Positions 1 through 64,000 of a stretch of 64,000 nucleotides of DNA are shown here, piece after piece. The stretch comes from Alphaproteobacteria bacterium (GTDB lineage: Bacteria > Pseudomonadota > Alphaproteobacteria > Bin95). The DNA lies in the NCBI GenBank assembly GCA_964291285.2, contig OZ219787.1:64001-128000 (forward strand), given 5' to 3'. The translations under genes and the position numbers were made by a program. The notes beneath the pieces are model-generated. The model ran no database searches. It had not been told where the DNA came from and saw only the letters and a program-made list of their open reading frames with translations. Within the stretch, counting starts at the first letter, position 1, and the number at the start of each line of letters is the position of its first letter.

Positions 1-1229
1 ACCTGACCTCGACCTACTTCGAGAGCGATCCGCCGTTCGATGACAAGCGCCGCTTCGGCTACAGCCGGGACAAGCGGCCCGACTGCGTGCAGGTGGTGAT
101 CGCCCTGATCGTTACGCCGCAGGGCTTTCCGCTGGCCTATGAGGTGATGCCGGGCAACACCTCCGACGACACCACGCTGGCGGCGTTCCTCAAGAAGATC
201 GAGGATCAGTATGGCCGCTCCGAGCGGGTGTGGATCATGGACCGCGGCATCCCCACCGAGGAGACGCTGGCCGCGATGCGCGAGGGCGAGGCGCCGGTGC
301 GCTACCTGGTGGGCACGCCCAAGGGCCGGCTGACGCGGCTCGAGAAGGTGTTCCTGGGCCTGCCCTGGCAGGAGGTGCGCCAGTCCGTGACTGTCAAGCT
401 TCTGGTCGAGGATGGCGAGCTCTACGTCCTGGTGCGCAGCGAGGGGCGGCAGGTGAAGGAACGCGGCATGCGCCGGCGCCGGCTGAAGAGGCTGTGGCGT
501 CGATTGGCCGAGTTGCAAGGGCAGTCGAACAGCCGGGATCAGTTGTTGCTCAAGCTCGGCGCCGCCAGGAAGGAGGCCGGCCGGGCCTGGAGCCTGGTCG
601 ACATCACCGTGCCCGGGACCGACAGCGAACTCGCCGCCAACGGCTTCTCATTCCGCCTGCAGCGCGACCGGCTGCGCCAGGTCCGCCGCCGCGAGGGCCG
701 TTACCTGCTGCGATCCAACATGGTCGCCGAAGACCCCGCCACGCTGTGGCATCTGTACATGCAGCTCGTCGAGATCGAGCAGGCGTTCAAGGAACTCAAG
801 CACGACCTCGCGATCCGCCCCATCTTCCATCAGCGCCAAGAGCGCATCGAGGCGCATATCTTCGTCTCGTTCATCGCCTACTGCCTGCTGGTGACCCTGA
901 AGAACCTCGCCCGGCCGCGCGCCCCGGGCCTCACCCCACGCGCCATCCTTGAGGCCTTCGCCACCATCCAGATGGTGGACGTCCATCTGCCAATCACCGA
1001 CGGCCGGCACCTCGTCCTGCCGCGCCACACCCGGCCGAACAAGGAGCACGAGCTACTGCTGCAACAGCTCGGCATGACCTGGCCGCAGCAACCCGCACCC
1101 CGGATCTCCGCCTGACGGCACACGGCGCCGCCTCTCCGTTCGCCGCCTTGTAGTGCCGACCCTCGGGGAGACGATCAAGGCTATTCAATGAGTTAGCATC
1201 CTCATGACCCCCGAGTTGCGGAAGTCGGG
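1..1229 (+). mobile_element. IS1634-family insertion sequence, 5' part outside window; transposase ORF runs to 1115
   Basis: The frame from nt 3 reads LTSTYFE...FGYSRDKRPDCVQV, then MDRGI and IEQAFKELK..L.IRPIFH..ERIEAHIFVSF, typical of IS1634. A right-end-like GTTGCGGAAGTCGGG ends at 1229. Confidence 0.9.
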
Positions 1230-1329
1230 CTAACTATTTGAGTTAGCGTTTTTTTCCAGAAATTCACAACTGGGAAACCGGATTGTAACCGCTGGTTCCC
1301 CGGCTGCAACCGGAGCCGGGAGAACCCGC

Positions 1330-1520
1330 ATGCCCGGAACCACCATCACTGAGGACCGCGTCAGGGCGTTCAAACCCGCAAGACAGTCCGCGGGGTCGGG
1401 GACGGCAAGCCTTGGGGCTTCGGAGCACGCGTGTTGCCGTCAAGCTGCAAGCAGCTCTTCATTCGTGCCGGCATCGGGGCGAACGCAGCTGGAAGATTGT
1501 CGCGATCGCCAACATCGCCA
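1330..1520 (+). pseudogene. Degraded 5' fragment of a tyrosine recombinase (first gene of a tandem pair)
   Basis: MPGTTITEDRVRAFKP and the shifted-frame CRHRGERSWKIV match MAKTTLTEARVKALKP...CQHRGARIWKIV at 59563. The upstream leader also matches the one at 59458. Confidence 0.75.
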
Positions 1521-1619
1521 GGATCGTCCACGGCATGGACGTCTTGCCGCACAGCTTCCCCCTGGCGCGGGCTGTGGCCATGCCCTCGCGGGTGCGACCT
1601 CGTTCGGTCGGACGGTGCT

Positions 1620-2381
1620 CTACAGAAAGACCGTGCCACCATCCACCATCAGGGTCTGGCCGGTGACGAGCCTGCTGGCGTCGGAGGCGAGGTAGAGCAC
1701 GGTGCCCACCAGGTCGTCGGTGGTGAGGTTCCTCTGCAGGCTCTGGCCGGCGGCGACCGCCTGCAGCAGCTTGTCCTTCTTGGACCCGAAGAAGTCGTCG
1801 GTGCCCTCGGTCAGCACCGCGCTGGGCGCGATGGCGTTGACTCTGATCCAGTCGCGTCCGAGCTCGCGGGCAAGCGCGCGGGTCATGCCGATGACCGCAG
1901 CCTTCGACGTCGCGTAGTGAAGGCCGAAGGGCATGCCATAGACCGCGGCAAGGGAGGCGATGTTGATGATCGAGCCGCCGCCGGCCTCGCGCATGGCCGG
2001 CACGCACGCCTTGGTGCATTGCCAGACGCCGCGCACGTTGACGGCCATGGTGCGGTCCCACTCGTCCTGCTCGATCCTGTCGAAACGCCCGCCCTGGGTG
2101 TCGCCGTAGAGCGCGGCGTTGTTGACGAGCACGTCGATACGGCCGAACTCGGCGACGGCGTGCCTTGCCATGGCCTCGCAGCTCGCCATGTCGGCGGCGT
2201 CCAGCGCAATGCCGGTGACGCGCCCCTGGGCGGCGGTGACGGATTCCACGGTCTCGGCCGTGTCGCGGATGTCGGCGGCGACCACGGCAGCGCCTTCGCG
2301 CGCCAGCGCTTCGCAATAGGCGCGGCCCAGACCCCGCCCGCCGCCGGTGACGACGGCGACCTTCCCCTCAAGCTGTGACAT
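1620..2381 (-). CDS. SDR family NAD(P)-dependent oxidoreductase
   Basis: MSQLEGKVAVVTGGGRGLG, NNA, YATSK (YxxxK) and the VTGQTLMVDGG tail. An RBS-like GGAGAG precedes the ATG at 2381. Confidence 0.92.
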   Translation of the reverse strand: MSQLEGKVAVVTGGGRGLGRAYCEALAREGAAVVAADIRDTAETVESVTAAQGRVTGIALDAADMASCEAMARHAVAEFGRIDVLVNNAALYGDTQGGRFDRIEQDEWDRTMAVNVRGVWQCTKACVPAMREAGGGSIINIASLAAVYGMPFGLHYATSKAAVIGMTRALARELGRDWIRVNAIAPSAVLTEGTDDFFGSKKDKLLQAVAAGQSLQRNLTTDDLVGTVLYLASDASRLVTGQTLMVDGGTVFL

Positions 2382-2690
2382 CGGCTCTCCCCCCTTCTCT
2401 CGCATGGTTGCGCCGGCCAGGCCCTCGCGCCGCCGGCGAAAGGCCTCCGAATAGGCCACAAGCGGCGTCACGACAAGCCGGCCGGCCTTTCCAATTGGCG
2501 TGCGCCGTCCAAGCTTCGCCAGGCGCCGCCTGAGTTCCCGTTCAAGCCGGCTTCGGCGGAACGGCGTGAGCTTCGGCCATTCTTCGATTTCAGCGTCGGT
2601 CCTGCCGCAGCCCAGGCACCACCCCGTCCCCGGGTCGGAACGGCAGACGTCGATGCATGGGGATCGGGCGCGTCTTGCCGCGCGTTTCAT
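2382..2690 (-). CDS. DUF1289-like small Cys-rich protein, in frame with the SDR and with no stop between them
   Basis: SPCIDVC...GWCLGCGRTDAEIEEW motif. Confidence 0.7.
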
Positions 2691-2724
2691 GGCGGAACCT
2701 CGATTGGGCTTCCTGCGTTCGCGC

Positions 2725-3822
2725 TCATGATGGAGCCCGCCAGTCGGAAAGGCTGATTCGACCGACAAAGCCGCTCTCGGTACCGAGTGCCAGATGCTGT
2801 CCATCCGCCGACCATGCGAGCGCGGTCACAGCGCCCTTGCCGGGTTGCCTGACCGGAACCGGATGAGCGCCGTCGATCTTCACGAGCATGGCGGCGCCGT
2901 CCTTGTATCCGGCGGCGACCACGTCATGCCGGGGGTGGGCAGCCACCACCGTCACCACACTCTCGGAGCCCTGCCCGAGGTCGAGCGGCGCCTTGCCCAT
3001 GGGCCCGCCCTTGCCGTGGAATGGCCAACAAACGACGGAGTCCGCGCCACCGGTCGCCAGATACCGTCCCTTCGGCAGCCAGCTCATCGACTTGACCTTC
3101 GTCGGGTAGCCGGACATCCGCATATCGGCGCTGTCGGAGAGGCGCCAGCCGTGGAGTTCATTCTCCTGCATGGCGGTGACGATGTATTTCCCGTCCGGGC
3201 TCCAGGTCAGACCGAGATGCGAGCCCGCCCAGCTGAGTCGTTTGGGTTTCTGTGTGCTGGGCCTCGCCCACCAGAGGCTGATTCCGCCATAATGCGCGGC
3301 GGCGATCCGTCGTCCTTTCGGGTCGAACGCCAGACCGCTGACCGTGTTTGCATGATCGAACTGTCCAACTGCTGTTCCATCTCGAGCGAAAAGGGAAACT
3401 GTCTTGCCGAAAGCCGCAGCGCATAGACCGGATGCCCTGCTGACGACAATCGGCTCGACCCATTGGCCCGCAATGCATGCAATTTCGGTGGTCTCGCCGC
3501 CGGTACCGGTGCTCACCAGCCGTCCGTCATCTCCGCCTGTCAGAACGCGCTGTTCCTCCAAGTCGACGGCCAGCGAAAGACAAGCCCCGTCATGCACGGA
3601 AACGAAGGACGGAGGATTCGTGCTCTCGCTGTCGATGAACGCGACCCGGCCGTCCCCGAGTGCAACCGCGAGCAGTCCCTCCTCAAGAAACGCAATGCCC
3701 ACCACATAAGCGTCGAGCGTCCGCCCGGCGCCGATGCGATCAAGCAGCGTCGTCTCGCCAGCGCCCGGATAGCCGGCGAGAACGGCAGCGGGGATCTGAT
3801 TCACGGGTTCCCTGTCCCTCAA
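2725..3822 (-). CDS. WD40-repeat protein with a degenerate COG0523 P-loop fragment at the N-terminus
   Basis: Repeated WS.DG / FDPKG beta-propeller blades. The N-terminal IPAAVLAGYPGAGETTLLDRI resembles IPVTVLTGFLGSGKTTLLNRI of the GTPase at 14542. Confidence 0.85.
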   Translation of the reverse strand: MRDREPVNQIPAAVLAGYPGAGETTLLDRIGAGRTLDAYVVGIAFLEEGLLAVALGDGRVAFIDSESTNPPSFVSVHDGACLSLAVDLEEQRVLTGGDDGRLVSTGTGGETTEIACIAGQWVEPIVVSRASGLCAAAFGKTVSLFARDGTAVGQFDHANTVSGLAFDPKGRRIAAAHYGGISLWWARPSTQKPKRLSWAGSHLGLTWSPDGKYIVTAMQENELHGWRLSDSADMRMSGYPTKVKSMSWLPKGRYLATGGADSVVCWPFHGKGGPMGKAPLDLGQGSESVVTVVAAHPRHDVVAAGYKDGAAMLVKIDGAHPVPVRQPGKGAVTALAWSADGQHLALGTESGFVGRISLSDWRAPS

Positions 3823-3931
3823 TTTCTAAAGCCGTTCGGTAGCACTCAGCTGCCTCTACCCGGTTCGTGGATGCTGGCGGGAAGCCCGCACGGCGAGACC
3901 ACCCGCTGGACCGGCGCCGGTGAGAGTATAC

Positions 3932-3948
3932 ATGTTATAATATAACAT
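3932..3948. promoter_or_regulatory. Zur box
   Basis: Perfect 8-1-8 palindrome ATGTTATA-A-TATAACAT upstream of the WD40 gene. Confidence 0.8.
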
Positions 3949-4323
3949 AAACAGCTACTAATTGCGAGAGTCAAACGCCCCCTGGAAACCGGGCGCGGCG
4001 GCAGGAGAGGGGGTGACATGCATACAGTTTGCGACAGCCGGACCGACACTTTCGATTTGCCCGCGCTGCCGCGACAGGCGCGATGATCCGCGAATACCGG
4101 ATGTTCCTGTTCACCGAGCCGCGCCTCGTCCTGGCTCCGATCCTGGCCTGCGCGCTCGTTACCGTGCTGCTCCACGGGATACTCGACCGGGGCAGCAGCT
4201 AGCGCGCGATCCGTTCGGGCCGAAACGGTCTCGTTTGCAGAGCCTCGACCGTCACGCCGGCATCCGGCCGCTGCCCGCATTCCGGCCTCGCGCCCGCCGC
4301 CGGGGCAGGAACACCCATCGAAC

Positions 4324-4396
4324 ATGTCATGAGATGTCATGTTTTGTCATGCGGGCCCGGCAGGACCCCCTGCGATATGTCATGAGATGTCATGTT
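4324..4396. repeat. Phased TGTCATG repeat array
   Basis: Exact 20-bp direct repeat ATGTCATGAGATGTCATGTT at 4324 and 4377, built from TGTCATG units at a 10-bp period. Confidence 0.85.
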
Positions 4397-5033
4397 CTGC
4401 ATGCATGCGGCGCATACCCTGCATCCCGTTCGGGCATGGGCACCGGATATTCCATCCGGTTCCTCCGGCTTCGCGTCTTCGGCATGGGCCTGTCCTTTCG
4501 ACCCGTCTCCGTTCCATTCTTCCCGCCTTCCGGTTGCCGGAGCGGCGGGACCCTGTTTCGCGCGTATCCTGCGCGCGCCTGTGCCGGCGCGGGCGCGTGT
4601 CGGCGTCGGCGCGGTTCGCGCGCCTGATTGCGCGCGCGAGACGCAGGGCGCACCTCTCCTGTGCGTTCCTCAGGGGTTTTTTCGCGCCGGCGCGAACGGC
4701 GAAACGAAGCGGCCCCGCGGATGCCGCTTCCTTCCTCCTGCTATCCATAATAACACAGAATCCCTGAGGTCAATCCCCCATCGCAGAATTATTTCCAAAA
4801 AAACAGGAATCGACAGGAATCGAGATGCGGCTTCATTGCGCGCTTCAGTCTGCATAGCTCGAATGGCAAGGCCGGGAACTGGACCCCGGACCGTCCCGGA
4901 CCGGGCCCCGGGGAAAGCTGCCGGCGCGCCGTCCCCGGAACCTCAATCACCGCTCCGTCCCCCGCCTGTCCGCGAGCGGGGGGCCGGGGCGTGCGGATTT
5001 CCGGTACGGAGAGAATGGGTGCCGCCAAGAGCA

Positions 5034-6221
5034 TCAAGCGGCGATTGCCGGGTCGGGACTCGTTTCGTTCCGTTGGCCGTGTGCGGCGCGGCGCAGGTCG
5101 GCGGCGAGCTTGGCGAGAAAGGCGGCGGCGGCCATGACGAGGCTGATATGGCGGTGCCAGCCATGCCAGGAGCGGGCCTCGCAATGATCGAGGCCGAGAT
5201 CCTCCTTCGCCCTCTGGAGGCATTCCTCGATGGTCCATCGCAGACCGGCGGCACCGGCGAGTTCGGCGAGCGTCGTGCCGGCTCGGCAGAAGACGAGATA
5301 GTAGGCCCGCTTGTCGGGGTCGCGGCGGGAGCGTCGGATCAGAAGCCAGCGCTCCCGGCCATCTTCGCGGCGCCGGGCCAGCGCGACCCGTGCCCAGTCG
5401 TAGAGCCTCGGGCCCTTGCTGCCCTCGCCGGAGGCATGCGCGGCCCAAGCCCCGTCTTCCAGTTCGTCGGCGATTGTCGCGGGATCGGTCTGGATCAACC
5501 CCTCGGCGGCGACGAAGCGCAAAGAGTGGTCGCCGCACACCGCCAGCACGTAGCTCTGTTCCCGCCCTTCCAGCATGCGCCGCAGGCCGGAGTCCGATCC
5601 ATAGACCGCATCGGCCAGAACGAAGGCGCAGGGAACGCCGGCGTCGAGAGCTTCGCCGATCATCGCGCTAGCCAGCACGGGCTTGGTGGCGAAGGCGACC
5701 TCTTCCGGCACCTGCGTCTTCGTGCGCCGCGCGCGGTCCTCCGCCCACTCGCGCGGCAGATACAGACGGCGGTCGATCAATGCCTGGCCGAAGCGGCCCG
5801 CATAGGCGAGGAACACGCCGACCTGGCTGTTCTCCACGCGGCCCGCGGTCCCCGCATATTGGCGCGCGACGCCGACCGAGTGACGGCCCTTCTTCACGAA
5901 GCCGGTCTCGTCGACCACCAGAACCCCGTCCGGACAGCCCAGCGCCTCGACCGCATAGGTGCGGACCTCGTCCCGCAGCGCATCGGCATCCCAGCGGCTC
6001 TTGCCCAGAAGCGCCTGCATCCGCCACGGGCCCGGCAGACCCGCCTGCTCCGCCATCATCCAGCCCGTCTTGCGCTCGATCCCCGACAGAAGGCCGTCGA
6101 GAAACGCCCCTCCCGTCTCACGAAGCTGACGACGCCTGAACACCGGACCCAGACGGGCCTTCCACGAGCAAAGCTCCCGCTCCCACTCCACAAGCGAACC
6201 GGACCATTCCGCAACGCTCAT
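5034..6221 (-). mobile_element. IS701-family transposase
   Basis: GVLVVDETGFVKKG.HSVGVARQY.GT.GRVENSQVGVFL, ADAVYG and RWTIEECLQ.AK..LGLDH.E.RSW.GWHRH. Confidence 0.93.
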
Positions 6222-6317
6222 TCCGTCCATCCTCCGAAAGCGAAAGGCGGAACTACCCTTCCCAAAAGGAAACGGGGCGCTCCGCTTCGCGTTCGTCGTT
6301 CGTGCTCTCGCGCCGGG

Positions 6318-7322
6318 TTACGGCGACAGCGCTTTCGTAAGCGTCTCGACATTGTGGCGCATCATGTCGAGATAGGTGGACGCCGGCTCGTCCGGCCCGG
6401 AAAGCGCATCGGAGTACAGCGTCCCGCCGATGGACGCGCCGGTTTCGTCGGCGATCTGCTCAAGCAGGCGGCTGTCCGTGATCGACTCGACGAAGACGGC
6501 CGTGATTCCTTCTTCACGGATCTGCCGGATCAGGGTGGCGACATCCCCGGCGGACGGTTCGCTTTCGGTGCTTATGCCACTGGGGGCAACAAACCGCAGG
6601 CCGTAGGTCTCGGCAAAATACCCGAAGGCGTCATGGGGGGTGACGATCGTGCGCCTGTCCTCGGGCAGCCCTCCGACAGCCTTGCGGATGTCGGCATCCA
6701 GCGCCTCTATTTCAGCCACATAGGCCGCACGGTTCCCGTAATAGGTCGATGCGTTGGCAGGGTCGGCCTTGGACAGCGCCGCAGCGATGTTGTCGACATA
6801 GATCACTGCATTGGCGGGGTTCTGCCAGGCATGCGGGTCGAAGGCGCCGTGGTCGTGCTCGTCCGCGTGCTCCTCCTTGTCGTGGTCGTCCTTGGCCGCG
6901 TGGTCGTGGTCATCCTTGTCGTGGTCGTCCTTTTCGGCGTGGTCGTCATGGTGGTCGTCGTCATCCTCAAGCCTGATTGCCTGGATCCCGTCGGTCGCCA
7001 CCACGCGGACGCCGCCAAAGCCCGACGCCTCGACCAGCCGGTCCAGCCAGCCTTCGAACGCAAGACCGTTGAACACGAGGATATCGGCCTGACTCACGGC
7101 GCGCGCATCGGCCGGGGTCGGGTTATAGACATGGGCATCGCCGTTGGCCCCGACCAGCGTGGTGACGGCAATCCTGTCGCCGCCGATGCGCTTGACCATG
7201 TCTCCCAGTATCGAAAAGGTGGCGACCACCGGGATGGGAGCGTCGGCGGACCATGCCGGCGCCGTCATCGACAGGCCGATGAGGGCGGTTGCGGATATCA
7301 GCAGGTTTCTGCGCCTGGTCAC
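6318..7322 (-). CDS. znuA: Zinc ABC transporter substrate-binding protein (ZnuA/TroA type) with a His/Asp-rich loop
   Basis: Signal peptide, DAHVY.PTP.D, DPHAWQ, HDAFGYF and LYSDALS, plus a long DDHD-repeat loop. Confidence 0.92.
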   Translation of the reverse strand: MTRRRNLLISATALIGLSMTAPAWSADAPIPVVATFSILGDMVKRIGGDRIAVTTLVGANGDAHVYNPTPADARAVSQADILVFNGLAFEGWLDRLVEASGFGGVRVVATDGIQAIRLEDDDDHHDDHAEKDDHDKDDHDHAAKDDHDKEEHADEHDHGAFDPHAWQNPANAVIYVDNIAAALSKADPANASTYYGNRAAYVAEIEALDADIRKAVGGLPEDRRTIVTPHDAFGYFAETYGLRFVAPSGISTESEPSAGDVATLIRQIREEGITAVFVESITDSRLLEQIADETGASIGGTLYSDALSGPDEPASTYLDMMRHNVETLTKALSP

Positions 7323-7334
7323 TGTAGCGTCCTT

Positions 7335-8201
7335 TCAGGCATTGACACGATGGCGAAAGAGTGGCGCGGCAAGGCTGCCCACCGGCCCGAGCATCAGCGA
7401 CACCCCGTAGACGATGCCTGCCACGAGGATGATCGCCGGCCCTGATGGAAGTCCGAAATGGTAGGAGACGAGGAGACCGCAGAAGCTCGAAGCGATGGCG
7501 ATTGCGACTGCGGCGAGGATCAGCCCGCCGATGCTCACCGCCCAGAAGCGCGCAGCTGCGGCCGGAAGGATCATGATGCCGACGGCCATCAACGTGCCGA
7601 GCGCATGAAAGCCGCCGACAAGGTTCATGACGACGAGCGCGAGGAAGGTGAAATGAGTGATTGTGCTCAGCCCGCTCACCGAGCGCAGGAACTGCGGGTC
7701 CGCGCATTCGAGAACCAGCGGGCGGAAGATGAACGCGAGCGCAAACAGTGTGATGCTCGCGATGCTGCACAGCAGGATCAGAGCCGCGTTGTCGAGCGCG
7801 AGCACGGTGCCGAACAGCACATGCATGAGATCGACATTGCTGCCGCGGGTGGACACGATCAGCACGCCGAGCGCCAGCGAGATCAGGTAGAAGGCGGCGA
7901 GGCTCGCATCCTCGCGCAGAACCGTGACACGGGCGACGAAGCCCGAAAGCAGCGCCACGGCCATGCCGGCGATCAGACCGCCTACCGTCATGGCCCCGAG
8001 CGAGAGCCCGGCGACGAGGAAGCCGACCGCGGCGCCGGGCAGGATCGCGTGCGCCATTGCATCGCCGGTCAGGCTCATCCGGCGCAACAGCAGAAAGACG
8101 CCCACAGGCGTCCCGCCCACCGAAATCGCGATACAGCCCATCATGGCCCGGCGCATGAAGCTGAATTCGGCGAATGGCTGAATCAGGGCCTCCCACATCA
8201 T
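7335..8201 (-). CDS. znuB: Zinc ABC transporter permease (ZnuB/TroB type)
   Basis: Hydrophobic, with RRMSLTGDAMAHAILPG and PSGPAII of ABC-3 permeases. Confidence 0.92.
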   Translation of the reverse strand: MMWEALIQPFAEFSFMRRAMMGCIAISVGGTPVGVFLLLRRMSLTGDAMAHAILPGAAVGFLVAGLSLGAMTVGGLIAGMAVALLSGFVARVTVLREDASLAAFYLISLALGVLIVSTRGSNVDLMHVLFGTVLALDNAALILLCSIASITLFALAFIFRPLVLECADPQFLRSVSGLSTITHFTFLALVVMNLVGGFHALGTLMAVGIMILPAAAARFWAVSIGGLILAAVAIAIASSFCGLLVSYHFGLPSGPAIILVAGIVYGVSLMLGPVGSLAAPLFRHRVNA

Positions 8202-8941
8202 GACCCGTATCTGCCGCAGTCATGGGGCGGGCCGACACAGGCCTCGCACATCTGGCGCGCACGGAACTGGTTGGCGGCCGTCAACACCTTCGCCGTGGGT
8301 CCGTGCGCCACGAGATCGCGCGCCAGCATCAGCGTCTCGGGAAAATGCGTCCGGACGACCTCCGCATCGTGCAGAACGGCGATCACCGTGCGTCCCTCTC
8401 CGTGCCACCGCCGCACCACATCCAGGAGATCGACCAGCGTCTTGGCATCGATGGCCGTGAAGGGTTCGTCGAGCAGCACGAGCTGCGCGTCCTGGAGCAG
8501 CAGCCGCGCGAAGAGCGCACGCTGAAACTGCCCGCCCGACAGCGAGCCGATGATTCGGGACTCGAATCCCGTGAGCCCGACGGCGGAAATGGCATCGTCG
8601 ATCCGGGCGCGATGCGCGGCGCGCAACCCGAACAGGCCACCGATCTCGCTCCAGAGCCCCATTGCCACCAGATCGACGACCGTGATCGGAAACGACCGGT
8701 CGATGTCCGATTGCTGCGGCAGATAGGCGATGTCGCTCCGTGTGCAGGTTCCGAAGCGCACCTGTCCCGCAAGCGGGCGCAGGACCCCCGTCACCCCTTT
8801 CAACAGCGTTGACTTGCCCGCGCCGTTGGGGCCCACGATGGCGGTCAGGCTGCCGTCGGCGACCTCGCCGTCGAGTTGATGCACCGCCGGATGGCGGTCA
8901 TAGCCAAGGGTCAGCTCCTCGAATGCCAGGGCGTAGGTCAC
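8198..8941 (-). CDS. znuC: Zinc ABC transporter ATP-binding protein (ZnuC/TroC type)
   Basis: Walker A GPNGAGKS, signature LSGGQ and Walker B LLDEPF. The GTG start overlaps the upstream stop. Confidence 0.92.
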   Translation of the reverse strand: MTYALAFEELTLGYDRHPAVHQLDGEVADGSLTAIVGPNGAGKSTLLKGVTGVLRPLAGQVRFGTCTRSDIAYLPQQSDIDRSFPITVVDLVAMGLWSEIGGLFGLRAAHRARIDDAISAVGLTGFESRIIGSLSGGQFQRALFARLLLQDAQLVLLDEPFTAIDAKTLVDLLDVVRRWHGEGRTVIAVLHDAEVVRTHFPETLMLARDLVAHGPTAKVLTAANQFRARQMCEACVGPPHDCGRYGS

Positions 8942-9072
8942 AGGCTTCCCGGCGTGGATGTCGCCCAGAAGAACAGGGCCCAGAGCAACATCACGATCAG
9001 CGCCGCCCCGGCGAGCCGCGGGCCGACTCCCATGAGAAGCATCCCGCGCGCCGTGTGTCGCCAGGGCGTCAT
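8938..9072 (-). CDS. Small single-TM membrane protein (44 aa)
   Basis: MTPWRH...RLAGAALIVMLLWALFFWAT. Translationally coupled to zur (ATGA) and znuC (GTGA). Confidence 0.65.
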   Translation of the reverse strand: MTPWRHTARGMLLMGVGPRLAGAALIVMLLWALFFWATSTPGSL

Positions 9073-9470
9073 GCCGGGGCCTCTTTCGATTCGCAGCGTG
9101 CGCACTGGCCGTGGACCTCGATGACGTGGCGCGCCGGTGCGAACCCCGACTGTCCCGCAATCCTCGACAGTTCGTTGGTAATGCGCCGCGAGACGGCTTC
9201 CTCGACCGTTCCGCACACCTTGCAGATCGAGAAAATCGGAACGTGCCCGTGCTGCTCGCACTTGCAGGCGACAAAGGCCTTGAGCGATTCGAGACGATGA
9301 GCCCGGCCGCCCTCGATCAACGCCGCCAGGGCGCGGTATATCGTCGGCGGCGCAAGCCGCGGATTGCCGTCGCGCAGCCGGTCGAGCACCTCATATGCCG
9401 ACATCGGCGTGTCGCATTTCCGCAAGACGGCGAGTACGTCCGCCTGCATGTTTCTGCTCCGCCGTCTCAC
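9069..9470 (-). CDS. zur: Zinc uptake regulator, Fur family
   Basis: SAYEVLD, APPTIYRAL, HRLESLKAFVAC and two CxxC motifs. It heads the zinc ABC operon and has a Zur box upstream. Confidence 0.9.
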   Translation of the reverse strand: MRRRSRNMQADVLAVLRKCDTPMSAYEVLDRLRDGNPRLAPPTIYRALAALIEGGRAHRLESLKAFVACKCEQHGHVPIFSICKVCGTVEEAVSRRITNELSRIAGQSGFAPARHVIEVHGQCARCESKEAPA

Positions 9471-9500
9471 GCCCGTCCAGTTCCCGGTTCCGAGGATTTC

Positions 9501-9517
9501 ATGTTATATTATAACCT
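9501..9517. promoter_or_regulatory. Zur box
   Basis: ATGTTATATTATAAC between the divergent zur and COG0523-like genes. Confidence 0.82.
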
Positions 9518-9661
9518 ATCTTGCGCCGCCGGCAACGATCCGGTTTCGGATAGCCTTGCCGGACAGCGTCGTCTGTCATATTGGGCGTGGCTGGCCCGTT
9601 GTCCGCGGAACCGGCGAGCAACCGCGTTGCGTCGGGACGAAAGCGGGTCCAGTATTCGACA

Positions 9662-10747
9662 ATGACCGAACGCGGCCCCGCTGCGGAACCGACAATGCTT
9701 GGATTTGCCCCTGAAGCCGCCCAGGCGAAGGTGCCCGCGCTCGTGTTTTGCGGGATCGACGCCCGCGCGCGGACCGAAACGATCGAGCGCCTGCTTGAAG
9801 GAGGCGGCGCGCGCTGGGCGGTGATAAGCAATGAAACCGATGGTCCGGCCTTCGCCGCGGCGGCGACCGAGCGCATTGCCGGGCAGATGGTGCCGCACGC
9901 CATCGGATGTTTGTGCTGCGTCACGCGCTCGGGGCTGGTCAGCAGCCTGCGTCGGCTCTTCGCCCGACGGGCGCAGGGTGAGGTCGAATTCGACCGGGTG
10001 GCGATCGAAATTCTGGCCGACGCCGATCCGGCTCCGGTCATGCAAACCCTGCTGAACAACGCCCTTGTCACTGAATATTTTCGCCTGGACAGCGTCGTTG
10101 CGGTCTTGGCCGGGGGCGACCGCCCGGGTGCGCTGGCGCGGTCGCGCCACGGCTGCAAGCAACTTGCCATCGCGGACAGCATCGTGTTCGATCCGGCGTC
10201 GGTCGCCGCGCCGGAAATGTGCGCCGGCGCGCGGGCGCTGAACCCCGTTGCCGATCTGGTGCCGTCCGACCGGCCTTCCCTGGCGGAAGCGCTGATCGGA
10301 GCGGGCCTGGAAACGCGCCTGCTGGACGGCGGCCTGAGCCGGTGGCTGGGAACGCCGCACTATGGCGGCAGCGATCTGCTCCGGAACGGCCTGCACGGGT
10401 TTGCGATCGAAATCCCGCACGAGCTCGAATGGGAGGCCCTGCATGGCTGGCTGAATGCCGGTACGCAAACCAACGGGGACGTCATGTACCGGACGAAGGC
10501 GGCGATCAGGGTCGCGGGCGTGGACGGGCCGGTTGTCATCAACGGCGTCCAGCACGTCTACCAGCCTCCGCAACGGCTGCCGGGAGTCGAGCTCGACCGT
10601 TCCCGGTTCCTGTTCATCACCGCCAATCTCGACCGCGCGGCCGTCGAGGACAGCCTGCGCTTCGACCTGCCCCAGTTCCAGCGTCTGAGCGAAGCCCGGG
10701 CGGCCCGGCACGCCCGGGCGGCCAGCGACCCGTCGATACCGCTGTAG
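9662..10747 (+). CDS. COG0523/CobW-like protein with degenerate GTPase motifs
   Basis: GCLCC motif, FDRVAIE..A.ADPAPVMQT, and a CobW_C domain (MYRTKA...VINGVQHVY, SRFLFI). No Walker A or NKxD. Start codon uncertain. Confidence 0.8.
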   Translation: MTERGPAAEPTMLGFAPEAAQAKVPALVFCGIDARARTETIERLLEGGGARWAVISNETDGPAFAAAATERIAGQMVPHAIGCLCCVTRSGLVSSLRRLFARRAQGEVEFDRVAIEILADADPAPVMQTLLNNALVTEYFRLDSVVAVLAGGDRPGALARSRHGCKQLAIADSIVFDPASVAAPEMCAGARALNPVADLVPSDRPSLAEALIGAGLETRLLDGGLSRWLGTPHYGGSDLLRNGLHGFAIEIPHELEWEALHGWLNAGTQTNGDVMYRTKAAIRVAGVDGPVVINGVQHVYQPPQRLPGVELDRSRFLFITANLDRAAVEDSLRFDLPQFQRLSEARAARHARAASDPSIPL

Positions 10748-10862
10748 CCGTGGAAGGCCTTCGCCCGCGCAGGGGGCGGGACGGCGCTCCCTGCGGGCGA
10801 GCGCGCAACCTTTGCGGCTATGCCGGTTCGGGTCCGCGCCTTTTTGCTGTCGCCCACCGGAC

Positions 10863-10877
10863 TGTTACTGTATAACG
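10863..10877. promoter_or_regulatory. Probable Zur box
   Basis: TGTTACTGTATAACG about 35 nt upstream of the cyclase start; imperfect match to the other boxes. Confidence 0.55.
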
Positions 10878-10911
10878 GCAACTGTAGTAGGCCCCACCGG
10901 GAGGAACCGCC

Positions 10912-12084
10912 ATGGCCGACGAAATCCGCACAGACGACGCTGTCGAACGAGAAGTGGACATGGAGTCCCATCGGGAGCCGGATGGCGGAGGAGTGACGTC
11001 GCAGTCGCGCCGCTCCTTCATCAAGACCGCGACGCTTGCCACCGGCGGCGCGGCGGTCGCCACCGTGGGCGGCGGGGTGATGCACGAGCTGGACCTCGTC
11101 AAGCCGGCGCACGCCGCCGAAGGCGGTATCGAAGGCACGCCGATGGCCGGGAAATGGTGGCCGTCCCGCTGGGGCGAGGGCGACCAGACCGGCGCCACCA
11201 ACCACATGACGCCGGCGGTAGCGCTGGACGCGGCGAGCCTGATCAAGACCGGCAAGGTGTACAGTCTGGGCCGGGTCTATGAGTACGGCATGCCCTTGTT
11301 CGGCCAGCGCGTGTTCGCGCTTCGGATTCCGGGCGCGCCGACCGGAGGCGCATACGGCAAGAACCAGGTCATCTGGCACGATGAGATCCTGACCACTGAA
11401 ATCGGTCAGGTCGGCACCCAGTTCGACGGGCTTGCCCATATCGGCGCACGGGTCGGCGACGCCGGCGACCTGTCCCAGGAGGTGTTCTACAACGGGTTCA
11501 CCACGAGAGACCTGCACAACAACGACAGCGAGGCCGGATCCACTGCCGGCGCCTACGGGCTGCAGAAGCTCGGCATGGAACATGTCAAGCCGTTCTTCTG
11601 CCGCGGGGTCCTGTTCGATGTCATGGGCCTGAAGGGGCGGATGCTGGACAAGGGCGAGGAGATCACCGTCGACGACCTGAAGGCTTGCCTGGATCGCCAG
11701 GGCATGACAGAGGCCGACATCACCGAGGGTTGCGCGGCGCTGTGGCGCACGGGCTGGGGCGAAAACCTGTGGATGAAGGACAACGCCCGCTTCAATTCCG
11801 GCGAGCCCGGAATCGGCGTGGGCGCGGGCGAGTGGCTGGCGGCCAAGGGAATTTCGGTGGGCGCCGCCGACTGCTGGGCCATCGAGTGCGTGCCTAACCC
11901 GGATCCGAACCTGGCGTTTCCGGTGCACCAGATCTTCCTGACCAAGAACGGCATCCACATTCTCGAGAATGTGCGCCTCGATCATCTGGCCGCCGACGGC
12001 GTTTACAAGTTCGCCTTCATTTTCTCCACACTGCCGATCAAGGGGGCCACGGGCTCGCCAGGCAACCCGATCGCAGTCGTCTAG
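10912..12084 (+). CDS. Cyclase family (kynurenine formamidase-like) metal-dependent hydrolase with a Tat signal
   Basis: SRRSFIK twin-arginine motif, QVGTQFDGLAH, RTGWG, PGIG, PVHQIFL..NGIHILEN and GATGSPGNPIAV. Confidence 0.88.
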   Translation: MADEIRTDDAVEREVDMESHREPDGGGVTSQSRRSFIKTATLATGGAAVATVGGGVMHELDLVKPAHAAEGGIEGTPMAGKWWPSRWGEGDQTGATNHMTPAVALDAASLIKTGKVYSLGRVYEYGMPLFGQRVFALRIPGAPTGGAYGKNQVIWHDEILTTEIGQVGTQFDGLAHIGARVGDAGDLSQEVFYNGFTTRDLHNNDSEAGSTAGAYGLQKLGMEHVKPFFCRGVLFDVMGLKGRMLDKGEEITVDDLKACLDRQGMTEADITEGCAALWRTGWGENLWMKDNARFNSGEPGIGVGAGEWLAAKGISVGAADCWAIECVPNPDPNLAFPVHQIFLTKNGIHILENVRLDHLAADGVYKFAFIFSTLPIKGATGSPGNPIAVV

Positions 12085-13198
12085 AAGGCCTCAATCGGCA
12101 GAAGCCAGGCGGGCGAGCGTGTCGCTGTCGAAGCGATAAGCGAACACGCGCCCGTCCGAGTCGCCGCCCAGCAGGCAGTTCCCCTCCGGGGACCACGCGA
12201 GGCCTGCGACGGGACTCCCCTGCGGGGCGGCGAGGCTGCGTCTTTGCGGCCGCGCGGTCAGGCTCACCAGTTCGAGACCGCCGTCGTTATACCCGGCGGC
12301 CGCCAGGGCAAGGCGCGGGTTGGCGCACACCCTGGCGACCAGATGTTCGCTGTAGCGTCCCAGCATTCGCGGGGCCGGCGACGGCAGGCGGCCGTCCAAG
12401 AACGGCCAGCCGCTCACAGTGTCCGCCCCGGATGCGAGCAGCCAGGCGCCGTCGGCGCTCCAGCCGATGGATTTGACCTTGTTGATGCAGGGACCGAGGC
12501 TGGCGTCCTGCCCGGAAACGAGGTCCCATGCGTGCAGCGTCTTTTCCTGGGTGGCCGTCACCACAAACCGTTCGTCCCTGCTCCAGCTGAGATCGAGGTG
12601 CGAACCCCGGCGATGCAGGCGCTGCGGCTCGCCGCGCCTGCCGTTCAGCAGCCAAAGGCTCGCCCCGTTGTAGTGCGAAACGGCAAGGCGCCGGCCGCTG
12701 CTGTCGAAAGCCAGGCCCGCGACGCTGCTTGGATGTCCTCCGAGTTCTGCAACCTCCCGTCCCTCGGCGTCCAGCAGCCTGACTCGCACACCGTCCGAGA
12801 TCGCGCTCAGACCGCATGGGTGCGAGGCGAGCCGATCGGGCCAGTACCGGGCGAGCCGCGCCAGCTTCCGCGGTCCACCCGTGGCGTGAACCCGATACAC
12901 GGCGCCGTCATCGGCCCCGCACAGGAATCCGCGCTCCCGGCAATCGGGGGCCAGCGCCAGCACGGCGCCCCGGGTCAGCGATCGGACCGAAAGGGACGGT
13001 TCCCGTTCGCGGAGGTCTGCAATGCGAACGCACCCGTCCCCGCCGGCGAATGCCGCATAACGTCCGCCGCGCTCGACGCAAACGCCGGTCAGCGGCGCGT
13101 CAACGATCCAGTGATCCAGCCTGAAACCGTTCAACGCCGGCCGCGCCGTACCGACCGGCCCGGCCCGGCGCGTATGGCCGCTGAGCCGGCGGCCGCTC

Positions 13199-14542
<1,344 letters not shown>

Positions 14543-14556
14543 GTCGCGATCCTGTC

Positions 14557-14571
14557 TGTTACAAGGTAACA
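14557..14571. promoter_or_regulatory. Probable Zur box
   Basis: Palindrome TGTTAC-AAG-GTAACA just upstream of the COG0523 start. Confidence 0.65.
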
Positions 14572-14588
14572 CGGTAGCGTCATGCCAG

Positions 14589-15000
14589 ATGGAATTCGAC
14601 GATTTTCTGGCGCGCCGGACCGGCGCTGTCGTAACCAATGCGGCTTCCTCCGGAATGGAGATCGAGCGCAGGCGCCTGAAGTCCCTCGCACGCCGCACCG
14701 ACAGGCCGGGGTTGGCATACCTTGCCGCGTGGGCCGTCGCCATGGGGTTCACCGGCTCTCTTGTCCGGCTTGCGCTGGATACGGCCTGGGTCTGGCCGGC
14801 AATGTTCCTTTACGGCGTTGTCATGTCGGTGCCGTCCTATTCGCTCAGCCATGAGACGGCGCGCGGGACCGCATTCCGCACCCGCTGGCTCAACGAGAGC
14901 GTCTTTTGGTGCATGTCGCTCCTCTATGGCGAGGATCCCGCTGCACCGGCGCTATACGCACACCAACCCCACACTCACACCCGGCACACCTGTTGCCGCA
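14589..15000 (+). pseudogene. Fatty-acid desaturase family (MocD-like) 5' fragment, truncated by the recombinase element
   Basis: TM segments, then SHETARGTAFRTRWLNE (first His box degenerate) and a frameshifted RRYTHTN. Homology ends at the integrase leader. Confidence 0.7.
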
Positions 15001-15116
15001 CCTGGTCGGTTCTAAAGGGTTGATATAGCGATTGTTTTTCCTCGTGCAACAGCAAGCCGGGGGTGCAACTGCAACCGCAATCTCCCCCGCCTGCAAGTGG
15101 ATGCAGGAGGAAATCC

Positions 15117-16238
15117 ATGCCCAATGTCCGCCTCAGGGAGAGCCTGGTCGAGGCCCTTGAACCCCGGAAGTCGCCCTACGATGTCCGCGACGCCGATCTG
15201 AAGGGCTTCGGCGTCCGCGTCCTGCCCTCGGGTGCCAAGCGGTATTTCATTCACAGCCAGCACGAGGGCCGGCGCCTCTGGAAGACCGTGGGCGACGCCG
15301 GCAGCATCGGTCTCGACGAGGCCCGCCGGCAGGCAACGGAACTGCTTGCCGCCATCCGGCGCGACGAACCCGCCGCGCTTCCCGAAGACAGGCTTTTCGA
15401 GGCCGTGGCCGAGGAAGTGTTCGACCGCTACGGGCGTCACTGGAAGCCCGGAACCATGAAGGTCAACCGGAATTATCTCCGAAGCACGATCCTTCCCCGG
15501 TTCGGCGGGATGAACATAGCCGACATCACCCGGCAGGACGTGCAGAACTGGTTCGCGTCCCTTCATGCGACGCCGGTGATGGCGGACCGGTCCGTGCCGA
15601 TCCTCTCCGTCATCATGCGCCAGGCCGAGCTTTACAGCTACCGCCCGGAGGGCAGCAATCCCTGCACCGGCATCCGGCGCTACCGGCGCAAGGGCCGGGA
15701 GAGGTTCCTGTCGGGGCCGGAGCTTCGCCGTCTCGCACGAGTGCTCGAAGATCATGAAGAACGGCATTCGCGCAGCGTTGCGTTCATCCGCCTGTTGCTG
15801 CTCACCGGCTGCCGCAAGAGCGAGATCGGGACACTCCAATGGCCCGACTACCGCGAGGGGCGGCTGTTCCTGCGTGACTCCAAGACCGGCTCCCGGACGG
15901 TCTGGCTGTGCTCGCCCGCGCGCGACATCCTCGGCGGGCTCCCCCGGCAGGGCAAATGGGTCTTCCCCTCGCCGCGGAGGCGGGGGCCGCTCTGCCTGAC
16001 GTTGTTCGAGACCTTCTGGCGGCGGGTCCGGGAGGAAGCGGACATTGGTGATGTCCGGCTTCACGATCTTCGTCATACATATGCCAGCATCGCCATCATG
16101 GGGGGTGAGAGCGTCACGACCACGGCGCGGCTGCTGGGCCACAACGACGCGCAGACGACACTGAAATACGCCCATCTCAGCGACCGTTCGGTCCGGGAAG
16201 CCACCGACGCTCTCGGCCCCATTCTTGGGGAGGGCTGA
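15117..16238 (+). CDS. Tyrosine recombinase/integrase A (arm-binding N-domain)
   Basis: GFGVRVLPSG.K arm domain, then TGCRKSEI, DSKTG, HDLRH, LLGH and KYAH. Confidence 0.93.
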   Translation: MPNVRLRESLVEALEPRKSPYDVRDADLKGFGVRVLPSGAKRYFIHSQHEGRRLWKTVGDAGSIGLDEARRQATELLAAIRRDEPAALPEDRLFEAVAEEVFDRYGRHWKPGTMKVNRNYLRSTILPRFGGMNIADITRQDVQNWFASLHATPVMADRSVPILSVIMRQAELYSYRPEGSNPCTGIRRYRRKGRERFLSGPELRRLARVLEDHEERHSRSVAFIRLLLLTGCRKSEIGTLQWPDYREGRLFLRDSKTGSRTVWLCSPARDILGGLPRQGKWVFPSPRRRGPLCLTLFETFWRRVREEADIGDVRLHDLRHTYASIAIMGGESVTTTARLLGHNDAQTTLKYAHLSDRSVREATDALGPILGEG

Positions 16239-16241
16239 TCC

Positions 16242-17465
16242 ATGCCGAGGCGGAAAAGACTGACCGACGCAGGCATTGCAAGGCTCAGGCCGCAGGTGCG
16301 TGAATATACGCTCTGGGATACCGGAGTCGCCGGGCTCGGTGTGCGGGTCCGGTCTTCCGGCAGCCGGACCTTCATCTACCACCGCAAGACGGAAGGGGGC
16401 GTGCGGAAGATGTCCTTCGGCCCGGCGGCGCTGCGCAAGGTCGAGGACGTGCGCCGCGCCTGCATGGAGGCGGCAACCGCAACCACCGATGCGGACGATG
16501 CCTGCCACCAGAAGGCGCCGCTGTTCCGGGATTTCGTCGCCGGTCAATGGAAGGCGAATTGCTTCGAGCGCTGCAAGCTCTCCACGCAGAAGGGGTTCCG
16601 CAGCATGCTGAACCGCCGGCTGCTTCCTGCCTTCGGCGCCCTGCGTCTCGACTGCATCACCCGCAGCACGGCGCTCGGCTGGTTCGAGGCGGGCAGCCGG
16701 ACCGCGCCGGGGTCGGCCAATCACGCCCTCGGCCTGCTGCGCCAGATACTCAACCATGCCGTCGCCTGCGGCCATATCGCGACCAACCCGGTGCGCGGCA
16801 TCCGCCGCAATCCCGGCCGGAAGATGACGCGGTTTCTCTCCCGCGAGGAGATCGCCCGCCTTCACCGCGTCCTCGACCGGTATGCCGAAGGCTCCGCGTC
16901 CGAGGCGCAGCAGGCCGATATTATCTGCCTGTTGCTGCTCACCGGCTGCCGCAAGGGCGAGATCGTCTACCTCCGCCGCGAGGAGGTCAGGGACGACCGG
17001 CTGGAACTTGCCGACGCCAAGACCGGGCCGAGAACGGTCCTGTTGAACGCGCCGGCCAGGCAAATCGTCGCGCGCCGGATGCAGCAGGGAAACGGTCCCT
17101 GGCTGTTTCCGTCCGTCAGGGACCCGTTCCGTCCCTGGCCACGCAATCCCTGGCTCTGGTATCGGATACGGCGGGAAGCGGGCATCGAGGACGTGCGCCT
17201 CCACGACCTGCGCCACACGGTCGCCAGCCAGGCGGCGATGAACGGCGTTCCCCTCCCCGTCGTCGCCCGCATGCTCGGTCACAGCGACGTAAGTATGACC
17301 ATGCGCTATGCCCACGTTGGAGACCGCGAGGTCGAGGCGGCGGCAGAGCGGGTCGGGCAGGCCATCGCTGCGATAATCGGCATGGAAGAACCGGAAGCGG
17401 CGGCTCCTCCTTCTCAAAGGCAAGGGACCATGCCCGAGAAGCCGTCACCGATGCGTGGGGTGTGA
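16242..17465 (+). CDS. Tyrosine recombinase/integrase B (arm-binding N-domain)
   Basis: GLGVRVRSSG, TGCRKGEI, DAKTG, HDLRH, MLGH and RYAH. Confidence 0.93.
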   Translation: MPRRKRLTDAGIARLRPQVREYTLWDTGVAGLGVRVRSSGSRTFIYHRKTEGGVRKMSFGPAALRKVEDVRRACMEAATATTDADDACHQKAPLFRDFVAGQWKANCFERCKLSTQKGFRSMLNRRLLPAFGALRLDCITRSTALGWFEAGSRTAPGSANHALGLLRQILNHAVACGHIATNPVRGIRRNPGRKMTRFLSREEIARLHRVLDRYAEGSASEAQQADIICLLLLTGCRKGEIVYLRREEVRDDRLELADAKTGPRTVLLNAPARQIVARRMQQGNGPWLFPSVRDPFRPWPRNPWLWYRIRREAGIEDVRLHDLRHTVASQAAMNGVPLPVVARMLGHSDVSMTMRYAHVGDREVEAAAERVGQAIAAIIGMEEPEAAAPPSQRQGTMPEKPSPMRGV

Positions 17466-18244
17466 CGGTAAAACTCCGAACGGAGTCGAGATCGGGCGAG
17501 GTTGCCCTGCACACCACCGTCGCCTGAAACGCCGACGTCACAAGGGACGGGAGCCGTCGCGGCGATTGAGCGAGACGACCGGTCCGCGATCTTCGAGCGC
17601 GTTCCGCGTTGTCGTCCGGTCGCAGAGGTAACAGAACGCGGCGCGGCGTGCAAACGGCGGAGGGCAGTCTTCACACATGGCGCACCGGAGCCGGCGGCGT
17701 TACCTCGGCGGCACGGGCGCCGCCGCACATGTTCCGCGGAGCCGAAGGACGCCGCGCACATGTTACCGCGATACAGGCGTGCTGGACGAAAGCGGGGCTG
17801 TTCAGGGTGATTGCGTGCTGCTCACACATTGCCGCAGACGCAGCCGGGGATGGCGCACCCGTTACCGCGGCGTCAGCCGCGCGGGTGCGGTGACGGTTGC
17901 GATAGCCGTTGCGATCGGAGGCGCCGACGGCGGCGCCTGCAGGACTGCGGGCAGCGGTGCGAAGCACGGTGTCGTGCCGGTCCGGCAGCAGCGCCGGCAG
18001 TGGGCGGGTCAGCAGTGCCTGCGGCACTGCGCCGGGCTCGGCGCAGCCCGCGATGCACCCATGCGAAGCATGGTGCAGCGGCGCGTGATGCGGCAGCCCC
18101 GGATCGCAGTCCGGGGCAGGCTCCGCACGGGCGCGGCGCGAAGCGCGCGCGAGGTGTCGGCGGCGCAGCGCGACGGGTGTGCGCATACGGAGACGGACCC
18201 GCCGCCGCCGGAGCGGAGACGACGCGGCCCGTGGGTGCTGCGTG

Positions 18245-19162
18245 TCAGGCGGGGCAGCGCATGACCGGGATGCCGAGGCTGCGGGCCTTGTCGACGAGGT
18301 TTTCGGTGATGCCGGAGCCGGGGAAGGCGATGACGCCCCTGGGCAGGAGGTTGAGCAGTTCGTCGTTGCGGCGGAACGGTGCGGCGCGACCGTGGCGGTC
18401 CCAGTCGGGCTTGCAGACGACCTGGTGGACGCCGTTGCGCTCGGCCCAGCGCGCCGCGATCTTCTCGACGCCGGGACCGCCGCCATGCACGAGTACGAGG
18501 TCGGCATACTTGGCGCGGGCCTGGTCGAGCCTGGCGATCACCGCGGCCGGGTCGGCGATGTCCTTGCCGCCGGCGATGGCGACGAGGGTGCCCTGCGGCA
18601 GGTGCGCCATGGTCGCGCGGTCCTTGCGGGCACGGACGAAGTCGCGGGCGTCGATGGCGGCGCTGGTGAGCGTGCCGGTCTGGCTGGCGTGGCTGCCGTG
18701 CGGGGGCCGCCACATGTCGCCGGTCTCTTCGCGGTAGGCGTGCGCGGCGGTGTTGCGCATCTTCTCGAAGGCGTCGCGCCGGTCTCCGAGGTTCTGCGCG
18801 CGGTCGGTGACGAGCTCCAGGTCGCGGGACTTGATCTCGGTGCCGTCCTGCTCGCGCTGGAGGTCGCGCAGGTCCGGGCTGAGCCGGTCGACGCTGCGGT
18901 CGAGGCGGCGGCTCTGGGCGTGGAGCATGTTGACGAAGCCCCACAGCAGGCTCTCGCGTTCGTCGGCGAGCTGGGTGCCGTCGGGGCAGGCGCCTTCGAC
19001 GAGGATGCGGAAGGCCTCGCCGATTGCGGTCAGCGCATCGTCCTCGTCCCAGACCTCGCGCGTGTCGAACTCGTCGCGCTCGGGGGTTGCGCCGTAGAGG
19101 GCGGCGTTGTCGCAGACGATCGCGGTTGCGGACTGCGCTGCGGTTTCGATATCGAAGGTCAT
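18245..19162 (-). CDS. DUF2493 / YspA-like SLOG-domain protein, copy 1
   Basis: C-terminal VAIAGG, LVHGGGPGVE.IA..WA, AAPFRRNDELL and VIAFPGSGIT. Confidence 0.85.
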   Translation of the reverse strand: MTFDIETAAQSATAIVCDNAALYGATPERDEFDTREVWDEDDALTAIGEAFRILVEGACPDGTQLADERESLLWGFVNMLHAQSRRLDRSVDRLSPDLRDLQREQDGTEIKSRDLELVTDRAQNLGDRRDAFEKMRNTAAHAYREETGDMWRPPHGSHASQTGTLTSAAIDARDFVRARKDRATMAHLPQGTLVAIAGGKDIADPAAVIARLDQARAKYADLVLVHGGGPGVEKIAARWAERNGVHQVVCKPDWDRHGRAAPFRRNDELLNLLPRGVIAFPGSGITENLVDKARSLGIPVMRCPA

Positions 19163-19571
19163 GTCGTTTTCCTTTCGGTTTCACGTTCGGGGCCGATCCC
19201 CGCTGTGATGTCCTGTTGGGTCACGCGCGCGCAACGGAAGCACCTGGGCCTGGAAGCTCTTGGGGCGGAGTGGTGCGGAAAGTCGGCGAGTGGTGCGGAA
19301 GATCGCGTTCGCACCGCCGATGCCAGGCGTGCTCGGCCTCTGACACGCGATCTTCACGGTCGCCGGCTTTCACGGTCCGCCCCTGGAGCTTCTTGCCCAG
19401 GCCGCAGGGAGCGTAGCGACCGGAGGACCCCGAAGGGGTTGCTGGAGAGAGCACGTGTGGCACAATGGGACAGCACAGCGGGGTGGCTTATTCTCTCCCC
19501 CTGCACGGACCCCATCGTCGTTTCGGCCCGGTACGGCGCCGGGAAGGATTTTCGGCCCTGCCGCCTTTGCG

Positions 19572-19799
19572 TCAGTTCCACAGGGGATGGGAGTCGACCC
19601 GCTGCCGGGCGGTCTCGCGGATGCGGGTGCGGTCGTGGAGATAGACGGGGCCGCGCGGGTCTTCGTCGAGGTGTATGGCGAACACCTTGCGCCCCGGCCG
19701 GGTGCTGTCGTCGAAGGCGTGGACGTCTCCGACATGGTCGCCGTCCCGGTAGATGCGGGATTCGTCGGGGGCGATGCGGCGGAAGGAGATGGTGCTCAT
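19572..19799 (-). CDS. Hypothetical protein (75 aa), copy 1
   Basis: Near-identical second copy at 51497; RBS GGAG. Confidence 0.75.
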   Translation of the reverse strand: MSTISFRRIAPDESRIYRDGDHVGDVHAFDDSTRPGRKVFAIHLDEDPRGPVYLHDRTRIRETARQRVDSHPLWN

Positions 19800-19980
19800 C
19801 GGGTTCTCCGGGTAGCGTGACGGGTGCGCGAGCGGACTCCCTCCCTCCTCGCACGGTTCACCCGCTTTCCAGCCTCGCTCCCACTCCCGTATGCGCCGCG
19901 GCGAGACTCGAACCTGCCCGCATGAGAAAAGGGCCGACGCGCGAGGCGCCGACCCTGTGGGGAGGGAAGAACGGGAAGCT

Positions 19981-20406
19981 CTAGAACGGGATCTGATCCT
20001 TATCCATCGGGTCGCCGCCGGCCGCGTCCGGGCCGGGCTGCGCGGCGTTGCCGTTCGCCTTGTCGAGGAACTGGACGCGCCCGCCGGGCACGAGCAGGAT
20101 CTCGGTCGAGAAGCGGTCGCCGTCCTCGCCCGGCTTCGACCAGCGCCGGGTCTGGAGCTTGCCGTCGATGTAGACCAGCCGGCCCTTCGTGGCGTGCTTC
20201 TCGAACATGTCGATCAGCCCGTCCTGGAAGGTCACGACCCGGTGCCACTCGGTCCTGTCGACCTTCTCGCCGGTCTGCTTGTTGATGAACGACTCGTCAG
20301 TCGCGATGCTCAGGTTGGCGACGCGCCCGCCCGATGCGAGGTGGTTGATGGTGACGTCGGCGCCGAGGCGGCCGATGATCTGCACCTTGTTCAATCCGAA
20401 ACTCAT
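19981..20406 (-). CDS. ssb: Single-stranded DNA-binding protein, copy 1
   Basis: NKVQIIGRLGAD, TEWHRVV, KGRLVYIDGKLQTRRW and an acidic IPF tail. Confidence 0.95.
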   Translation of the reverse strand: MSFGLNKVQIIGRLGADVTINHLASGGRVANLSIATDESFINKQTGEKVDRTEWHRVVTFQDGLIDMFEKHATKGRLVYIDGKLQTRRWSKPGEDGDRFSTEILLVPGGRVQFLDKANGNAAQPGPDAAGGDPMDKDQIPF

Positions 20407-20498
20407 TGCGATACTCCTTCAGGTTCGCGTTGATGACGATGGGTTGCGAACGACCGGGGCCGGGGTCACTCCCCCGAACCCCCGACCGTTCAATCTCT

Positions 20499-20762
20499 TC
20501 AGGCCCTCCTCCACCTCCGGTTCGCCGGAGGGAGCGACGCCGCCGGGTTCCGGGGCTCCGCCGGGTCCTGGAGGGACATCCCGAACGCCGGTTCCGGGAA
20601 GAGGCTCGCGAAGCCGTGTTCCGGACAGGCCGCGCCCCGGTCGGGACAGCGGATGGCGCGCTCGTCCTCGGCGATCTCGCGGACGGTGCGACGGTCGACG
20701 CCGAGTTCGGCGAGCAGGTCGCAGCCAAGCGGAAGGTCGAGGGATGTATCGGGATGAAACAT
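20499..20762 (-). CDS. Small hypothetical protein, copy 1
   Basis: MFHPDTSLDLP.GCDLLAELG...FASLFPEPA is conserved in the copy at 50573. Confidence 0.55.
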   Translation of the reverse strand: MFHPDTSLDLPLGCDLLAELGVDRRTVREIAEDERAIRCPDRGAACPEHGFASLFPEPAFGMSLQDPAEPRNPAASLPPANRRWRRA

Positions 20763-20956
20763 GGGCGGGGTCTCCTCTGCCGTTGCCCTGCCCGGCGACC
20801 TGTGCCGGACATCGATCCGGCATCGGCGGGGAGTCCTCTCCTCCGCCCTGCCGGACACTCGCCCGGCAGGCGCTTCACCCCTCTCCACGACACAGGGACG
20901 GCGCGGCGGATCGCGGCCAGGCGAGCGCCGCCATCGCCGCCCGGGACAGCATGTCA

Positions 20957-21088
20957 TACCAACGGTCGTTGATTGGAACCTATAGCAGAGCCTCCCTCCG
21001 CAGCTCGCCCCCTGAGCCGAGGCCTCCTACTGCAAGAGGTAATCTCCGCCGAGAGAGGCTAATCGGTTCTTATCTGTGGCCGGTGGTA
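20957..21088. mobile_element. 132-bp MITE, probably of the IS630 type
   Basis: Absent from the second module copy. Ends TACCAACGGTC / GGCCGGTGGTA with TCA duplicated on both sides. Confidence 0.85.
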
Positions 21089-22081
21089 TCAGGTCCAGGC
21101 GGTGAAGGAGGCGGTGACGGGGGCGTCGGCGACGATCTCGACGCGGTTGCGGTCGAGCTTCCCGAAGGCGAGGCAGAGGGCGACATCGGCCGGATCGTCG
21201 AACGGACCGTGCTCGCGGCCGGTCTCCAGTTCGATCACGGTCCAGACCGGCTCGTGGACCGGGATGCCCTTGAAATGCGCCGAGCCTTGATACGACCTCT
21301 CGGCACAGGGCGCACAGCGCGCCGCCCCCTGTGACGGCGCCCCGCAGGCCGTGCACAGGCCGGCGGCCCGGCGCCGGGCGTACAACTGCCGCGAGCGCGC
21401 GTTCTTGCGCTCCGGGTCGTGGCTGGCTTCCTCGATGGCGGCGCAGGGGCCGCAGCGCGAGAGGCCGTCGAAGGCCGGCTGCCCGCAGCGTGTGCAGCGG
21501 CCCCCGGTCCTGCGTTCGTCATATTGCCGCCGTTCCGCCGCCTGCCTCCTGTCCCGGCAGGGCTGGCAGGTGGTTCCGCCCTCGACGGGGGGCTGCTTGC
21601 CGCAGCGGATACAGAGTCCCGCCTCGATCCGGGCTTTCTGGCGGCGCTTGCTCTTCGCCCGGGCGGCGCGCCTTTTGGCTTCGGCATCGGCCCCGCCATA
21701 CTTGAGGCCGGCGGCTTTCCCGGCGGCGTATTTCGCGCGGTCCGCTGCCCGGCGCTTCTCCAGGCACGGCTCGCACGACGCGCGGCCCTCCACGGCCGGC
21801 GCCTGGCCGCAGCGAATACAGAGGCCTTTGGCGGCCCTTTGTTCCCTCTTGCTGCGGGTGCGCTGGCGCTCGGACTGCCGGACGGTTTCGGGGTCTCTTC
21901 GCGGTGTGCCCGCGGCGCGCGGGCGGGCATCGCGGGCGCGGCTGCGTTTCGCGGCGCACCCGGCGCAGACGCTGCGCCCCGGCGCGGACGGGACCTTGCC
22001 GCAGCGCGGACACAGGCCTTGGGCGATACGCTCGCGGTCGCGGGCCTTGCGGACTTCCGGGTCCCGGCAAGCCATGGCCAT
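21089..22081 (-). CDS. Arg-rich protein with five CxxC...CxxC zinc-ribbon repeats, copy 1
   Basis: GxCxxCG...CxxC occurs five times. Homolog at 49360. Confidence 0.8.
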   Translation of the reverse strand: MAMACRDPEVRKARDRERIAQGLCPRCGKVPSAPGRSVCAGCAAKRSRARDARPRAAGTPRRDPETVRQSERQRTRSKREQRAAKGLCIRCGQAPAVEGRASCEPCLEKRRAADRAKYAAGKAAGLKYGGADAEAKRRAARAKSKRRQKARIEAGLCIRCGKQPPVEGGTTCQPCRDRRQAAERRQYDERRTGGRCTRCGQPAFDGLSRCGPCAAIEEASHDPERKNARSRQLYARRRAAGLCTACGAPSQGAARCAPCAERSYQGSAHFKGIPVHEPVWTVIELETGREHGPFDDPADVALCLAFGKLDRNRVEIVADAPVTASFTAWT

Positions 22082-22161
22082 TCTCCCGGTGGATGATGCG
22101 GGGTCGGGCGGGAGACGCCCGGCCGGCGGCGGGCCGGCCGGACGTCCGGCGAGGCGGGCGG

Positions 22162-22488
22162 TCAGCCGCGCTGGCGGCGGTCGGCGAAGATCCCGAGGCT
22201 GCGCCAGCCCCACAGCTGCACACCGCAATGCCGCAGTCTGACCCCCGTCGCGATGATGATCTCGTCCCGGGCCGGACGCATCTCTTCAAGCGCCTTCGCG
22301 GTGACGATCGTGCCCCGGGCCTTGCGACGGCCCTTGCATGCCGTGCCGCCGGACCGGACGGGAACGATCTCGCCGTCGGCCTTCGAGACGTAGCGTTCGA
22401 CGACATAACGGTCGTCCTCAAGACCGTCGCCGACGAAGTGGATGAGATAGGTGCGCGCGTCGCCGCGCGGTGCGATTGCTGCCTGCAT
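22162..22488 (-). CDS. Hypothetical protein, copy 1
   Basis: Homologous to 48940-49272 (H..G.GL..DDR.VVER...G.I.PVR.G...DR.QRG). Confidence 0.7.
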   Translation of the reverse strand: MQAAIAPRGDARTYLIHFVGDGLEDDRYVVERYVSKADGEIVPVRSGGTACKGRRKARGTIVTAKALEEMRPARDEIIIATGVRLRHCGVQLWGWRSLGIFADRRQRG

Positions 22489-22619
22489 CGTGCCGTGCTC
22501 CTTCGACAGGTGAATGGGAACGGCGGCAGCGCTGCTCTCCCTCCGGAGCGCCGACCGCCGCCCCACTCACGGCCAGACTTCGCCTCTCGGCGGCGCAAGG
22601 CCGGCAGGCAGGCGGCAGC

Positions 22620-24346
22620 AGCCAGTGTTGTCGGCCGGGTTCGCGGTCCTGAAGGTATTTCTTGAGCGCTTTGGCGAGAATCCGGCGCCATCAATCCCTG
22701 ACGCTCAACTGCTCCGCAGTTTGCCCGAGGGACCGGAAGAAGCCGGCGATCCGGCGCAGGGCCACCATCACCGTTTCGCGGCACCCGTGATGGGAGTTCA
22801 CCGTCAGCCGGTTCCGGGATCGTGTCCCGAGCCGTGGTGTAAGAGCCTGGCGCCCGTGGCGGTGTCCGGCGGGTAGGGCCGGTAGGCTCAGGCTGCCACG
22901 GCGGGCAGCTTGACGGTTGCATTGTCGCTCACGGGAGCGATGGATTCCAGCGTTACGTATCTGGCTCTCTGGACGGCCCATTCGTCGTTCTGCTCGAGCA
23001 GGATGGCACCGATCAGGCGGGTGATGGCGTTCTCGTTGGGGAAGATGCCGACGGTGTTGGTGCGCCGCTTGATCTCGCCATGGAGGCGTTCGAGCGGGTT
23101 TGTGGAGTGCAGCTTGGCGCGATGCGCGGCCGGGAAGGTCATGTAGGCGAGAACATCGTGCTCGGCCTCGTCCATGATGGCGGCGAGCTTCGGCGCCTTG
23201 GGCCTGAGCTGGTCGGCGACCTGGCGCCACTGGGCGGAGGCGCTGTCTGCATCCTCCTGGGCGAAGGCGGTGGTGACGAAGGCGGAGACGACGCGCCGGC
23301 CCTGCTTGCCGGCATGGGCGAGCAGGTTGCGCATGAAATGCACGCGGCATCTCTGCCATGTGGCGCCGAGGATGCGGGTCGCGGCGGCCTTCAGGCCCTT
23401 GTGGTCGTCGGAGATCACCAGCTTGACGCCGCGCAGGCCGCGCCGGGCGAGCGAGCGCAGGAAGTCGGTCCAGAAGGTCTCGGCCTCGGACGCGCCGATC
23501 GCCATGCCGAGCACCTCGCGCCGGCCCTGGTCGTTGACCGCCACCGCGATGGTGACCGCGACCGAGACGATGCGCCCGGCCTCGCGCATCTTCACATAGG
23601 TCGCGTCCAGCCACAGATACGGCCAGTCGCCCTCCAGCGGCCGGTCGAGGAAGTCGCGGATCTTGTCGTCGATCTCGCCGCACAGCCTGGACACCTGGCT
23701 CTTGGAGATGCCCGACATGCCCATCGCCTGCACCAGGTCGTCGACCGAGCGGGTGGATACGCCCTTGATGTAGGCCTCCTGGATCACCGCCGTCAGCGCC
23801 TTCTCCGCCATCCGCCGCGGCTCAAGGAAGCCCGGGAAGTAGCTCCCCTTGCGCAGCTTCGGGATCTTCAGCTCGACCGTGCCGGCGCGCGTCTCCCAGA
23901 CCCGGTCGCGGTAGCCGTTGCGGTGCGTGATCCGGTCCGGCGAACGCTCGCCGTGCCCGGCGCCCGCAAGGCCCTCAACCTCAAGCGCCATCAGACGCGC
24001 GGCCGTGAACCCGATCATCTCGCGAAGCAGATCGGCGTCGGAACTCTTCTCCAACAGCGCCCGCAGGGTCATCATGTCGGTGGTGGTCATCGTGGTACTC
24101 CTCCGGTCGGATGGACTGTGGAAGCCCAACCCTACCGGCACCGCGATGGCCATCCGCTATGGATAAGTGGCCCGCCGCCGCCAGACTCCAGACGGTCGCG
24201 GCGGCGGGCCACTTACCCACAGCTACCGATGGTGGCTCCAGCTCCTACACCACGCCTGGGGGCACGACCGGTTCCGGCCCGCATGGTGGGCTTGGCGGGC
24301 GACGCGGTTCAGGAGCAGTGCCCTGCTGGTGATCGCCTCGCCGTGC
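22620..24346 (-). pseudogene. IS1380-family transposase C-terminal remnant, split by IS256
   Basis: The IS256 flanks join to read EAITSRALLLNRVARQAHHAG...ALRRIAGFFRSL..TAEQL...WRRILAKALKKYL. Confidence 0.6.
22818..24269 (-). mobile_element. IS256-family element; transposase 22888-24090
   Basis: [24 protein letters not shown] and STNPLERL. TIRs GATCGTGTCCCGAGCCGTGGTGTA / TACACCACGCCTGGGGGCACGACC. 8-bp TSD GGTTCCGG. Confidence 0.95.
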
Positions 24347-24377
24347 GCTGGTACACTGGGCTGGTACTTGAGCGCCA

Positions 24378-27300
24378 CTATTGAGATCGTGGACACAGTA
24401 TCTCTGCGATCTCATACCAGCGGGCATAGTTCAGAACCCATTGGCCCATTTTCGGGTTCCGATGGAGGCGATGCGTTCTGGTTGTGAGACGAGATTGTTC
24501 CAGGCCTGGCAGCAGTGATCGAGTATGTCGTCGTAGTTCTGGAAGACGCGGTTCGAGAGCCAATTTTCGCGCATGAACTGCCAGACATTCTCGACGGGAT
24601 TGAGCTCGGGGGACCGGGGCGGGAGCGGCATCAGGGTTATGTTGTCGGGGACTTTGAGGGCCGGGGATGTGTGCCATCCGGCCCGGTCGAGCATGACGAG
24701 GGCATGGGCTCCGGGTTCAACGGTGAGGGCGACCTCGGCGAGGTGGGCGTTGAGTGCCTCCGTGTTGGCGTGGGGCATGACGAGGCCGGCGGCCTTGCCC
24801 TTCTGCGGGCATATGGCGCCGAAGATGTAGGCCGAGATGGTTCTCTGGTCCTTGGGCGCTGACGGTCGGGTGCCGCGTTTAGCCCATCGCCGGGTGATCT
24901 TGTTCTTCTGCCCGACGCGCGCCTCGTCCTGCCACCAGACTTCGACCTCGACGCCGTCGCCGAGTGCAGCGCGGATCTCCTTCAGGCGGTCGGGGAAGTT
25001 TTTTTGAACCCTGCCAGCGCGGCTTCGTCCTGGGCATAGTGGCGCGGGCGCGCAGAGAGCTTGGCGTAGCCCATCCGGCGCAACTCCCGCCCGACCGTCG
25101 TCTCCGCCAACGAGATGCCGAACTGCTCGCTGAGCCATGCCGCCAGGTCGCAGCGCCGCCACCGCACCACGCCGTGGATCGCCGGGTCCGGACCGCTCTC
25201 CACAACCGCCGCCAGCGCCGCGCGCTGCTCCCCGTTCAACTTGCGCGGCGGACCTGAGGCCTTGCGATCCTTCAATCCCTCCGGGCCTTCCGCGTTGAAG
25301 CGAAGAACCCAGTCCCGGATGATCTGCAAGCCCACCCCCGCAAAACGCGCCGCATCCGAACGACGGTAACCGTCGTAAATCACCGCAAGCGCAAGAAGGC
25401 GACGGTTCTGCGAACCATCCCGGCTCCGCTGCGCCAAGCCGCGCAACTGCGCCGCATCAAAATCCTCCCTCAAGGGGATTGCTGCCCTCATAACGACCCT
25501 CCAATCGCAGAATCGCTATTGAGTCAGAACTCGATAACCTTGGGAATCCCCTCAATGAGTCTCAACCCTCAACCGCTGGTATCACCCACTAGCTCGCAAA
25601 GTACCGCCGTATCAGCCCCTCTCACAGTGCGGTCAATTGTCGATAGCCCGTATCGCGGTTGCATGGCCTCGGCGGCATGTCGCCGAAGCTCAGCGGCCCC
25701 TTGGATCCGCATGTCGGGCGCTAACGACCGTTCGGTTTCGGTTTGCAGGTCACGGGAGATTTTCTTTAGCAATGCTTCTTTGGCACCAGGCGGACCCGAG
25801 ACCGCCAGCGCGGAACAACCCCACAATCCGTCTCCGAATATATCGGCGCACGACATATGCCTTCCTGCCTTAAACGTCCAACCCAGAAGAAGATTGCTAA
25901 TTTCCTCTGCGTTGTCGGAACAGTCCAATTCACGCGCTGTCCGCGCAGATGCAAACAGGGTATCTGTTAACCCCATTTTCCTAGGAATGATACCGATACC
26001 TCTTCGTCCGGAATCCAACTCAGCGTGGCTATCAGCCAACTTGCATGATTACGTAATTCTCTGCGGGTTTGGTGGTCGCAAACGTGCGCATTCGACGTCA
26101 CCAGAAGAATCCCGGTCATACCTTGTATCCATTGAAGCATATGGCTCGTAAAGTGAGACTCCGCAACTACGGCTGCAAAAAGTAGCTCCTTCGCCGACCG
26201 ATACAAGTCTTTCGCCCACTGCTCGATGTTTCTTGCCACCGTTTGAGCGACTTTGTTTTCAACATCTGAGCCTGATATGAAACTGACTAAACGTGCCAAT
26301 TCAATCCTCAAGGCCTGATAATCACTAGAAGAAAAATAAGGAACGAGCATCATGCCATGATCCATACCATGAATATCCTGGGGGACGTTACTGCGAATCT
26401 TTACGAATTGCTTCGCTATAGAAAATACGTTATCTTGTATCTTGTCCAGTGCGGATTTGATATTGTGTCCTTTGGAACGAAGTAGAACGAGCGTCAGATC
26501 CCTGTACTGTTTCATACCCTCCATAATCACGGGGCGGTAGTTTTCCCTTACGCATCCAGTCAAGGCAACATGCGCGATACTCTGACAGAGCACTGCCACT
26601 GCGGGGTCGGTCTCGTGTCCAGCCGCCACAAAATGACGGGTTGCTTGTCCCGTAAGCCGTTGTCCCTCCATCAGCACGTCGGCCAGGTCATGTCCTGCGG
26701 CCGCTTGTACAGCATTTGCGAGATATCCCGCCGCAAGTTGTGCGTGATGCTTCTCCGCCCCAGGATTGGCGTAGTCGATATCAGCATATAGCTGCACAAG
26801 CATTGTCAGCGCCCGCATCAGTTGTTCTATCTGTCGTTCGTCGCGACGTCCGATTGCAGTGTCAGCATTCTGGCGTAGGCATTCCAGACTGTCGGTAATG
26901 AACGCATCGTGTGACCAAGGATGCTCAATCATGAGCGCGTTGGCGTAGAACGTTGTCCCCTTCGCCTTTATGTAGGCGGCATTGATCCCGACAATAACGT
27001 CGAGTGCATACCTGGATACTTCATAATCCCTTTGCTCTGCATACCGCCGCGCGAAAGACATGGCATGATGCATATTTCTGATAGCATCGGATGTCCAATG
27101 CGAATTTTTTTGAAAAAACTTCGTTCGCACAGCGTCGGGATTCGAGCGCTCGGGTAATTGCAGGTCGGTAACCTGTTCCTCCGTCTGCGGTGGCAATTTA
27201 TACCGATCCGCTTTTCGACCCCAACCGCACAACTCTTTTTGCGTGTCGTGAAGGATTATATGAAGTTGTTCCAAAGGGTTTATCAACTTTAACGCTCGTC

Positions 27301-27835
27301 GATATGCATACAGGAATAGGAACAAGATAGCCAACACAGACCAAGTAGAAAAGACCAACGGTAAGACCAGTCTTGTTTGCTCCACTACAGTCGATATAAC
27401 TGCCACGGCGACCGCCAGTGCGAATGCGCTCGCAAATGAACCAAGTAGCTTGCAATCTTCACTGATTCGTCGAAATAAACCGTGGGGCATTCGTTCAACA
27501 TTCACTTGCATCGCAAACAGTACAAGAGAGGCTACTATAGCGGCGGCGCCGATCAACGCGGTGCCGGTATTCAGCAAGAGGCCTTGTACCCGTAGGATTG
27601 TTTCCAAAGGTAACAGTTTGTCTTCAAGAAGGGACTGCAGGTCCGGCAACAGGGTCACGCTCGCCGCAGCGAAAAACGCGATGATAGAAACGACCACGGC
27701 TTTGTTGCCGTATCTGACGAAATATTGTCCTGCCATGTGACGAAAATTGACAATGTAGTGTTGCAGCGTTACCAATCGACGGTACCATTTTTTTCTTGAC
27801 ACCTGCCGCAATCTCCTACGGGCTTTTTTGTTCAT
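24378..27835 (-). pseudogene. Large low-GC membrane protein of unknown function, frameshifted and IS630-interrupted
   Basis: A 622-aa ORF with about four N-terminal TM helices appears to continue in the 25569-26039 frame. Removing IS630 gives ...ELVGEIAEILCPRSQ* ending at 24378. Confidence 0.7.
24415..25581 (-). mobile_element. IS630-family element; orfA 24982-25491 and orfB to 24431, joined by a frameshift
   Basis: HTH orfA; DDE orfB (WWQDEARVG, LDRAGWH, SPELNPVE.VW); A7 slippery run near 25000. TIR TACCAGCGG with TCA duplication. Confidence 0.93.
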
Positions 27836-28143
27836 TTGCGGTCACATAACTGCCGTTGGAGTTCGGACCGAAGATGTACGCGTAAACACAGTTAATTCAA
27901 GAACCGCGGCGCTGAACCGCGTCATCGCGGAACCGGGCCTGGCCGCCCGAAGGGTCCTTGAGCAGGCAGGCAGGGGCCAACCTGCGACGGAGATGGGCGA
28001 AACTCTGGATGCAGAGCCGCCTTTAGGAAGGGAAGGTCTCATGCCCTGTCCACGGGGAGTAGTCCGGGTCGGAAGCCCGAGAGAGTTACAACGATCGCAA
28101 GTTGATCTGCGTAGCGAGAGCGTTGTCGGCGTCCCAAAGGGCC

Positions 28144-31350
<3,207 letters not shown>

Positions 31351-31462
31351 TACGCCGCGGCTCTGCGCGCTCCCGGGACAAATCTTGCGCGCTCGCGGCG
31401 GAGCATCTCGTACGGACTCATGTGGTGCAGGTTCCTGGCCCGGATGAACGCTTTGACGACCG

Positions 31463-33199
31463 TCACGGTCCAAACGGTCTGTATTCGATCAAGGCGGACC
31501 GGCCGAGGATGTCCACGATGGTGATCGACAATTCCGAGCCATGGGCGTCCGTCAGCCGTATCGGTTTGCCGGGCCGAAACGGCACGGGTTGCGGACGCCC
31601 CTCGTCGATGGCGATGTTGTCGGCATACAGATACGTCCGGTCAGAAGTATCGCGTATCGGGTTCAGCCGTCCGTGCAGGCCAGGAAGGTGTCCCGTGCTC
31701 TGAGAGAAAATCGCGGCACCACCGGATTCGAGCGGTTCGAGTTCGAGCTGCAGGCCGCCCCGATTGGGGGTCCAGGCTCGTTCCAATCCGGCGGCATACC
31801 CCGACCCGGCAGCATAGATCGTCATCGGCAAATTCGTCGTGTAAAGGTCCAGGGCCGCATCGCCGGCCTCGTCAGTCGTCGCCCGGACCCAGGTCTTGTT
31901 GGGAAAGAGCGCAAGAACCTCGATACCGGCGAGGGGCTCACCTCCGCAATGCACCGTGACTGTTGCGTCGGCAGGAACAAGCTCCAGCTTGGCCGCGGGA
32001 ATACGGAGCACCAAGCTCGATTCATCAACCAATCTGTATTCCGGCGGTAAACCGGTGGCCTCCTGGGTTTCCGTGCGGATGATCGACACGCCATCCCCGC
32101 GGCGTTCCATCAGGTACCTGCGACGACCCGACCCTGCCACATTACCGACGGGGATGCGCCCGAACACGGATGCGACCACCTCGTTGCGCGTGGCCTGACT
32201 GGCCTCCATGCCTTCGATGGTCATGCCGTTCGGAAGCTGGCCGGGCGAATCGATCTCCAGACGGTCCTTGAACATGGATAGCCGGATCCTGCGGGAAGAC
32301 ATGGAGTAGTCGCGGTGCGCAACCGCGTTGACCACCGCCTCGAATATGGCAGCTTTGCTGTACTGGAAAACGTCTTCCCGTTCCGGAGTCTTGCGGGCGG
32401 AAACACGCATGTTGCGAACGACGAACCGGACCGCGTCCGCGATCTGTGCGGGGAGCGGTCCGGCGATCTCCTGCGCGTCCAACTGGCCCGAGGCACGATC
32501 CAGTCCGCGATAATGCGTCGCCACGATGGTCGCTTGCGGCAACCAGTCCTGCGGAGAAGGAGTGCAAAGCAGTATGCCGGCCACGGTGGCCCGATCCACG
32601 CCCGCTTCATCCTGCGCCAGCAGGCGAAGATTCAGCAATCCCCGCCGTGGGTCCGCCGCCGCCGCCACGCTGAGCAGCGGCTCCCACAGGCGTTCGCTGA
32701 GTGTCTCGAAACCGGTTTCGGGAACGATCTGCTTGTCGAACCACAGGTAGCGGTTCTGCGCACGATTCTGCGCCAACCTCAGACCTTCGTCCCCGAGCAG
32801 GCGCCGCTTGGTCGCACCGACCCGGACGAATGCCCGCCCGCTCCGTTCATGCAGGGCTTCGCCGCGTGGGACTGCGACCAGCAGGAATGCTCTGCCATCC
32901 AGTTCTCTGTGGTGGACGCCGATGCGCAGCGGCGGCTCGAGGACGTCGGTGCTGACCTCCACAAGCAGGTGGTCCAGTGCCGCCATCCGCTCTCGCGACA
33001 TGCCCTGGATTGTTCCGTCGTCAGACACTCCACAGAGCATTATCCCGCCGTCCGCGTTGCCGAACGCGCCCAGTTCGTCCGCCCAATCGTCTCTGCGTGG
33101 GCTGATCGGTGTGGCGCCACGGAACTCGATCCGCTTGAATTCCCACTGGCTGTCCTCACCCAGGCGGAGTTGGCGGCGGATGTCTTCGTCCCGGATCAT
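31463..33199 (-). CDS. AlbA_2 (Schlafen-like) + HATPase_c_4 (RecG-C-like) protein with a beta-rich C-terminal extension
   Basis: GEDSQWEFK...AFGNADGG...GVSDDG, then [25 protein letters not shown] and ERRGDG. Confidence 0.85.
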
Positions 33200-35773
33200 T
33201 ACCCAACCGCCTTTACAGCACGCTCAGCATCCCGGAGGCGGATTTCGCCGGACATGAGCTTGGGGAGCAGGAGGTCGCGGATAGCGCCAGTGGTCTCGAT
33301 CTGGTGCAGATTGCTCAGGGCGCGTTTCATGATCGGCATCGCCCACAGCTCAAAGGCTTCTGCAACGCTCACCGGTGGCAAGGCTAAATCGACCAGAGCA
33401 AAAGTCTGGCGTGTGATCGTGTCAAAAATCGTGCCGTGCGTCCGGTTCCGCAACTCTTCCACCATCATTCTGACAAGCCAGTATGTGAAGAAGTCACAAT
33501 AGCCGCCGACGCCTCGTATCCCGTAGCAACTCTGATTCATGGCCATCGCCCTGCCGAGACAAGCCAACCTTCCGACAGTGCCCCTTGCGGTAATAACGGT
33601 TGTTCCGGCAGAAAGAACTTTTGCCGCACTGTTTTCAACCCCTGTTTGCGTAATGCTCCTCTCGGTCTCCAAGACGAACATGTCCGAGGAAGATGGCGCA
33701 TCTTTTGCCGTATACCAATAAATTTCGCCATCCCAATAATCTTCGATCGACGTTTTAGGCGTACCTCCACTGTGAATTTCTATTACATCATCCAAAACTG
33801 CTGCCTCCCACCCCTCCGGTATCTCACCGAGTTCGGAGTTGACGAAGCGGTCGGGAAACAGTTCCCACAGTTCGGGGGCGAGGTACGGAGCACGCCCTTC
33901 CATCTTCGCCTTTACCGGCCCGAAATCGACGAACCAGTCCTTGAAGATCGCCCGCGCCATCGCCTCCAGCGTCTCGTTCATGCGCCGGTTCAATGCTATC
34001 TTGTCGTCCAGCGCGCCGAGGATGCCCGCAATCGCCCGTTGCTCGGGGAGAGGGGGCACTGGAACCGGCAGATAACTCAGAGCCTGACCCAAAAAGAGTT
34101 GAGCGGTTTCAAGGGATTGTGATTCAGTTCGGTTATGCATCTGAACGGAGCCACGAATGCCCTGGACCGAAACCGCTCGCCGGGAGTATCGGCGGGACTG
34201 CCCACGATATGCAAGCGATCTGACCGACGCTGAGTGGTCTCTGATCGAGCCCTTCATGCCGTTGCCCTGCCGTATCGGTCGCCCGCGCCAGACCGATCTG
34301 CGCGAGGTCGTAAATGCGGTGCTGTATATGGCCACGACCGGTTGTCAGTGGCGCCAGCTGCCGAAGGACTTTCCGCCGGTCTCGACGGTGCAGCGCTATT
34401 TCTACGAGTGGCGCGACAACAGGCTGTGGCAGACGATCCGGTTCCACCTGGCCGTGCAGGCGCGCGAACGCGAGGGGCGCGAGGCCCAGCCGAGCGCGGG
34501 CGTGATCGACAGCCAGACGGTGAAAACCACGGAGGCAGGCGGGGTTAGCGGCTATGACGCCGGCAAGAAGGTCAAAGGGCGCAAGCGCCACGCTGTCGTC
34601 GACACCATCGGCATGCTCTTCGGCCTCGTCGTACATGCCGCCGACGTTCAGGACCGCGACGGCGCCCCGGCCGTGCTGAAATCCATCCGCCACGCCTGCC
34701 CCTGGCTGCGTCATCTGTTCGCCGATGGCGGATATGCCGGGCCGAAACTGCGCGGCGCCCTCGACAGGATCGGCAAGTGGACGCTCGAAATCGTCAAACG
34801 CTCCGACACCGCCAACGGCTTCGAAGTCCTCCCCGGACGATGGGTCGTCGAACGCACCTTCGCATGGCTCGGGCGCTGCCGCAGGCTGGCAAAAGACTGG
34901 GAAAAATCCATCGCCTCAAGCGAAGCATGGATCAACATCGCCCATATCCGGCTCACAACACGCCGACTCGCAAGGCCTTGAAAAACTTCAGCGAGTTTCG
35001 AGTCAGGCTCTCAGGGAATCGACAGGCACTCGCTGACGCCCGGAAGTGCCGGTCATTTGATCCACGGCGTAGCTTCTCACCCCCTCCCATTGAGTTAGGT
35101 AGTAGGCGTACTCGGAATCCGTGACGCCCGCGCGTCCGCGGATAACGATGAACTCGGTCGAGCCATGCGCGCACTCTGCCGCCCGGTCTGTGCAATAACG
35201 GGCAATCTTGCCATTCTCCAAGCACGGCGTAATGCGCGCCATGAGCGTGTCGCCATCTTGGAAGCGCGACCCGCCGCCGGAATAGGCGCGCCGGTCAATC
35301 GCATGTACGCACCGGGAACCGGCAGTGACCGCAGCCATATCAACGAACGGATACGCCATTCCGCGTTCAAGACGCACTGCCGGGTTGACAACGACTGCTT
35401 CGGTAAACGGCATACGCCGCCACTTTTCATCTACAGAGAGCCTCCTTCGCCTGGTGTCATCAATGTCTGCCAGCACCGCATGGTTCCGCTCAATCTCCCG
35501 ATGAAATCGCTCCGGCAGGCGCGCCCAGTCGCGGGCCTCGACCAAGAAGGGAATGTACGATTCCCGCACCGCCTCCTCGAAGCCCGCCATGTTGCCCACC
35601 GGAATTTCCTTCAATCCCGGCCCGCGCAGCACCAGATCGAGATCGCTGCCGTCATGGCTGCGCCCGTTGACGCGGCTGCCATAGGCCCACACCTCGACAT
35701 CGGGCAAATGCTCCCGCAACAGTGCGTCCAGCGCCTCGCGGTGCTTCGGCTGGAGATGCAGCCGGTCAGTCAT
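33199..35773 (-). pseudogene. hsdS: MNT nucleotidyltransferase-HsdS fusion (546 aa reconstructed), interrupted by IS5
   Basis: N-terminal GSRVNGRSHDGSDLD, then TRD1, PPLPEQRAIA..L..LDDKI, GEIPEGW, TRD2 and RDLLLPKLMSGE. The frame is restored on removing 34077-35010. Confidence 0.9.
34080..35010 (+). mobile_element. IS5-family (IS1031-like) element; transposase 34157-34981
   Basis: YASDLTDAEW, IDSQTVK, ADGGY and RWVVERTFAW. TIR GAGCCTGAC with a 3-bp TSD TCA. Confidence 0.95.
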
Positions 35774-36191
35774 CGGGCGTCGCCTCGATCATGTCCGCCA
35801 GCGCCCGGGCATCGGCGATAAAGTCGGGCAACAGCTTGAGCGTGGCCTCGGCGAAGCCTGCGCCGTAGTCGTGCGCGGTATCGTTGCGGTTGTCGCGATA
35901 GCCGAACCAGCGTTCCGCTGCGTCGGCTTCGATCAGTCCGTGCCGGGCGGCGTGGCGGAACAGGTCCTTGAAGGCAAACCGGTCGGCCTGTCTGTTGCTC
36001 GCGAAGAAAGCGGCAAGCCGCTTGCGCAACAGTTTGCCGCTCTGCTCCAGCACCAGCTCGAACTCCTTCACGCAGGCAGCGCGATAGATGTCATACATGA
36101 AATCGTCCGCCGCGCGATGCTTGTCGATCTCACCGAAAGCTGTCTCCAGCGTTCCGATGCAGCGCCGCAGGAAGGTGGTATCGATGCTCAT
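35766..36191 (-). CDS. HEPN-domain toxin (HI0074/HepT-like)
   Basis: RNDTAHDY matches RX4HXY; also KEFELVLE and FKDLFRHAA. 8-bp overlap with the MNT start. Confidence 0.88.
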   Translation of the reverse strand: MSIDTTFLRRCIGTLETAFGEIDKHRAADDFMYDIYRAACVKEFELVLEQSGKLLRKRLAAFFASNRQADRFAFKDLFRHAARHGLIEADAAERWFGYRDNRNDTAHDYGAGFAEATLKLLPDFIADARALADMIEATPDD

Positions 36192-36235
36192 GTCCCGCTG
36201 CTCCGTCCCCGGTGCGCAGACCCGTTGCGGCTCAT

Positions 36236-36748
36236 TCATGAGCGGCAGGCCGATTTGTCGATCAATTTCGGCAAGATTATGAGCCTCAGCAACCGTTGTA
36301 TGACACAGGCGTGCGCCATGTTGCCCACCGGAATTTCCTTCAATCCCGGCCCGCGCAGCACCAGATCGAGATCGCTGCCGTCATGGCTGCGCCCGTTGAC
36401 GCGGCTGCCATAGGCCCACACCTCGACATCGGGCAGATGCTCCCGCAACAGTGCCTCAAGCGCCTTGCGGTGCTTCGGCTGGAGATGCAGCCGGTCAGTC
36501 ATCCGGCGCCGCCTCGATCATGTCCGCCAGCGCCCGGGCATCGGCGATAAAGTCGGGCAGCAGCCTCAACGTGGCCTCGGCGAAGCCTTTCCCGTTGTCA
36601 TGGGCGGTATCGTTATCGACAATCCCTCGCAGGTCATGGCAGGTGTAAGGCCCAGGCTGTCGGGGAACAGCCTTCACCGGAAGGCGCCGCGCGCCTTGGT
36701 GTACCGACATGTTTCCCAACGCATGCAGAGGATGGGAAGAGATCATCG

Positions 36749-36752
<4 letters not shown>
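36236..36752 (-). pseudogene. Truncated second HEPN(3')/MNT(5') cassette
   Basis: About 36315-36615 is a near-identical direct repeat of 35586-35886. Confidence 0.85.
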
Positions 36753-38287
<1,535 letters not shown>

Positions 38288-38529
38288 ATAGTCTGAATCC
38301 TTGGCCGCCAACGCGGATACAGTTTGCCGACTCGGCTCTACGAATACCACTGCATACTTGGCCGACACGGTTCGGGCGGGGAAGGATCCCGTAGATCGCG
38401 GTGCCACCATTCCAGCGTCGCCGACGCTGCCCAACAGATCAATATGATAGCGCGTCACGGGGTACAGGATGCGCCGCCCGAGCGACAGGCACTGAGAGCA
38501 CGGTCAAAACCAGTCCAAGGCCGGGCGTC

Positions 38530-38709
38530 GGGTCGACGCGTCCGGGGCGCAGCCGGTTGACATCATCCGCCTGTTGCTGCCCACCGGCTGCCGCAAGGGT
38601 GAGATCGTCTGCCTTCACCGGGAAGAAGTGAAGGGCGACCGGCTCGAACTCGCCGATAGCAAGACCGGGCTGAAAACCGCCCTGCTGAATGCCGAGGGGC
38701 AGACGTAAA
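38530..38709 (+). pseudogene. Tyrosine recombinase B internal fragment
   Basis: DIIRLLLPTGCRKGEIVCLHREEVKGDRLELADSKTG matches 16242-17465. Confidence 0.8.
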
Positions 38710-38737
38710 AGTCTCCGACTGAGCGGAAGACAGCGCT

Positions 38738-39166
38738 CTACTTACGCCAACTCCCTGACCATAGACCACGCCATATTCGTACGATCCGTGATCGAAGAGC
38801 CCGACGGCTCCGTGTTGAGTCCAGCAAACGGGCCCGCTCGCCGTCGACATACTCCGAATGACGACTTGGATCGATCCCCTCCAACCAAATCACCGCGTTA
38901 TCCCGTATCACGTAGTGGCTGCCGCAGCCGGAATTGGCCCACACGGATCCACCCGTAGGACCGTCGAGCGAGACCGACTTCCCATCGAAGTGAACGTGCC
39001 ATCGACTGGGGTGGAGGGACAGCACCGTCAGATCGCCGCATCCGCAAGGGCAGCGCAGGTTGACAGTCCGATGTTTGTGGCTGATCCAAAGCTCGCCGGT
39101 TTTGATTTGGTCGAACTTGGGCAGCACCTCTACGAAGACAGGGCAGAGTTTCACGGGCATTCTCAC
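38738..39166 (-). CDS. DUF6527-family protein
   Basis: GELWIS...CPCGCG...L.L.P..W...DG..VSL...SV...GC.SHYVIR.N.V.W. Confidence 0.8.
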   Translation of the reverse strand: MRMPVKLCPVFVEVLPKFDQIKTGELWISHKHRTVNLRCPCGCGDLTVLSLHPSRWHVHFDGKSVSLDGPTGGSVWANSGCGSHYVIRDNAVIWLEGIDPSRHSEYVDGERARLLDSTRSRRALRSRIVRIWRGLWSGSWRK

Positions 39167-40365
39167 CGCGAGTCATTCGCTCTGACACTGACAATGCGCG
39201 GGGTTTCGAGTCGGAATTTATAGAGGAACGAAGCCGACTCCGACACATACTGCTCCGTGCGGCGCCGCCACTCCATCACGGCGAGCGACGCCGCCAACGC
39301 GTTCACTTCCGGTAACTGGACGTTGTGATAGCCGGGCACACTGCCCTCGATTCTAGCGTTCGGTATGGCCTCCTTCCATGCCTCAGACCCAGCGGCATAG
39401 GCGCTTGTCGTCACGGCGCCTCTAACAGCGCAGTCTTCCAGCGCTATGCTCACGCCCGAATCTATAAACGGAACCCTCGTCTCAGAGAGTGCGCAGTAGA
39501 CGGCATCCTGACGCGACGAATCGCCGTTGGTCAGCTGGTCGATACACACGAATGCATAGTCGATGGGGTGTGCCGACAGAAACTTGCCGAAAATTGACGG
39601 ACTGTCTATCCGGACAGCGTGCGCGTGGATGCCTTCCCGGAGAGGTGTATACTTGGAGAAGTAGTAGTCTACTTTGCGCAAATGTTCCTTTTTGCACAAC
39701 TCAACCTCCTCGGCTGTAGGTGCACCGGGCGCACGCATCAAATTGTGCCAGTTAACGCCGTCTGAATCCAGTAGATGAATTTCCTTCACGGGCGTTTTTG
39801 CGACAAGATCGAGGACGTAGGCGCCTGTTCCGCCCAGACCAATGATCGCAATCCGTTGACTACGGATGCGATCCTGAACCGGCCTCAACGCCGCTCGTGC
39901 CTCGAACGTGTTGGGTATCTTGAAAGGCTCCTGCTTCGCTAGAGAAGCGGTTTCGGAGTAACCGGCCTCCGACACGGCCCCGACGATCTGCTTCGCGTAG
40001 CGGTGAATCAAGTCATCCACCGACCCATCCTCCTCCGGACTGCCTTGCCCACCTTTCTTGATGGAAATGATCGACCAAGTCTTTCCATCGCCGGCGATGT
40101 AGTTCTCGATCGGGGTTCCATCCGCGTGGTACACGCGCCCGTCGAGTTCTTCGTCAGTGATGATCCGCACCGCATGGATCGCGTCGCCTATCTGATCATT
40201 CGGTTTCCCGTTCGCACGGTCGTACGACTTCTCTATAGTGCAAGTGCCAACGCCCCTGTCTGCAAGGAGACAAGGCACCCCCACGGCCCGGACGACATCG
40301 GAATCGACTCTGATGCTAAACCCGGCCTGCTCACCGAACGCTTTGAGGCGATTCCTACGAGACAT
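39163..40365 (-). CDS. ThiF/E1-like adenylyltransferase with an N-terminal extra domain (DUF6791-like)
   Basis: IAIIGLGGTG.YVLD.VAKTPV.EIHL.D.D...HN..RAPG, FVCID and Q..E.NAL.A. The start overlaps the upstream Ubl stop. Confidence 0.85.
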   Translation of the reverse strand: MSRRNRLKAFGEQAGFSIRVDSDVVRAVGVPCLLADRGVGTCTIEKSYDRANGKPNDQIGDAIHAVRIITDEELDGRVYHADGTPIENYIAGDGKTWSIISIKKGGQGSPEEDGSVDDLIHRYAKQIVGAVSEAGYSETASLAKQEPFKIPNTFEARAALRPVQDRIRSQRIAIIGLGGTGAYVLDLVAKTPVKEIHLLDSDGVNWHNLMRAPGAPTAEEVELCKKEHLRKVDYYFSKYTPLREGIHAHAVRIDSPSIFGKFLSAHPIDYAFVCIDQLTNGDSSRQDAVYCALSETRVPFIDSGVSIALEDCAVRGAVTTSAYAAGSEAWKEAIPNARIEGSVPGYHNVQLPEVNALAASLAVMEWRRRTEQYVSESASFLYKFRLETPRIVSVRANDSR

Positions 40366-40603
40366 GCTCGGGGTCGACCGAAAAGCTTGTGCCGTCCTTG
40401 ACTTTAACATCCTTGCCCGGCAAGAGAACACCGTCCTCGTCCTTGAAATCGTCTTTGTAGTCGATGCCGGGTGTACCGATGATGTGCTTGTTCTCTGCCT
40501 TGTGCAGCTTGTTCCAGATCTTTACGACCTCGGCATAGTTAACAATATGGCCGGGGACTTTGTACACTCGACCGCTCACGTAGATCTCCGTGTCGCCATT
40601 CAT
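40355..40603 (-). CDS. Ubiquitin-like (multiubiquitin-domain) protein, 82 aa
   Basis: IYVSGR...VNYAEVV...Y...G.L.PG..VKVKDG.SF.V beta-grasp pattern; first gene before ThiF. Confidence 0.7.
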   Translation of the reverse strand: MNGDTEIYVSGRVYKVPGHIVNYAEVVKIWNKLHKAENKHIIGTPGIDYKDDFKDEDGVLLPGKDVKVKDGTSFSVDPEHVS

Positions 40604-41030
40604 CGTTTTACTTCTCCGATTGTTGGAGGTTGAAGGGAATTCGAACCACTCGGCCCAATTGTACATCATGGCAACCCGATGTTCGTCGAAGCACGGGTGG
40701 GTCTTGGCGCTCCGCGCTTCCCGGCGCCATAATCTCCGACCTCAATCCGGGCTCGCACGGCATGATCTCCGTGTAACAGCAATGCGCCTCTGCCGTACGA
40801 ACTCCGCCGCCCCTTCGGTCAGATCCAGGGTCCTCCGAAGGCCAACGAATCTCGTCACTGCATCGCCGCCCTCGATACCAGTGTATTGTTGGGCAGCCTG
40901 ATGGCGCGACGGTCCGACCCACCTTGTCACAGGTGCCGCGGTGATCTATCGTGTATGCCCATGCAGTCCACGGGCAGATAGCCTTACGCGGTGCTGACGA
41001 GATCCATTGATGCATGCGTCTCACTGAGAT

Positions 41031-41074
41031 TGTTGTCCATGCAGACAACATAAGCCACCGCGGCCGCATGTCAA
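41031..41074 (-). promoter_or_regulatory. Operator palindrome overlapping a sigma70-like promoter
   Basis: TGTTGTC-N6-GACAACA at 41031-41050. On the minus strand, TTGACA (41074-41069) is followed after 16 nt by TATGTT. Confidence 0.6.
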
Positions 41075-41084
41075 GGGGAGAGCG

Positions 41085-41468
41085 ATGTCGTTCGGCTACA
41101 CGCTGAGGAGGTTCCGGGAAGCCCGTGGTCTGAGCTTACGCGAGTTCGGCAAGCTCTGCGGAATCGACCACGCGTACATCCACCGGCTCGAACGGGAGGA
41201 AAAGACGGCTCCCTCCGAGCAAGTGGTCGACACCTTCGTCCGCACCTTGAAGCTCAACTCTCGAAGGGCGCGCCTGCTGCGCCTGCTGGTCGGGAAGACG
41301 ATCAACCGTACCCTCATCGACGTGTTCATCGAAGACGAGCAGCGACCGCTGGACCTACTAGAGCCTGCTCACCAGATGAGCTTCCGGGGAACGCGCCCTG
41401 AAGCCAAGGACGACTGGCGCCGGCATGTCGATCGTTTGGCTCGCCTGTTCGATGAAGACGACGAATGA
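41085..41468 (+). CDS. XRE-family HTH regulator (CapH-like)
   Basis: FGYTLRRFREARGLSLREFG..GIDHAYIHRLE. Confidence 0.88.
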   Translation: MSFGYTLRRFREARGLSLREFGKLCGIDHAYIHRLEREEKTAPSEQVVDTFVRTLKLNSRRARLLRLLVGKTINRTLIDVFIEDEQRPLDLLEPAHQMSFRGTRPEAKDDWRRHVDRLARLFDEDDE

Positions 41469-42350
41469 ATGGACGAGTTCCCGACGATTCTCAGTGCTCG
41501 CCAGTTCCTTCGGAACGCTGGCAACGACTCTGTGCCCGTCGACGTCGGGCGCTTGGCTGCGGCAGCCAACGCGAAGATCAAGGTCGCTTACGATCTCGCC
41601 GACGATGAATCTGGCCAGACCACCCGGTTCAAAGGAACACACGTCATCATCGTCAACGGCAATCACACGGAGGAGCGGCAGCGCTTCACCGTGCTTCATG
41701 AAATCGCCCACATCGTTCTTGGACTGCCTTCCCAGCACCACGGCTCGACGCTCAAGACCGACGTGCTTCTCCGGTACGGACGGCGACCCGAGGAAGAAGT
41801 GCTTTGTGATGTTTTCGCTGCCGAGTGCCTGCTTCCTTACCACCCGTTTGCCGAACAAGTCTCCGACTCGGAAATCTCCCTGAATGCCGTGAAGTCGCTT
41901 GCCCGAGAATACAAGGCATCATTGACCACGACGGGATCGAGATTCGCTCTGAATGCGAGAGAGCCCTGTGCGTTCGTCCTCAGCGAGAACGGGCGGATCC
42001 GTTATGTGTCCCGGTCGAAATACCTGAATGAGCTGAAGGGATGGATCAATTTCAACGCCTCTGTGCCGCAAGGCAGCGTCGCGCAGCGCCTGATCGAGGG
42101 TGGTCCGAAGATCGAGGATTACGACGAACTTCCAACAGATGTCTGGTTCGACGGAGGCGTCAGGAACCGACCATTGATTGCTGAGGAAGCCATCCTCCTG
42201 CGGGACTGGAATCAATGTCTTTCACTCATCTGGTTTGACGAGCGCCTGACACCAGTCCGGGAGCGCCGGGACGAGGATGAAAAGGTTGAGCCTTTGCTCC
42301 AACAGCTTGACGGTACACTACCGTGGCCATCCAGAAGCCGCCGTGGATAG
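41469..42350 (+). CDS. ImmA/IrrE-family metallopeptidase (CapP-like)
   Basis: RQRFTVLHEIAH (HExxH) and E..CD.FAAECLLP, with a GAF-like C-terminal region. Abuts the HTH gene. Confidence 0.88.
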   Translation: MDEFPTILSARQFLRNAGNDSVPVDVGRLAAAANAKIKVAYDLADDESGQTTRFKGTHVIIVNGNHTEERQRFTVLHEIAHIVLGLPSQHHGSTLKTDVLLRYGRRPEEEVLCDVFAAECLLPYHPFAEQVSDSEISLNAVKSLAREYKASLTTTGSRFALNAREPCAFVLSENGRIRYVSRSKYLNELKGWINFNASVPQGSVAQRLIEGGPKIEDYDELPTDVWFDGGVRNRPLIAEEAILLRDWNQCLSLIWFDERLTPVRERRDEDEKVEPLLQQLDGTLPWPSRSRRG

Positions 42351-42914
42351 GTGCGGCTTCTGGCGACATTTGACGGCGATTCCTGCGTGATTTGACGATA
42401 CTTTTTGGCCATTGCGCTGTCTCTCCGGGGACTGTTGCAGGAGTTGTTCAGCTCTCCTCCGTGACGTTGTGGGCTAGCCAGAGGCCAGCCCAGTGCGAAC
42501 GTAAGCGAACCCTGTTTGTCATGCAAAGGCGGTTGGGCGCGGTGGCGAGCTCTTCATGTCGAGTGATCCTCCGCCGAGATGCGCCGGTCTTTCTTCCATC
42601 ACTCTCCGGTCGGCTTTTTCTTGCGTAGCGTAAATTTCATTCAGCCGCCGCTGCCGTTCCAGCAAGCTTCATTCCGCAACGATGACGAAAAGCAGCGAGG
42701 CGATTTCAAGCACGTCTCTCGGCCGGATGCCGTAGCGTTCGGCCACAAAGCGCAGGGCGGACGGAACGTGGCGCGACATCAACCGCTGCATTTAGGGTAA
42801 GGCCCAACGGCGGTCGACTTGCCTCCGGGTCGGGCGGCGTTGTCAGCGTGCCCCACTCGACGACGAGTGCCTTGCCCAAGTGATCTGCCCCCGTCGACTG
42901 GTCCAGGGTGAATA

Positions 42915-43066
42915 TTAGGTCCTGTGGAGGGATTTGATCAGGATGAAGGCGGCGGTGAATGCGACGAAGAAACTGAAGTTTGTGGCCGTTTTTTCGCAAC
43001 GCAAGGCGATGCGTTTGAAGCGTTTGATCTTGCCAACGGCCTGTTCGGCGCGGGCGCGGGGGCCGT
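42915..43066 (-). pseudogene. IS5-family (IS427-like) 3' remnant
   Basis: RARAEQAVGKIKRFKRIALRCEKTATNF. Confidence 0.75.
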
Positions 43067-43071
43067 AGGTT

Positions 43072-45577
43072 CAGACTTCCTGACCTCTGCTAATTTTGTT
43101 TGGCACCGGTGCGCGCGGATTTTGGGGTTATGCCGACCTCGTAGACCATGCGCATACGGTTGCCGGGGAAGTGCGTTTCGGTGGCGTTGAGTTCGGCCAG
43201 AAGAGGCTTGATCTGGCGGTCGCAGGCGTCATTTGCGAGGCCGAGAATGCGGACCCGCAGGACGCCGTTGGCAGGGTCCGGCAGGATGTCGGCATCGGCG
43301 GTGAAGAGTGCCTGAAGCAGTTTCCGGGGGTGGGGCTTGTGGCCCTGCGCCTGCATGACGGGAAGCATCAAGCGGGTTTCAGCGCGGTAGGCGATCATGC
43401 GGATGATGTCGAGTAGGAGGCGCTCGCGTGAGGGCAAGGCATTGAGCTGTCCGGCTTCGTCGAGGTCGCCGGCCCGGCAGTGCGTGGGCACCTCCCTGCG
43501 GCTGGATCTGACAATCTCACGGCCGCCCTCGAGGTCCCTGAGTTCCCTCTTGAGTTCGCCCGTCGGCTGCTTCCTGTGGGCGGCGTCGGCGATGCGGTTG
43601 CGCAGGCGGCCAAGCTGGTGGTCGAGGCGGCGGATTGCCTTGTCGTAGGCCCGCCGCAGCGGGCTGACGACCATGGTATCGGCAGCGAGAGGCTCGATCT
43701 CGTGGGTCGGCAGGGCGTCGAGATTGAACTCGTCGCGCATGTATTTGAAGAAGTTTTCCTGCGACCAGCGCGAGAACAAGGCGCCTGCGGCCTCCGCCAC
43801 CGGCTTGTGCGGATCGGTGGTGACCAGCGGAACCTGACGGCCGTTGTCGAGCAGGCGGCGGATCTGGCGCACCCTGAAGCCGTTCTTCAACGTCACCGGC
43901 TTCTCGGCCAGCAGCATGGTGGCGCTGGCGTTCGCCGCGGGTCCGTGAATGGGAACGATCATCGCACTGAAGTCCTCGGCCGGCCAGTCCCCGCCCCTGA
44001 AGTTCTTGTGCCAGGTCAGGCAGGCAATGCCGCGCCTGGCCAGCCGGCGAAACAGCTCCGGGCTCCAGCCCTCGCGGTCGAAGACCAGTGTGAGCACGGG
44101 CTGGCCGGGCTGCCCGGCGGTCAGGTCCGCTGCCCCGGCGTCGACGATCCCGAGCGCCTGCAACGCCGGCACCACGTCGGATTCGATCGCGGCGACCATC
44201 TTCGGGTCCAGCGGCTTGTGCAGGCACAGCAGGGGCTTGCCGCCCAAGGCGTTGATCCAGTAGCTGGTGCTCGCCGGCAGGCACAGCTTCTCGCGCGAGA
44301 CGAAGTGTTTGGGCAGGCGCCCCTTGCGGCCGGCGTAGACCTTGACGTGCCCGTCAACGGCCAGCGTCGCCCAGAGCTCGGGCTCCTCCTCCTGCCAGCG
44401 TCTCGCAAGAGCGAGCTGCCACGCCTGCACGCTGGCTTCGTCGTTGGCCATGAGCCCGATCTTGCGCCGTAGCGTCTTGACCTCGGGGCAGCGGTCGAGA
44501 CCGAGAACCGCACCCCATTCGCCCGGTGCCTGGTAGCGCAGGCTCTCGGGGTTGCGCACCCGCGCCAGGGTCATGAAGGCCAGGAAGAGCAGGATCGTGG
44601 GCAGGCCGTAGTAGCCCTTCGACAGCAACGGCAGGAGGCCGGTCTCGCAGAGCAGGCCTTCCTTCAGCAGGGCCGGCAGGGCGGCGAGAACGCCGCCAAA
44701 GCGCACGCCGCGGGCGGCGGCGGTGAACTGCGGTTCGACCGGTCCCGCCTGCCCGCAGCTGGCCAACACCCGAGCCCGGACATCGCAAGTCGCGCGCCCC
44801 ATCGGCGCCTGCCGGTCCCGCCGGTCGCGCGCGCTGCGATCCGTCTGCGCCTCCAGCCCCGCTGCCGTCGCCGGCCCGGCGGCACCGGCACTCTCGTCAT
44901 CGACACTGCCCTCGGGCGCCCCACCCGCGTCAGGCGGCACCGCCACTGCCGCGCTGCCGCGCTCCCGACACGCCTCCGCGTTGCCGATCACCCCCTGCCG
45001 CCGCCACTTGTTGACCGACGGCGCTGACACGCCGAGAACTCGGGCCACCGCAGAGCCGCTCAGGCCCCCTTCCAGCAACGCCGTCGCTTTCTCCGCCAGC
45101 TCCGGCGTGAACACCGAAGGTCCCCGACCGCGCCGGGGCTTCAGAAACTCCGCTTCGCCCTCGGCCAGGTAGCGCCGTCGTGCGCGCTGGACCGTTGCAC
45201 GCGAGACACCGAAAGCGTCGGCCAGATCCTGCCGCGAGACCGCGCTGATCGCAGCCAGGCGGCCGATCCGCAACAGCATGGCCGCGCGGTCATCGGCGGC
45301 GTGGCTGTCAAAGGGAACGAGGTTGGAGAAGTAGGTGAAGCTGTCGTCCGAAATCAGAATGGCGAAACAACTGCTGCCGATCGGAACCGCCTCCGGAGGG
45401 CTCAGGGGAAGGGTAATCGACATGGTTGAAATCTCGTATCCAGTGTCAAATTAAAATACCCGAACCTGGACACGGCAGCCAGCGAAAATCAGCCGAAACA
45501 GACGAAAAATGAACCGAACTCAAAAAGTTCCCAGAACGCCGCCCGCAACAAACATCGTCACGAGGTCAGGAAGTCTG
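43072..45577 (-). mobile_element. Unclassified IS with a 777-aa putative DDE transposase (43090-45423)
   Basis: Perfect 16-bp TIR CAGACTTCCTGACCTC and 5-bp TSD AGGTT. Protein has HTHs plus VDGH, VFDREG and RWSQENFFK. Confidence 0.9.
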
Positions 45578-45604
45578 AGGTTCAATCGACATACAGGATT
45601 CCCT

Positions 45605-46382
45605 AGGCCCTGTGGACGTATTGACTCAGGAGCGTGTTCAGGGATTCCCGTGCGAGGATTTGTCTGAATCATGAGGCGTCGGCGATTCGGGGGTTTCGTT
45701 GATGTCGACGAAGATGACGAATGGAGACTGGGAGGTTGCGCTGGAGGTTTTCCGGCTTTGCCTTCCGAGGCGGGGTGCGAAGGCGAAGGACGACCGTCTG
45801 TTTCTGGAGGCGCTGCACTTCTTTGCGGTTCACAACATCACCTGGCGGGCGCTGCCGGAGCGGTTCGGGCACTGGAATACGGTATGGCGGCGTTTTCACC
45901 GTCTGAGCCGTTCAGGGGTGTTCGAGGACTTTTTCGCCACGCTGGCGGATTTGAGCAGCACGGCGCACCTGGTTCAGATGTTCGATTCGACCGTGACCCG
46001 CGCGCATGTATCGGCGGCCGGCGCAAAAGGGGGCAGCAGGGTCAGGCGCTTGGACGCTCGCGGGGCGGTTTCAGCACCAAAATCCACCTGAAGACCGATT
46101 TCGACGGCCTGCCGATCGCCTTCGACCTGACCGGCGGCGAGGCAGCCGACAGTCCGCATTTCGAGACCCTGATGGACATCGGCCCCGATGTCCGGCCCCG
46201 CGCCATCGTCGCCGACAAGGGCTATGACAGCGCCGGAAACCGCCAACTCGCCCGGAAAAGAGGCGCCCTGACCGTCATTCCCTACCGGAAGAACATCAAA
46301 AACAGGCCAAAGCGCTTCGCAAGCGCGCTCTACAGAGGACGGGCGCGCATCGAACAGGCCGTCGGCAAGCTCAAACGTTTCA
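45605..46382 (+). mobile_element. IS5-family (IS427-like) element, two frameshifted ORFs, 3'-truncated
   Basis: WRALPERFG.WNTVWRRF, DST..RAH, AAAAGGGGG slippery site, GRSRGGFSTKIH and ADKGYD. Ends abruptly after LKRF. Confidence 0.88.
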
Positions 46383-46555
46383 GTATTCCACCGTACGCCT
46401 GTCTGTTCCTGGCAACTGATGTCAAAGGAAATCGTTGTGTATCAATGAAGTATTGGTTTTCCCGGTGGACAAGGCGCGCCAGGACTACGCCCCGGTTGAC
46501 TTTCATGTGTTGACCTGTATGGTGATATTCAGGGCTGTTTCGAAGGAATATCACT

Positions 46556-47824
46556 ATGTCAACACAGACCGGCAAGCGCACTGCAAACCTCAAGCTCACC
46601 CTCAACAAGCGAAACGTCGAAGCCCTCAAGCCCCGGCACAAACCCTTCATCGCATGGGACGACCGCCTCACCGGATTCGGCATCCGCGTCCAGCCCTCGG
46701 GCATGCGCTCCTACATCGTCAACTACCGCGCCGGCGACGGCGGGCGCAAGGCCGCCAACCGGCGCCTCGTCCTCGGCCGCCACGGCCGCATCACCCCCGA
46801 ACAGGCCAGGCGCCTCGCCCGGGAGACGCTGGGCCGCGTCGCCGCCGGCGAGGACCCCGCCGCCGGGCGCACCCGCGCCCGCGCCATGCCGACGGTGCGG
46901 GACGCCTTCGAGGACTATCTCGCCGCCGGGCCGGCGCGCAAGGACAGTACCGTTGCGGTATACCGCAGCACCGTCCACAAGGACCTCGGTGACTGGCTCG
47001 ACCGCCCTCTCGACACCATCGGGCGCCGCGATGTCGAGCAGCGCTTCCGGCGCCTGAGCGAGAATGCCGGGTGGGTGCAGGCCAACAATGCGATGAAGAT
47101 GCTGCGCGCCCTCTACCGCCGCCAGTGCCTCGACCATGAGGGGCTGCACAATCCGGTGGACCAGTGGCGCGTCGCGGGCGGGCGGCCCCATCGCCCGAAA
47201 CGGCGCATCATCCAGCCGCCGGCCGAGGTGCTGCCGCGCTGGCACCGCGGCATCGAGGCGGCGGTGCGTAACCCGGTCGCCCGCGACGCCTTGCACTTCG
47301 GCCTCTATACCGGCATGCGCCGGGCCGAAGTATTCGGCCTCGCATGGGCGCGGGTGGACAGGGCGGCGATGGTGTTCCGGGTCGAGGACACCAAGACCGG
47401 CGCGCCGTTGGCGCTTCCCGTCACCCGGCAGCTCGCGGCCATTCTCGAACGCCGCCTGGCCGAACGCGACCGTGTCCCCGAGGCGAACCGGGGCTGGGTG
47501 TTCCCGTCCGAAACCAGCAGGTCCGGGCGTCTCACCGGCATGCAGCACATGAATGCGCGCATCGGCGAGGCGGGCGGCGCGAAATTCTGGTTCCATGCCC
47601 TGCGCAACTGCTTCATCACCGTCGCCGACCGCGACCTGATGCTGCCGGCCAGCCTGACCAAGCGGCTGGTCAACCACGCCCGGCCCCGGGACGTGACCGA
47701 GGGCTATGCCGCCGACTGGACCATGGAGCAACTCCGCGACGCCGCCCAGCGCATCTCTGACAGGATCGACGCATTGATCCGCGAAGGCATTCCCGCGCCA
47801 CCGGCCTTGCCGCCGACAGCATGA
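46556..47824 (+). CDS. P4-like tyrosine integrase with arm-binding domain
   Basis: WDDRLTGFGIRV.PSG, TGMRR, DTKTG, HALR, LVNH and VTEGY. Confidence 0.92.
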   Translation: MSTQTGKRTANLKLTLNKRNVEALKPRHKPFIAWDDRLTGFGIRVQPSGMRSYIVNYRAGDGGRKAANRRLVLGRHGRITPEQARRLARETLGRVAAGEDPAAGRTRARAMPTVRDAFEDYLAAGPARKDSTVAVYRSTVHKDLGDWLDRPLDTIGRRDVEQRFRRLSENAGWVQANNAMKMLRALYRRQCLDHEGLHNPVDQWRVAGGRPHRPKRRIIQPPAEVLPRWHRGIEAAVRNPVARDALHFGLYTGMRRAEVFGLAWARVDRAAMVFRVEDTKTGAPLALPVTRQLAAILERRLAERDRVPEANRGWVFPSETSRSGRLTGMQHMNARIGEAGGAKFWFHALRNCFITVADRDLMLPASLTKRLVNHARPRDVTEGYAADWTMEQLRDAAQRISDRIDALIREGIPAPPALPPTA

Positions 47825-47835
47825 CGCGTGGACCT

Positions 47836-48160
47836 TTTCCGGGCCCTCGACATGGGTGCGGGTGGTGATGCGCTTGCCGTGCTTCTCGATGGTGGCCTCT
47901 TGCAGGAGGTCGAGGTCGCGGATCAGGTCGTGCCATTCGATGCTGACGCCAGCGGCGGCGCATCGGTCGGCCAGTTCCTTCTGGAGGACCAGCGCGAGGA
48001 AGGAGCAGAAGACGTGGCCGCGGATCGCGGCGTTGCAGGAGTGGTAGATCGGTCGGGTGCGCAACTGGGCCTTCGCCCGGCGGAACAGGTCTTCCACCGT
48101 GAGCAGCTCCCGGTAGCGGAGCACGGCGTTGAGCGGCGTCATGCCGGCGTTGGTGCGCCG
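47836..48160 (-). pseudogene. IS1634-family transposase C-terminal remnant
   Basis: YRELLTVEDLFRRAK..LRTRPIYH....IRGHVFCSFLALVL. Confidence 0.8.
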
Positions 48161-48274
48161 GCCTATCTGGGGATATACCGGTGCGAGCCTCGCAAGGCGA
48201 CGATGTAGAGGTCCATCGGGTCGCGGGTGCGGGAGACCGGGCGGCGGATGGCGTCGTGGCCGTGAGCCTCCCGC

Positions 48275-48688
48275 TCACCGGCGGCCTTGTCCGGTGCCGG
48301 CCAGCACGCCGTCGACCCGGGCGCGCGAGAGGCGGAACCGGCCCGAAGCTGTCCCCGTAGACAGCGCGTCGCGTCGACCCGGGCGCGCGAGACGCGGAAC
48401 TCCCGCGCGATCGCCGCCGGCCTGAGGCCGGCCTCGAAGGCGGCGAGGATCGGCCTTTTCCTGCCCCTGCGTCACCGGCCTGGCGCGCGCCCTTCCTCCG
48501 GATGTCTTGCCGGCCTGCCGCCCGCGCCTGCGGGCCTCGGCTGTCGCCGCTTCGACCGGCCGGTCGAGGTCCGCGTCGTCGAGATGGCGGAGCAAACGGT
48601 CGAGGCTCCCGCCGCGCTTTCCCGTCCCGCCACCCGAGCGCGCCGTCCTTCCTGCGCGTTGCCCCGTTTTCGTGGTCCTTCCTGTCAC
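48275..48688 (-). pseudogene. Frameshifted small HTH-like hypothetical protein
   Basis: LLRHLDDADLDR...VTQGQEK continues in another frame as ILAAFEAGLRPAAIAREFRVSRA. Confidence 0.45.
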
Positions 48689-48939
48689 CTACAACCGGTG
48701 AGCGCATCGCGTGTGCGCTGGTCGATTGCAGCCCGAACGTGCCGGTGTGGCCATGGCCAGGGTGCTCTCCAGCTACCGGTCACCCGTGCCGCCGGCCCGC
48801 CGCCCGCCGTCGGGAACGCCGCCTCCCCCGCTCCGCGCCGGCAGGAGGGAAGGTCTGGCCGTGAGCGGGGCGGCGGTCGGCGCTTCGGAGAGCGGGGCGC
48901 TGCCGCCGGGTTCCACCACGGCACGATGGAGACGGCAGC

Positions 48940-49272
48940 ATGACGGCAGCAACGATGGCGATGCCCGGCAATACGGCAAGCACGTTCCTGGTCCACTATT
49001 TCGGCGGCGGCCTCGACGGCGACGACCGCTTCGTGGTCGAGCGGTTCCGCGCCCTGGCCTGCGGCGACATTCGTCCGGTCCGGGACGGTGAGGAGAACGC
49101 GAAGGGGCGGCGCAAGGTCAGGCGCACCGTGGTCTCGCGCAAGGAGGCCGAGGCGATGCGCCCGGAGCGCACCGAGATCATCGTGTGCACCGGCCTTCGC
49201 ACCCGCGGGGGGAAACAGGCCTGGGGTTCGGTTGCGGCGGGCCTCCTGTGCGACCGCAAGCAGCGCGGCTGA
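48940..49272 (+). CDS. Hypothetical protein, copy 2
   Basis: Homolog of 22162-22488; RBS GGAG. Confidence 0.7.
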   Translation: MTAATMAMPGNTASTFLVHYFGGGLDGDDRFVVERFRALACGDIRPVRDGEENAKGRRKVRRTVVSRKEAEAMRPERTEIIVCTGLRTRGGKQAWGSVAAGLLCDRKQRG

Positions 49273-49359
49273 GCGCTTTCCCGAGGGACGTCCGGCCGGC
49301 CCGGCCGGGTCGGCCGGGCGTCCCTCTTCCGTTTTCCCCACGGCAAGGAGAACGCACCC

Positions 49360-50382
49360 ATGTGCGAGCAGCAGGACATCGGGGCGCGGCGCGCGCGGAA
49401 CCTGGAGCGCTGGCGTCGTCGGGTTGCCGACCGGCGCGCGCGCGGCAAGTGCATCGGGTGCGGCAAGCGCGAACCCGAGACCGCGCGGACCCTGTGCGCG
49501 CCCTGCGCCGAGAAGCGGAACCGGGCGAGCCGGGCCAGGGACGCAAGGCTGCGCACCGCCGGCCTCCCCCGGAGAGACCCCGACAAGGCACGCGCCCAGG
49601 AGCGCGACCGGTCCCGCCGCGAGGCTGAAATGCGCCGCGACGCCGGGCTCTGCATCCGGTGCGGCAAGCAGCCGGCCGCCGATGGCCGTGCGTCCTGCCA
49701 GCCGTGCCTGGAGAAGCGCCGGGCAGCGGACCGCGCGAAATACGCCGCCGGGAAAGCCGCCGGCCTCAGGTATGGCGGGGCCGATGCCGAGGCCAAAAGG
49801 CGCGCCGCCCGGGCGAAGAGCAAGCGCCGCCAGAAAGCCCGGATCGAGGCGGGACTCTGTATCCGCTGCGGCAGGCAGCCCCCTGCCGGGGGCGGAACCA
49901 CCTGCCAGCCCTGCCGGGACAGGAGGCAGGCGGCGGAACGCCGGAAATACCGGGACCGGCGCCAGGCCGGGCTCTGCACCCGGTGCGGCGCCGCCGTCCA
50001 TGACGGTCTGTCGCGCTGCGCGCCGTGTGCCGCCATCGAGGAGGCCAGCCACAACCCGGAGCGCAAGAACGCACGCTCGCGGCAGTTGTACGCCCGGCGC
50101 CGGGCCGCCGGCCTGTGCACGGCCTGCGGGGCGCCGTCACAGGGGGCGGCGCGCTGTGCGCCCTGTGCCGAGAGGTCGTATCAAGGGTCGGGGCATTTCA
50201 GGGGCATCCCGGTCCACGAGCCGGTCTGGACCGTGATCGAACTGGAGACCGGCCGCGAGCACGGTCCGTTCGACGATCCGGCCGATGTCGCCCTCTGCCT
50301 CGCCTTCGGGAAGCTCGACCGCAACCGCGTCGAGATCGTCGCCGACGCCCCCGTCACCGCCTCCTTCACCGCCTGGACCTGA
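49360..50382 (+). CDS. Arg-rich protein with five zinc-ribbon repeats, copy 2
   Basis: GxCxxCG...CxPC occurs five times; RBS AAGGAG. Confidence 0.82.
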   Translation: MCEQQDIGARRARNLERWRRRVADRRARGKCIGCGKREPETARTLCAPCAEKRNRASRARDARLRTAGLPRRDPDKARAQERDRSRREAEMRRDAGLCIRCGKQPAADGRASCQPCLEKRRAADRAKYAAGKAAGLRYGGADAEAKRRAARAKSKRRQKARIEAGLCIRCGRQPPAGGGTTCQPCRDRRQAAERRKYRDRRQAGLCTRCGAAVHDGLSRCAPCAAIEEASHNPERKNARSRQLYARRRAAGLCTACGAPSQGAARCAPCAERSYQGSGHFRGIPVHEPVWTVIELETGREHGPFDDPADVALCLAFGKLDRNRVEIVADAPVTASFTAWT

Positions 50383-50572
50383 CATGCTGTCCCGGGCGGC
50401 GATGGCGGCGCTCGCCTGGCCGCGGTCCGCCGCGCCGTCCCTGTGTCGTGGAGAGGAGTAAAGCGCCTGCCGGGCGAGTGTCCGGCAGGGCGGAGGAGAG
50501 GACTCCCCGCCGATGCCGGATCGATGTCCGGCACAGGTCGCCGGGCAGGACAACGGCAGAGGAGTTCCCGCC

Positions 50573-50779
50573 ATGTTTCATCCCGATACATCCCTCGACC
50601 TCCCGACCGGCTGCGACCTGCTCGCCGAACTCGGCGTCGACCGTCGCACCGTCCGCGAGATCGCCGAGGACGAGCGCGCCATCCGCTGTCCCGACCGGGG
50701 CGCGGCCTGTCCGGTGCACGGCTTCGCGAGCCTCTTCCCGGAACCGGCGTCGCCGTTCTCTCCGGGCGGTCAGGGGTAG
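50573..50779 (+). CDS. Small hypothetical protein, copy 2
   Basis: RBS GAGGAG; homolog of 20499-20762. Confidence 0.55.
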   Translation: MFHPDTSLDLPTGCDLLAELGVDRRTVREIAEDERAIRCPDRGAACPVHGFASLFPEPASPFSPGGQG

Positions 50780-50883
50780 AGGAGGGCCTGAAGAGATTGA
50801 ACGGGCAGGGGTTCGGGGGAGTGACCCCGGCCCCGGTCGTTCGCAACCCATCGTCATCAACACGAACCTGAAGGAGTATCGCA

Positions 50884-51312
50884 ATGAGCTTCGGATTGAA
50901 CAAGGTGCAGATCATCGGCCGCCTCGGCGCGGACGTCACCATCAACCACCTGCAGAACGGCGGCCGCGTGGCCAATCTGAGCGTTGCCACCGACGAGAGC
51001 TACATCGACCGGAACGGCAGCGGCGAGCGGATCGACAGGACCGAGTGGCACCGGGTCGTGACCTTCCAGGACGGGCTGATCGACATGCTCGCCAGGCACG
51101 CCACGAAGGGCCGGCTGGTCTACATCGACGGCAAGCTCCAGACCCGGCGCTGGAAGAAGCCGGGCGAGGACTCCGACCGCTTCTCGACCGAGATCCTGCT
51201 GGTCCCGGGTGGGCGCGTCCAGTTCCTCGACAAGGCGAACGGCAACGCCGCGCAGCCCGGCCCGGACGCGGCGGGCGGCGACCCGATGGATGGGGATCAG
51301 ATCCCGTTCTAG
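50884..51312 (+). CDS. ssb: Single-stranded DNA-binding protein, copy 2
   Basis: OB-fold motifs and DQIPF tail. Confidence 0.95.
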   Translation: MSFGLNKVQIIGRLGADVTINHLQNGGRVANLSVATDESYIDRNGSGERIDRTEWHRVVTFQDGLIDMLARHATKGRLVYIDGKLQTRRWKKPGEDSDRFSTEILLVPGGRVQFLDKANGNAAQPGPDAAGGDPMDGDQIPF

Positions 51313-51496
51313 AGCTTCCCGTTCTCCCCCCCCCCCACAGGGCCGGCGCCTCGCGCGTCGGCCCTTTTCTCATGCGGGCAGGTTCAAGTCTCGCCGCGGC
51401 GCATACGGGAGTGGGAGCGAGGCTGGAAAGCGGGTGAACCGCGCGAGGAGGAGAGGGAGCCCGCTCGCGCACCCGTCACGCTACCCGGAGAACCCG

Positions 51497-51724
51497 ATGA
51501 GCACCATCTCCTTCCGCCGCATCGCCCCCGACGAATCCCGCATCTACCGGGACGGCGACCATGTCGGCGACGTCCACGCCTTCGACGACAGCACCCGGCC
51601 GGGGCACAGGGTGTTCGCCATACATCTCGACGAGGACCCGCGCGGGCCCGTCTATCTCCACGACCGCACCCGCATCCGCGAGACCGCCCGGCAGCGGGTC
51701 GACTCCCATCCCCTGTGGGGTTGA
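51497..51724 (+). CDS. Hypothetical protein (75 aa), copy 2
   Basis: Near-identical to 19572-19799. Confidence 0.75.
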   Translation: MSTISFRRIAPDESRIYRDGDHVGDVHAFDDSTRPGHRVFAIHLDEDPRGPVYLHDRTRIRETARQRVDSHPLWG

Positions 51725-52097
51725 CGCAAGGGCGGGCAACGGCGCCTCCCGCTCCGGCGCCGTGCCGGGCCGAAACGACGATGGGGTCCGTGCAGGGCGA
51801 GAGAAATACGCCACCCCGCTGTGATGTCCAATCGTGTCACACGGGCTCGCGACAGCAACCCCTGCGGGGTCCTCCGGTCGCTCCGCTCCCTGCGGCCCGG
51901 CCAAGAAGCTCCAGGGGCGGACCGTGAAAGTCGACGACCGTGAAGATCGCAGGGCGATCTTCCGCACCACTCGCCGACTTTCCGCACCACTCCGCCCAGG
52001 AGCTTCTACGCCCGGGTGCTTCTGCTGCGCGCGCGTGCCCCGACAGGACATCACAACGGGGATCGGCCCCGAACGTGAAAACCGAAAGGAAAACGAC

Positions 52098-53024
52098 ATG
52101 ACCTTCCATACCGATACCACCGAAACCGCAGCACAGTCCGCAACCGCGATCGTCTGCGACAACGCCGCTCTCTTCGGCGCAACCCCCGAGCGCGACGAGT
52201 TCGATACCCGCGAGATCTGGGACCAGGACGAGGCCATCACCGCCGTCACCGAAGCCTTCCGCATCCTCAGCCGGGGCGTCGCGCCCGACGGATACCAGAT
52301 GGCAGACGAACGCGAGAGCCTGCTCTGGGGCTTCGTCAACATGCTCCACGCCCAGACACAGCGCCTCGACCGCAGCGTCGACAAGCTCACCCCCGAACTC
52401 CAGGACCTCCAGCGCACACAGGACGGCTCCGAGATCAGGTCCCTGGAACTGGAACTCGTGACCGACCGCGCACAGTGCCTCACCGCACGCCGCGACGCCT
52501 TCGAGACATTGCGCAACGAGGCCGCCGAAGCCTACCGCGCAGACACCGGCGACACATGGCGGCCCCGGCGCGGCAGCCACGCCAGCCAGACCGGACATCT
52601 GACCTCCGCAGCCATCGACGCCCGCGACTTCGTCCGCGCCCGAAAGGACCGCAAGACACAGGCCCACCTGCCCCAGGGAACCCTCGTCGCCATCGCCGGC
52701 GGAAAGGACATCGCAAACCCGGCAGCCGTCATCGAGCGCCTCGACAAGGTCCGCGCCAGGTATGCCGACCTCGTCCTCGTGCATGGCGGCGGTCCCGGCG
52801 TCGAGAAGATCGCGGCGCGCTGGGCCGAGCGCAACGGTGTCCACCAGGTCGTCTGCAAGCCCGACTGGGACCGCCACGGTCGCGCCGCACCCTTCCGCCG
52901 CAACGACGAACTGCTCAACCTCCTGCCGAAGGGCGTCATCGCCTTCCCCGGCTCCGGCATCACCGACAACCTCGTCGACAAGGCGAAGCAGCTCGGCATC
53001 CCGGTGATGAAGGTAGCAGCCTGA
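52098..53024 (+). CDS. DUF2493 / YspA-like SLOG-domain protein, copy 2
   Basis: Same motifs as 18245-19162. Confidence 0.85.
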   Translation: MTFHTDTTETAAQSATAIVCDNAALFGATPERDEFDTREIWDQDEAITAVTEAFRILSRGVAPDGYQMADERESLLWGFVNMLHAQTQRLDRSVDKLTPELQDLQRTQDGSEIRSLELELVTDRAQCLTARRDAFETLRNEAAEAYRADTGDTWRPRRGSHASQTGHLTSAAIDARDFVRARKDRKTQAHLPQGTLVAIAGGKDIANPAAVIERLDKVRARYADLVLVHGGGPGVEKIAARWAERNGVHQVVCKPDWDRHGRAAPFRRNDELLNLLPKGVIAFPGSGITDNLVDKAKQLGIPVMKVAA

Positions 53025-53795
53025 CCGCAACGCATCGCGGGCCGTGTCGTCGCTCCGGCGGCGGCACGGTCCGTTTCCTCTTTCGCACATCGATGACGCG
53101 GCAACGCCAACCTCGCGCGCTTCGCGCCGCACTCGTGCTCCGGCTTCGCCGATCGCGCTTGCGTTCCGCGTCCGCGTCACGCGCCGCTGCACCATGCTTC
53201 GCCCGGGTGCATCGCCGTCCGCGCCGATCCCGGCGCACTTCCGCCAGCGTGACTGTCGACGGCACTGCCGCCGCTGCCGCCCGTCCGCTCGGCACGGTGC
53301 TTCGCACCAGTGCCCGCGCTCGCGCCGGCGAGGCCGTCCGCTCACACGCCGCGGCGGCTCCCCTCCGCCGGGTTCCCCGGCGTCGATTTCCCCATCGTGT
53401 ATGCTATCCCTTCCGGCTCTGTCTCGACGGCGGAGCCGCTATTTCGTCACACCAGACGCGCCAGGGGCGCAGTCGGCGCATGCGTGGCCTGGAGAACCCT
53501 ACCGGTGCCACAAGGCGCCAGACGGGGCCTGCGGTATGATGGGAACCTGTAGTGCGCTTTGTGTTACGGACAAACCCTTGGAATCATTGTATGTGTTTCT
53601 ACCGTGTTCGCCGTGTATGCTCACAGAACACCGTCCGCATTGCGTGCCATTGCGGCCAGGGACGGAGGAAACACGGGATTGCCGCCCACGGGCAGGTAGG
53701 CCAATGGACCGGGAAACAGCCCCGTGACCGTCCGAAACCGCCCGACAACGGAGTGCGCGGCGACGCAGGTTCGGGCTCGAACATGGGAGGTGACG

Positions 53796-54137
53796 ATGGC
53801 AAACAGGAGCTTCCAGCGCTCGATCCGGTTCACGAAAAACGAGTGGGATGCCGTGGTCGAGGCCGCCGAGAAGGCCGGAATCACTCCCGGCTCGTTCGTG
53901 CGCAGGGCCGCCGCGCGCGCCGCGGCCGACGATCTCTATCTCTACGGTGGCGGCTTGACGCCGGAATTGGCCGAGGTCATCAGGCGAACTTTCCGGGGGA
54001 TGCACTTTCTGGCGTGGCTCAGGGACCGGGAACTCGCAGCCCAGGGCCGAGAGAGCGACCTCGAAGCCGCCGCCGAAGCCGCGCGAAGCGCGCTGGCCGA
54101 GATTCTCGACGGGATGGAGGCGGACACCGAAGGCTGA
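53796..54137 (+). CDS. Ribbon-helix-helix-like (CopG/MobC-like) protein
   Basis: RSIRFTKNEWDAVVEAAEKAGITPGSFVR; RBS GGAGG. Confidence 0.65.
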   Translation: MANRSFQRSIRFTKNEWDAVVEAAEKAGITPGSFVRRAAARAAADDLYLYGGGLTPELAEVIRRTFRGMHFLAWLRDRELAAQGRESDLEAAAEAARSALAEILDGMEADTEG

Positions 54138-54464
54138 GCTTGCCGTGAAAATTGTTGGGGATCGGGCGCACAAAACCCCTCCCCGCCAAAGCACTGCTCC
54201 CGAGGCGTCCGATACTCGCCATCTGCGGCGCCCGTCTTGCGGACCGTGACCGGTAGGCAACCCCGTAAAAGCCCGAAGTCCCGCCCGCGCGGCCGGCACC
54301 TGTTTTCATGATACGGGGTGGCCGACCCGCCCGGCAATGGACGTTTGGGTCGAAGACCCGGCGAACCGGGCATCGGCCCAGGTGCTTGATCAAGCCGGTG
54401 GCGGCGTTATCCTTGCCCCCAAGGTGAATTTTTCGGTGGGGATAGCGCGAGAAGCGGGAAGGCG

Positions 54465-54707
54465 ATGACGCGGCATGTGAAGATCGGGGAGGCCAAGACC
54501 CACCTTTCCGCGCTGCTGGCAGCGGTGGAGGCGGGTGAGGATCTGGTGATCTGCCGCGGCACGACGCCGGTCGCCCATGTGACGCGGATCGCCGTCGAGG
54601 AGGAACACGCCACGCTCAGCGCGACGCTGCGCCGGGAACGCGCGAAGCAGCAGACGGTGACGACCGCGGAGATTCTGGCCTGGCGTCACGAGGGACACGC
54701 GCTCTGA
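54465..54707 (+). CDS. vapB: Phd/YefM-family antitoxin
   Basis: VKIGEAKTHLSALL..VEAGE..VI.RG..PVA; coupled to the PIN toxin. Confidence 0.9.
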   Translation: MTRHVKIGEAKTHLSALLAAVEAGEDLVICRGTTPVAHVTRIAVEEEHATLSATLRRERAKQQTVTTAEILAWRHEGHAL

Positions 54708-55108
54708 TGGCATTCGTTCCCGACGCTTCGGTCGCCGCGGCCTGGGTTCTGCCGGACGAGAACGCGGCGGCGGCCGACATTGCGCTGGACCGGCTGGGCG
54801 CGGAGACGGCGAAGGTGCCGGGCGTGTTCTGGCACGAGTTGCGTAACCTGCTGCTGAGCGCGGAACGCCGGGGGCGGATCACCGGACGCCACGCCGACGC
54901 TTCCATGGCGCGGCTGCGCCGTCTTCCCATCGTCTGCCCGGGCGAAACCGACGATAGTGCAGTCATGGCGCTGGCGCGCGCTCATCGGTTGAGCGCCTAC
55001 GATGCGAGCTATCTGGCGCTTGCGGTTCGCGAGGGCTATGCGTTGGCGAGCCTCGACCGGCGCCTGAACGAGGCCGCGGCCGCCGAAGGTGTGACGACAT
55101 TCGCCTGA
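54707..55108 (+). CDS. vapC: VapC PIN-domain toxin
   Basis: FVPDASV, E..N.L, LSAYDASYLALA and LASLD. Confidence 0.92.
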   Translation: MAFVPDASVAAAWVLPDENAAAADIALDRLGAETAKVPGVFWHELRNLLLSAERRGRITGRHADASMARLRRLPIVCPGETDDSAVMALARAHRLSAYDASYLALAVREGYALASLDRRLNEAAAAEGVTTFA

Positions 55109-55363
55109 AATAGCCCCTGCATCCAGCGCGGTCGGCTACATGCCGGGGTCCATCTCTACGGATTTTGCTTGCGTGCGGGACCTTCTCCGGCCCGTCTGCA
55201 CGGCCATTCTGTACCGAGCGCATCGGCACCGCTGCTTCCGGCACCCGTTCGATTTCTCTTTCGTATGCACCATTGCCGCCGCTGAAATCTCGACCGAGCC
55301 GGTCTGGCCCCACGCACCGGTCGACAGAGAGTTACGCCCCCAGGGCAATCGCTTTTGGTCTGG

Positions 55364-56466
55364 TCATGCTGCGGCCCGGATCAAGTTGAGGAGCAAGTCG
55401 TCGTTCCAGGCTGCGCGTTTGAGTTTTCCGCGCATGGCGTCTTTTGTGGGTTCGCGGCGTGCGATGTTGAGGGCGAGGCGTCGGATCAGGGCGAGGTTTT
55501 CGGGTCCGTGGTCCTTGCGGTTTCGCTGTCGGTCCTCGTTCATGGTCACGTCGAGCACCCAGTGCAGGCAGTTTTCGATGGCCAATGGGCGCGCGCGGCG
55601 TGCTGGAAGCGCTCGGGCGCGAGCGGCGCGCTCATGATGTAGTAGCGGGTTTCGGTTTTGGTGCTCTTTGCGGTTTCGCGCCTCGCCTCAATCTTGCCGA
55701 TGGCGGCGAGCCCCGGCCAGTCATGGCGCTCGCGCAGCCATGCGATCTCGTGGCAGACCGAGGCGCGGCGCGTCTCGATGCGCCCGTGATCGCCATCGAC
55801 ATGCTGACATGATTGGAGTTTGTCCGCCTGGGCGGGATCGGCCGGATACAGGCGCACATCCTCATACAGGCTGCCCTGATTGCCCTTGAGCGCCAGCACA
55901 TGGTCCCCGCCCCTGGCGGTAACGGCCTCGGCCGTCGCCCGCCGGGTATGCATCGCGTCCGCCGTCACGATCCGGCCCTTGAGCGCCAGCATCTCCAGCA
56001 GCTTCGGCATCGCCGCAATCTCGTTGGACTTGTCATCGACCTTCACCTGGCCGAGCATCAGGCGGGTCCCGGCGGCGAAGGCCTGCACCAGATGCACCGG
56101 CGAGCGCGCCGCGGCATCGGCGAAGGAACGCCGCAGCGACTTGCCGTCAATCGCGATCACATCGCCGTCCAGAACCGCCGCCCAGTCCTCCAGAAGCCGC
56201 AGCAGCACTTTCTGCAGGCTGTCGGGATCGAGGGCGTTGAACAGGTCCGAAAACGCATCGTGGCTCGGGATGCCGTGCTTCAACTCCATGAAACGGCGCA
56301 GAAACCCTTCCTTCGCCCGACCGAAACGCTCCATGTCCGCGCATCCCTCCCCGCCGCACAAGGTCGAGAGCAGCGCGATCATAAGCATCTCGTGCAGAGA
56401 GTGGCGCGTCGCATTGCTGCGACGCGGATCCGTAACTCCTTCGAATACTGACGAAAACTCCTCCAT
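55364..56466 (-). mobile_element. ISAs1-family transposase, frameshifted near the 3' end
   Basis: DPR, GIPSHD, IAIDGK, KSNEI, ADAMH, LKGNQ and HGRIETR. HW/AIENCLHWVLDV is split by a frameshift at about 55583. Confidence 0.92.
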
Positions 56467-57152
56467 CTCACACCCCAACTCAACAGAAACGGAAACGGGA
56501 GTGTAGCAAAATCAAAGAAGGATTTTGCAGCTGCTATACCTGACATGAAGTTCGATGGATTCCCGTTTCTATGATTTGGGTACAGTGGGTTATGATGCCT
56601 GTCAAGCATATGATTTTGAGATGAAAAGGCATATAACCATACTGGCAAGTGAGGAAAAATGGTGCATATGGGTGCAGCAGAAGATTGAACCCGGTATGCG
56701 GGAATGATCCGGACAGGGTGAGGAACCATGATGATTGCACAGCAAGGCATATGGAAAGAATTATATGGATAATTGATTGGAACGGGGTTACGGTCCAACG
56801 CGATTCTATGGGTATGCAGGTGAAACATGCCTTTCTGGTATTATATGAGAGTAGATTCTATGGATAGGAGCAGCGCGCGGGACCGTTCCGGAGGCCGGCA
56901 TATGGCGGCGAGGTTCCGGAGACGGAAAAGGAATGCGTTGCGGCGAGATGCCGGGCGATGCAGGCCGGCCGTTCCTGCGGGAGACAACCGGAACCGGACG
57001 GCTGCGGGGCGCCGGTCTTGCGGTGCAAGCGATACGCGCCTGGCAGGCATGGACTTCTCCGATGGGCGGCGGGTCCGGAGCGGACGGGAGGCGGGCTCTC
57101 GGCTGAAGTCGATACCGGCAGCCGCAGCCGCTTTCTGCCGGAAGGAAACGGC

Positions 57153-57485
57153 ATGAAGCTGGCGAAACAGCGTTGCTTCTACTGTTCCCCGGAAGTGTGG
57201 GAACGGATCCGCAGGCTTGCAGGGAAGGTGAAGCTGAAGGTCTCGCGCTTCATATGGCTCTGCTGCCGGCAGGCTGGCGAGGGAGACGGCGGCGCCCGAC
57301 CGGACGCCGCCGGGCATCCCGTTGTGCTGACGCAGGAGGAACAGCGCCGCCTTCACGAGAACGCCCGCAGGCTGTGCGGCGCCGGTCGTCTTTCGGTTCG
57401 GGCTCCTGGAGGCGAAGAGGCGAGTGTCACGTTCGGCGAGGCGGTGCGTTTCCTGCGCCTTGCCGAACGGGAGGACGGGGCATGA
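57153..57485 (+). CDS. Hypothetical protein, RHH-like N-terminus
   Basis: RCFYCSPEVWERIRRLA.K..LKVSRFI; ATGA-coupled to the next gene. Confidence 0.55.
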   Translation: MKLAKQRCFYCSPEVWERIRRLAGKVKLKVSRFIWLCCRQAGEGDGGARPDAAGHPVVLTQEEQRRLHENARRLCGAGRLSVRAPGGEEASVTFGEAVRFLRLAEREDGA

Positions 57486-58006
57486 GGAAGCCGCGCGCCG
57501 CCAGGCCGGATACGAACGCCATGAACCGCACGGTCTCGCTGACTGACGGGGAGTGGGGTTCGATCGGGCGGTGGTCGGCCGCCCGCGGCAAGTCGAGGGC
57601 GCAATGGATGCGCGAATGCGCGCTGACGGTGGACCTGCCGGCGAAGAGGGCCGTGGCCCGGCCTCTGGTGCTGGACGCCGGGGAACAGCGCTGCATTTCC
57701 CGCCCGGTCGGGGATTTGGCGGGCCGGCTGTCTTCTTCGGGAAACGAAGCGGGCGGGACCCCCGGAGACGACCTGCGGGCATTGCTGGCGGCGCGGCTGC
57801 GGACCATGGCCGGGGACGGCCGGCGCGAGGCCGCGGTCGAACTGCTTCGCCATGTGTTCGGCGAGGAACGGGCAGCCGTGATCGCGGCGGCATTCATCCC
57901 TGAGCCGCAGCCGATGGACCGAACGGATGACGGGTCATCGGAAACCCGCCCGGACGATCATTCCGGGCGGAAACCGGCACCCCAGAAAAACCTGTTCGAT
58001 GACTGA
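57482..58006 (+). CDS. Hypothetical protein, RHH-like N-terminus
   Basis: RTVSLTDGEW..I...SAARGKSRAQWMRECAL. Confidence 0.55.
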   Translation: MRKPRAARPDTNAMNRTVSLTDGEWGSIGRWSAARGKSRAQWMRECALTVDLPAKRAVARPLVLDAGEQRCISRPVGDLAGRLSSSGNEAGGTPGDDLRALLAARLRTMAGDGRREAAVELLRHVFGEERAAVIAAAFIPEPQPMDRTDDGSSETRPDDHSGRKPAPQKNLFDD

Positions 58007-58304
58007 ATGCCGGCGTGATCCCGCGCCGAACGGACGGACCGCCGCGACGACTTCCGCGCTCTCCCGAGGGATGACCGGCCGGCACCCCGGACCCTCGCCG
58101 TTGCGCGGACCGCGTTCCACTGCGCGAACAGCTCACGGCAGCGCCGGATGACTTTCGGACGGGCGACGGGCGGCGCATGTCCGCCGTCTACCCCCGATCA
58201 GCGAGCGACCAATCCGCCGATTGAATGCCAAGCGATGAACCGTCCCGAAAGCGGGCAAATACCCTTGCCGTCGTCATGACGAGCGGCTATCGTCTCATTG
58301 CGAG

Positions 58305-58446
58305 GCCGGCGGGGGCGGACAGGCTGGTGCTGATCCACCACGACCCGCGCCGCGACGACGAGGCGATGGACCGGCTTGTTGCGGAAGCGGCCGAATACAG
58401 GCCCGGCACGCAGGCCGCGCGGGAAGGCATGGTGCTGAGCTTGTAA
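58305..58446 (+). pseudogene. MBL-fold metallohydrolase C-terminal fragment
   Basis: GADRLVLIHHDP.RDD.AMD...AAREGMVL. Confidence 0.6.
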
Positions 58447-58529
58447 GGCGATGGTGAGACGAGCCTTCAGCCATGCATTGATGGAGAGCGGTGGCCGGTC
58501 TGGACGAAGTAAAACAGAGCGTTGTGTAG

Positions 58530-58920
58530 ATGAAAGAAGAAAAACTCCCCTACGACATGGGCAACGCAGGCGACTTGCTCAAGCACGGCGTCCTGACCGA
58601 GTTTGTCCGCTGGCGGTTGGCCGCGGACCGAAGACGGCGGATTCGCTTCTTGGACCTGTTCGGAGGAGAACCGCAGAGCTCCGACACACCCGAAGAAATT
58701 ATCCACCGCCTCCGCGCCTTGTCCGGAAGCGCTTTGCAAGAGGCGCAAACAGGAATTAGAGACCGGCTTTATTATGGCAGTGGCCAACTGGTCAGAATAC
58801 TGGGGGAACTTGTCGATGATCGAGTTTCCGTCTTCGTTTCCGATCGTGACGAGATCCGTAGGCAACGGCTGCGGGCTGCCGGGCTATCGATGTTGGAAGA
58901 AGCGTTTCCTGGCTGCGGGT
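58530..58920 (+). pseudogene. RlmJ-like methyltransferase-fold protein, truncated by IS5
   Basis: GNAGDLLKH, FLDLFGG and YYGS resemble RlmJ N-terminal motifs. Confidence 0.5.
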
Positions 58921-59441
58921 TAGGTCGTGTACCCATAAGGGGTTTCTTCTTCAGCGGAGCTGTGATTCAAGCTCCCAACATCAGGGAGCGAGGACATGGG
59001 CCGGTACGATCTGACGGACTTCGAATGGCGGGTGATCAAGCCGTTGCTGCCGAACAAGCCCCGTGGGGTGCCGCGGGTTGACGACCGGCGGGTGTTGAAC
59101 GGCATTCTGTGGGTGCTTCGCGCGGGGGCGCCGTGGCGAGACCTGCCGGAGCACTACGGGCCTTATACGACCTGCTACAACCGGTTCAACCGCTGGCGCA
59201 AGAAGGGCATCTGGGATCAGTTGATGGATGCGGTGGTGGAGGCTCACGACGGCAATGTGCAGATGATCGACAGTTCGAGCGTCCGGGTTCACCAGCATGC
59301 GGCGGGATCAAAAAAGGGGGTCCGGATCGTTGCATGGGCCGTTCCCGTGGCGGACTGACCACGAAGATCCACGCCGTGTCGGACGTGAGCGGCCTGCCGG
59401 TCCGCTATGACCTCAGCCCCGGCCAGGCGCACGACACCACG
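58921..59441 (+). mobile_element. IS5-family (IS427-like) element, 3'-truncated
   Basis: RYDLTDFEW, WRDLPE.YGPYTTCYNRF, IDSS, AAAAAAGGGGG slippery site and GRSRGGLTTKIH. Confidence 0.88.
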
Positions 59442-59562
59442 GCCGCACCTGTGGGTGCTAACTATCTGACATAGCGTCGTTTTTTCTCCCGAAATGCAGC
59501 GGTCGGGGAAGCGGGTCGCAAGGGCCCGTTCCCCGGCTGCAACCGGAGCCGGGAGAAACGCA

Positions 59563-60687
59563 ATGGCGAAGACTACCCTCACCGAGGCGCGCGTGAAGGC
59601 GCTCAAGCCCCGCAGGTCCGTCCGCGAGGTCCGCGACGGCAGGCTGAGGGGGTTCGGCGTCCGTGTGTCGCCCTCGGGCCGCAAGCAGTTCTTCATCCAC
59701 TGCCAGCATCGCGGCGCGCGTATCTGGAAGATCGTCGGCGACGCCGGGTCGATGAGCGTCACGGACGCGCGGGCGGCGGCTGCGGAGATGCTTGCCGCCA
59801 TCAGGCGCGGCGGGGAGGCGCCGCCTGCGCCGGACGAGACGCTCTTCGAGGCCGTCGCCGAAACCGTGTTCGAGCGCCATGAGCGCCTCTGGAAAGCCGG
59901 AACGCTCGCTGTCAACCGCAGCTATCTGCGCAACCGGCTTCTGCCGCATTTCGCCGGGCGTCCGGTTGCCGCCATCGACCGGCAGGAGGTAAGGAACTGG
60001 TTCGCCCGCCTGCGCGCGGTGCCGGTGGCGGCGGACCGGTCGATGCCGGTGCTGTCCGTCATCATGAGGGAGGCGGAGGCCATGGGCCTGCGCCCGGAGG
60101 GGTCCAACCCCTGCCGGGGCATCAGGCGCTACCGCCGCAAGGGCCGCGAGCGGTTCCTCTGCGACGAGGAAATCCACCGCCTGTCCGCGCGGCTCAAGGC
60201 GCATGAGGCCCGCTGGCCGCAGCATGTCGCCGTCATTCGCCTGCTGCTGCTGACCGGCTGCCGCAAGGGCGAGATCCTCACCCTGCAATGGTCCGACTGC
60301 CGCGAAGGCCGCCTCTTTCTCCGCGACTCCAAGACGGGGCCCCGGACGGTCTGGCTCTCCGAACCGGCCCGGGCCGTTCTCGACGGCCTTGAGCGGAAAG
60401 GCCGCCATGTGTTCCCGGCCCCGGATAGCGGGCGAGCCCGGAGCGGAAGCTGGCTGGACCACTTCTGGCGCAGGGTCCGCGCCGAGGCGGACCTGGAGGA
60501 CGCCCGCCTTCACGATTTGCGCCATACGCATGCGAGCCTTGCCCTCCGGCAGGGCGAGACCGTGCTCGCCATCGGCCGGCTGCTCGGCCACCGCAGGCCG
60601 GAAACCACGCTGAAATATACCCATGTCGCCGACGCCATGGTGCAGGACGCAGCCGAGACCGTCGGCGCCGCGCTGGAGGCAGACTGA
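59563..60687 (+). CDS. Tyrosine recombinase/integrase A, second pair
   Basis: Full R-K-HxxR-H-Y set; paralog of 15117. Confidence 0.93.
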   Translation: MAKTTLTEARVKALKPRRSVREVRDGRLRGFGVRVSPSGRKQFFIHCQHRGARIWKIVGDAGSMSVTDARAAAAEMLAAIRRGGEAPPAPDETLFEAVAETVFERHERLWKAGTLAVNRSYLRNRLLPHFAGRPVAAIDRQEVRNWFARLRAVPVAADRSMPVLSVIMREAEAMGLRPEGSNPCRGIRRYRRKGRERFLCDEEIHRLSARLKAHEARWPQHVAVIRLLLLTGCRKGEILTLQWSDCREGRLFLRDSKTGPRTVWLSEPARAVLDGLERKGRHVFPAPDSGRARSGSWLDHFWRRVRAEADLEDARLHDLRHTHASLALRQGETVLAIGRLLGHRRPETTLKYTHVADAMVQDAAETVGAALEAD

Positions 60688-61850
60688 TGGCGGGCCGGGA
60701 ACGCATGAAGCTGACCGACGCCGCCGTCGCCCGGCTTCGCCCCCGCGAGCGGGAATATACGGTCCGGGACACGCGCATCGCCGGTCTCGGGGTCCGGGTG
60801 CGGCCCACCGGCGGGCGCAGCTGGGTGCTGCTGCTCGACAGGGACGGGCGCACGAAACGCGTTTCGCTCGGCCCGGTTGGCGTGAAGAGCGCCGCGGATG
60901 TGCGCCGGGAGGCTCTCGAACGCCAGGCGGCCCCGCAGCCGGAGAAGACTGCCAGACCGCCCGGCGCGGTCCCGCTGTTCCGGGATTTCGTCGCCGGCCC
61001 GTGGAAGGAGGCCCATTTCAACCGCTGCAAGCCGTCGGGCCAGCAAACCGCGTCCGGGATACTCCGGCGACAATTGCTTCCGGCATTCGGCCCGAAGCCG
61101 CTCGACCGCATTGCGCCGGGCCATGTCCGGCAGTGGTTCGACCGCTACAGCCGGACCGCACCCGGCGGCGCCAACCGCGCCCTCGACATCCTGCGGCAGA
61201 TCATGACCTTCGCCGCCGCCTGCGGCCACATCGAAGTCAATCCGGCCAGGGGCACAAGAAGGAACCGCCGCCCGGCACTCAAACGGTTCCTGTCCCGCGA
61301 GGAACTCGCGCGCCTGCACGGTGTTCTGGATGCACAGGCCCGAAGCCGCGACAGGCAGCAGGCCGACATCATCCGGCTGCTGCTGTTCACCGGTTGCCGC
61401 AGAGGCGAGATCACGGGCCTGCGATGGTCCGAGGTCCGCGAGGACATGCTGGCCCTCGCGGAGAGCAAGACGGGGCCGAGGACGGTCCCGCTCGGCAGAC
61501 AGGCCAGGACCATTCTCTACCGGCAGCCGCGCACGGGCAGCGCGTTCGTGTTTCCCTCGCCGCGCGACCCCGCCCGCCCGCGCAGCCCCGACCTGCCGCT
61601 CTGGTATCGGGTTCGCAAGGAAGCCGGCATTGAAGACGTTCGCCTTCATGACCTGCGCCATACCATGGCCAGCCATGCGGTGATGAACGGCGTGCCCGTC
61701 CCGGTCGTCTCCCGCCTGCTCGGCCATTCCAATGTGCGCATGACGCTGCGCTACGCTCATCTCGCCGACCGCGACATCGAAGCCGCCGCGGAACGCGTCG
61801 GGCAGGCGATGGCGCGGGCCATGAGGGGCGGCCCGATAAAGCCCCGGTGA
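60687..61850 (+). CDS. Tyrosine recombinase/integrase B, second pair
   Basis: Full catalytic set; paralog of 16242; TGATG-coupled. Confidence 0.93.
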   Translation: MAGRERMKLTDAAVARLRPREREYTVRDTRIAGLGVRVRPTGGRSWVLLLDRDGRTKRVSLGPVGVKSAADVRREALERQAAPQPEKTARPPGAVPLFRDFVAGPWKEAHFNRCKPSGQQTASGILRRQLLPAFGPKPLDRIAPGHVRQWFDRYSRTAPGGANRALDILRQIMTFAAACGHIEVNPARGTRRNRRPALKRFLSREELARLHGVLDAQARSRDRQQADIIRLLLFTGCRRGEITGLRWSEVREDMLALAESKTGPRTVPLGRQARTILYRQPRTGSAFVFPSPRDPARPRSPDLPLWYRVRKEAGIEDVRLHDLRHTMASHAVMNGVPVPVVSRLLGHSNVRMTLRYAHLADRDIEAAAERVGQAMARAMRGGPIKPR

Positions 61851-62039
61851 CGGGCCGCCCGTCCCCGGCCTCCCGTGGCCCGCCCGGCCTTCGTCATGAC
61901 CCGTGGGCGCAGCCTTCCGGACGCCGCCGCCTGCCAGCGCGCCTGAGGGTGACCCCGGCCTCGTGCGCCGCCCTGCCTGCCCCGTTGCCGTTCGCGGCCT
62001 CGCCGCCGGCAGGAACTGTCACGGCGCCGGCCCCATGTT

Positions 62040-62695
62040 CGACCGTGCGGGGTCCGCTTCCAGGCGGGCGGCGAGCCTGTCGGCGCGCGGCTCCCCAGAT
62101 CGCGCAGGACGGCGATCACGACCGGCGCGACATCCGGATGACGCAAGGCGCAGCGTCCGAGCGCCACGATCGCCTCGTCATCGCCGATCGCGCCCAGCGC
62201 CTCGACGATCCCGTCCGAGGGCGCGGCGGCGAGTTCGGCAGTCAGCATATCCCGGCCCGAAGCATCGCCCCGACGCGCCAGCGCCATCGCCGCTCCCCGG
62301 CGGATCGACGGTTCCCGGTCGGACAGCCCCTCCCGCAGCCGGGACGCCGGCACGCCCGCCCCGGACGCGAGGTCGAAGGCCGCCGTGCGCACTCCCGGAT
62401 CGTCATGGTCGAGGAACCCGGCAACGAATGCGGCCGGCAGGACCAACCCCGCCCTGGCGGCGGATTGCAACGCAACCGGCAGCAATGAAGCCGGCAGGCC
62501 CGGCGAAAGGACGATCCGCTTCAACGCGGCGTGCGCCCCGCTATCCTCCAGCCGCGCCAGGGTTTCCAGCACGGCGCACTGTTCCCGCAGCGGCCGATTG
62601 ATGCCGAAGCCGCGGAGCCGGCACCACAGACCCTCCAGCGCCGGAACCGCCGCCTGCAACGACCGCGCGACGACCTCCGCGCAGAGCGCGTCAAC
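62040..62695 (-). pseudogene. HEAT/PBS-lyase-repeat-like protein, 5'-truncated by IS1380
   Basis: FLDHDDPGVRTAA, LSDREPSIRRGAAMALA and EALGAIGD repeats. Confidence 0.6.
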
Positions 62696-64000
62696 CTAAA
62701 TCCGGCATTTGAGGATGGCGTGGCCTTGCCGAATCCCTTGTAGTCTGCGGGTATGAGCGGCTTTTCAGGGGCCGAAGAGGCTCACCCTGTGGGTGATTAT
62801 CCTGGCGCTGTGCGGGATGTCGCCCGAGCGTTCGTGAAGGTGGACACCTTCGGCGGCGCGGTTCATGTGGAATGGGACCCTGATGCGGCGGTGACGCCGC
62901 TGGGGCATCTGGCGTTTTTCGCGGAATAGCTGAAGGTGAGCGGTCGCTTTGACGCTTTGGTTGCGGACTGCCCGCTGCGGTACACGAGCCCGAACGCGCC
63001 GTCGAAGCGGGATGTCCTGGGGACGGTTCTTCTGTCGGTTCTGGCGGGGCAGTCCCGCTATGCGCACATCACGTCGCTGCGCGGCGACGGAGTGAACCCT
63101 GCGCTGCTGGGTATGGACAAGGTTGCGAGCGAGGATTCGGTGCGGCGCGGTCTGGAGCGGATCGGTGCGGATGTCGGCACATCGTGGCTTCAGGGCCATC
63201 TGGACGAGGTGGTCCGTCCGCTGCTGAGGGAGCCGTGGGTTCTGGACTGCGACACGACGATCAAGGCGCTTTACGGTCGTCAGGAGGGAGCGGTTGTGAG
63301 CTACAACCCGAAGAAGCCGGGCCGCCCCTCGCATGCCTGCCATGCGTTCCTGATGGCGGGCACGCGGCTTGTTCTGGATGTCGAGGTGGCGCCGGGCAAC
63401 CATCACCATTCGAGGCGCGCGGCGCCGTCCTTGTGGGCGTTTCTCGACCGTCTTGGGCGGGATCGCTGGCCGCGTCTGGTGCGGGGCGACAAGGACTGGG
63501 GCAGCGAGGCCAACATGTCGTCGTGCGAGGCTGCGGGTCCGGACTATCTGTTCAAGCTGCGCCTGACGAAGGGGGCGCGCCGGCTTGCCGAGCGGCTGAT
63601 GGCGCGGGACGGCCGGGAGGATGCGGGCCAGGGCTGGTCGGGGATCGGGGCCGATCTGCGTCTGCAGGGCTGGAGCCGGACGCGCCGGGTTGTGGTGCTG
63701 CGCCGGCGGCTTCCTGCGACGCTGGCGCTGACGCGTGGCGACAAGGCCCGGGGCGAGCTGTTCCGGACCGAGGCGCAGCCCGGCACCGGGGTGTGGGAGT
63801 TCGCGGTGCTGGCGACCTCGCTGGACCTGGAGATACGCTCGCTGGCCCGGCTCTACCGCGACCGGGCGGACGCGGAGAACGGCTTCGACGAGTTGAAGAA
63901 CCAGTGGGGTTGGGGCGGCTTCACCACGCGCGACCTGACGCGCTGCCGGCACATGGCCCGGCTGGTCGCGCTCATCTACAACTGGTGGAGCCTGTTCGTG
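62696..64000 (+). mobile_element. IS1380-family element with an in-frame stop; runs off the window end
   Basis: From ATG 62753: VHVEWDPDAAVTPLG, TAG at 62927, then LDCDTT, VRGD and YRDRADAENGFDELKNQWGWGGF. Confidence 0.88.

Follow-up and report, generated by a model that had tools for sequence, protein, structure and literature searches.

What is an RNase-type toxin gene doing inside a type I restriction-modification (R-M) operon, and why should its presumptive antitoxin form the specificity subunit's N-terminal domain? The locus that raises this question lies in a window of 64,000 nt from an Alphaproteobacteria bacterium (GCA_964291285.2 OZ219787.1:64001-128000), and all coordinates given here refer to this whole window. 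Open reading frames (ORF) and Pfam profile searches place hsdM, the HEPN gene, the MNT::hsdS fusion, a Schlafen-like gene and hsdR on the minus strand throughout, and the transposase of an insertion sequence (IS) on the plus strand. The locus is a type I R-M operon consisting of hsdM, hsdS, an accessory Schlafen-like gene and hsdR, with an HEPN-MNT cassette of the HI0074/HI0073 type placed between hsdM and hsdS; an RNase-type (HEPN) gene is thus embedded in the hsd operon. The gene hsdM for the methyltransferase subunit (36749..38458, minus strand; PF02384 1.7e-107, PF12161 8.8e-25) has a longest ORF of 569 aa, to which related loci align only from residues 53-71 on (approximately 62), so that its true start may be located further downstream. 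At the other end of the operon, hsdR (28144..31473, minus strand; PF11867, PF18766, PF04313) encodes a restriction subunit of 1109 aa in an intact open frame. Between hsdS and hsdR, a Schlafen/AlbA_2 and HATPase_c_4 gene of 578 aa (31463..33199, minus strand; PF04326 6.2e-13, PF13749 4.1e-18) overlaps the hsdS stop with its start, and homologs of it are present in some related R-M loci (L017, L041, L045).

The earlier note had described an HEPN gene with an intact RX4HXY motif that overlaps by 8 bp an ORF beginning with an MNT domain, and this was borne out by the ORFs, the Pfam matches and alignments of 30 rows. The HEPN gene (35766..36191, minus strand) encodes a putative toxin of 141 aa that belongs to the HI0074/NTase_sub_bind family (PF08780 2.8e-15), matches PF08780 and PF01934 as its sole Pfam families and has no ABC-ATPase domain. 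Its start, MSIDTTF, is common to 24 of the 30 rows of the alignment (A2), while R102, T105, H107 and Y109 of the motif RNDTAHDY (R102-x4-H107-x-Y109) are invariant in all 30. The HEPN stop overlaps the start of the MNT::HsdS ORF at 35766-35773; as it stands, this second ORF comprises 256 aa (35773..35003; PF01909 at 1.1e-5), and its residues 1-103 form the MNT domain of the HI0073 family (35465..35773, minus strand). The GSX10DXD stretch of this domain is GSRVNGRSHDGSDLD, FLVEARDW is also present, and the catalytic positions are G32-S33, D44-x-D46 and E79/D82, with no change at G32, S33, R34, S43, D44 or D46 in any of the 30 rows and with D82 found in at least 90% of them. A sequence search of the PDB placed the pair in the HI0074/HI0073 family (1jog at 1.2e-11 for HEPN, 1no5 at 7.2e-11 for MNT); the motif RN-T-H-Y is common to the window HEPN and HI0074 in an alignment with 1jog, and in sequence MNT resembles Shewanella MntA only marginally (E 0.43). 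Judged by these residues, the catalytic motifs of the putative toxin and antitoxin are both intact. The HEPN gene lies upstream of MNT, adjacent and co-oriented, in the window as in related loci; the usual order in HEPN/MNT pairs is MNT before HEPN, as stated in the searched text of PMC3710099.

A decayed HEPN/MNT duplicate, absent from the earlier note, was observed between hsdM and the HEPN gene, where a direct repeat of 300 nt (36314-36613 versus 35585-35884) is 95% identical. The HEPN remnant (36495..36752, minus strand; 90% identical, in the numbering of the long ORF, to residues 119-157 of HEPN) is HEPN-like only in its last approximately 40 codons, carries a ruined motif (DNDTAHDN) and gave no Pfam match. 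The MNT remnant, an ORF of 88 aa (36236..36502, minus strand; PF01909 4.6e-7), follows the sequence of its fused counterpart as far as residue 62 (residues 1-64 are 95% identical), is unrelated thereafter and lacks the strand bearing the third acidic residue.

Downstream of MNT, a linker of about 10 residues and the first HsdS target-recognition domain (TRD1) follow in frame and free of stops (35011..35464, minus strand), TRD1 starting at approximately residue 113 of the 256-aa ORF, which continues into the left IS end for three codons, two of them for residues and one for the stop, to 35003. The rest of hsdS, with the central conserved helix, TRD2 and the C-terminal conserved helix, amounts to 292 aa (33199..34079, minus strand; PF01420 6.1e-20). 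The 931 bp in between (34080..35010) are an IS5-family element, as identified by a DDE_Tnp_1 transposase (34157-34981, plus strand; PF01609 1.4e-37, PF13340 5.7e-29), imperfect terminal inverted repeats, a 3-bp target duplication (TGA at 34077-34079 and 35011-35013) and multiple copies in the genome, 13 at 100% identity with the window copy included. After in silico excision of the IS and one TGA, ...VPVDSL joins SYLPVPVPPLPEQRAI... in frame to give a protein of 546 aa. The empty site is found in the related genomes L001 and L002, in which TRD1 is 100% identical and the flanks from the window abut with a 3-bp overlap; homologs are likewise contiguous across the break. An IS-free joint of 34075-35010 (934 bases skipped) is also present in contigs of two public runs, supported by 38 letters on the shorter side in X2 and by only 18 in X1. 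The two-TRD HsdS of 546 aa proposed earlier was thereby recovered both by reconstruction and by the empty sites, and with PF01420 in its 3' part and hsdM and hsdR flanking it, the window gene is an IS-interrupted hsdS, split after TRD1 by an active IS recently and in the window genome. The R-M enzyme of the window is probably dead, with HEPN and the MNT-TRD1 stump still present as open frames. The earlier note took the insertion downstream of MNT as a sign of an active toxin, an argument that proved weak: MNT makes up about 18% of the gene, so that a random insertion would spare it approximately 82% of the time, and the IS position says little on toxin activity.

The earlier note had named a fusion unique to this assembly, with homologs having a stop between MNT and HsdS, as an outcome that would count against its proposal; the opposite was found. 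An MNT match occurred in 77 of 80 related loci, and in 31 of these 77 MNT and a complete HsdS form one open frame of 502-801 aa, to which three further related loci can be added whose fused frame is interrupted where a contig ends or a frameshift occurs (34 fused loci altogether). The fused loci belong to Pseudomonadota, Chloroflexota, Acidobacteriota, Gemmatimonadota, Rhodothermota, Binatota and Latescibacterota, and hsdM and hsdR were present within 5 kb in 18 of the 31, hsdM only in 11 more. The same genome harbours a second, intact hsdM-HEPN-MNT::hsdS-hsdR operon, whose cassette shows an identity of only 33-43%. By manual count, about 49 of the best 150 representatives (50% identity) match the query over both domains, and 15 of 19 scanned representatives carry an MNT-type family together with PF01420. 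Two protein searches with this N-terminus yielded 1242 and 948 clusters (90% identity), and PF01420 (Methylase_S) was found in 119 and 118, respectively, of the best 120 clusters of each search. By these comparisons, the fusion is no assembly oddity, being common and distributed over several phyla; the 8-bp overlap of HEPN stop and MNT start also recurs in most related loci, and the same MNT precedes many different TRD1 types. MNT is free-standing in 43 of the 77 loci, 22 of them with hsd genes nearby, so that the association does not need the fusion.

The search for proteins combining a nucleotidyltransferase with Methylase_S, as suggested earlier, thus revealed widespread fusions, but an HEPN gene directly upstream is missing in nine of the 34 fused loci (L003, L004, L005, L006, L014, L023, L051, L057, L065), all of which retain the GS...DxD of MNT. 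The fused MNT may have another role or may act on toxins encoded elsewhere, or the loss may be recent, and a reading of MNT purely as an antitoxin does not predict these nine loci. By pattern check, RX4HXY is missing from four of the 25 HEPN genes that stand upstream. L007 and L008 each have a frameshift in HEPN together with altered MNT motifs (GS to GN, DLD to NLD), and L012 has lost the HEPN motif and reads DLG in place of DLD; in these three loci, HEPN and MNT appear to have decayed together.

Structure models were consistent with the domain assignments. In the model of the fused homolog L010 (pLDDT 91.7, pTM 0.75), MNT is predicted as a separate domain, attached by a linker of low confidence (pLDDT 66, residues 101-110) and superimposable on 1no5_B with a TM of 0.93 and an rmsd of 1.2 A. 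The model, with HsdS helices at residues 258-298 and 463-503, matches the solved HsdS chains 7vs4_C, 1yf2, 1ydx and 2y7c on the one hand and HI0073, MntA antitoxins and Legionella MNT chains on the other. A complex of two HEPN and the MNT domain was modelled with a score of 0.69 versus 0.14 for the best of three controls, a mark that 58 of 80 solved complexes attained, as did two of 110 mismatched pairs; similar complexes have already been solved, so that this result may reflect likeness only. The runs showed 100% contact agreement with a partner pLDDT of at least 85, and the predicted interface brings MNT residues 40-44 and 70-77, including S43 and D44 of the active-site loop, against HEPN residues 73-97. 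With that likeness kept in mind, the prediction favours binding of HEPN to MNT.

We consider it fairly likely that a toxin-antitoxin cassette has been built into the R-M operon and backs up the R-M system by way of addiction and/or abortive infection. By analogy with the characterised HepT/MntA pairs, the MNT domain would use ATP to AMPylate Tyr109 in the RX4HXY motif of HEPN and in this way silence the RNase. The fusion would give the antitoxin the same supply, stability and location as HsdS, and the RNase would escape control once HsdS is no longer synthesised or has been lost, with operon loss, phage shut-off of host gene expression and an attack on the R-M complex as conceivable triggers; the cassette would thereby provide the back-up from within the operon. 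A stoichiometry of 1:4 is given for MNT and HEPN of Legionella in excerpts of PMC11586414, according to which a monomeric MNT can serve an HEPN oligomer. AMPylation is covalent and catalytic, and tethering to HsdS alone therefore does not explain a release of the toxin upon R-M inhibition.

What the fusion itself contributes can be read in several ways. The embedded pair may be an addiction module that stabilises the operon or its island, the fusion only making the hsdM-hsdS transcription unit indispensable, which we regard as possible but not probable. Type I R-M systems alone exert a weak post-segregational killing after gene loss. The mobile, horizontally exchanged context, with conserved-region DNA of hsdS 83-96% identical across phyla and TRD swaps in contigs between conserved MNT and central-region flanks, fits such a role, as does the plasmid stability provided by the Shewanella HEPN-MNT pair according to excerpts of PMC4621449. 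Furthermore, MNT is kept in all three related hsdS genes broken downstream of it (two different IS elements and one frameshift), but chance alone would let three breaks all spare an N-terminal domain of 18% in about 55% of cases. HEPN is fully intact in two of these three loci (the window and L002), and its start is disturbed in L001. However, an addiction module would not require a fusion, which moreover leaves hsdS downstream of MNT unprotected, as in the window. It is somewhat unlikely that the cassette is instead a strict guard of the PrrC type, in which HEPN would be silent only while MNT::HsdS resides in an intact M2S1 or R2M2S1, and in which the antitoxin would be disabled by anti-restriction proteins of phages (DNA mimics, Stp-like peptides) or by proteolysis of the complex, leaving fresh or de-AMPylated HEPN to abort the infection. 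The position of an RNase gene within a type I hsd operon, as for prrC in the accessible parts of PMC3710099 and PMC12707154, the inclusion of the antitoxin in the very subunit targeted by anti-restriction proteins, the hsd genes next to most fusions and the maintenance of the fusion over many TRD types and phyla argue for a guard. On the other hand, MNT activity would have to depend on complex assembly, and a fast trigger would need de-AMPylation or new synthesis given the stable covalent mark, a step for which no gene was seen; the fused loci devoid of a toxin and an HEPN family and architecture different from that of PrrC also speak against it.

Quite unlikely, in our view, is a neutral or nearly neutral fusion, in which the closely packed, translationally coupled MNT and hsdS lost the stop between them and an ordinary antitoxin and an ordinary S subunit persist without cross-talk. 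Split forms with hsdS directly downstream of MNT do occur (L022, L033 and others), the linkers are short, variable and modelled with low confidence, and the MNT tree intermingles fused with split forms, with 18 changes on the best tree, of which well-supported branches force only one; this tree is too poorly resolved to tell a single from a repeated origin. Against neutrality stand more than 2000 clusters in two lineages with a mutual identity of only 33-43%, each nearly always with PF01420 among the best listed, the persistence of the fusion across many TRD types and further elaborations such as MNT-MNT-HsdS and versions into which DUF559 or GIY-YIG is inserted. This persistence exceeds usual drift, although horizontal spread of one cassette could inflate the counts. 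Very unlikely is a task of MNT within the R-M system, namely the nucleotidylation of an R-M subunit, of DNA or of a phage protein with HEPN as the accessory substrate-binding subunit, following the old proposal of HI0073/HI0074 as a 'two-protein nucleotidyltransferase' that PDB entry 1no5 and one cited paper bear in their titles. The catalytic residues kept in the HEPN-less fused loci would suit this task, but RX4HXY including its Tyr is invariant in the aligned HEPN as in proven RNase toxins, the MNT motifs decay in three loci where HEPN is broken or its motif lost, and the complex model sets the MNT active-site loop against HEPN.

We return to the built-in back-up cassette. A further-reaching version, which we put forward tentatively and hold to be somewhat unlikely, lets the HEPN RNase sense the type I R-M complex: AMPylation would go on only for as long as MNT::HsdS is produced and assembled, and the RNase would be unleashed by phage shut-off, by anti-restriction proteins or when the specificity subunit is lost. 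This would represent a widespread guard by covalent modification that is analogous, yet unrelated, to PrrC. If so, the conserved MNT coding region would as a side effect serve as a 5' homology arm for swaps of TRD1 cassettes.

The MNT::HsdS arrangement is widespread and apparently undescribed. Our literature search found neither a description of the fusion nor a characterised example, in agreement with the earlier note, and the fusion is not mentioned in the searched text of PMC3710099. In that text, Anantharaman et al. (2013) link 16 HEPN clades to R-M systems, and these resemble the cassette as HEPN RNases in R-M loci acting as a second-line, suicidal defence; the fusion partners of HEPN named there are nucleases, helicases and ATPases, not methylases, and the row for HEPN-M (PF08780) gives no link to HsdS. 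HI0073/HI0074 of Haemophilus influenzae (1no5, 1jog) are the closest solved relatives by sequence and by fold, but HI0073, with its 114 residues, stands alone as a protein, whereas the window MNT is fused to HsdS. We know of no link between HI0073/HI0074 and an R-M system. The type VII HepT/MntA pairs of Shewanella oneidensis, Aphanizomenon and Legionella pneumophila share with the window a small RX4HXY HEPN beside a GSX10DXD MNT, overlapping genes, the MNT fold and, in the predicted complex, the MNT active-site loop on HEPN; they differ in that the window toxin gene comes first and its antitoxin is the N-terminal domain of HsdS and not a free protein. PrrC of EcoprrI (and RloC), which is an anticodon nuclease encoded within a type IC R-M locus, likewise places the gene of an HEPN-superfamily RNase inside an hsd operon and has been proposed to be silenced by the R-M system (PMC3710099 and PMC12707154, as far as their consulted sections state). 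However, PrrC is a large ABC-ATPase-HEPN protein held silent by non-covalent R-M binding, in contrast to the minimal HEPN of the window with its own enzyme antitoxin, which is linked to the R-M system by covalent fusion to HsdS and may make a suicide RNase depend on the restriction enzyme's state.

All genes of the locus lie on the minus strand of the window. A HEPN gene (36191..35766) downstream of hsdM (38458..36749) encodes a putative toxin of 141 aa (PF08780 at 2.8e-15) with the motif RNDTAHDY, and its stop overlaps by 8 bp the start of an MNT-HsdS ORF (35773..35003). The latter begins with an MNT nucleotidyltransferase domain, the putative antitoxin (GSRVNGRSHDGSDLD, PF01909), which is followed by a linker of approximately 10 residues and the TRD1 of HsdS. 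The ORF stops three codons inside a 931-bp IS5-family element (34080-35010) with the transposase on the plus strand (PF01609, PF13340) and TGA at both flanks, and the remaining hsdS, consisting of central helix, TRD2 and C-terminal helix, extends to 33199. Removal of the element and one TGA in silico restored an MNT-HsdS frame of 546 aa. The Pfam matches, the 8-bp overlap and this reconstruction confirmed the anatomy described in the earlier note, namely HEPN, MNT-HsdS and an IS5 within an hsd operon. The operon ends with a Schlafen/AlbA_2-HATPase_c_4 gene (33199..31463), the start of which overlaps the hsdS stop, and hsdR with an open frame of 1109 aa (31473..28144). The Schlafen/AlbA_2-HATPase_c_4 gene has homologs in some related R-M loci (L017, L041, L045) and is possibly a second RNase-type accessory of the operon. 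A scan of 33000-38800 for promoters and terminators yielded a single promoter-like site, located on the plus strand, and no more than was obtained with shuffled sequences. Upstream of hsdM (38738-40669, minus strand), a ThiF/E1-like protein (PF00899), a DUF6527 protein and a 104-aa ORF without Pfam match may constitute a ubiquitin-like conjugation defence cluster. An HTH_XRE regulator paired with an ImmA/IrrE-type M78 peptidase (41085-42350, plus strand), together with the other genes present here, suggests a defence island.

The fusion is widespread. Eighty related loci were found, mostly in metagenome-assembled genomes, several of which are named after sponge-associated taxa, and 77 of them contained an MNT match. 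A frame walk revealed MNT and a complete HsdS in a single open frame of 502-801 aa in 31 of the 77 loci, which together span seven phyla according to the record titles. Three further loci are fused and truncated: two end with their contig, and in L002 the frame changes after TRD1. In the remaining 43, MNT stands alone (104-137 aa), with a stop interrupting it in one case (L018). In an exhaustive search of 1.84 billion representatives, 321 hits had an E value of 1e-30 or lower. Of the best 150, approximately 49 match over both domains by our own reading, mostly in proteins of 500-570 aa, and an MNT-type family occurs together with PF01420 in 15 of 19 representatives scanned. Using the MNT domain only, 1242 clusters of proteins of at least 449 aa were retrieved, and 948 more were obtained with the lineage of a second operon of the same genome. 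PF01420 is present in 119 of 120 and 118 of 120 listed clusters, respectively; the earlier note had proposed to look for this combination of nucleotidyltransferase and Methylase_S domains.

This second operon (L089, contig 4 of the source genome, 328000-342000) is intact and comprises hsdM, HEPN (PF08780 at 3.6e-21), a 539-aa MNT-HsdS, DUF4365, an unknown gene and hsdR; identity between its cassette and that of the window is only 33-43%. The operon adjoins a gene for a 1218-aa SIR2_2 protein. Architecture variants include MNT-MNT-HsdS, HsdS with a DUF559 (Vsr-like) or GIY-YIG insert, and one MNT-HEPN fusion (P0004, P0056, P0134, P0316, P0324 and similar proteins). Of 301 genomes sampled from the phylum, 71 carry an HI0073-like MNT, and 14 MNT matches in 13 genomes, including that of the window, lie in open frames of at least 430 aa as judged by frame length alone. 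A protein search of a plasmid collection yielded 49 records matching the TRD part only, none covering 80% of the query and none with the fused form. A tree of the MNT domain, built for counting fusion events, had too few columns to be resolved. Given its recurrence in 31 loci, thousands of clusters and the second operon, the fusion is a real feature and not unique to this assembly, and an assembly or frameshift artefact was rejected.

The linker DNA contains AAGGAGG, which might point to an internal restart of HsdS. The in-frame ATG is located 28 nt downstream of this motif, the well-spaced ATG (9 nt) lies in another frame, and no conserved methionine was found at the MNT/HsdS junction across TRD types. 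An internal restart was therefore rejected, and on these sequence features the product is treated as a single polypeptide.

A homolog of hsdM was detected within 5 kb in 29 of the 31 fused loci, 18 of which also have hsdR, and an hsd gene is near 22 of the 43 unfused pairs; these counts are lower bounds, as they were obtained by tblastn with the proteins of the window at E 1e-5. The 8-bp overlap between HEPN stop and MNT start is repeated in most loci, and the same MNT precedes many unrelated TRD1 types. Moreover, contigs join matches to the MNT 3' end with the hsdS central region, possibly with other letters between them, the arrangement that alternative TRD1 cassettes within conserved flanks would give. 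Contigs from public sequencing runs skip TRD2 (524-616 bases; 33276-33893) or TRD1 (1414-1490 bases; 34020-35511) between conserved flanks, a pattern that would fit their replacement by other TRD cassettes in co-occurring strains or in paralogs. The DNA of the central region (33900-34079) is 83-96% identical across phyla (L003, L004, L015, L038, L045, L057 and others), which suggests that hsdS cassettes have recently been exchanged horizontally, apparently between bacteria associated with sponges.

A decayed partial duplicate of the cassette (36236-36752), not mentioned in the earlier note, separates hsdM from the live HEPN gene. It contains a 300-nt direct repeat (36314-36613) with 95% identity to 35585-35884; this repeat encodes the last approximately 40 codons of HEPN with a ruined motif (DNDTAHDN) and the first 62 codons of MNT, beyond which the sequence is unrelated. 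Sister loci in a related genome carry these remnants too (L001, L002, L021, L030), and in L022 and L025 a whole MNT follows a HEPN remnant. We infer that the duplicate was left by an older cassette when a fresh HEPN-MNT-hsdS cassette recombined into it.

Four contigs of the genome together carry 13 copies of the IS5-family element, including the copy in the window, all at 100% identity; the element is therefore recently or currently active. Two related genomes (L001, L002) have an empty site, at which the flanks of the window abut with exactly 3 bp overlap, and contigs from two of four public runs aligned join 34075 to 35010, with a shorter side of 38 letters in run X2 and only 18 in X1. Together, these observations indicate that the insertion is real, recent and probably polymorphic, and that the fused allele also occurs intact in nature. 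In L001 (6233-7191), the orthologous hsdS with a 100% identical TRD1 is interrupted in TRD2 by a different IS5-family element, the transposase of which is read in frame with HsdS, and the hsdS ortholog in L002 has the frame change after TRD1. From what is known of HsdS assembly, the stump in the window, which lacks the central helix, should not assemble with HsdM, so that the assembled genome probably has no working R-M enzyme from this operon. The position of the insertion downstream of MNT had been taken to fit an active toxin. MNT accounts for approximately 18% of the gene, so that a random insertion would spare it in approximately 82% of cases, and all three disruptions (window, L001, L002) would lie downstream of it by chance with an expectation of approximately 55%. 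The argument is uninformative and was dismissed.

By sequence, HEPN is nearest to HI0074 (1jog, 1.2e-11) and MNT to HI0073 (1no5, 7.2e-11). An AlphaFold model of an intact fused homolog (L010; 48-row alignment; mean pLDDT 91.7, pTM 0.75) exhibits a compact MNT domain (residues 1-102), a less confident linker (residues 101-110, pLDDT 66) and a canonical two-TRD HsdS. Foldseek matched its body to the solved HsdS chains 7vs4_C, 1yf2, 1ydx and 2y7c, and its N-terminal domain to HI0073 (TM 0.93, rmsd 1.2 Å), the Legionella MNT antitoxin and Shewanella MntA. HEPN residues R102, T105, H107 and Y109 and MNT residues G32, S33, D44 and D46 are invariant in 30 aligned pairs, the distant lineage included. 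A complex model of two HEPN chains and the MNT domain scored 0.69 versus 0.14 for the best of three controls. Of 80 solved complexes, 58 reached this mark, as did 2 of 110 mismatched pairs; runs agreed in 100% of contacts, with a partner pLDDT of at least 85. The predicted interface comprises MNT residues 40-44 beside the DxD motif and HEPN residues 73-97 beside the RX4HXY helix. Since HEPN-MNT complexes have already been solved, the score indicates likeness to them rather than proof of binding. The earlier interpretation is partly supported, by the fusion, the families and the complex model, but not by the position of the IS.

By analogy, the MNT domain would AMPylate the motif tyrosine of HEPN and thereby silence the RNase. 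This analogy draws on work with Shewanella and Aphanizomenon. It is also based on a characterised HEPN/MNT system (PMC11586414), and nucleotidylation of the conserved HEPN tyrosine was predicted in the text of PMC3710099. As the Legionella monomeric MNT is described to bind a HEPN oligomer at a ratio of 1:4 (PMC11586414), a single MNT per HsdS may plausibly suffice. Supply and fate of the antitoxin would be tied to HsdS through the fusion, a mechanism that is plausible overall. The cassette could then act as an addiction module for the operon, or it could guard the R-M enzyme or back it up by abortive infection.

It is also possible that the fusion is neutral, or that MNT has a job independent of HEPN. 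The upstream HEPN gene anticipated in the earlier note is present in 25 of the 34 fused or fused-truncated loci, but absent directly upstream in nine (L003, L004, L005, L006, L014, L023, L051, L057, L065), all of which have kept GS...DxD. A pattern check found RX4HXY missing in four of the other 25. These two groups of loci and the toxin-first gene order cut against a simple antitoxin role. Against that, the MNT motifs are decayed in three loci with a broken or motif-less HEPN (L007, L008, L012), which speaks for MNT as the antitoxin.

Few toxin-antitoxin modules are as common as HEPN-MNT pairs, for which we know of no natural trigger. Phage anti-restriction proteins most often target type I R-M systems, and to our knowledge PrrC is almost the sole worked example of an RNase watching over such a system. 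The presence of an antitoxin enzyme on the specificity subunit in more than 2000 protein clusters and in at least seven phyla provides a concrete, testable physical link between both. If functional, this link would explain the frequent HEPN genes in R-M loci and identify what triggers a type VII system; otherwise, the locus would be a clean case of a recurrent antitoxin-host gene fusion that spread horizontally, here among sponge-associated bacteria.

In line with the earlier note, which knew of no characterised example, we found no description of an MNT-HsdS fusion in the text of the literature searched; the figures or Additional file 1 of PMC3710099 may depict an MNT-TRD architecture. In the text of that study, Anantharaman et al. 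(2013) linked 16 HEPN clades to R-M systems and proposed PrrC-like back-up roles, named nucleases, helicases and ATPases but not methylases as HEPN fusion partners, and gave no HsdS link in the row for PF08780. Known kinds are type VII-like HEPN/MNT pairs, in which the usual gene order is the reverse of the toxin-first order observed here, and HEPN genes embedded in R-M loci; the locus in the window is a variant of both.

Follow-up and report, generated by a model that had tools for sequence, protein, structure and literature searches.

What kind of pathway is encoded by the five genes at positions 38738 to 42350 of the window (the 64-kb stretch of DNA that was analysed as a whole), and has it been described before? 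The first-pass annotation had described three coupled genes for a small ubiquitin-like protein (Ubl), a ThiF protein and a DUF6527-like protein, divergent from a helix-turn-helix (HTH) and peptidase pair, and all five are present between those coordinates, as judged from ORFs together with Pfam and PADLOC matches. The locus is an intact copy of a Type II Bub operon accompanied by the usual repressor/protease switch, and its class is already known. Type II Bub, formerly 6E.2/DUF6527 (Ye, Gong, Chambers and Corbett, bioRxiv 10.1101/2024.11.21.623953), is defined in the available text of that preprint by a Ubl, an E2-E1 fusion and a DUF6527 protein, with a JAB peptidase usually absent, and the same text reports a structural and biochemical characterisation of the Bub class. 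The earlier view that operons of this kind have no known mechanism is therefore out of date. Among the papers retrieved as naming BubE, BubA and ubiquitin together, only two preprints from the Corbett laboratory were relevant, with no later functional paper among them. The best explanation of the locus as a whole, to which we assign a probability of about 0.88, is a Type II Bub operon, bubA-bubBD-bubE, under CapH/CapP control, with oxyester conjugation chemistry and removal of the modifier by BubE. It is based on gene content, folds, conserved residues and the conserved linkage to HTH and M78 genes, and all of the catalytic and regulatory steps would follow by homology or analogy.

The three proteins of the cassette

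The Type II gene set, Ubl (BubA), E2-E1 fusion (BubBD) and DUF6527 protein (BubE), was found on the minus strand as ORFs that overlap or abut, all of them intact and translationally coupled. The bubA ORF (40355..40603) is preceded by GGAGAAG, a Shine-Dalgarno-like sequence, and its end reads ...DPEHVS-TAG. The ATG of bubBD (39163..40365) sits 11 nt inside the end of bubA, and the GTG start of bubE (38738..39166) overlaps the TGA of bubBD by 4 nt; an alternative ATG, 2 nt downstream of that stop, would start bubE from 39160.

The beta-grasp fold that had been suggested for the 82-aa product was confirmed in an AlphaFold2 model (pLDDT 86.7), whose secondary structure follows the beta-grasp pattern and whose top Foldseek match in the PDB is the multi-ubiquitin protein of E. 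coli ZDHYS365 (9cd2; E 1.5e-4, probability 1.00, TMq 0.68). PDB sequence searches with the single BubA sequence gave chance-level matches only; the clade profile alone found 9cd2, with an end-to-end match to residues 145-222 (E 8.3e-12) that reaches the last residue of the chain, a Ser in both proteins. Pfam Multi_ubiq scored 19.4 bits on the BubA of the window, under the 24.5 cut-off, and many of the 82-aa relatives carry PF14452. By ORF, fold and profile, BubA is thus a single beta-grasp Ubl with the C-terminus ...VKDGTSFSVDPEHVS. Ubls of one domain occur in 40% of Bub operons according to the companion paper. The absence of Gly from the tail had been pointed out. A C-terminal Ser is also found in six other recovered Type II BubA proteins, from proteobacterial operons, as well as in the crystallised and active BubA of E. 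coli ZDHYS365 (9cd2), and Type II BubA as a rule appears to end in Ser and not in Gly, so that this ending is normal.

The product of bubBD, a 400-aa E2-E1 fusion, was recognised by its ThiF Pfam match, its model, the family alignment and hhalign. Residues ~140-400 form a ThiF/E1 adenylation domain with GxGxxG at 176-181, Arg211 and the crossover-loop Tyr346. Pfam ThiF matched with an E of 8.7e-13 (residues 184-412 of the 422-aa ORF as listed), and the best VIA-align match of the model (pLDDT 88.7) was Citrobacter BubCD (9ea5_A; Z 23.0, rmsd 3.2 A, 225 residues aligned, model residues 156-399); a single-sequence PDB search with BubBD returned generic ThiF-motif matches only. Arg211 is kept in 97/97 sequences of a BubBD alignment, in which the crossover Tyr occupies one column in 78 sequences and the adjacent column in 18. 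The second group includes Tyr346, which lies one residue nearer the NxQ motif than the Tyr of the main family and is invariant in the 18/18 sequences of the clade and its sister. No Cys is present in residues 325-350, and the E1 has the catalytic Arg and a crossover Tyr that replaces Cys.

The initial observation that the locus has neither a JAB peptidase nor a free-standing E2 gene was borne out, none being found among the Pfam, NCBIfam and PADLOC matches, but the E2 itself does not appear to be missing: judged by homology, the ThiF protein carries it as its N-terminal domain. Residues 3-399 of BubBD aligned continuously with DUF6791+ThiF proteins in hhalign (probability 100%, E 4e-73), and I-S101-I-K103 landed on FSxKP. 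Residues ~1-135 therefore correspond to a divergent E2 domain of the DUF6791 type with His64, Ser101 and Lys103. In the same 97-sequence alignment His64 is kept throughout (97/97), Ser101 occurs in 93 sequences with Cys in the remaining 4, and Lys103 occurs in 72 with Arg in 10. The Ser of the E2 is thus accompanied by Lys and His, with the caveat that position 103 is K, R, H or G within the clade and Lys is not invariant. Searches with the N-domain by itself gave a weak hhalign match (probability 27.7%, E 6.4e-4, 72 columns), no PDB chain at E <= 10 with its profile, and DUF6791 clusters at the top of the ESM Atlas ranking for residues 1-135 at 0.78 and 0.76, a lead only. The lists from whole-model fold searches were filled by E1-domain matches, so the fold of the N-domain is not separable there. 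In the model, the domain is predicted to consist of a helix, four strands, a loop bearing Ser101 and a long helix, an order that would be compatible with the E2 fold. Pfam DUF6791 matched the N-domain in 0/22 clade members at E <= 1, the protein of the window included, whereas all 7 classical proteins matched. Surveys that use the family model would undercount this E2 domain, since the widespread BubBD clade escapes it.

The first-pass annotation saw no JAB peptidase, but a predicted peptidase of another kind is encoded by bubE. The 140-142-aa product of bubE matches PF20137 (DUF6527; E 3.2e-15, 56.2 bits against a cut-off of 23.6) and is the only DUF6527 protein in the genome, and the available text of the preprint describes BubE as a Ser-His protease with a C4 zinc site (bioRxiv 10.1101/2024.11.21.623953). 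Its sequence includes the zinc-knuckle pattern CPCGCG...C, candidates for the Ser-His dyad in GGSVW...CGSH and a C-terminal tail rich in Trp and Arg; the single-sequence PDB search gave chance-level matches only. In an alignment of 22 Type I and Type II BubE sequences C37, C41, C79 and H82 are invariant, and C39 is present. MAFFT put a Thr of this protein in the catalytic Ser column, and the Ser was assigned by reading the SVW...C spacing: the SVW Ser precedes C79 by 7 residues, a distance shared with a Type I sequence. BubE is therefore predicted to combine a zinc site of four Cys with a Ser-His dyad, the Ser being placed by spacing and not by the MAFFT column. With these, all of the published catalytic residues were located by alignment, i.e., His64/Ser101/Lys103 in the E2, Arg211/Tyr346 in the E1, and four Cys, a Ser and a His in BubE.

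The structural matches also included MccB (3h5a_A, Z 20.2) and PaaA (5ff5_B, Z 19.1, model residues 4-397). These matches, together with a BubA that does not end in Gly, would fit a RiPP-like pathway, in which the ThiF-like enzyme adenylates the terminal Ser of the 82-aa protein to produce a modified small protein, as MccB and PaaA do, with no conjugation. We consider this very improbable. The substrate is a folded beta-grasp protein homologous to the conjugate-forming BubA, the closest E1 is Citrobacter BubCD, and the E2-type His/Ser/Lys residues are conserved together with the crossover Tyr. Furthermore, the cassette flanks hold no conserved exporter or immunity gene, nor any other conserved partner gene apart from regulators.

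Regulatory genes, relatives and genomic setting

The two genes divergent from bubA-bubBD-bubE are on the plus strand. The first, capH (41085..41468), encodes an XRE-type HTH repressor of 127 aa (Pfam HTH_31 E 3.6e-12; PADLOC capH E 6.7e-12 over the whole protein). The second, capP (41469..42350), begins immediately after it and encodes a metallopeptidase of the M78/ImmA-IrrE type with 293 aa and the motif HEIAH (Pfam Peptidase_M78 E 5.5e-14; PADLOC E 7.9e-51, profile positions 9-242 of 242). An XRE HTH protein and an HExxH M78 peptidase thus adjoin the operon, and 168 of 544 Bub operons carry both CapH and CapP according to the available text of the preprint (bioRxiv 10.1101/2024.11.21.623953). 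A promoter scan of the region returned 5 sites against 1.0 expected. One of them, TTGACA-16-TATGTT (41032..41074, minus strand; 10/12 matches), faces bubA, and its -10 hexamer is overlapped by the palindrome GTTGTC-N6-GACAAC, which was read by eye from the sequence. The palindrome is kept in a related locus (L004) although the flanking bases differ, and we infer that it is a candidate CapH operator. An inverted-repeat finder reported one 10-nt pair only in the intergenic region (40753-40800) and missed this palindrome of 6-nt arms.

Of 36 related loci in other genomes, 29 keep the order bubA-bubBD-bubE, and therefore the arrangement is not due to chance; the other seven loci are truncated or fragmentary copies. 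In at least seven phylum-level lineages the proteins of the cassette share 60-99% identity, and an invariant tail (...VKDGTSF[ST]VDPEHVS) ends BubA in 29/29 copies. Of the 30 loci examined, 22 have an HTH gene, an M78 gene or both upstream, and the type of switch varies, as the relatives mostly carry a shorter M78 peptidase (~195 aa) or a fused HTH-M78 protein. No BubBD relative was found among 50,697 phage records.

In the window, the neighbours of the operon are restriction-modification (R-M) genes, transposases and an integrase within an IS-rich island that has a broken hsdS; no tRNA that could be an integration site was found in its 64 kb. The first-pass reading was correct in placing a ubiquitin-like conjugation operon, associated with CapH/CapP and with a possible antiphage role, in a defence or mobile region. 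The crowding of transposases, the broken hsdS and the incomplete copies at 7/36 related loci could also be taken to indicate that the operon, with neither catalytic cysteines nor a C-terminal Gly, is a decaying or inactive relic carried as passive cargo of the island. Such a relic is hard to reconcile with three intact and coupled ORFs and with the identity levels and invariant BubA tail seen across very different lineages, and Bub enzymes that lack catalytic cysteines are reported to be active in the available text of the preprint (bioRxiv 10.1101/2024.11.21.623953); we give it very little credence. The least probable reading is a system like ThiS/MoaD-ThiF/MoeB, in which a sulfur carrier serves cofactor or thio-compound biosynthesis: ThiF matches were obtained in Pfam and NCBIfam, ThiS (3cwi, E 2.6e-2) is among the fold matches of BubA and MoeB-MoaD (1jw9_B) reaches Z 21.5 against the BubBD model, but the Gly-Gly C-terminus is absent, the NCBIfam ThiF/MoeB matches span just the ~50-residue nucleotide-binding motif and fall far under their cut-offs, the surrounding genes are those of the island rather than sulfurtransferase or biosynthetic genes, and the linkage to DUF6527 and CapH/CapP is that of other Bub operons.

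Within the Type II Bub assignment, we tentatively considered, as a possibility that is rather less likely than the contrary, that the cassette constitutes a distinct subtype, with a minimal BubA of 82 aa, an E2 beyond the reach of DUF6791 (ISIKK) and a Tyr shifted by one position, which has recently spread as one block, its HTH/M78 switches being interchangeable, to the at least seven phylum-level lineages, all from one kind of community. If so, strong current selection, exerted for instance by phages or mobile elements, would be implied, and the cassette, being small and highly conserved, would make a model in which to look for Bub targets. The annotation itself matters little because the operon class, the structures and the chemistry are already published. 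Horizontal spread is cleanly illustrated by a nearly identical cassette that occurs in distant phyla with swapped regulators, and this case could guide the search for the biological role of the pathway.

Predicted pathway

The available text of the preprint reports that Bub enzymes use oxyester chemistry, through a Tyr in the E1 crossover loop and a Ser of the E2 with Lys and His, and that the characterised BubA forms covalent conjugates in vitro, with biochemistry published for the Citrobacter and E. coli ZDHYS365 systems (bioRxiv 10.1101/2024.11.21.623953). The chemistry proposed here is drawn from homology with those two systems, and the regulation from analogy with published CapH/CapP pairs. 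CapH would repress the divergent bubA promoter; once DNA damage or infection by a phage had activated the metallopeptidase CapP, CapP would cleave CapH and turn on bubA-bubBD-bubE. In a BubBD dimer, the E1 domain would then bind BubA and adenylate the carboxylate of its terminal Ser82 with Arg211 and ATP. Tyr346 of the crossover loop would accept BubA as an oxyester, and the fused E2 domain would receive BubA on its Ser101, probably with the help of His64 and Lys103, before BubA is joined to a lysine in a target protein. Finally, BubE, putatively a Ser-His protease that zinc stabilises and whose tail is rich in Trp and Arg, would strip BubA from the targets and in this way limit the pathway. 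An antiphage role of the operon is possible, as is a different function in stress or in mobile elements; the authors of the preprint, in its available text, found no Bub operon that protected E. coli against phage (bioRxiv 10.1101/2024.11.21.623953).

Comparison with known systems

The Bil system (bacterial ISG15-like, BilABCD) is likewise a Ubl conjugation cascade of bacterial defence islands. Its E1, E2 and JAB are described as encoded by separate genes and its catalytic residues as cysteines, and a BilABCD operon was ruled out here, as there is no JAB and no separate E2 gene and the catalytic positions are Ser and Tyr, the E2 being fused. Type II CBASS resembles the operon in the E2-E1 fusion of Cap2 (7to3_A, Z 18.0 on the E1 domain) and is, according to the available text of the preprint, also under CapH/CapP control (bioRxiv 10.1101/2024.11.21.623953). 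The substrate here is a dedicated Ubl, however, and no CD-NTase, effector or Cap3 is nearby; a Cap2/Cap3 assignment was rejected on these neighbours and on the PADLOC E1-E2 models, which match only the nucleotide-binding motif at residues ~163-214. As for the switch, the XRE HTH and M78 pair is the same as in published CapH/CapP systems and is divergent from its presumed target operon, and cleavage and induction would proceed as in those systems.

Type I Bub (6E.1), represented by BubAB/BubCD/BubE of Citrobacter sp. RHBSTW-00271 (PDB 9ea4, 9ea5, 9ea8, 9eae and 9eav), provides the closest solved structure for the E1 and shares the DUF6527 protease and the reported oxyester chemistry. A JAB fused to the E1, a Ubl fused to the E2 and a Ubl cut to a bare C-terminal Gly are features of Type I that are not present here. 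The closest system is BubA-BubBD-BubE of E. coli ZDHYS365 (BubA PDB 9cd2; bioRxiv 10.1101/2024.11.21.623953), which according to that text has the same gene set and order, a DUF6527 protease and no JAB, an E2-E1 fusion with His/Ser/Lys and a crossover Tyr, a BubA ending in Ser and an association with CapH/CapP. The operon of the window differs from it in having one beta-grasp domain in BubA instead of three, an E2 too divergent for Pfam DUF6791 that carries ISIKK in place of the FSxKP of the Type II reference, and a crossover Tyr shifted by one residue.

Gene organization and the upstream switch

Three closely packed open reading frames (ORFs) on the minus strand make up a bacterial ubiquitin-like (Bub) operon. 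The bubA ORF (40603-40355, 82 aa) is preceded by GGAGAAG and codes for a ubiquitin-like protein (Ubl) ending in ...VKDGTSFSVDPEHVS. The ATG of bubBD (40365-39163, 400 aa) lies 11 nt within the end of bubA, and bubE (39166 or 39160 to 38738, 140-142 aa) either overlaps the bubBD stop codon or begins next to it. Divergent from this trio are capH (41085-41468, 127 aa) and the adjoining capP (41469-42350, 293 aa), the product of which includes HEIAH. Pfam matches were obtained for BubE (DUF6527, E 3.2e-15), BubBD (ThiF, E 8.7e-13, restricted to the C-terminal two-thirds), CapH (HTH_31, E 3.6e-12) and CapP (Peptidase_M78, E 5.5e-14), and PADLOC called capH (E 6.7e-12) and capP (E 7.9e-51). The ORF positions, Pfam and PADLOC agree, and they fully confirm the gene set and arrangement described in the first-pass annotation.

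A promoter scan identified a promoter-like site directed towards bubA, TTGACA-16-TATGTT (41074-41047). The palindrome GTTGTC-N6-GACAAC (41032-41049) covers part of the -10 hexamer, is kept in the related locus L004, and may be a CapH operator. A leader (40604-41046, about 440 nt) separates the promoter-like site from the bubA start and has blocks in common with L004; the frame of a short ORF within it is not maintained there.

The upstream switch was analyzed in 30 related loci (L002-L033 minus L009 and L025) by running Pfam on the 50 of 89 candidate upstream ORFs that were nearest to bubA. An HTH gene, an M78 gene or both were found upstream of bubA in 22 of these loci, or 23 when L005 is added from blastp clustering. 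The linkage of the operon to an HTH/peptidase pair, on which the first-pass annotation had staked its reading, therefore holds. The full CapH/CapP switch is present in the window, L002-L004 and L031. In other relatives the switch is an approximately 195-aa peptidase whose match to the capP model is confined to its initial portion, or, in L012 and L030, a fused HTH-M78 RmrA-like protein. Besides the regulators, nothing else was conserved among the flanking genes of the relatives.

The three Bub proteins

The BubA model (AlphaFold2, 38 sequences, pLDDT 86.7) showed the strand/helix pattern of a beta-grasp fold. Its top PDB match by Foldseek was 9cd2, the multi-ubiquitin protein of E. coli ZDHYS365 (E 1.5e-4, probability 1.00, TMq 0.68), with ThiS and ubiquitin-like domains ranking behind at far weaker E-values. 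The BubA profile of the clade formed by the window cassette and its close relatives also matched 9cd2 (E 8.3e-12), end to end over the third beta-grasp domain (145-222). The Pfam model Multi_ubiq stayed under threshold on BubA (19.4 bits, cut-off 24.5). The model and the 9cd2 match bear out the earlier description of the 82-aa protein as beta-grasp-like, and the tail lacking a C-terminal Gly is present as described. DPEHVS ends every one of the 29 BubA ORFs that 36 clade loci yielded, the 9cd2 chain is also Ser-terminated (...TQTDKS), and six more Type II BubA proteins from proteobacterial genomes end in ...TIQS, ...TVQS (three), ...TNRS and ...TDKS; simple extraction yielded no BubA ORF from a seventh proteobacterial locus, L067. 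Since Ser ends are common to the clade, the other Type II proteins and the active E. coli protein, the lack of Gly characterizes a family with an active Ubl and is not a defect. The consulted portions of the two Corbett-laboratory preprints (bioRxiv 10.1101/2024.11.21.623953 and a second one) carry no statement of this trait; their figures and PDF supplement may show it. A BubA relative, P0364, ends in ...PEHVG and is the sole Gly-terminated copy among 36 aligned clade members.

The closest structure to the E1 domain of the BubBD model (residues 156-399; model pLDDT 88.7) was Citrobacter BubCD, 9ea5_A (VIA-align, Z 23.0, rmsd 3.2 A over 225 residues), followed by UBA5, MoeB, Atg7 and MccB; Foldseek concurred. 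For this part NCBIfam gave matches, far short of the cut-offs in every case, to five PRK06153 "hypothetical protein" models. In an alignment of 97 BubBD sequences, His64 and Arg211 are invariant, position 101 is Ser in 93, Lys103 occurs in 72, and the crossover tyrosine is found throughout, located one residue nearer the NxQ motif in the window clade. The remaining four sequences (P0165, P0178, P0198 and P0268) have Cys at the E2 catalytic position 101 and may be thioester-using variants inside an otherwise oxyester family.

The N-domain is the weak point of the BubBD assignment. With Pfam DUF6791, the seven classical Type II proteins all matched, the best of them at E 4.2e-49, and none of 22 clade members did. 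The N-domain profile found no match in the PDB, and hhalign with the N-domain only gave a weak match (probability 27.7%). Full-length profile-profile comparison produced a single continuous alignment over residues 3-399 (probability 100%, E 4e-73), in which I-S101-I-K103 falls onto the FSxKP motif. Because of this alignment, and because DUF6791 is carried by phmmer relatives that align from window residues 11-30 onward (P0161, P0175, P0256 and, weakly, P0169), the N-domain was read as a putative, divergent BubB-type E2.

C37, C41, C79 and H82 are invariant across the BubE alignment, which includes Type I and Type II relatives. MAFFT places Thr in the catalytic Ser column. The clade-invariant GGSVW...C corresponds to PSVW...C in one Type I sequence. 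Because the SVW motif and the seven-residue Ser-to-Cys spacing are equal in both, the putative catalytic residue was assigned by spacing, against the MAFFT column, as the Ser of GGSVW. The C-terminal tail (...RIWRGLWSGSWRK) is compatible with the published hydrophobic extension.

Genomic neighbourhood and spread of the cassette

The Bub copy sits between a type I restriction-modification locus (hsdR, 28144-31473; hsdM, 36749-38458) and transposases plus an integrase. The specificity (hsdS) region (33199-36752) is disrupted; it holds an IS5-family transposase (34157-34981) and, twice, nucleotidyltransferase/HEPN-like pairs, the N-terminal fragments at 35003-35773 and 36236-36502 being almost the same. 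The gene at 31463-33199 (minus strand), which encodes a Schlafen/AlbA_2 plus HATPase_c_4 protein, lies between hsdR and hsdS and overlaps or adjoins each of them. Beside hsdR, a 622-aa ORF (25967-27835, minus strand) had no Pfam match at E <= 1e-4; G+C in the patch that contains it is about 50%, compared with about 66% in the surroundings.

The cassette is 60-99% identical across the records L002-L033, which carry at least seven phylum-level labels; the records are labelled Alphaproteobacteria, Pseudohongiella, Dehalococcoidia/Chloroflexota, Vicinamibacterales and other Acidobacteriota, Latescibacterota, Saccharibacteria, Binatia and Longimicrobiales/Palauibacter. The G+C content of the window's cassette, 57-59%, is lower than that of most of the window (62-72%). 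High cross-phylum identity and deviating G+C point to movement by horizontal transfer. Several genus names (Palauibacter, through its species epithets, and Porisulfidus, named in a sponge genome note's abstract) are suggestive of marine host-associated communities, and the spread looks recent, habitat-wide and horizontal. Among 400 other genomes sampled from the phylum of the window's genome, 17 have DUF6527, and the genome of the window has one copy. Plasmid records with BubBD relatives number 127, none of the relatives reaching 60% identity; a search of 50,697 phage records found no BubBD relative. Several relatives (L005, L009, L013, L025 and L033-L037) are broken or fragmentary, with BubBD split, BubA missing or, in three Dehalococcoidia records, a 52-residue BubBD fragment alone; therefore, the cassette also decays after transfer.

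Comparison with published Bub operons

The operons formerly called "6E/DUF6527" were renamed Bub in two preprints from the Corbett laboratory (bioRxiv 10.1101/2024.11.21.623953 and a second one). According to the portion of the former that was consulted, Bub enzymes have no catalytic cysteines: the E1 works through an invariant crossover-loop tyrosine, the E2 has an invariant serine with a lysine and a histidine alongside, and BubE, a Ser-His protease, has a zinc site of four cysteines as well as a hydrophobic extension. The same portion reports CapH and CapP in 168 of 544 Bub operons and, per its authors, no phage protection so far. We infer the mechanism of the window operon by homology. The published Type II architecture, BubA, an E2-E1 fusion (BubBD) and BubE, is exactly that of the window locus, a CapH/CapP-associated Type II Bub operon and a further case of an already described system.
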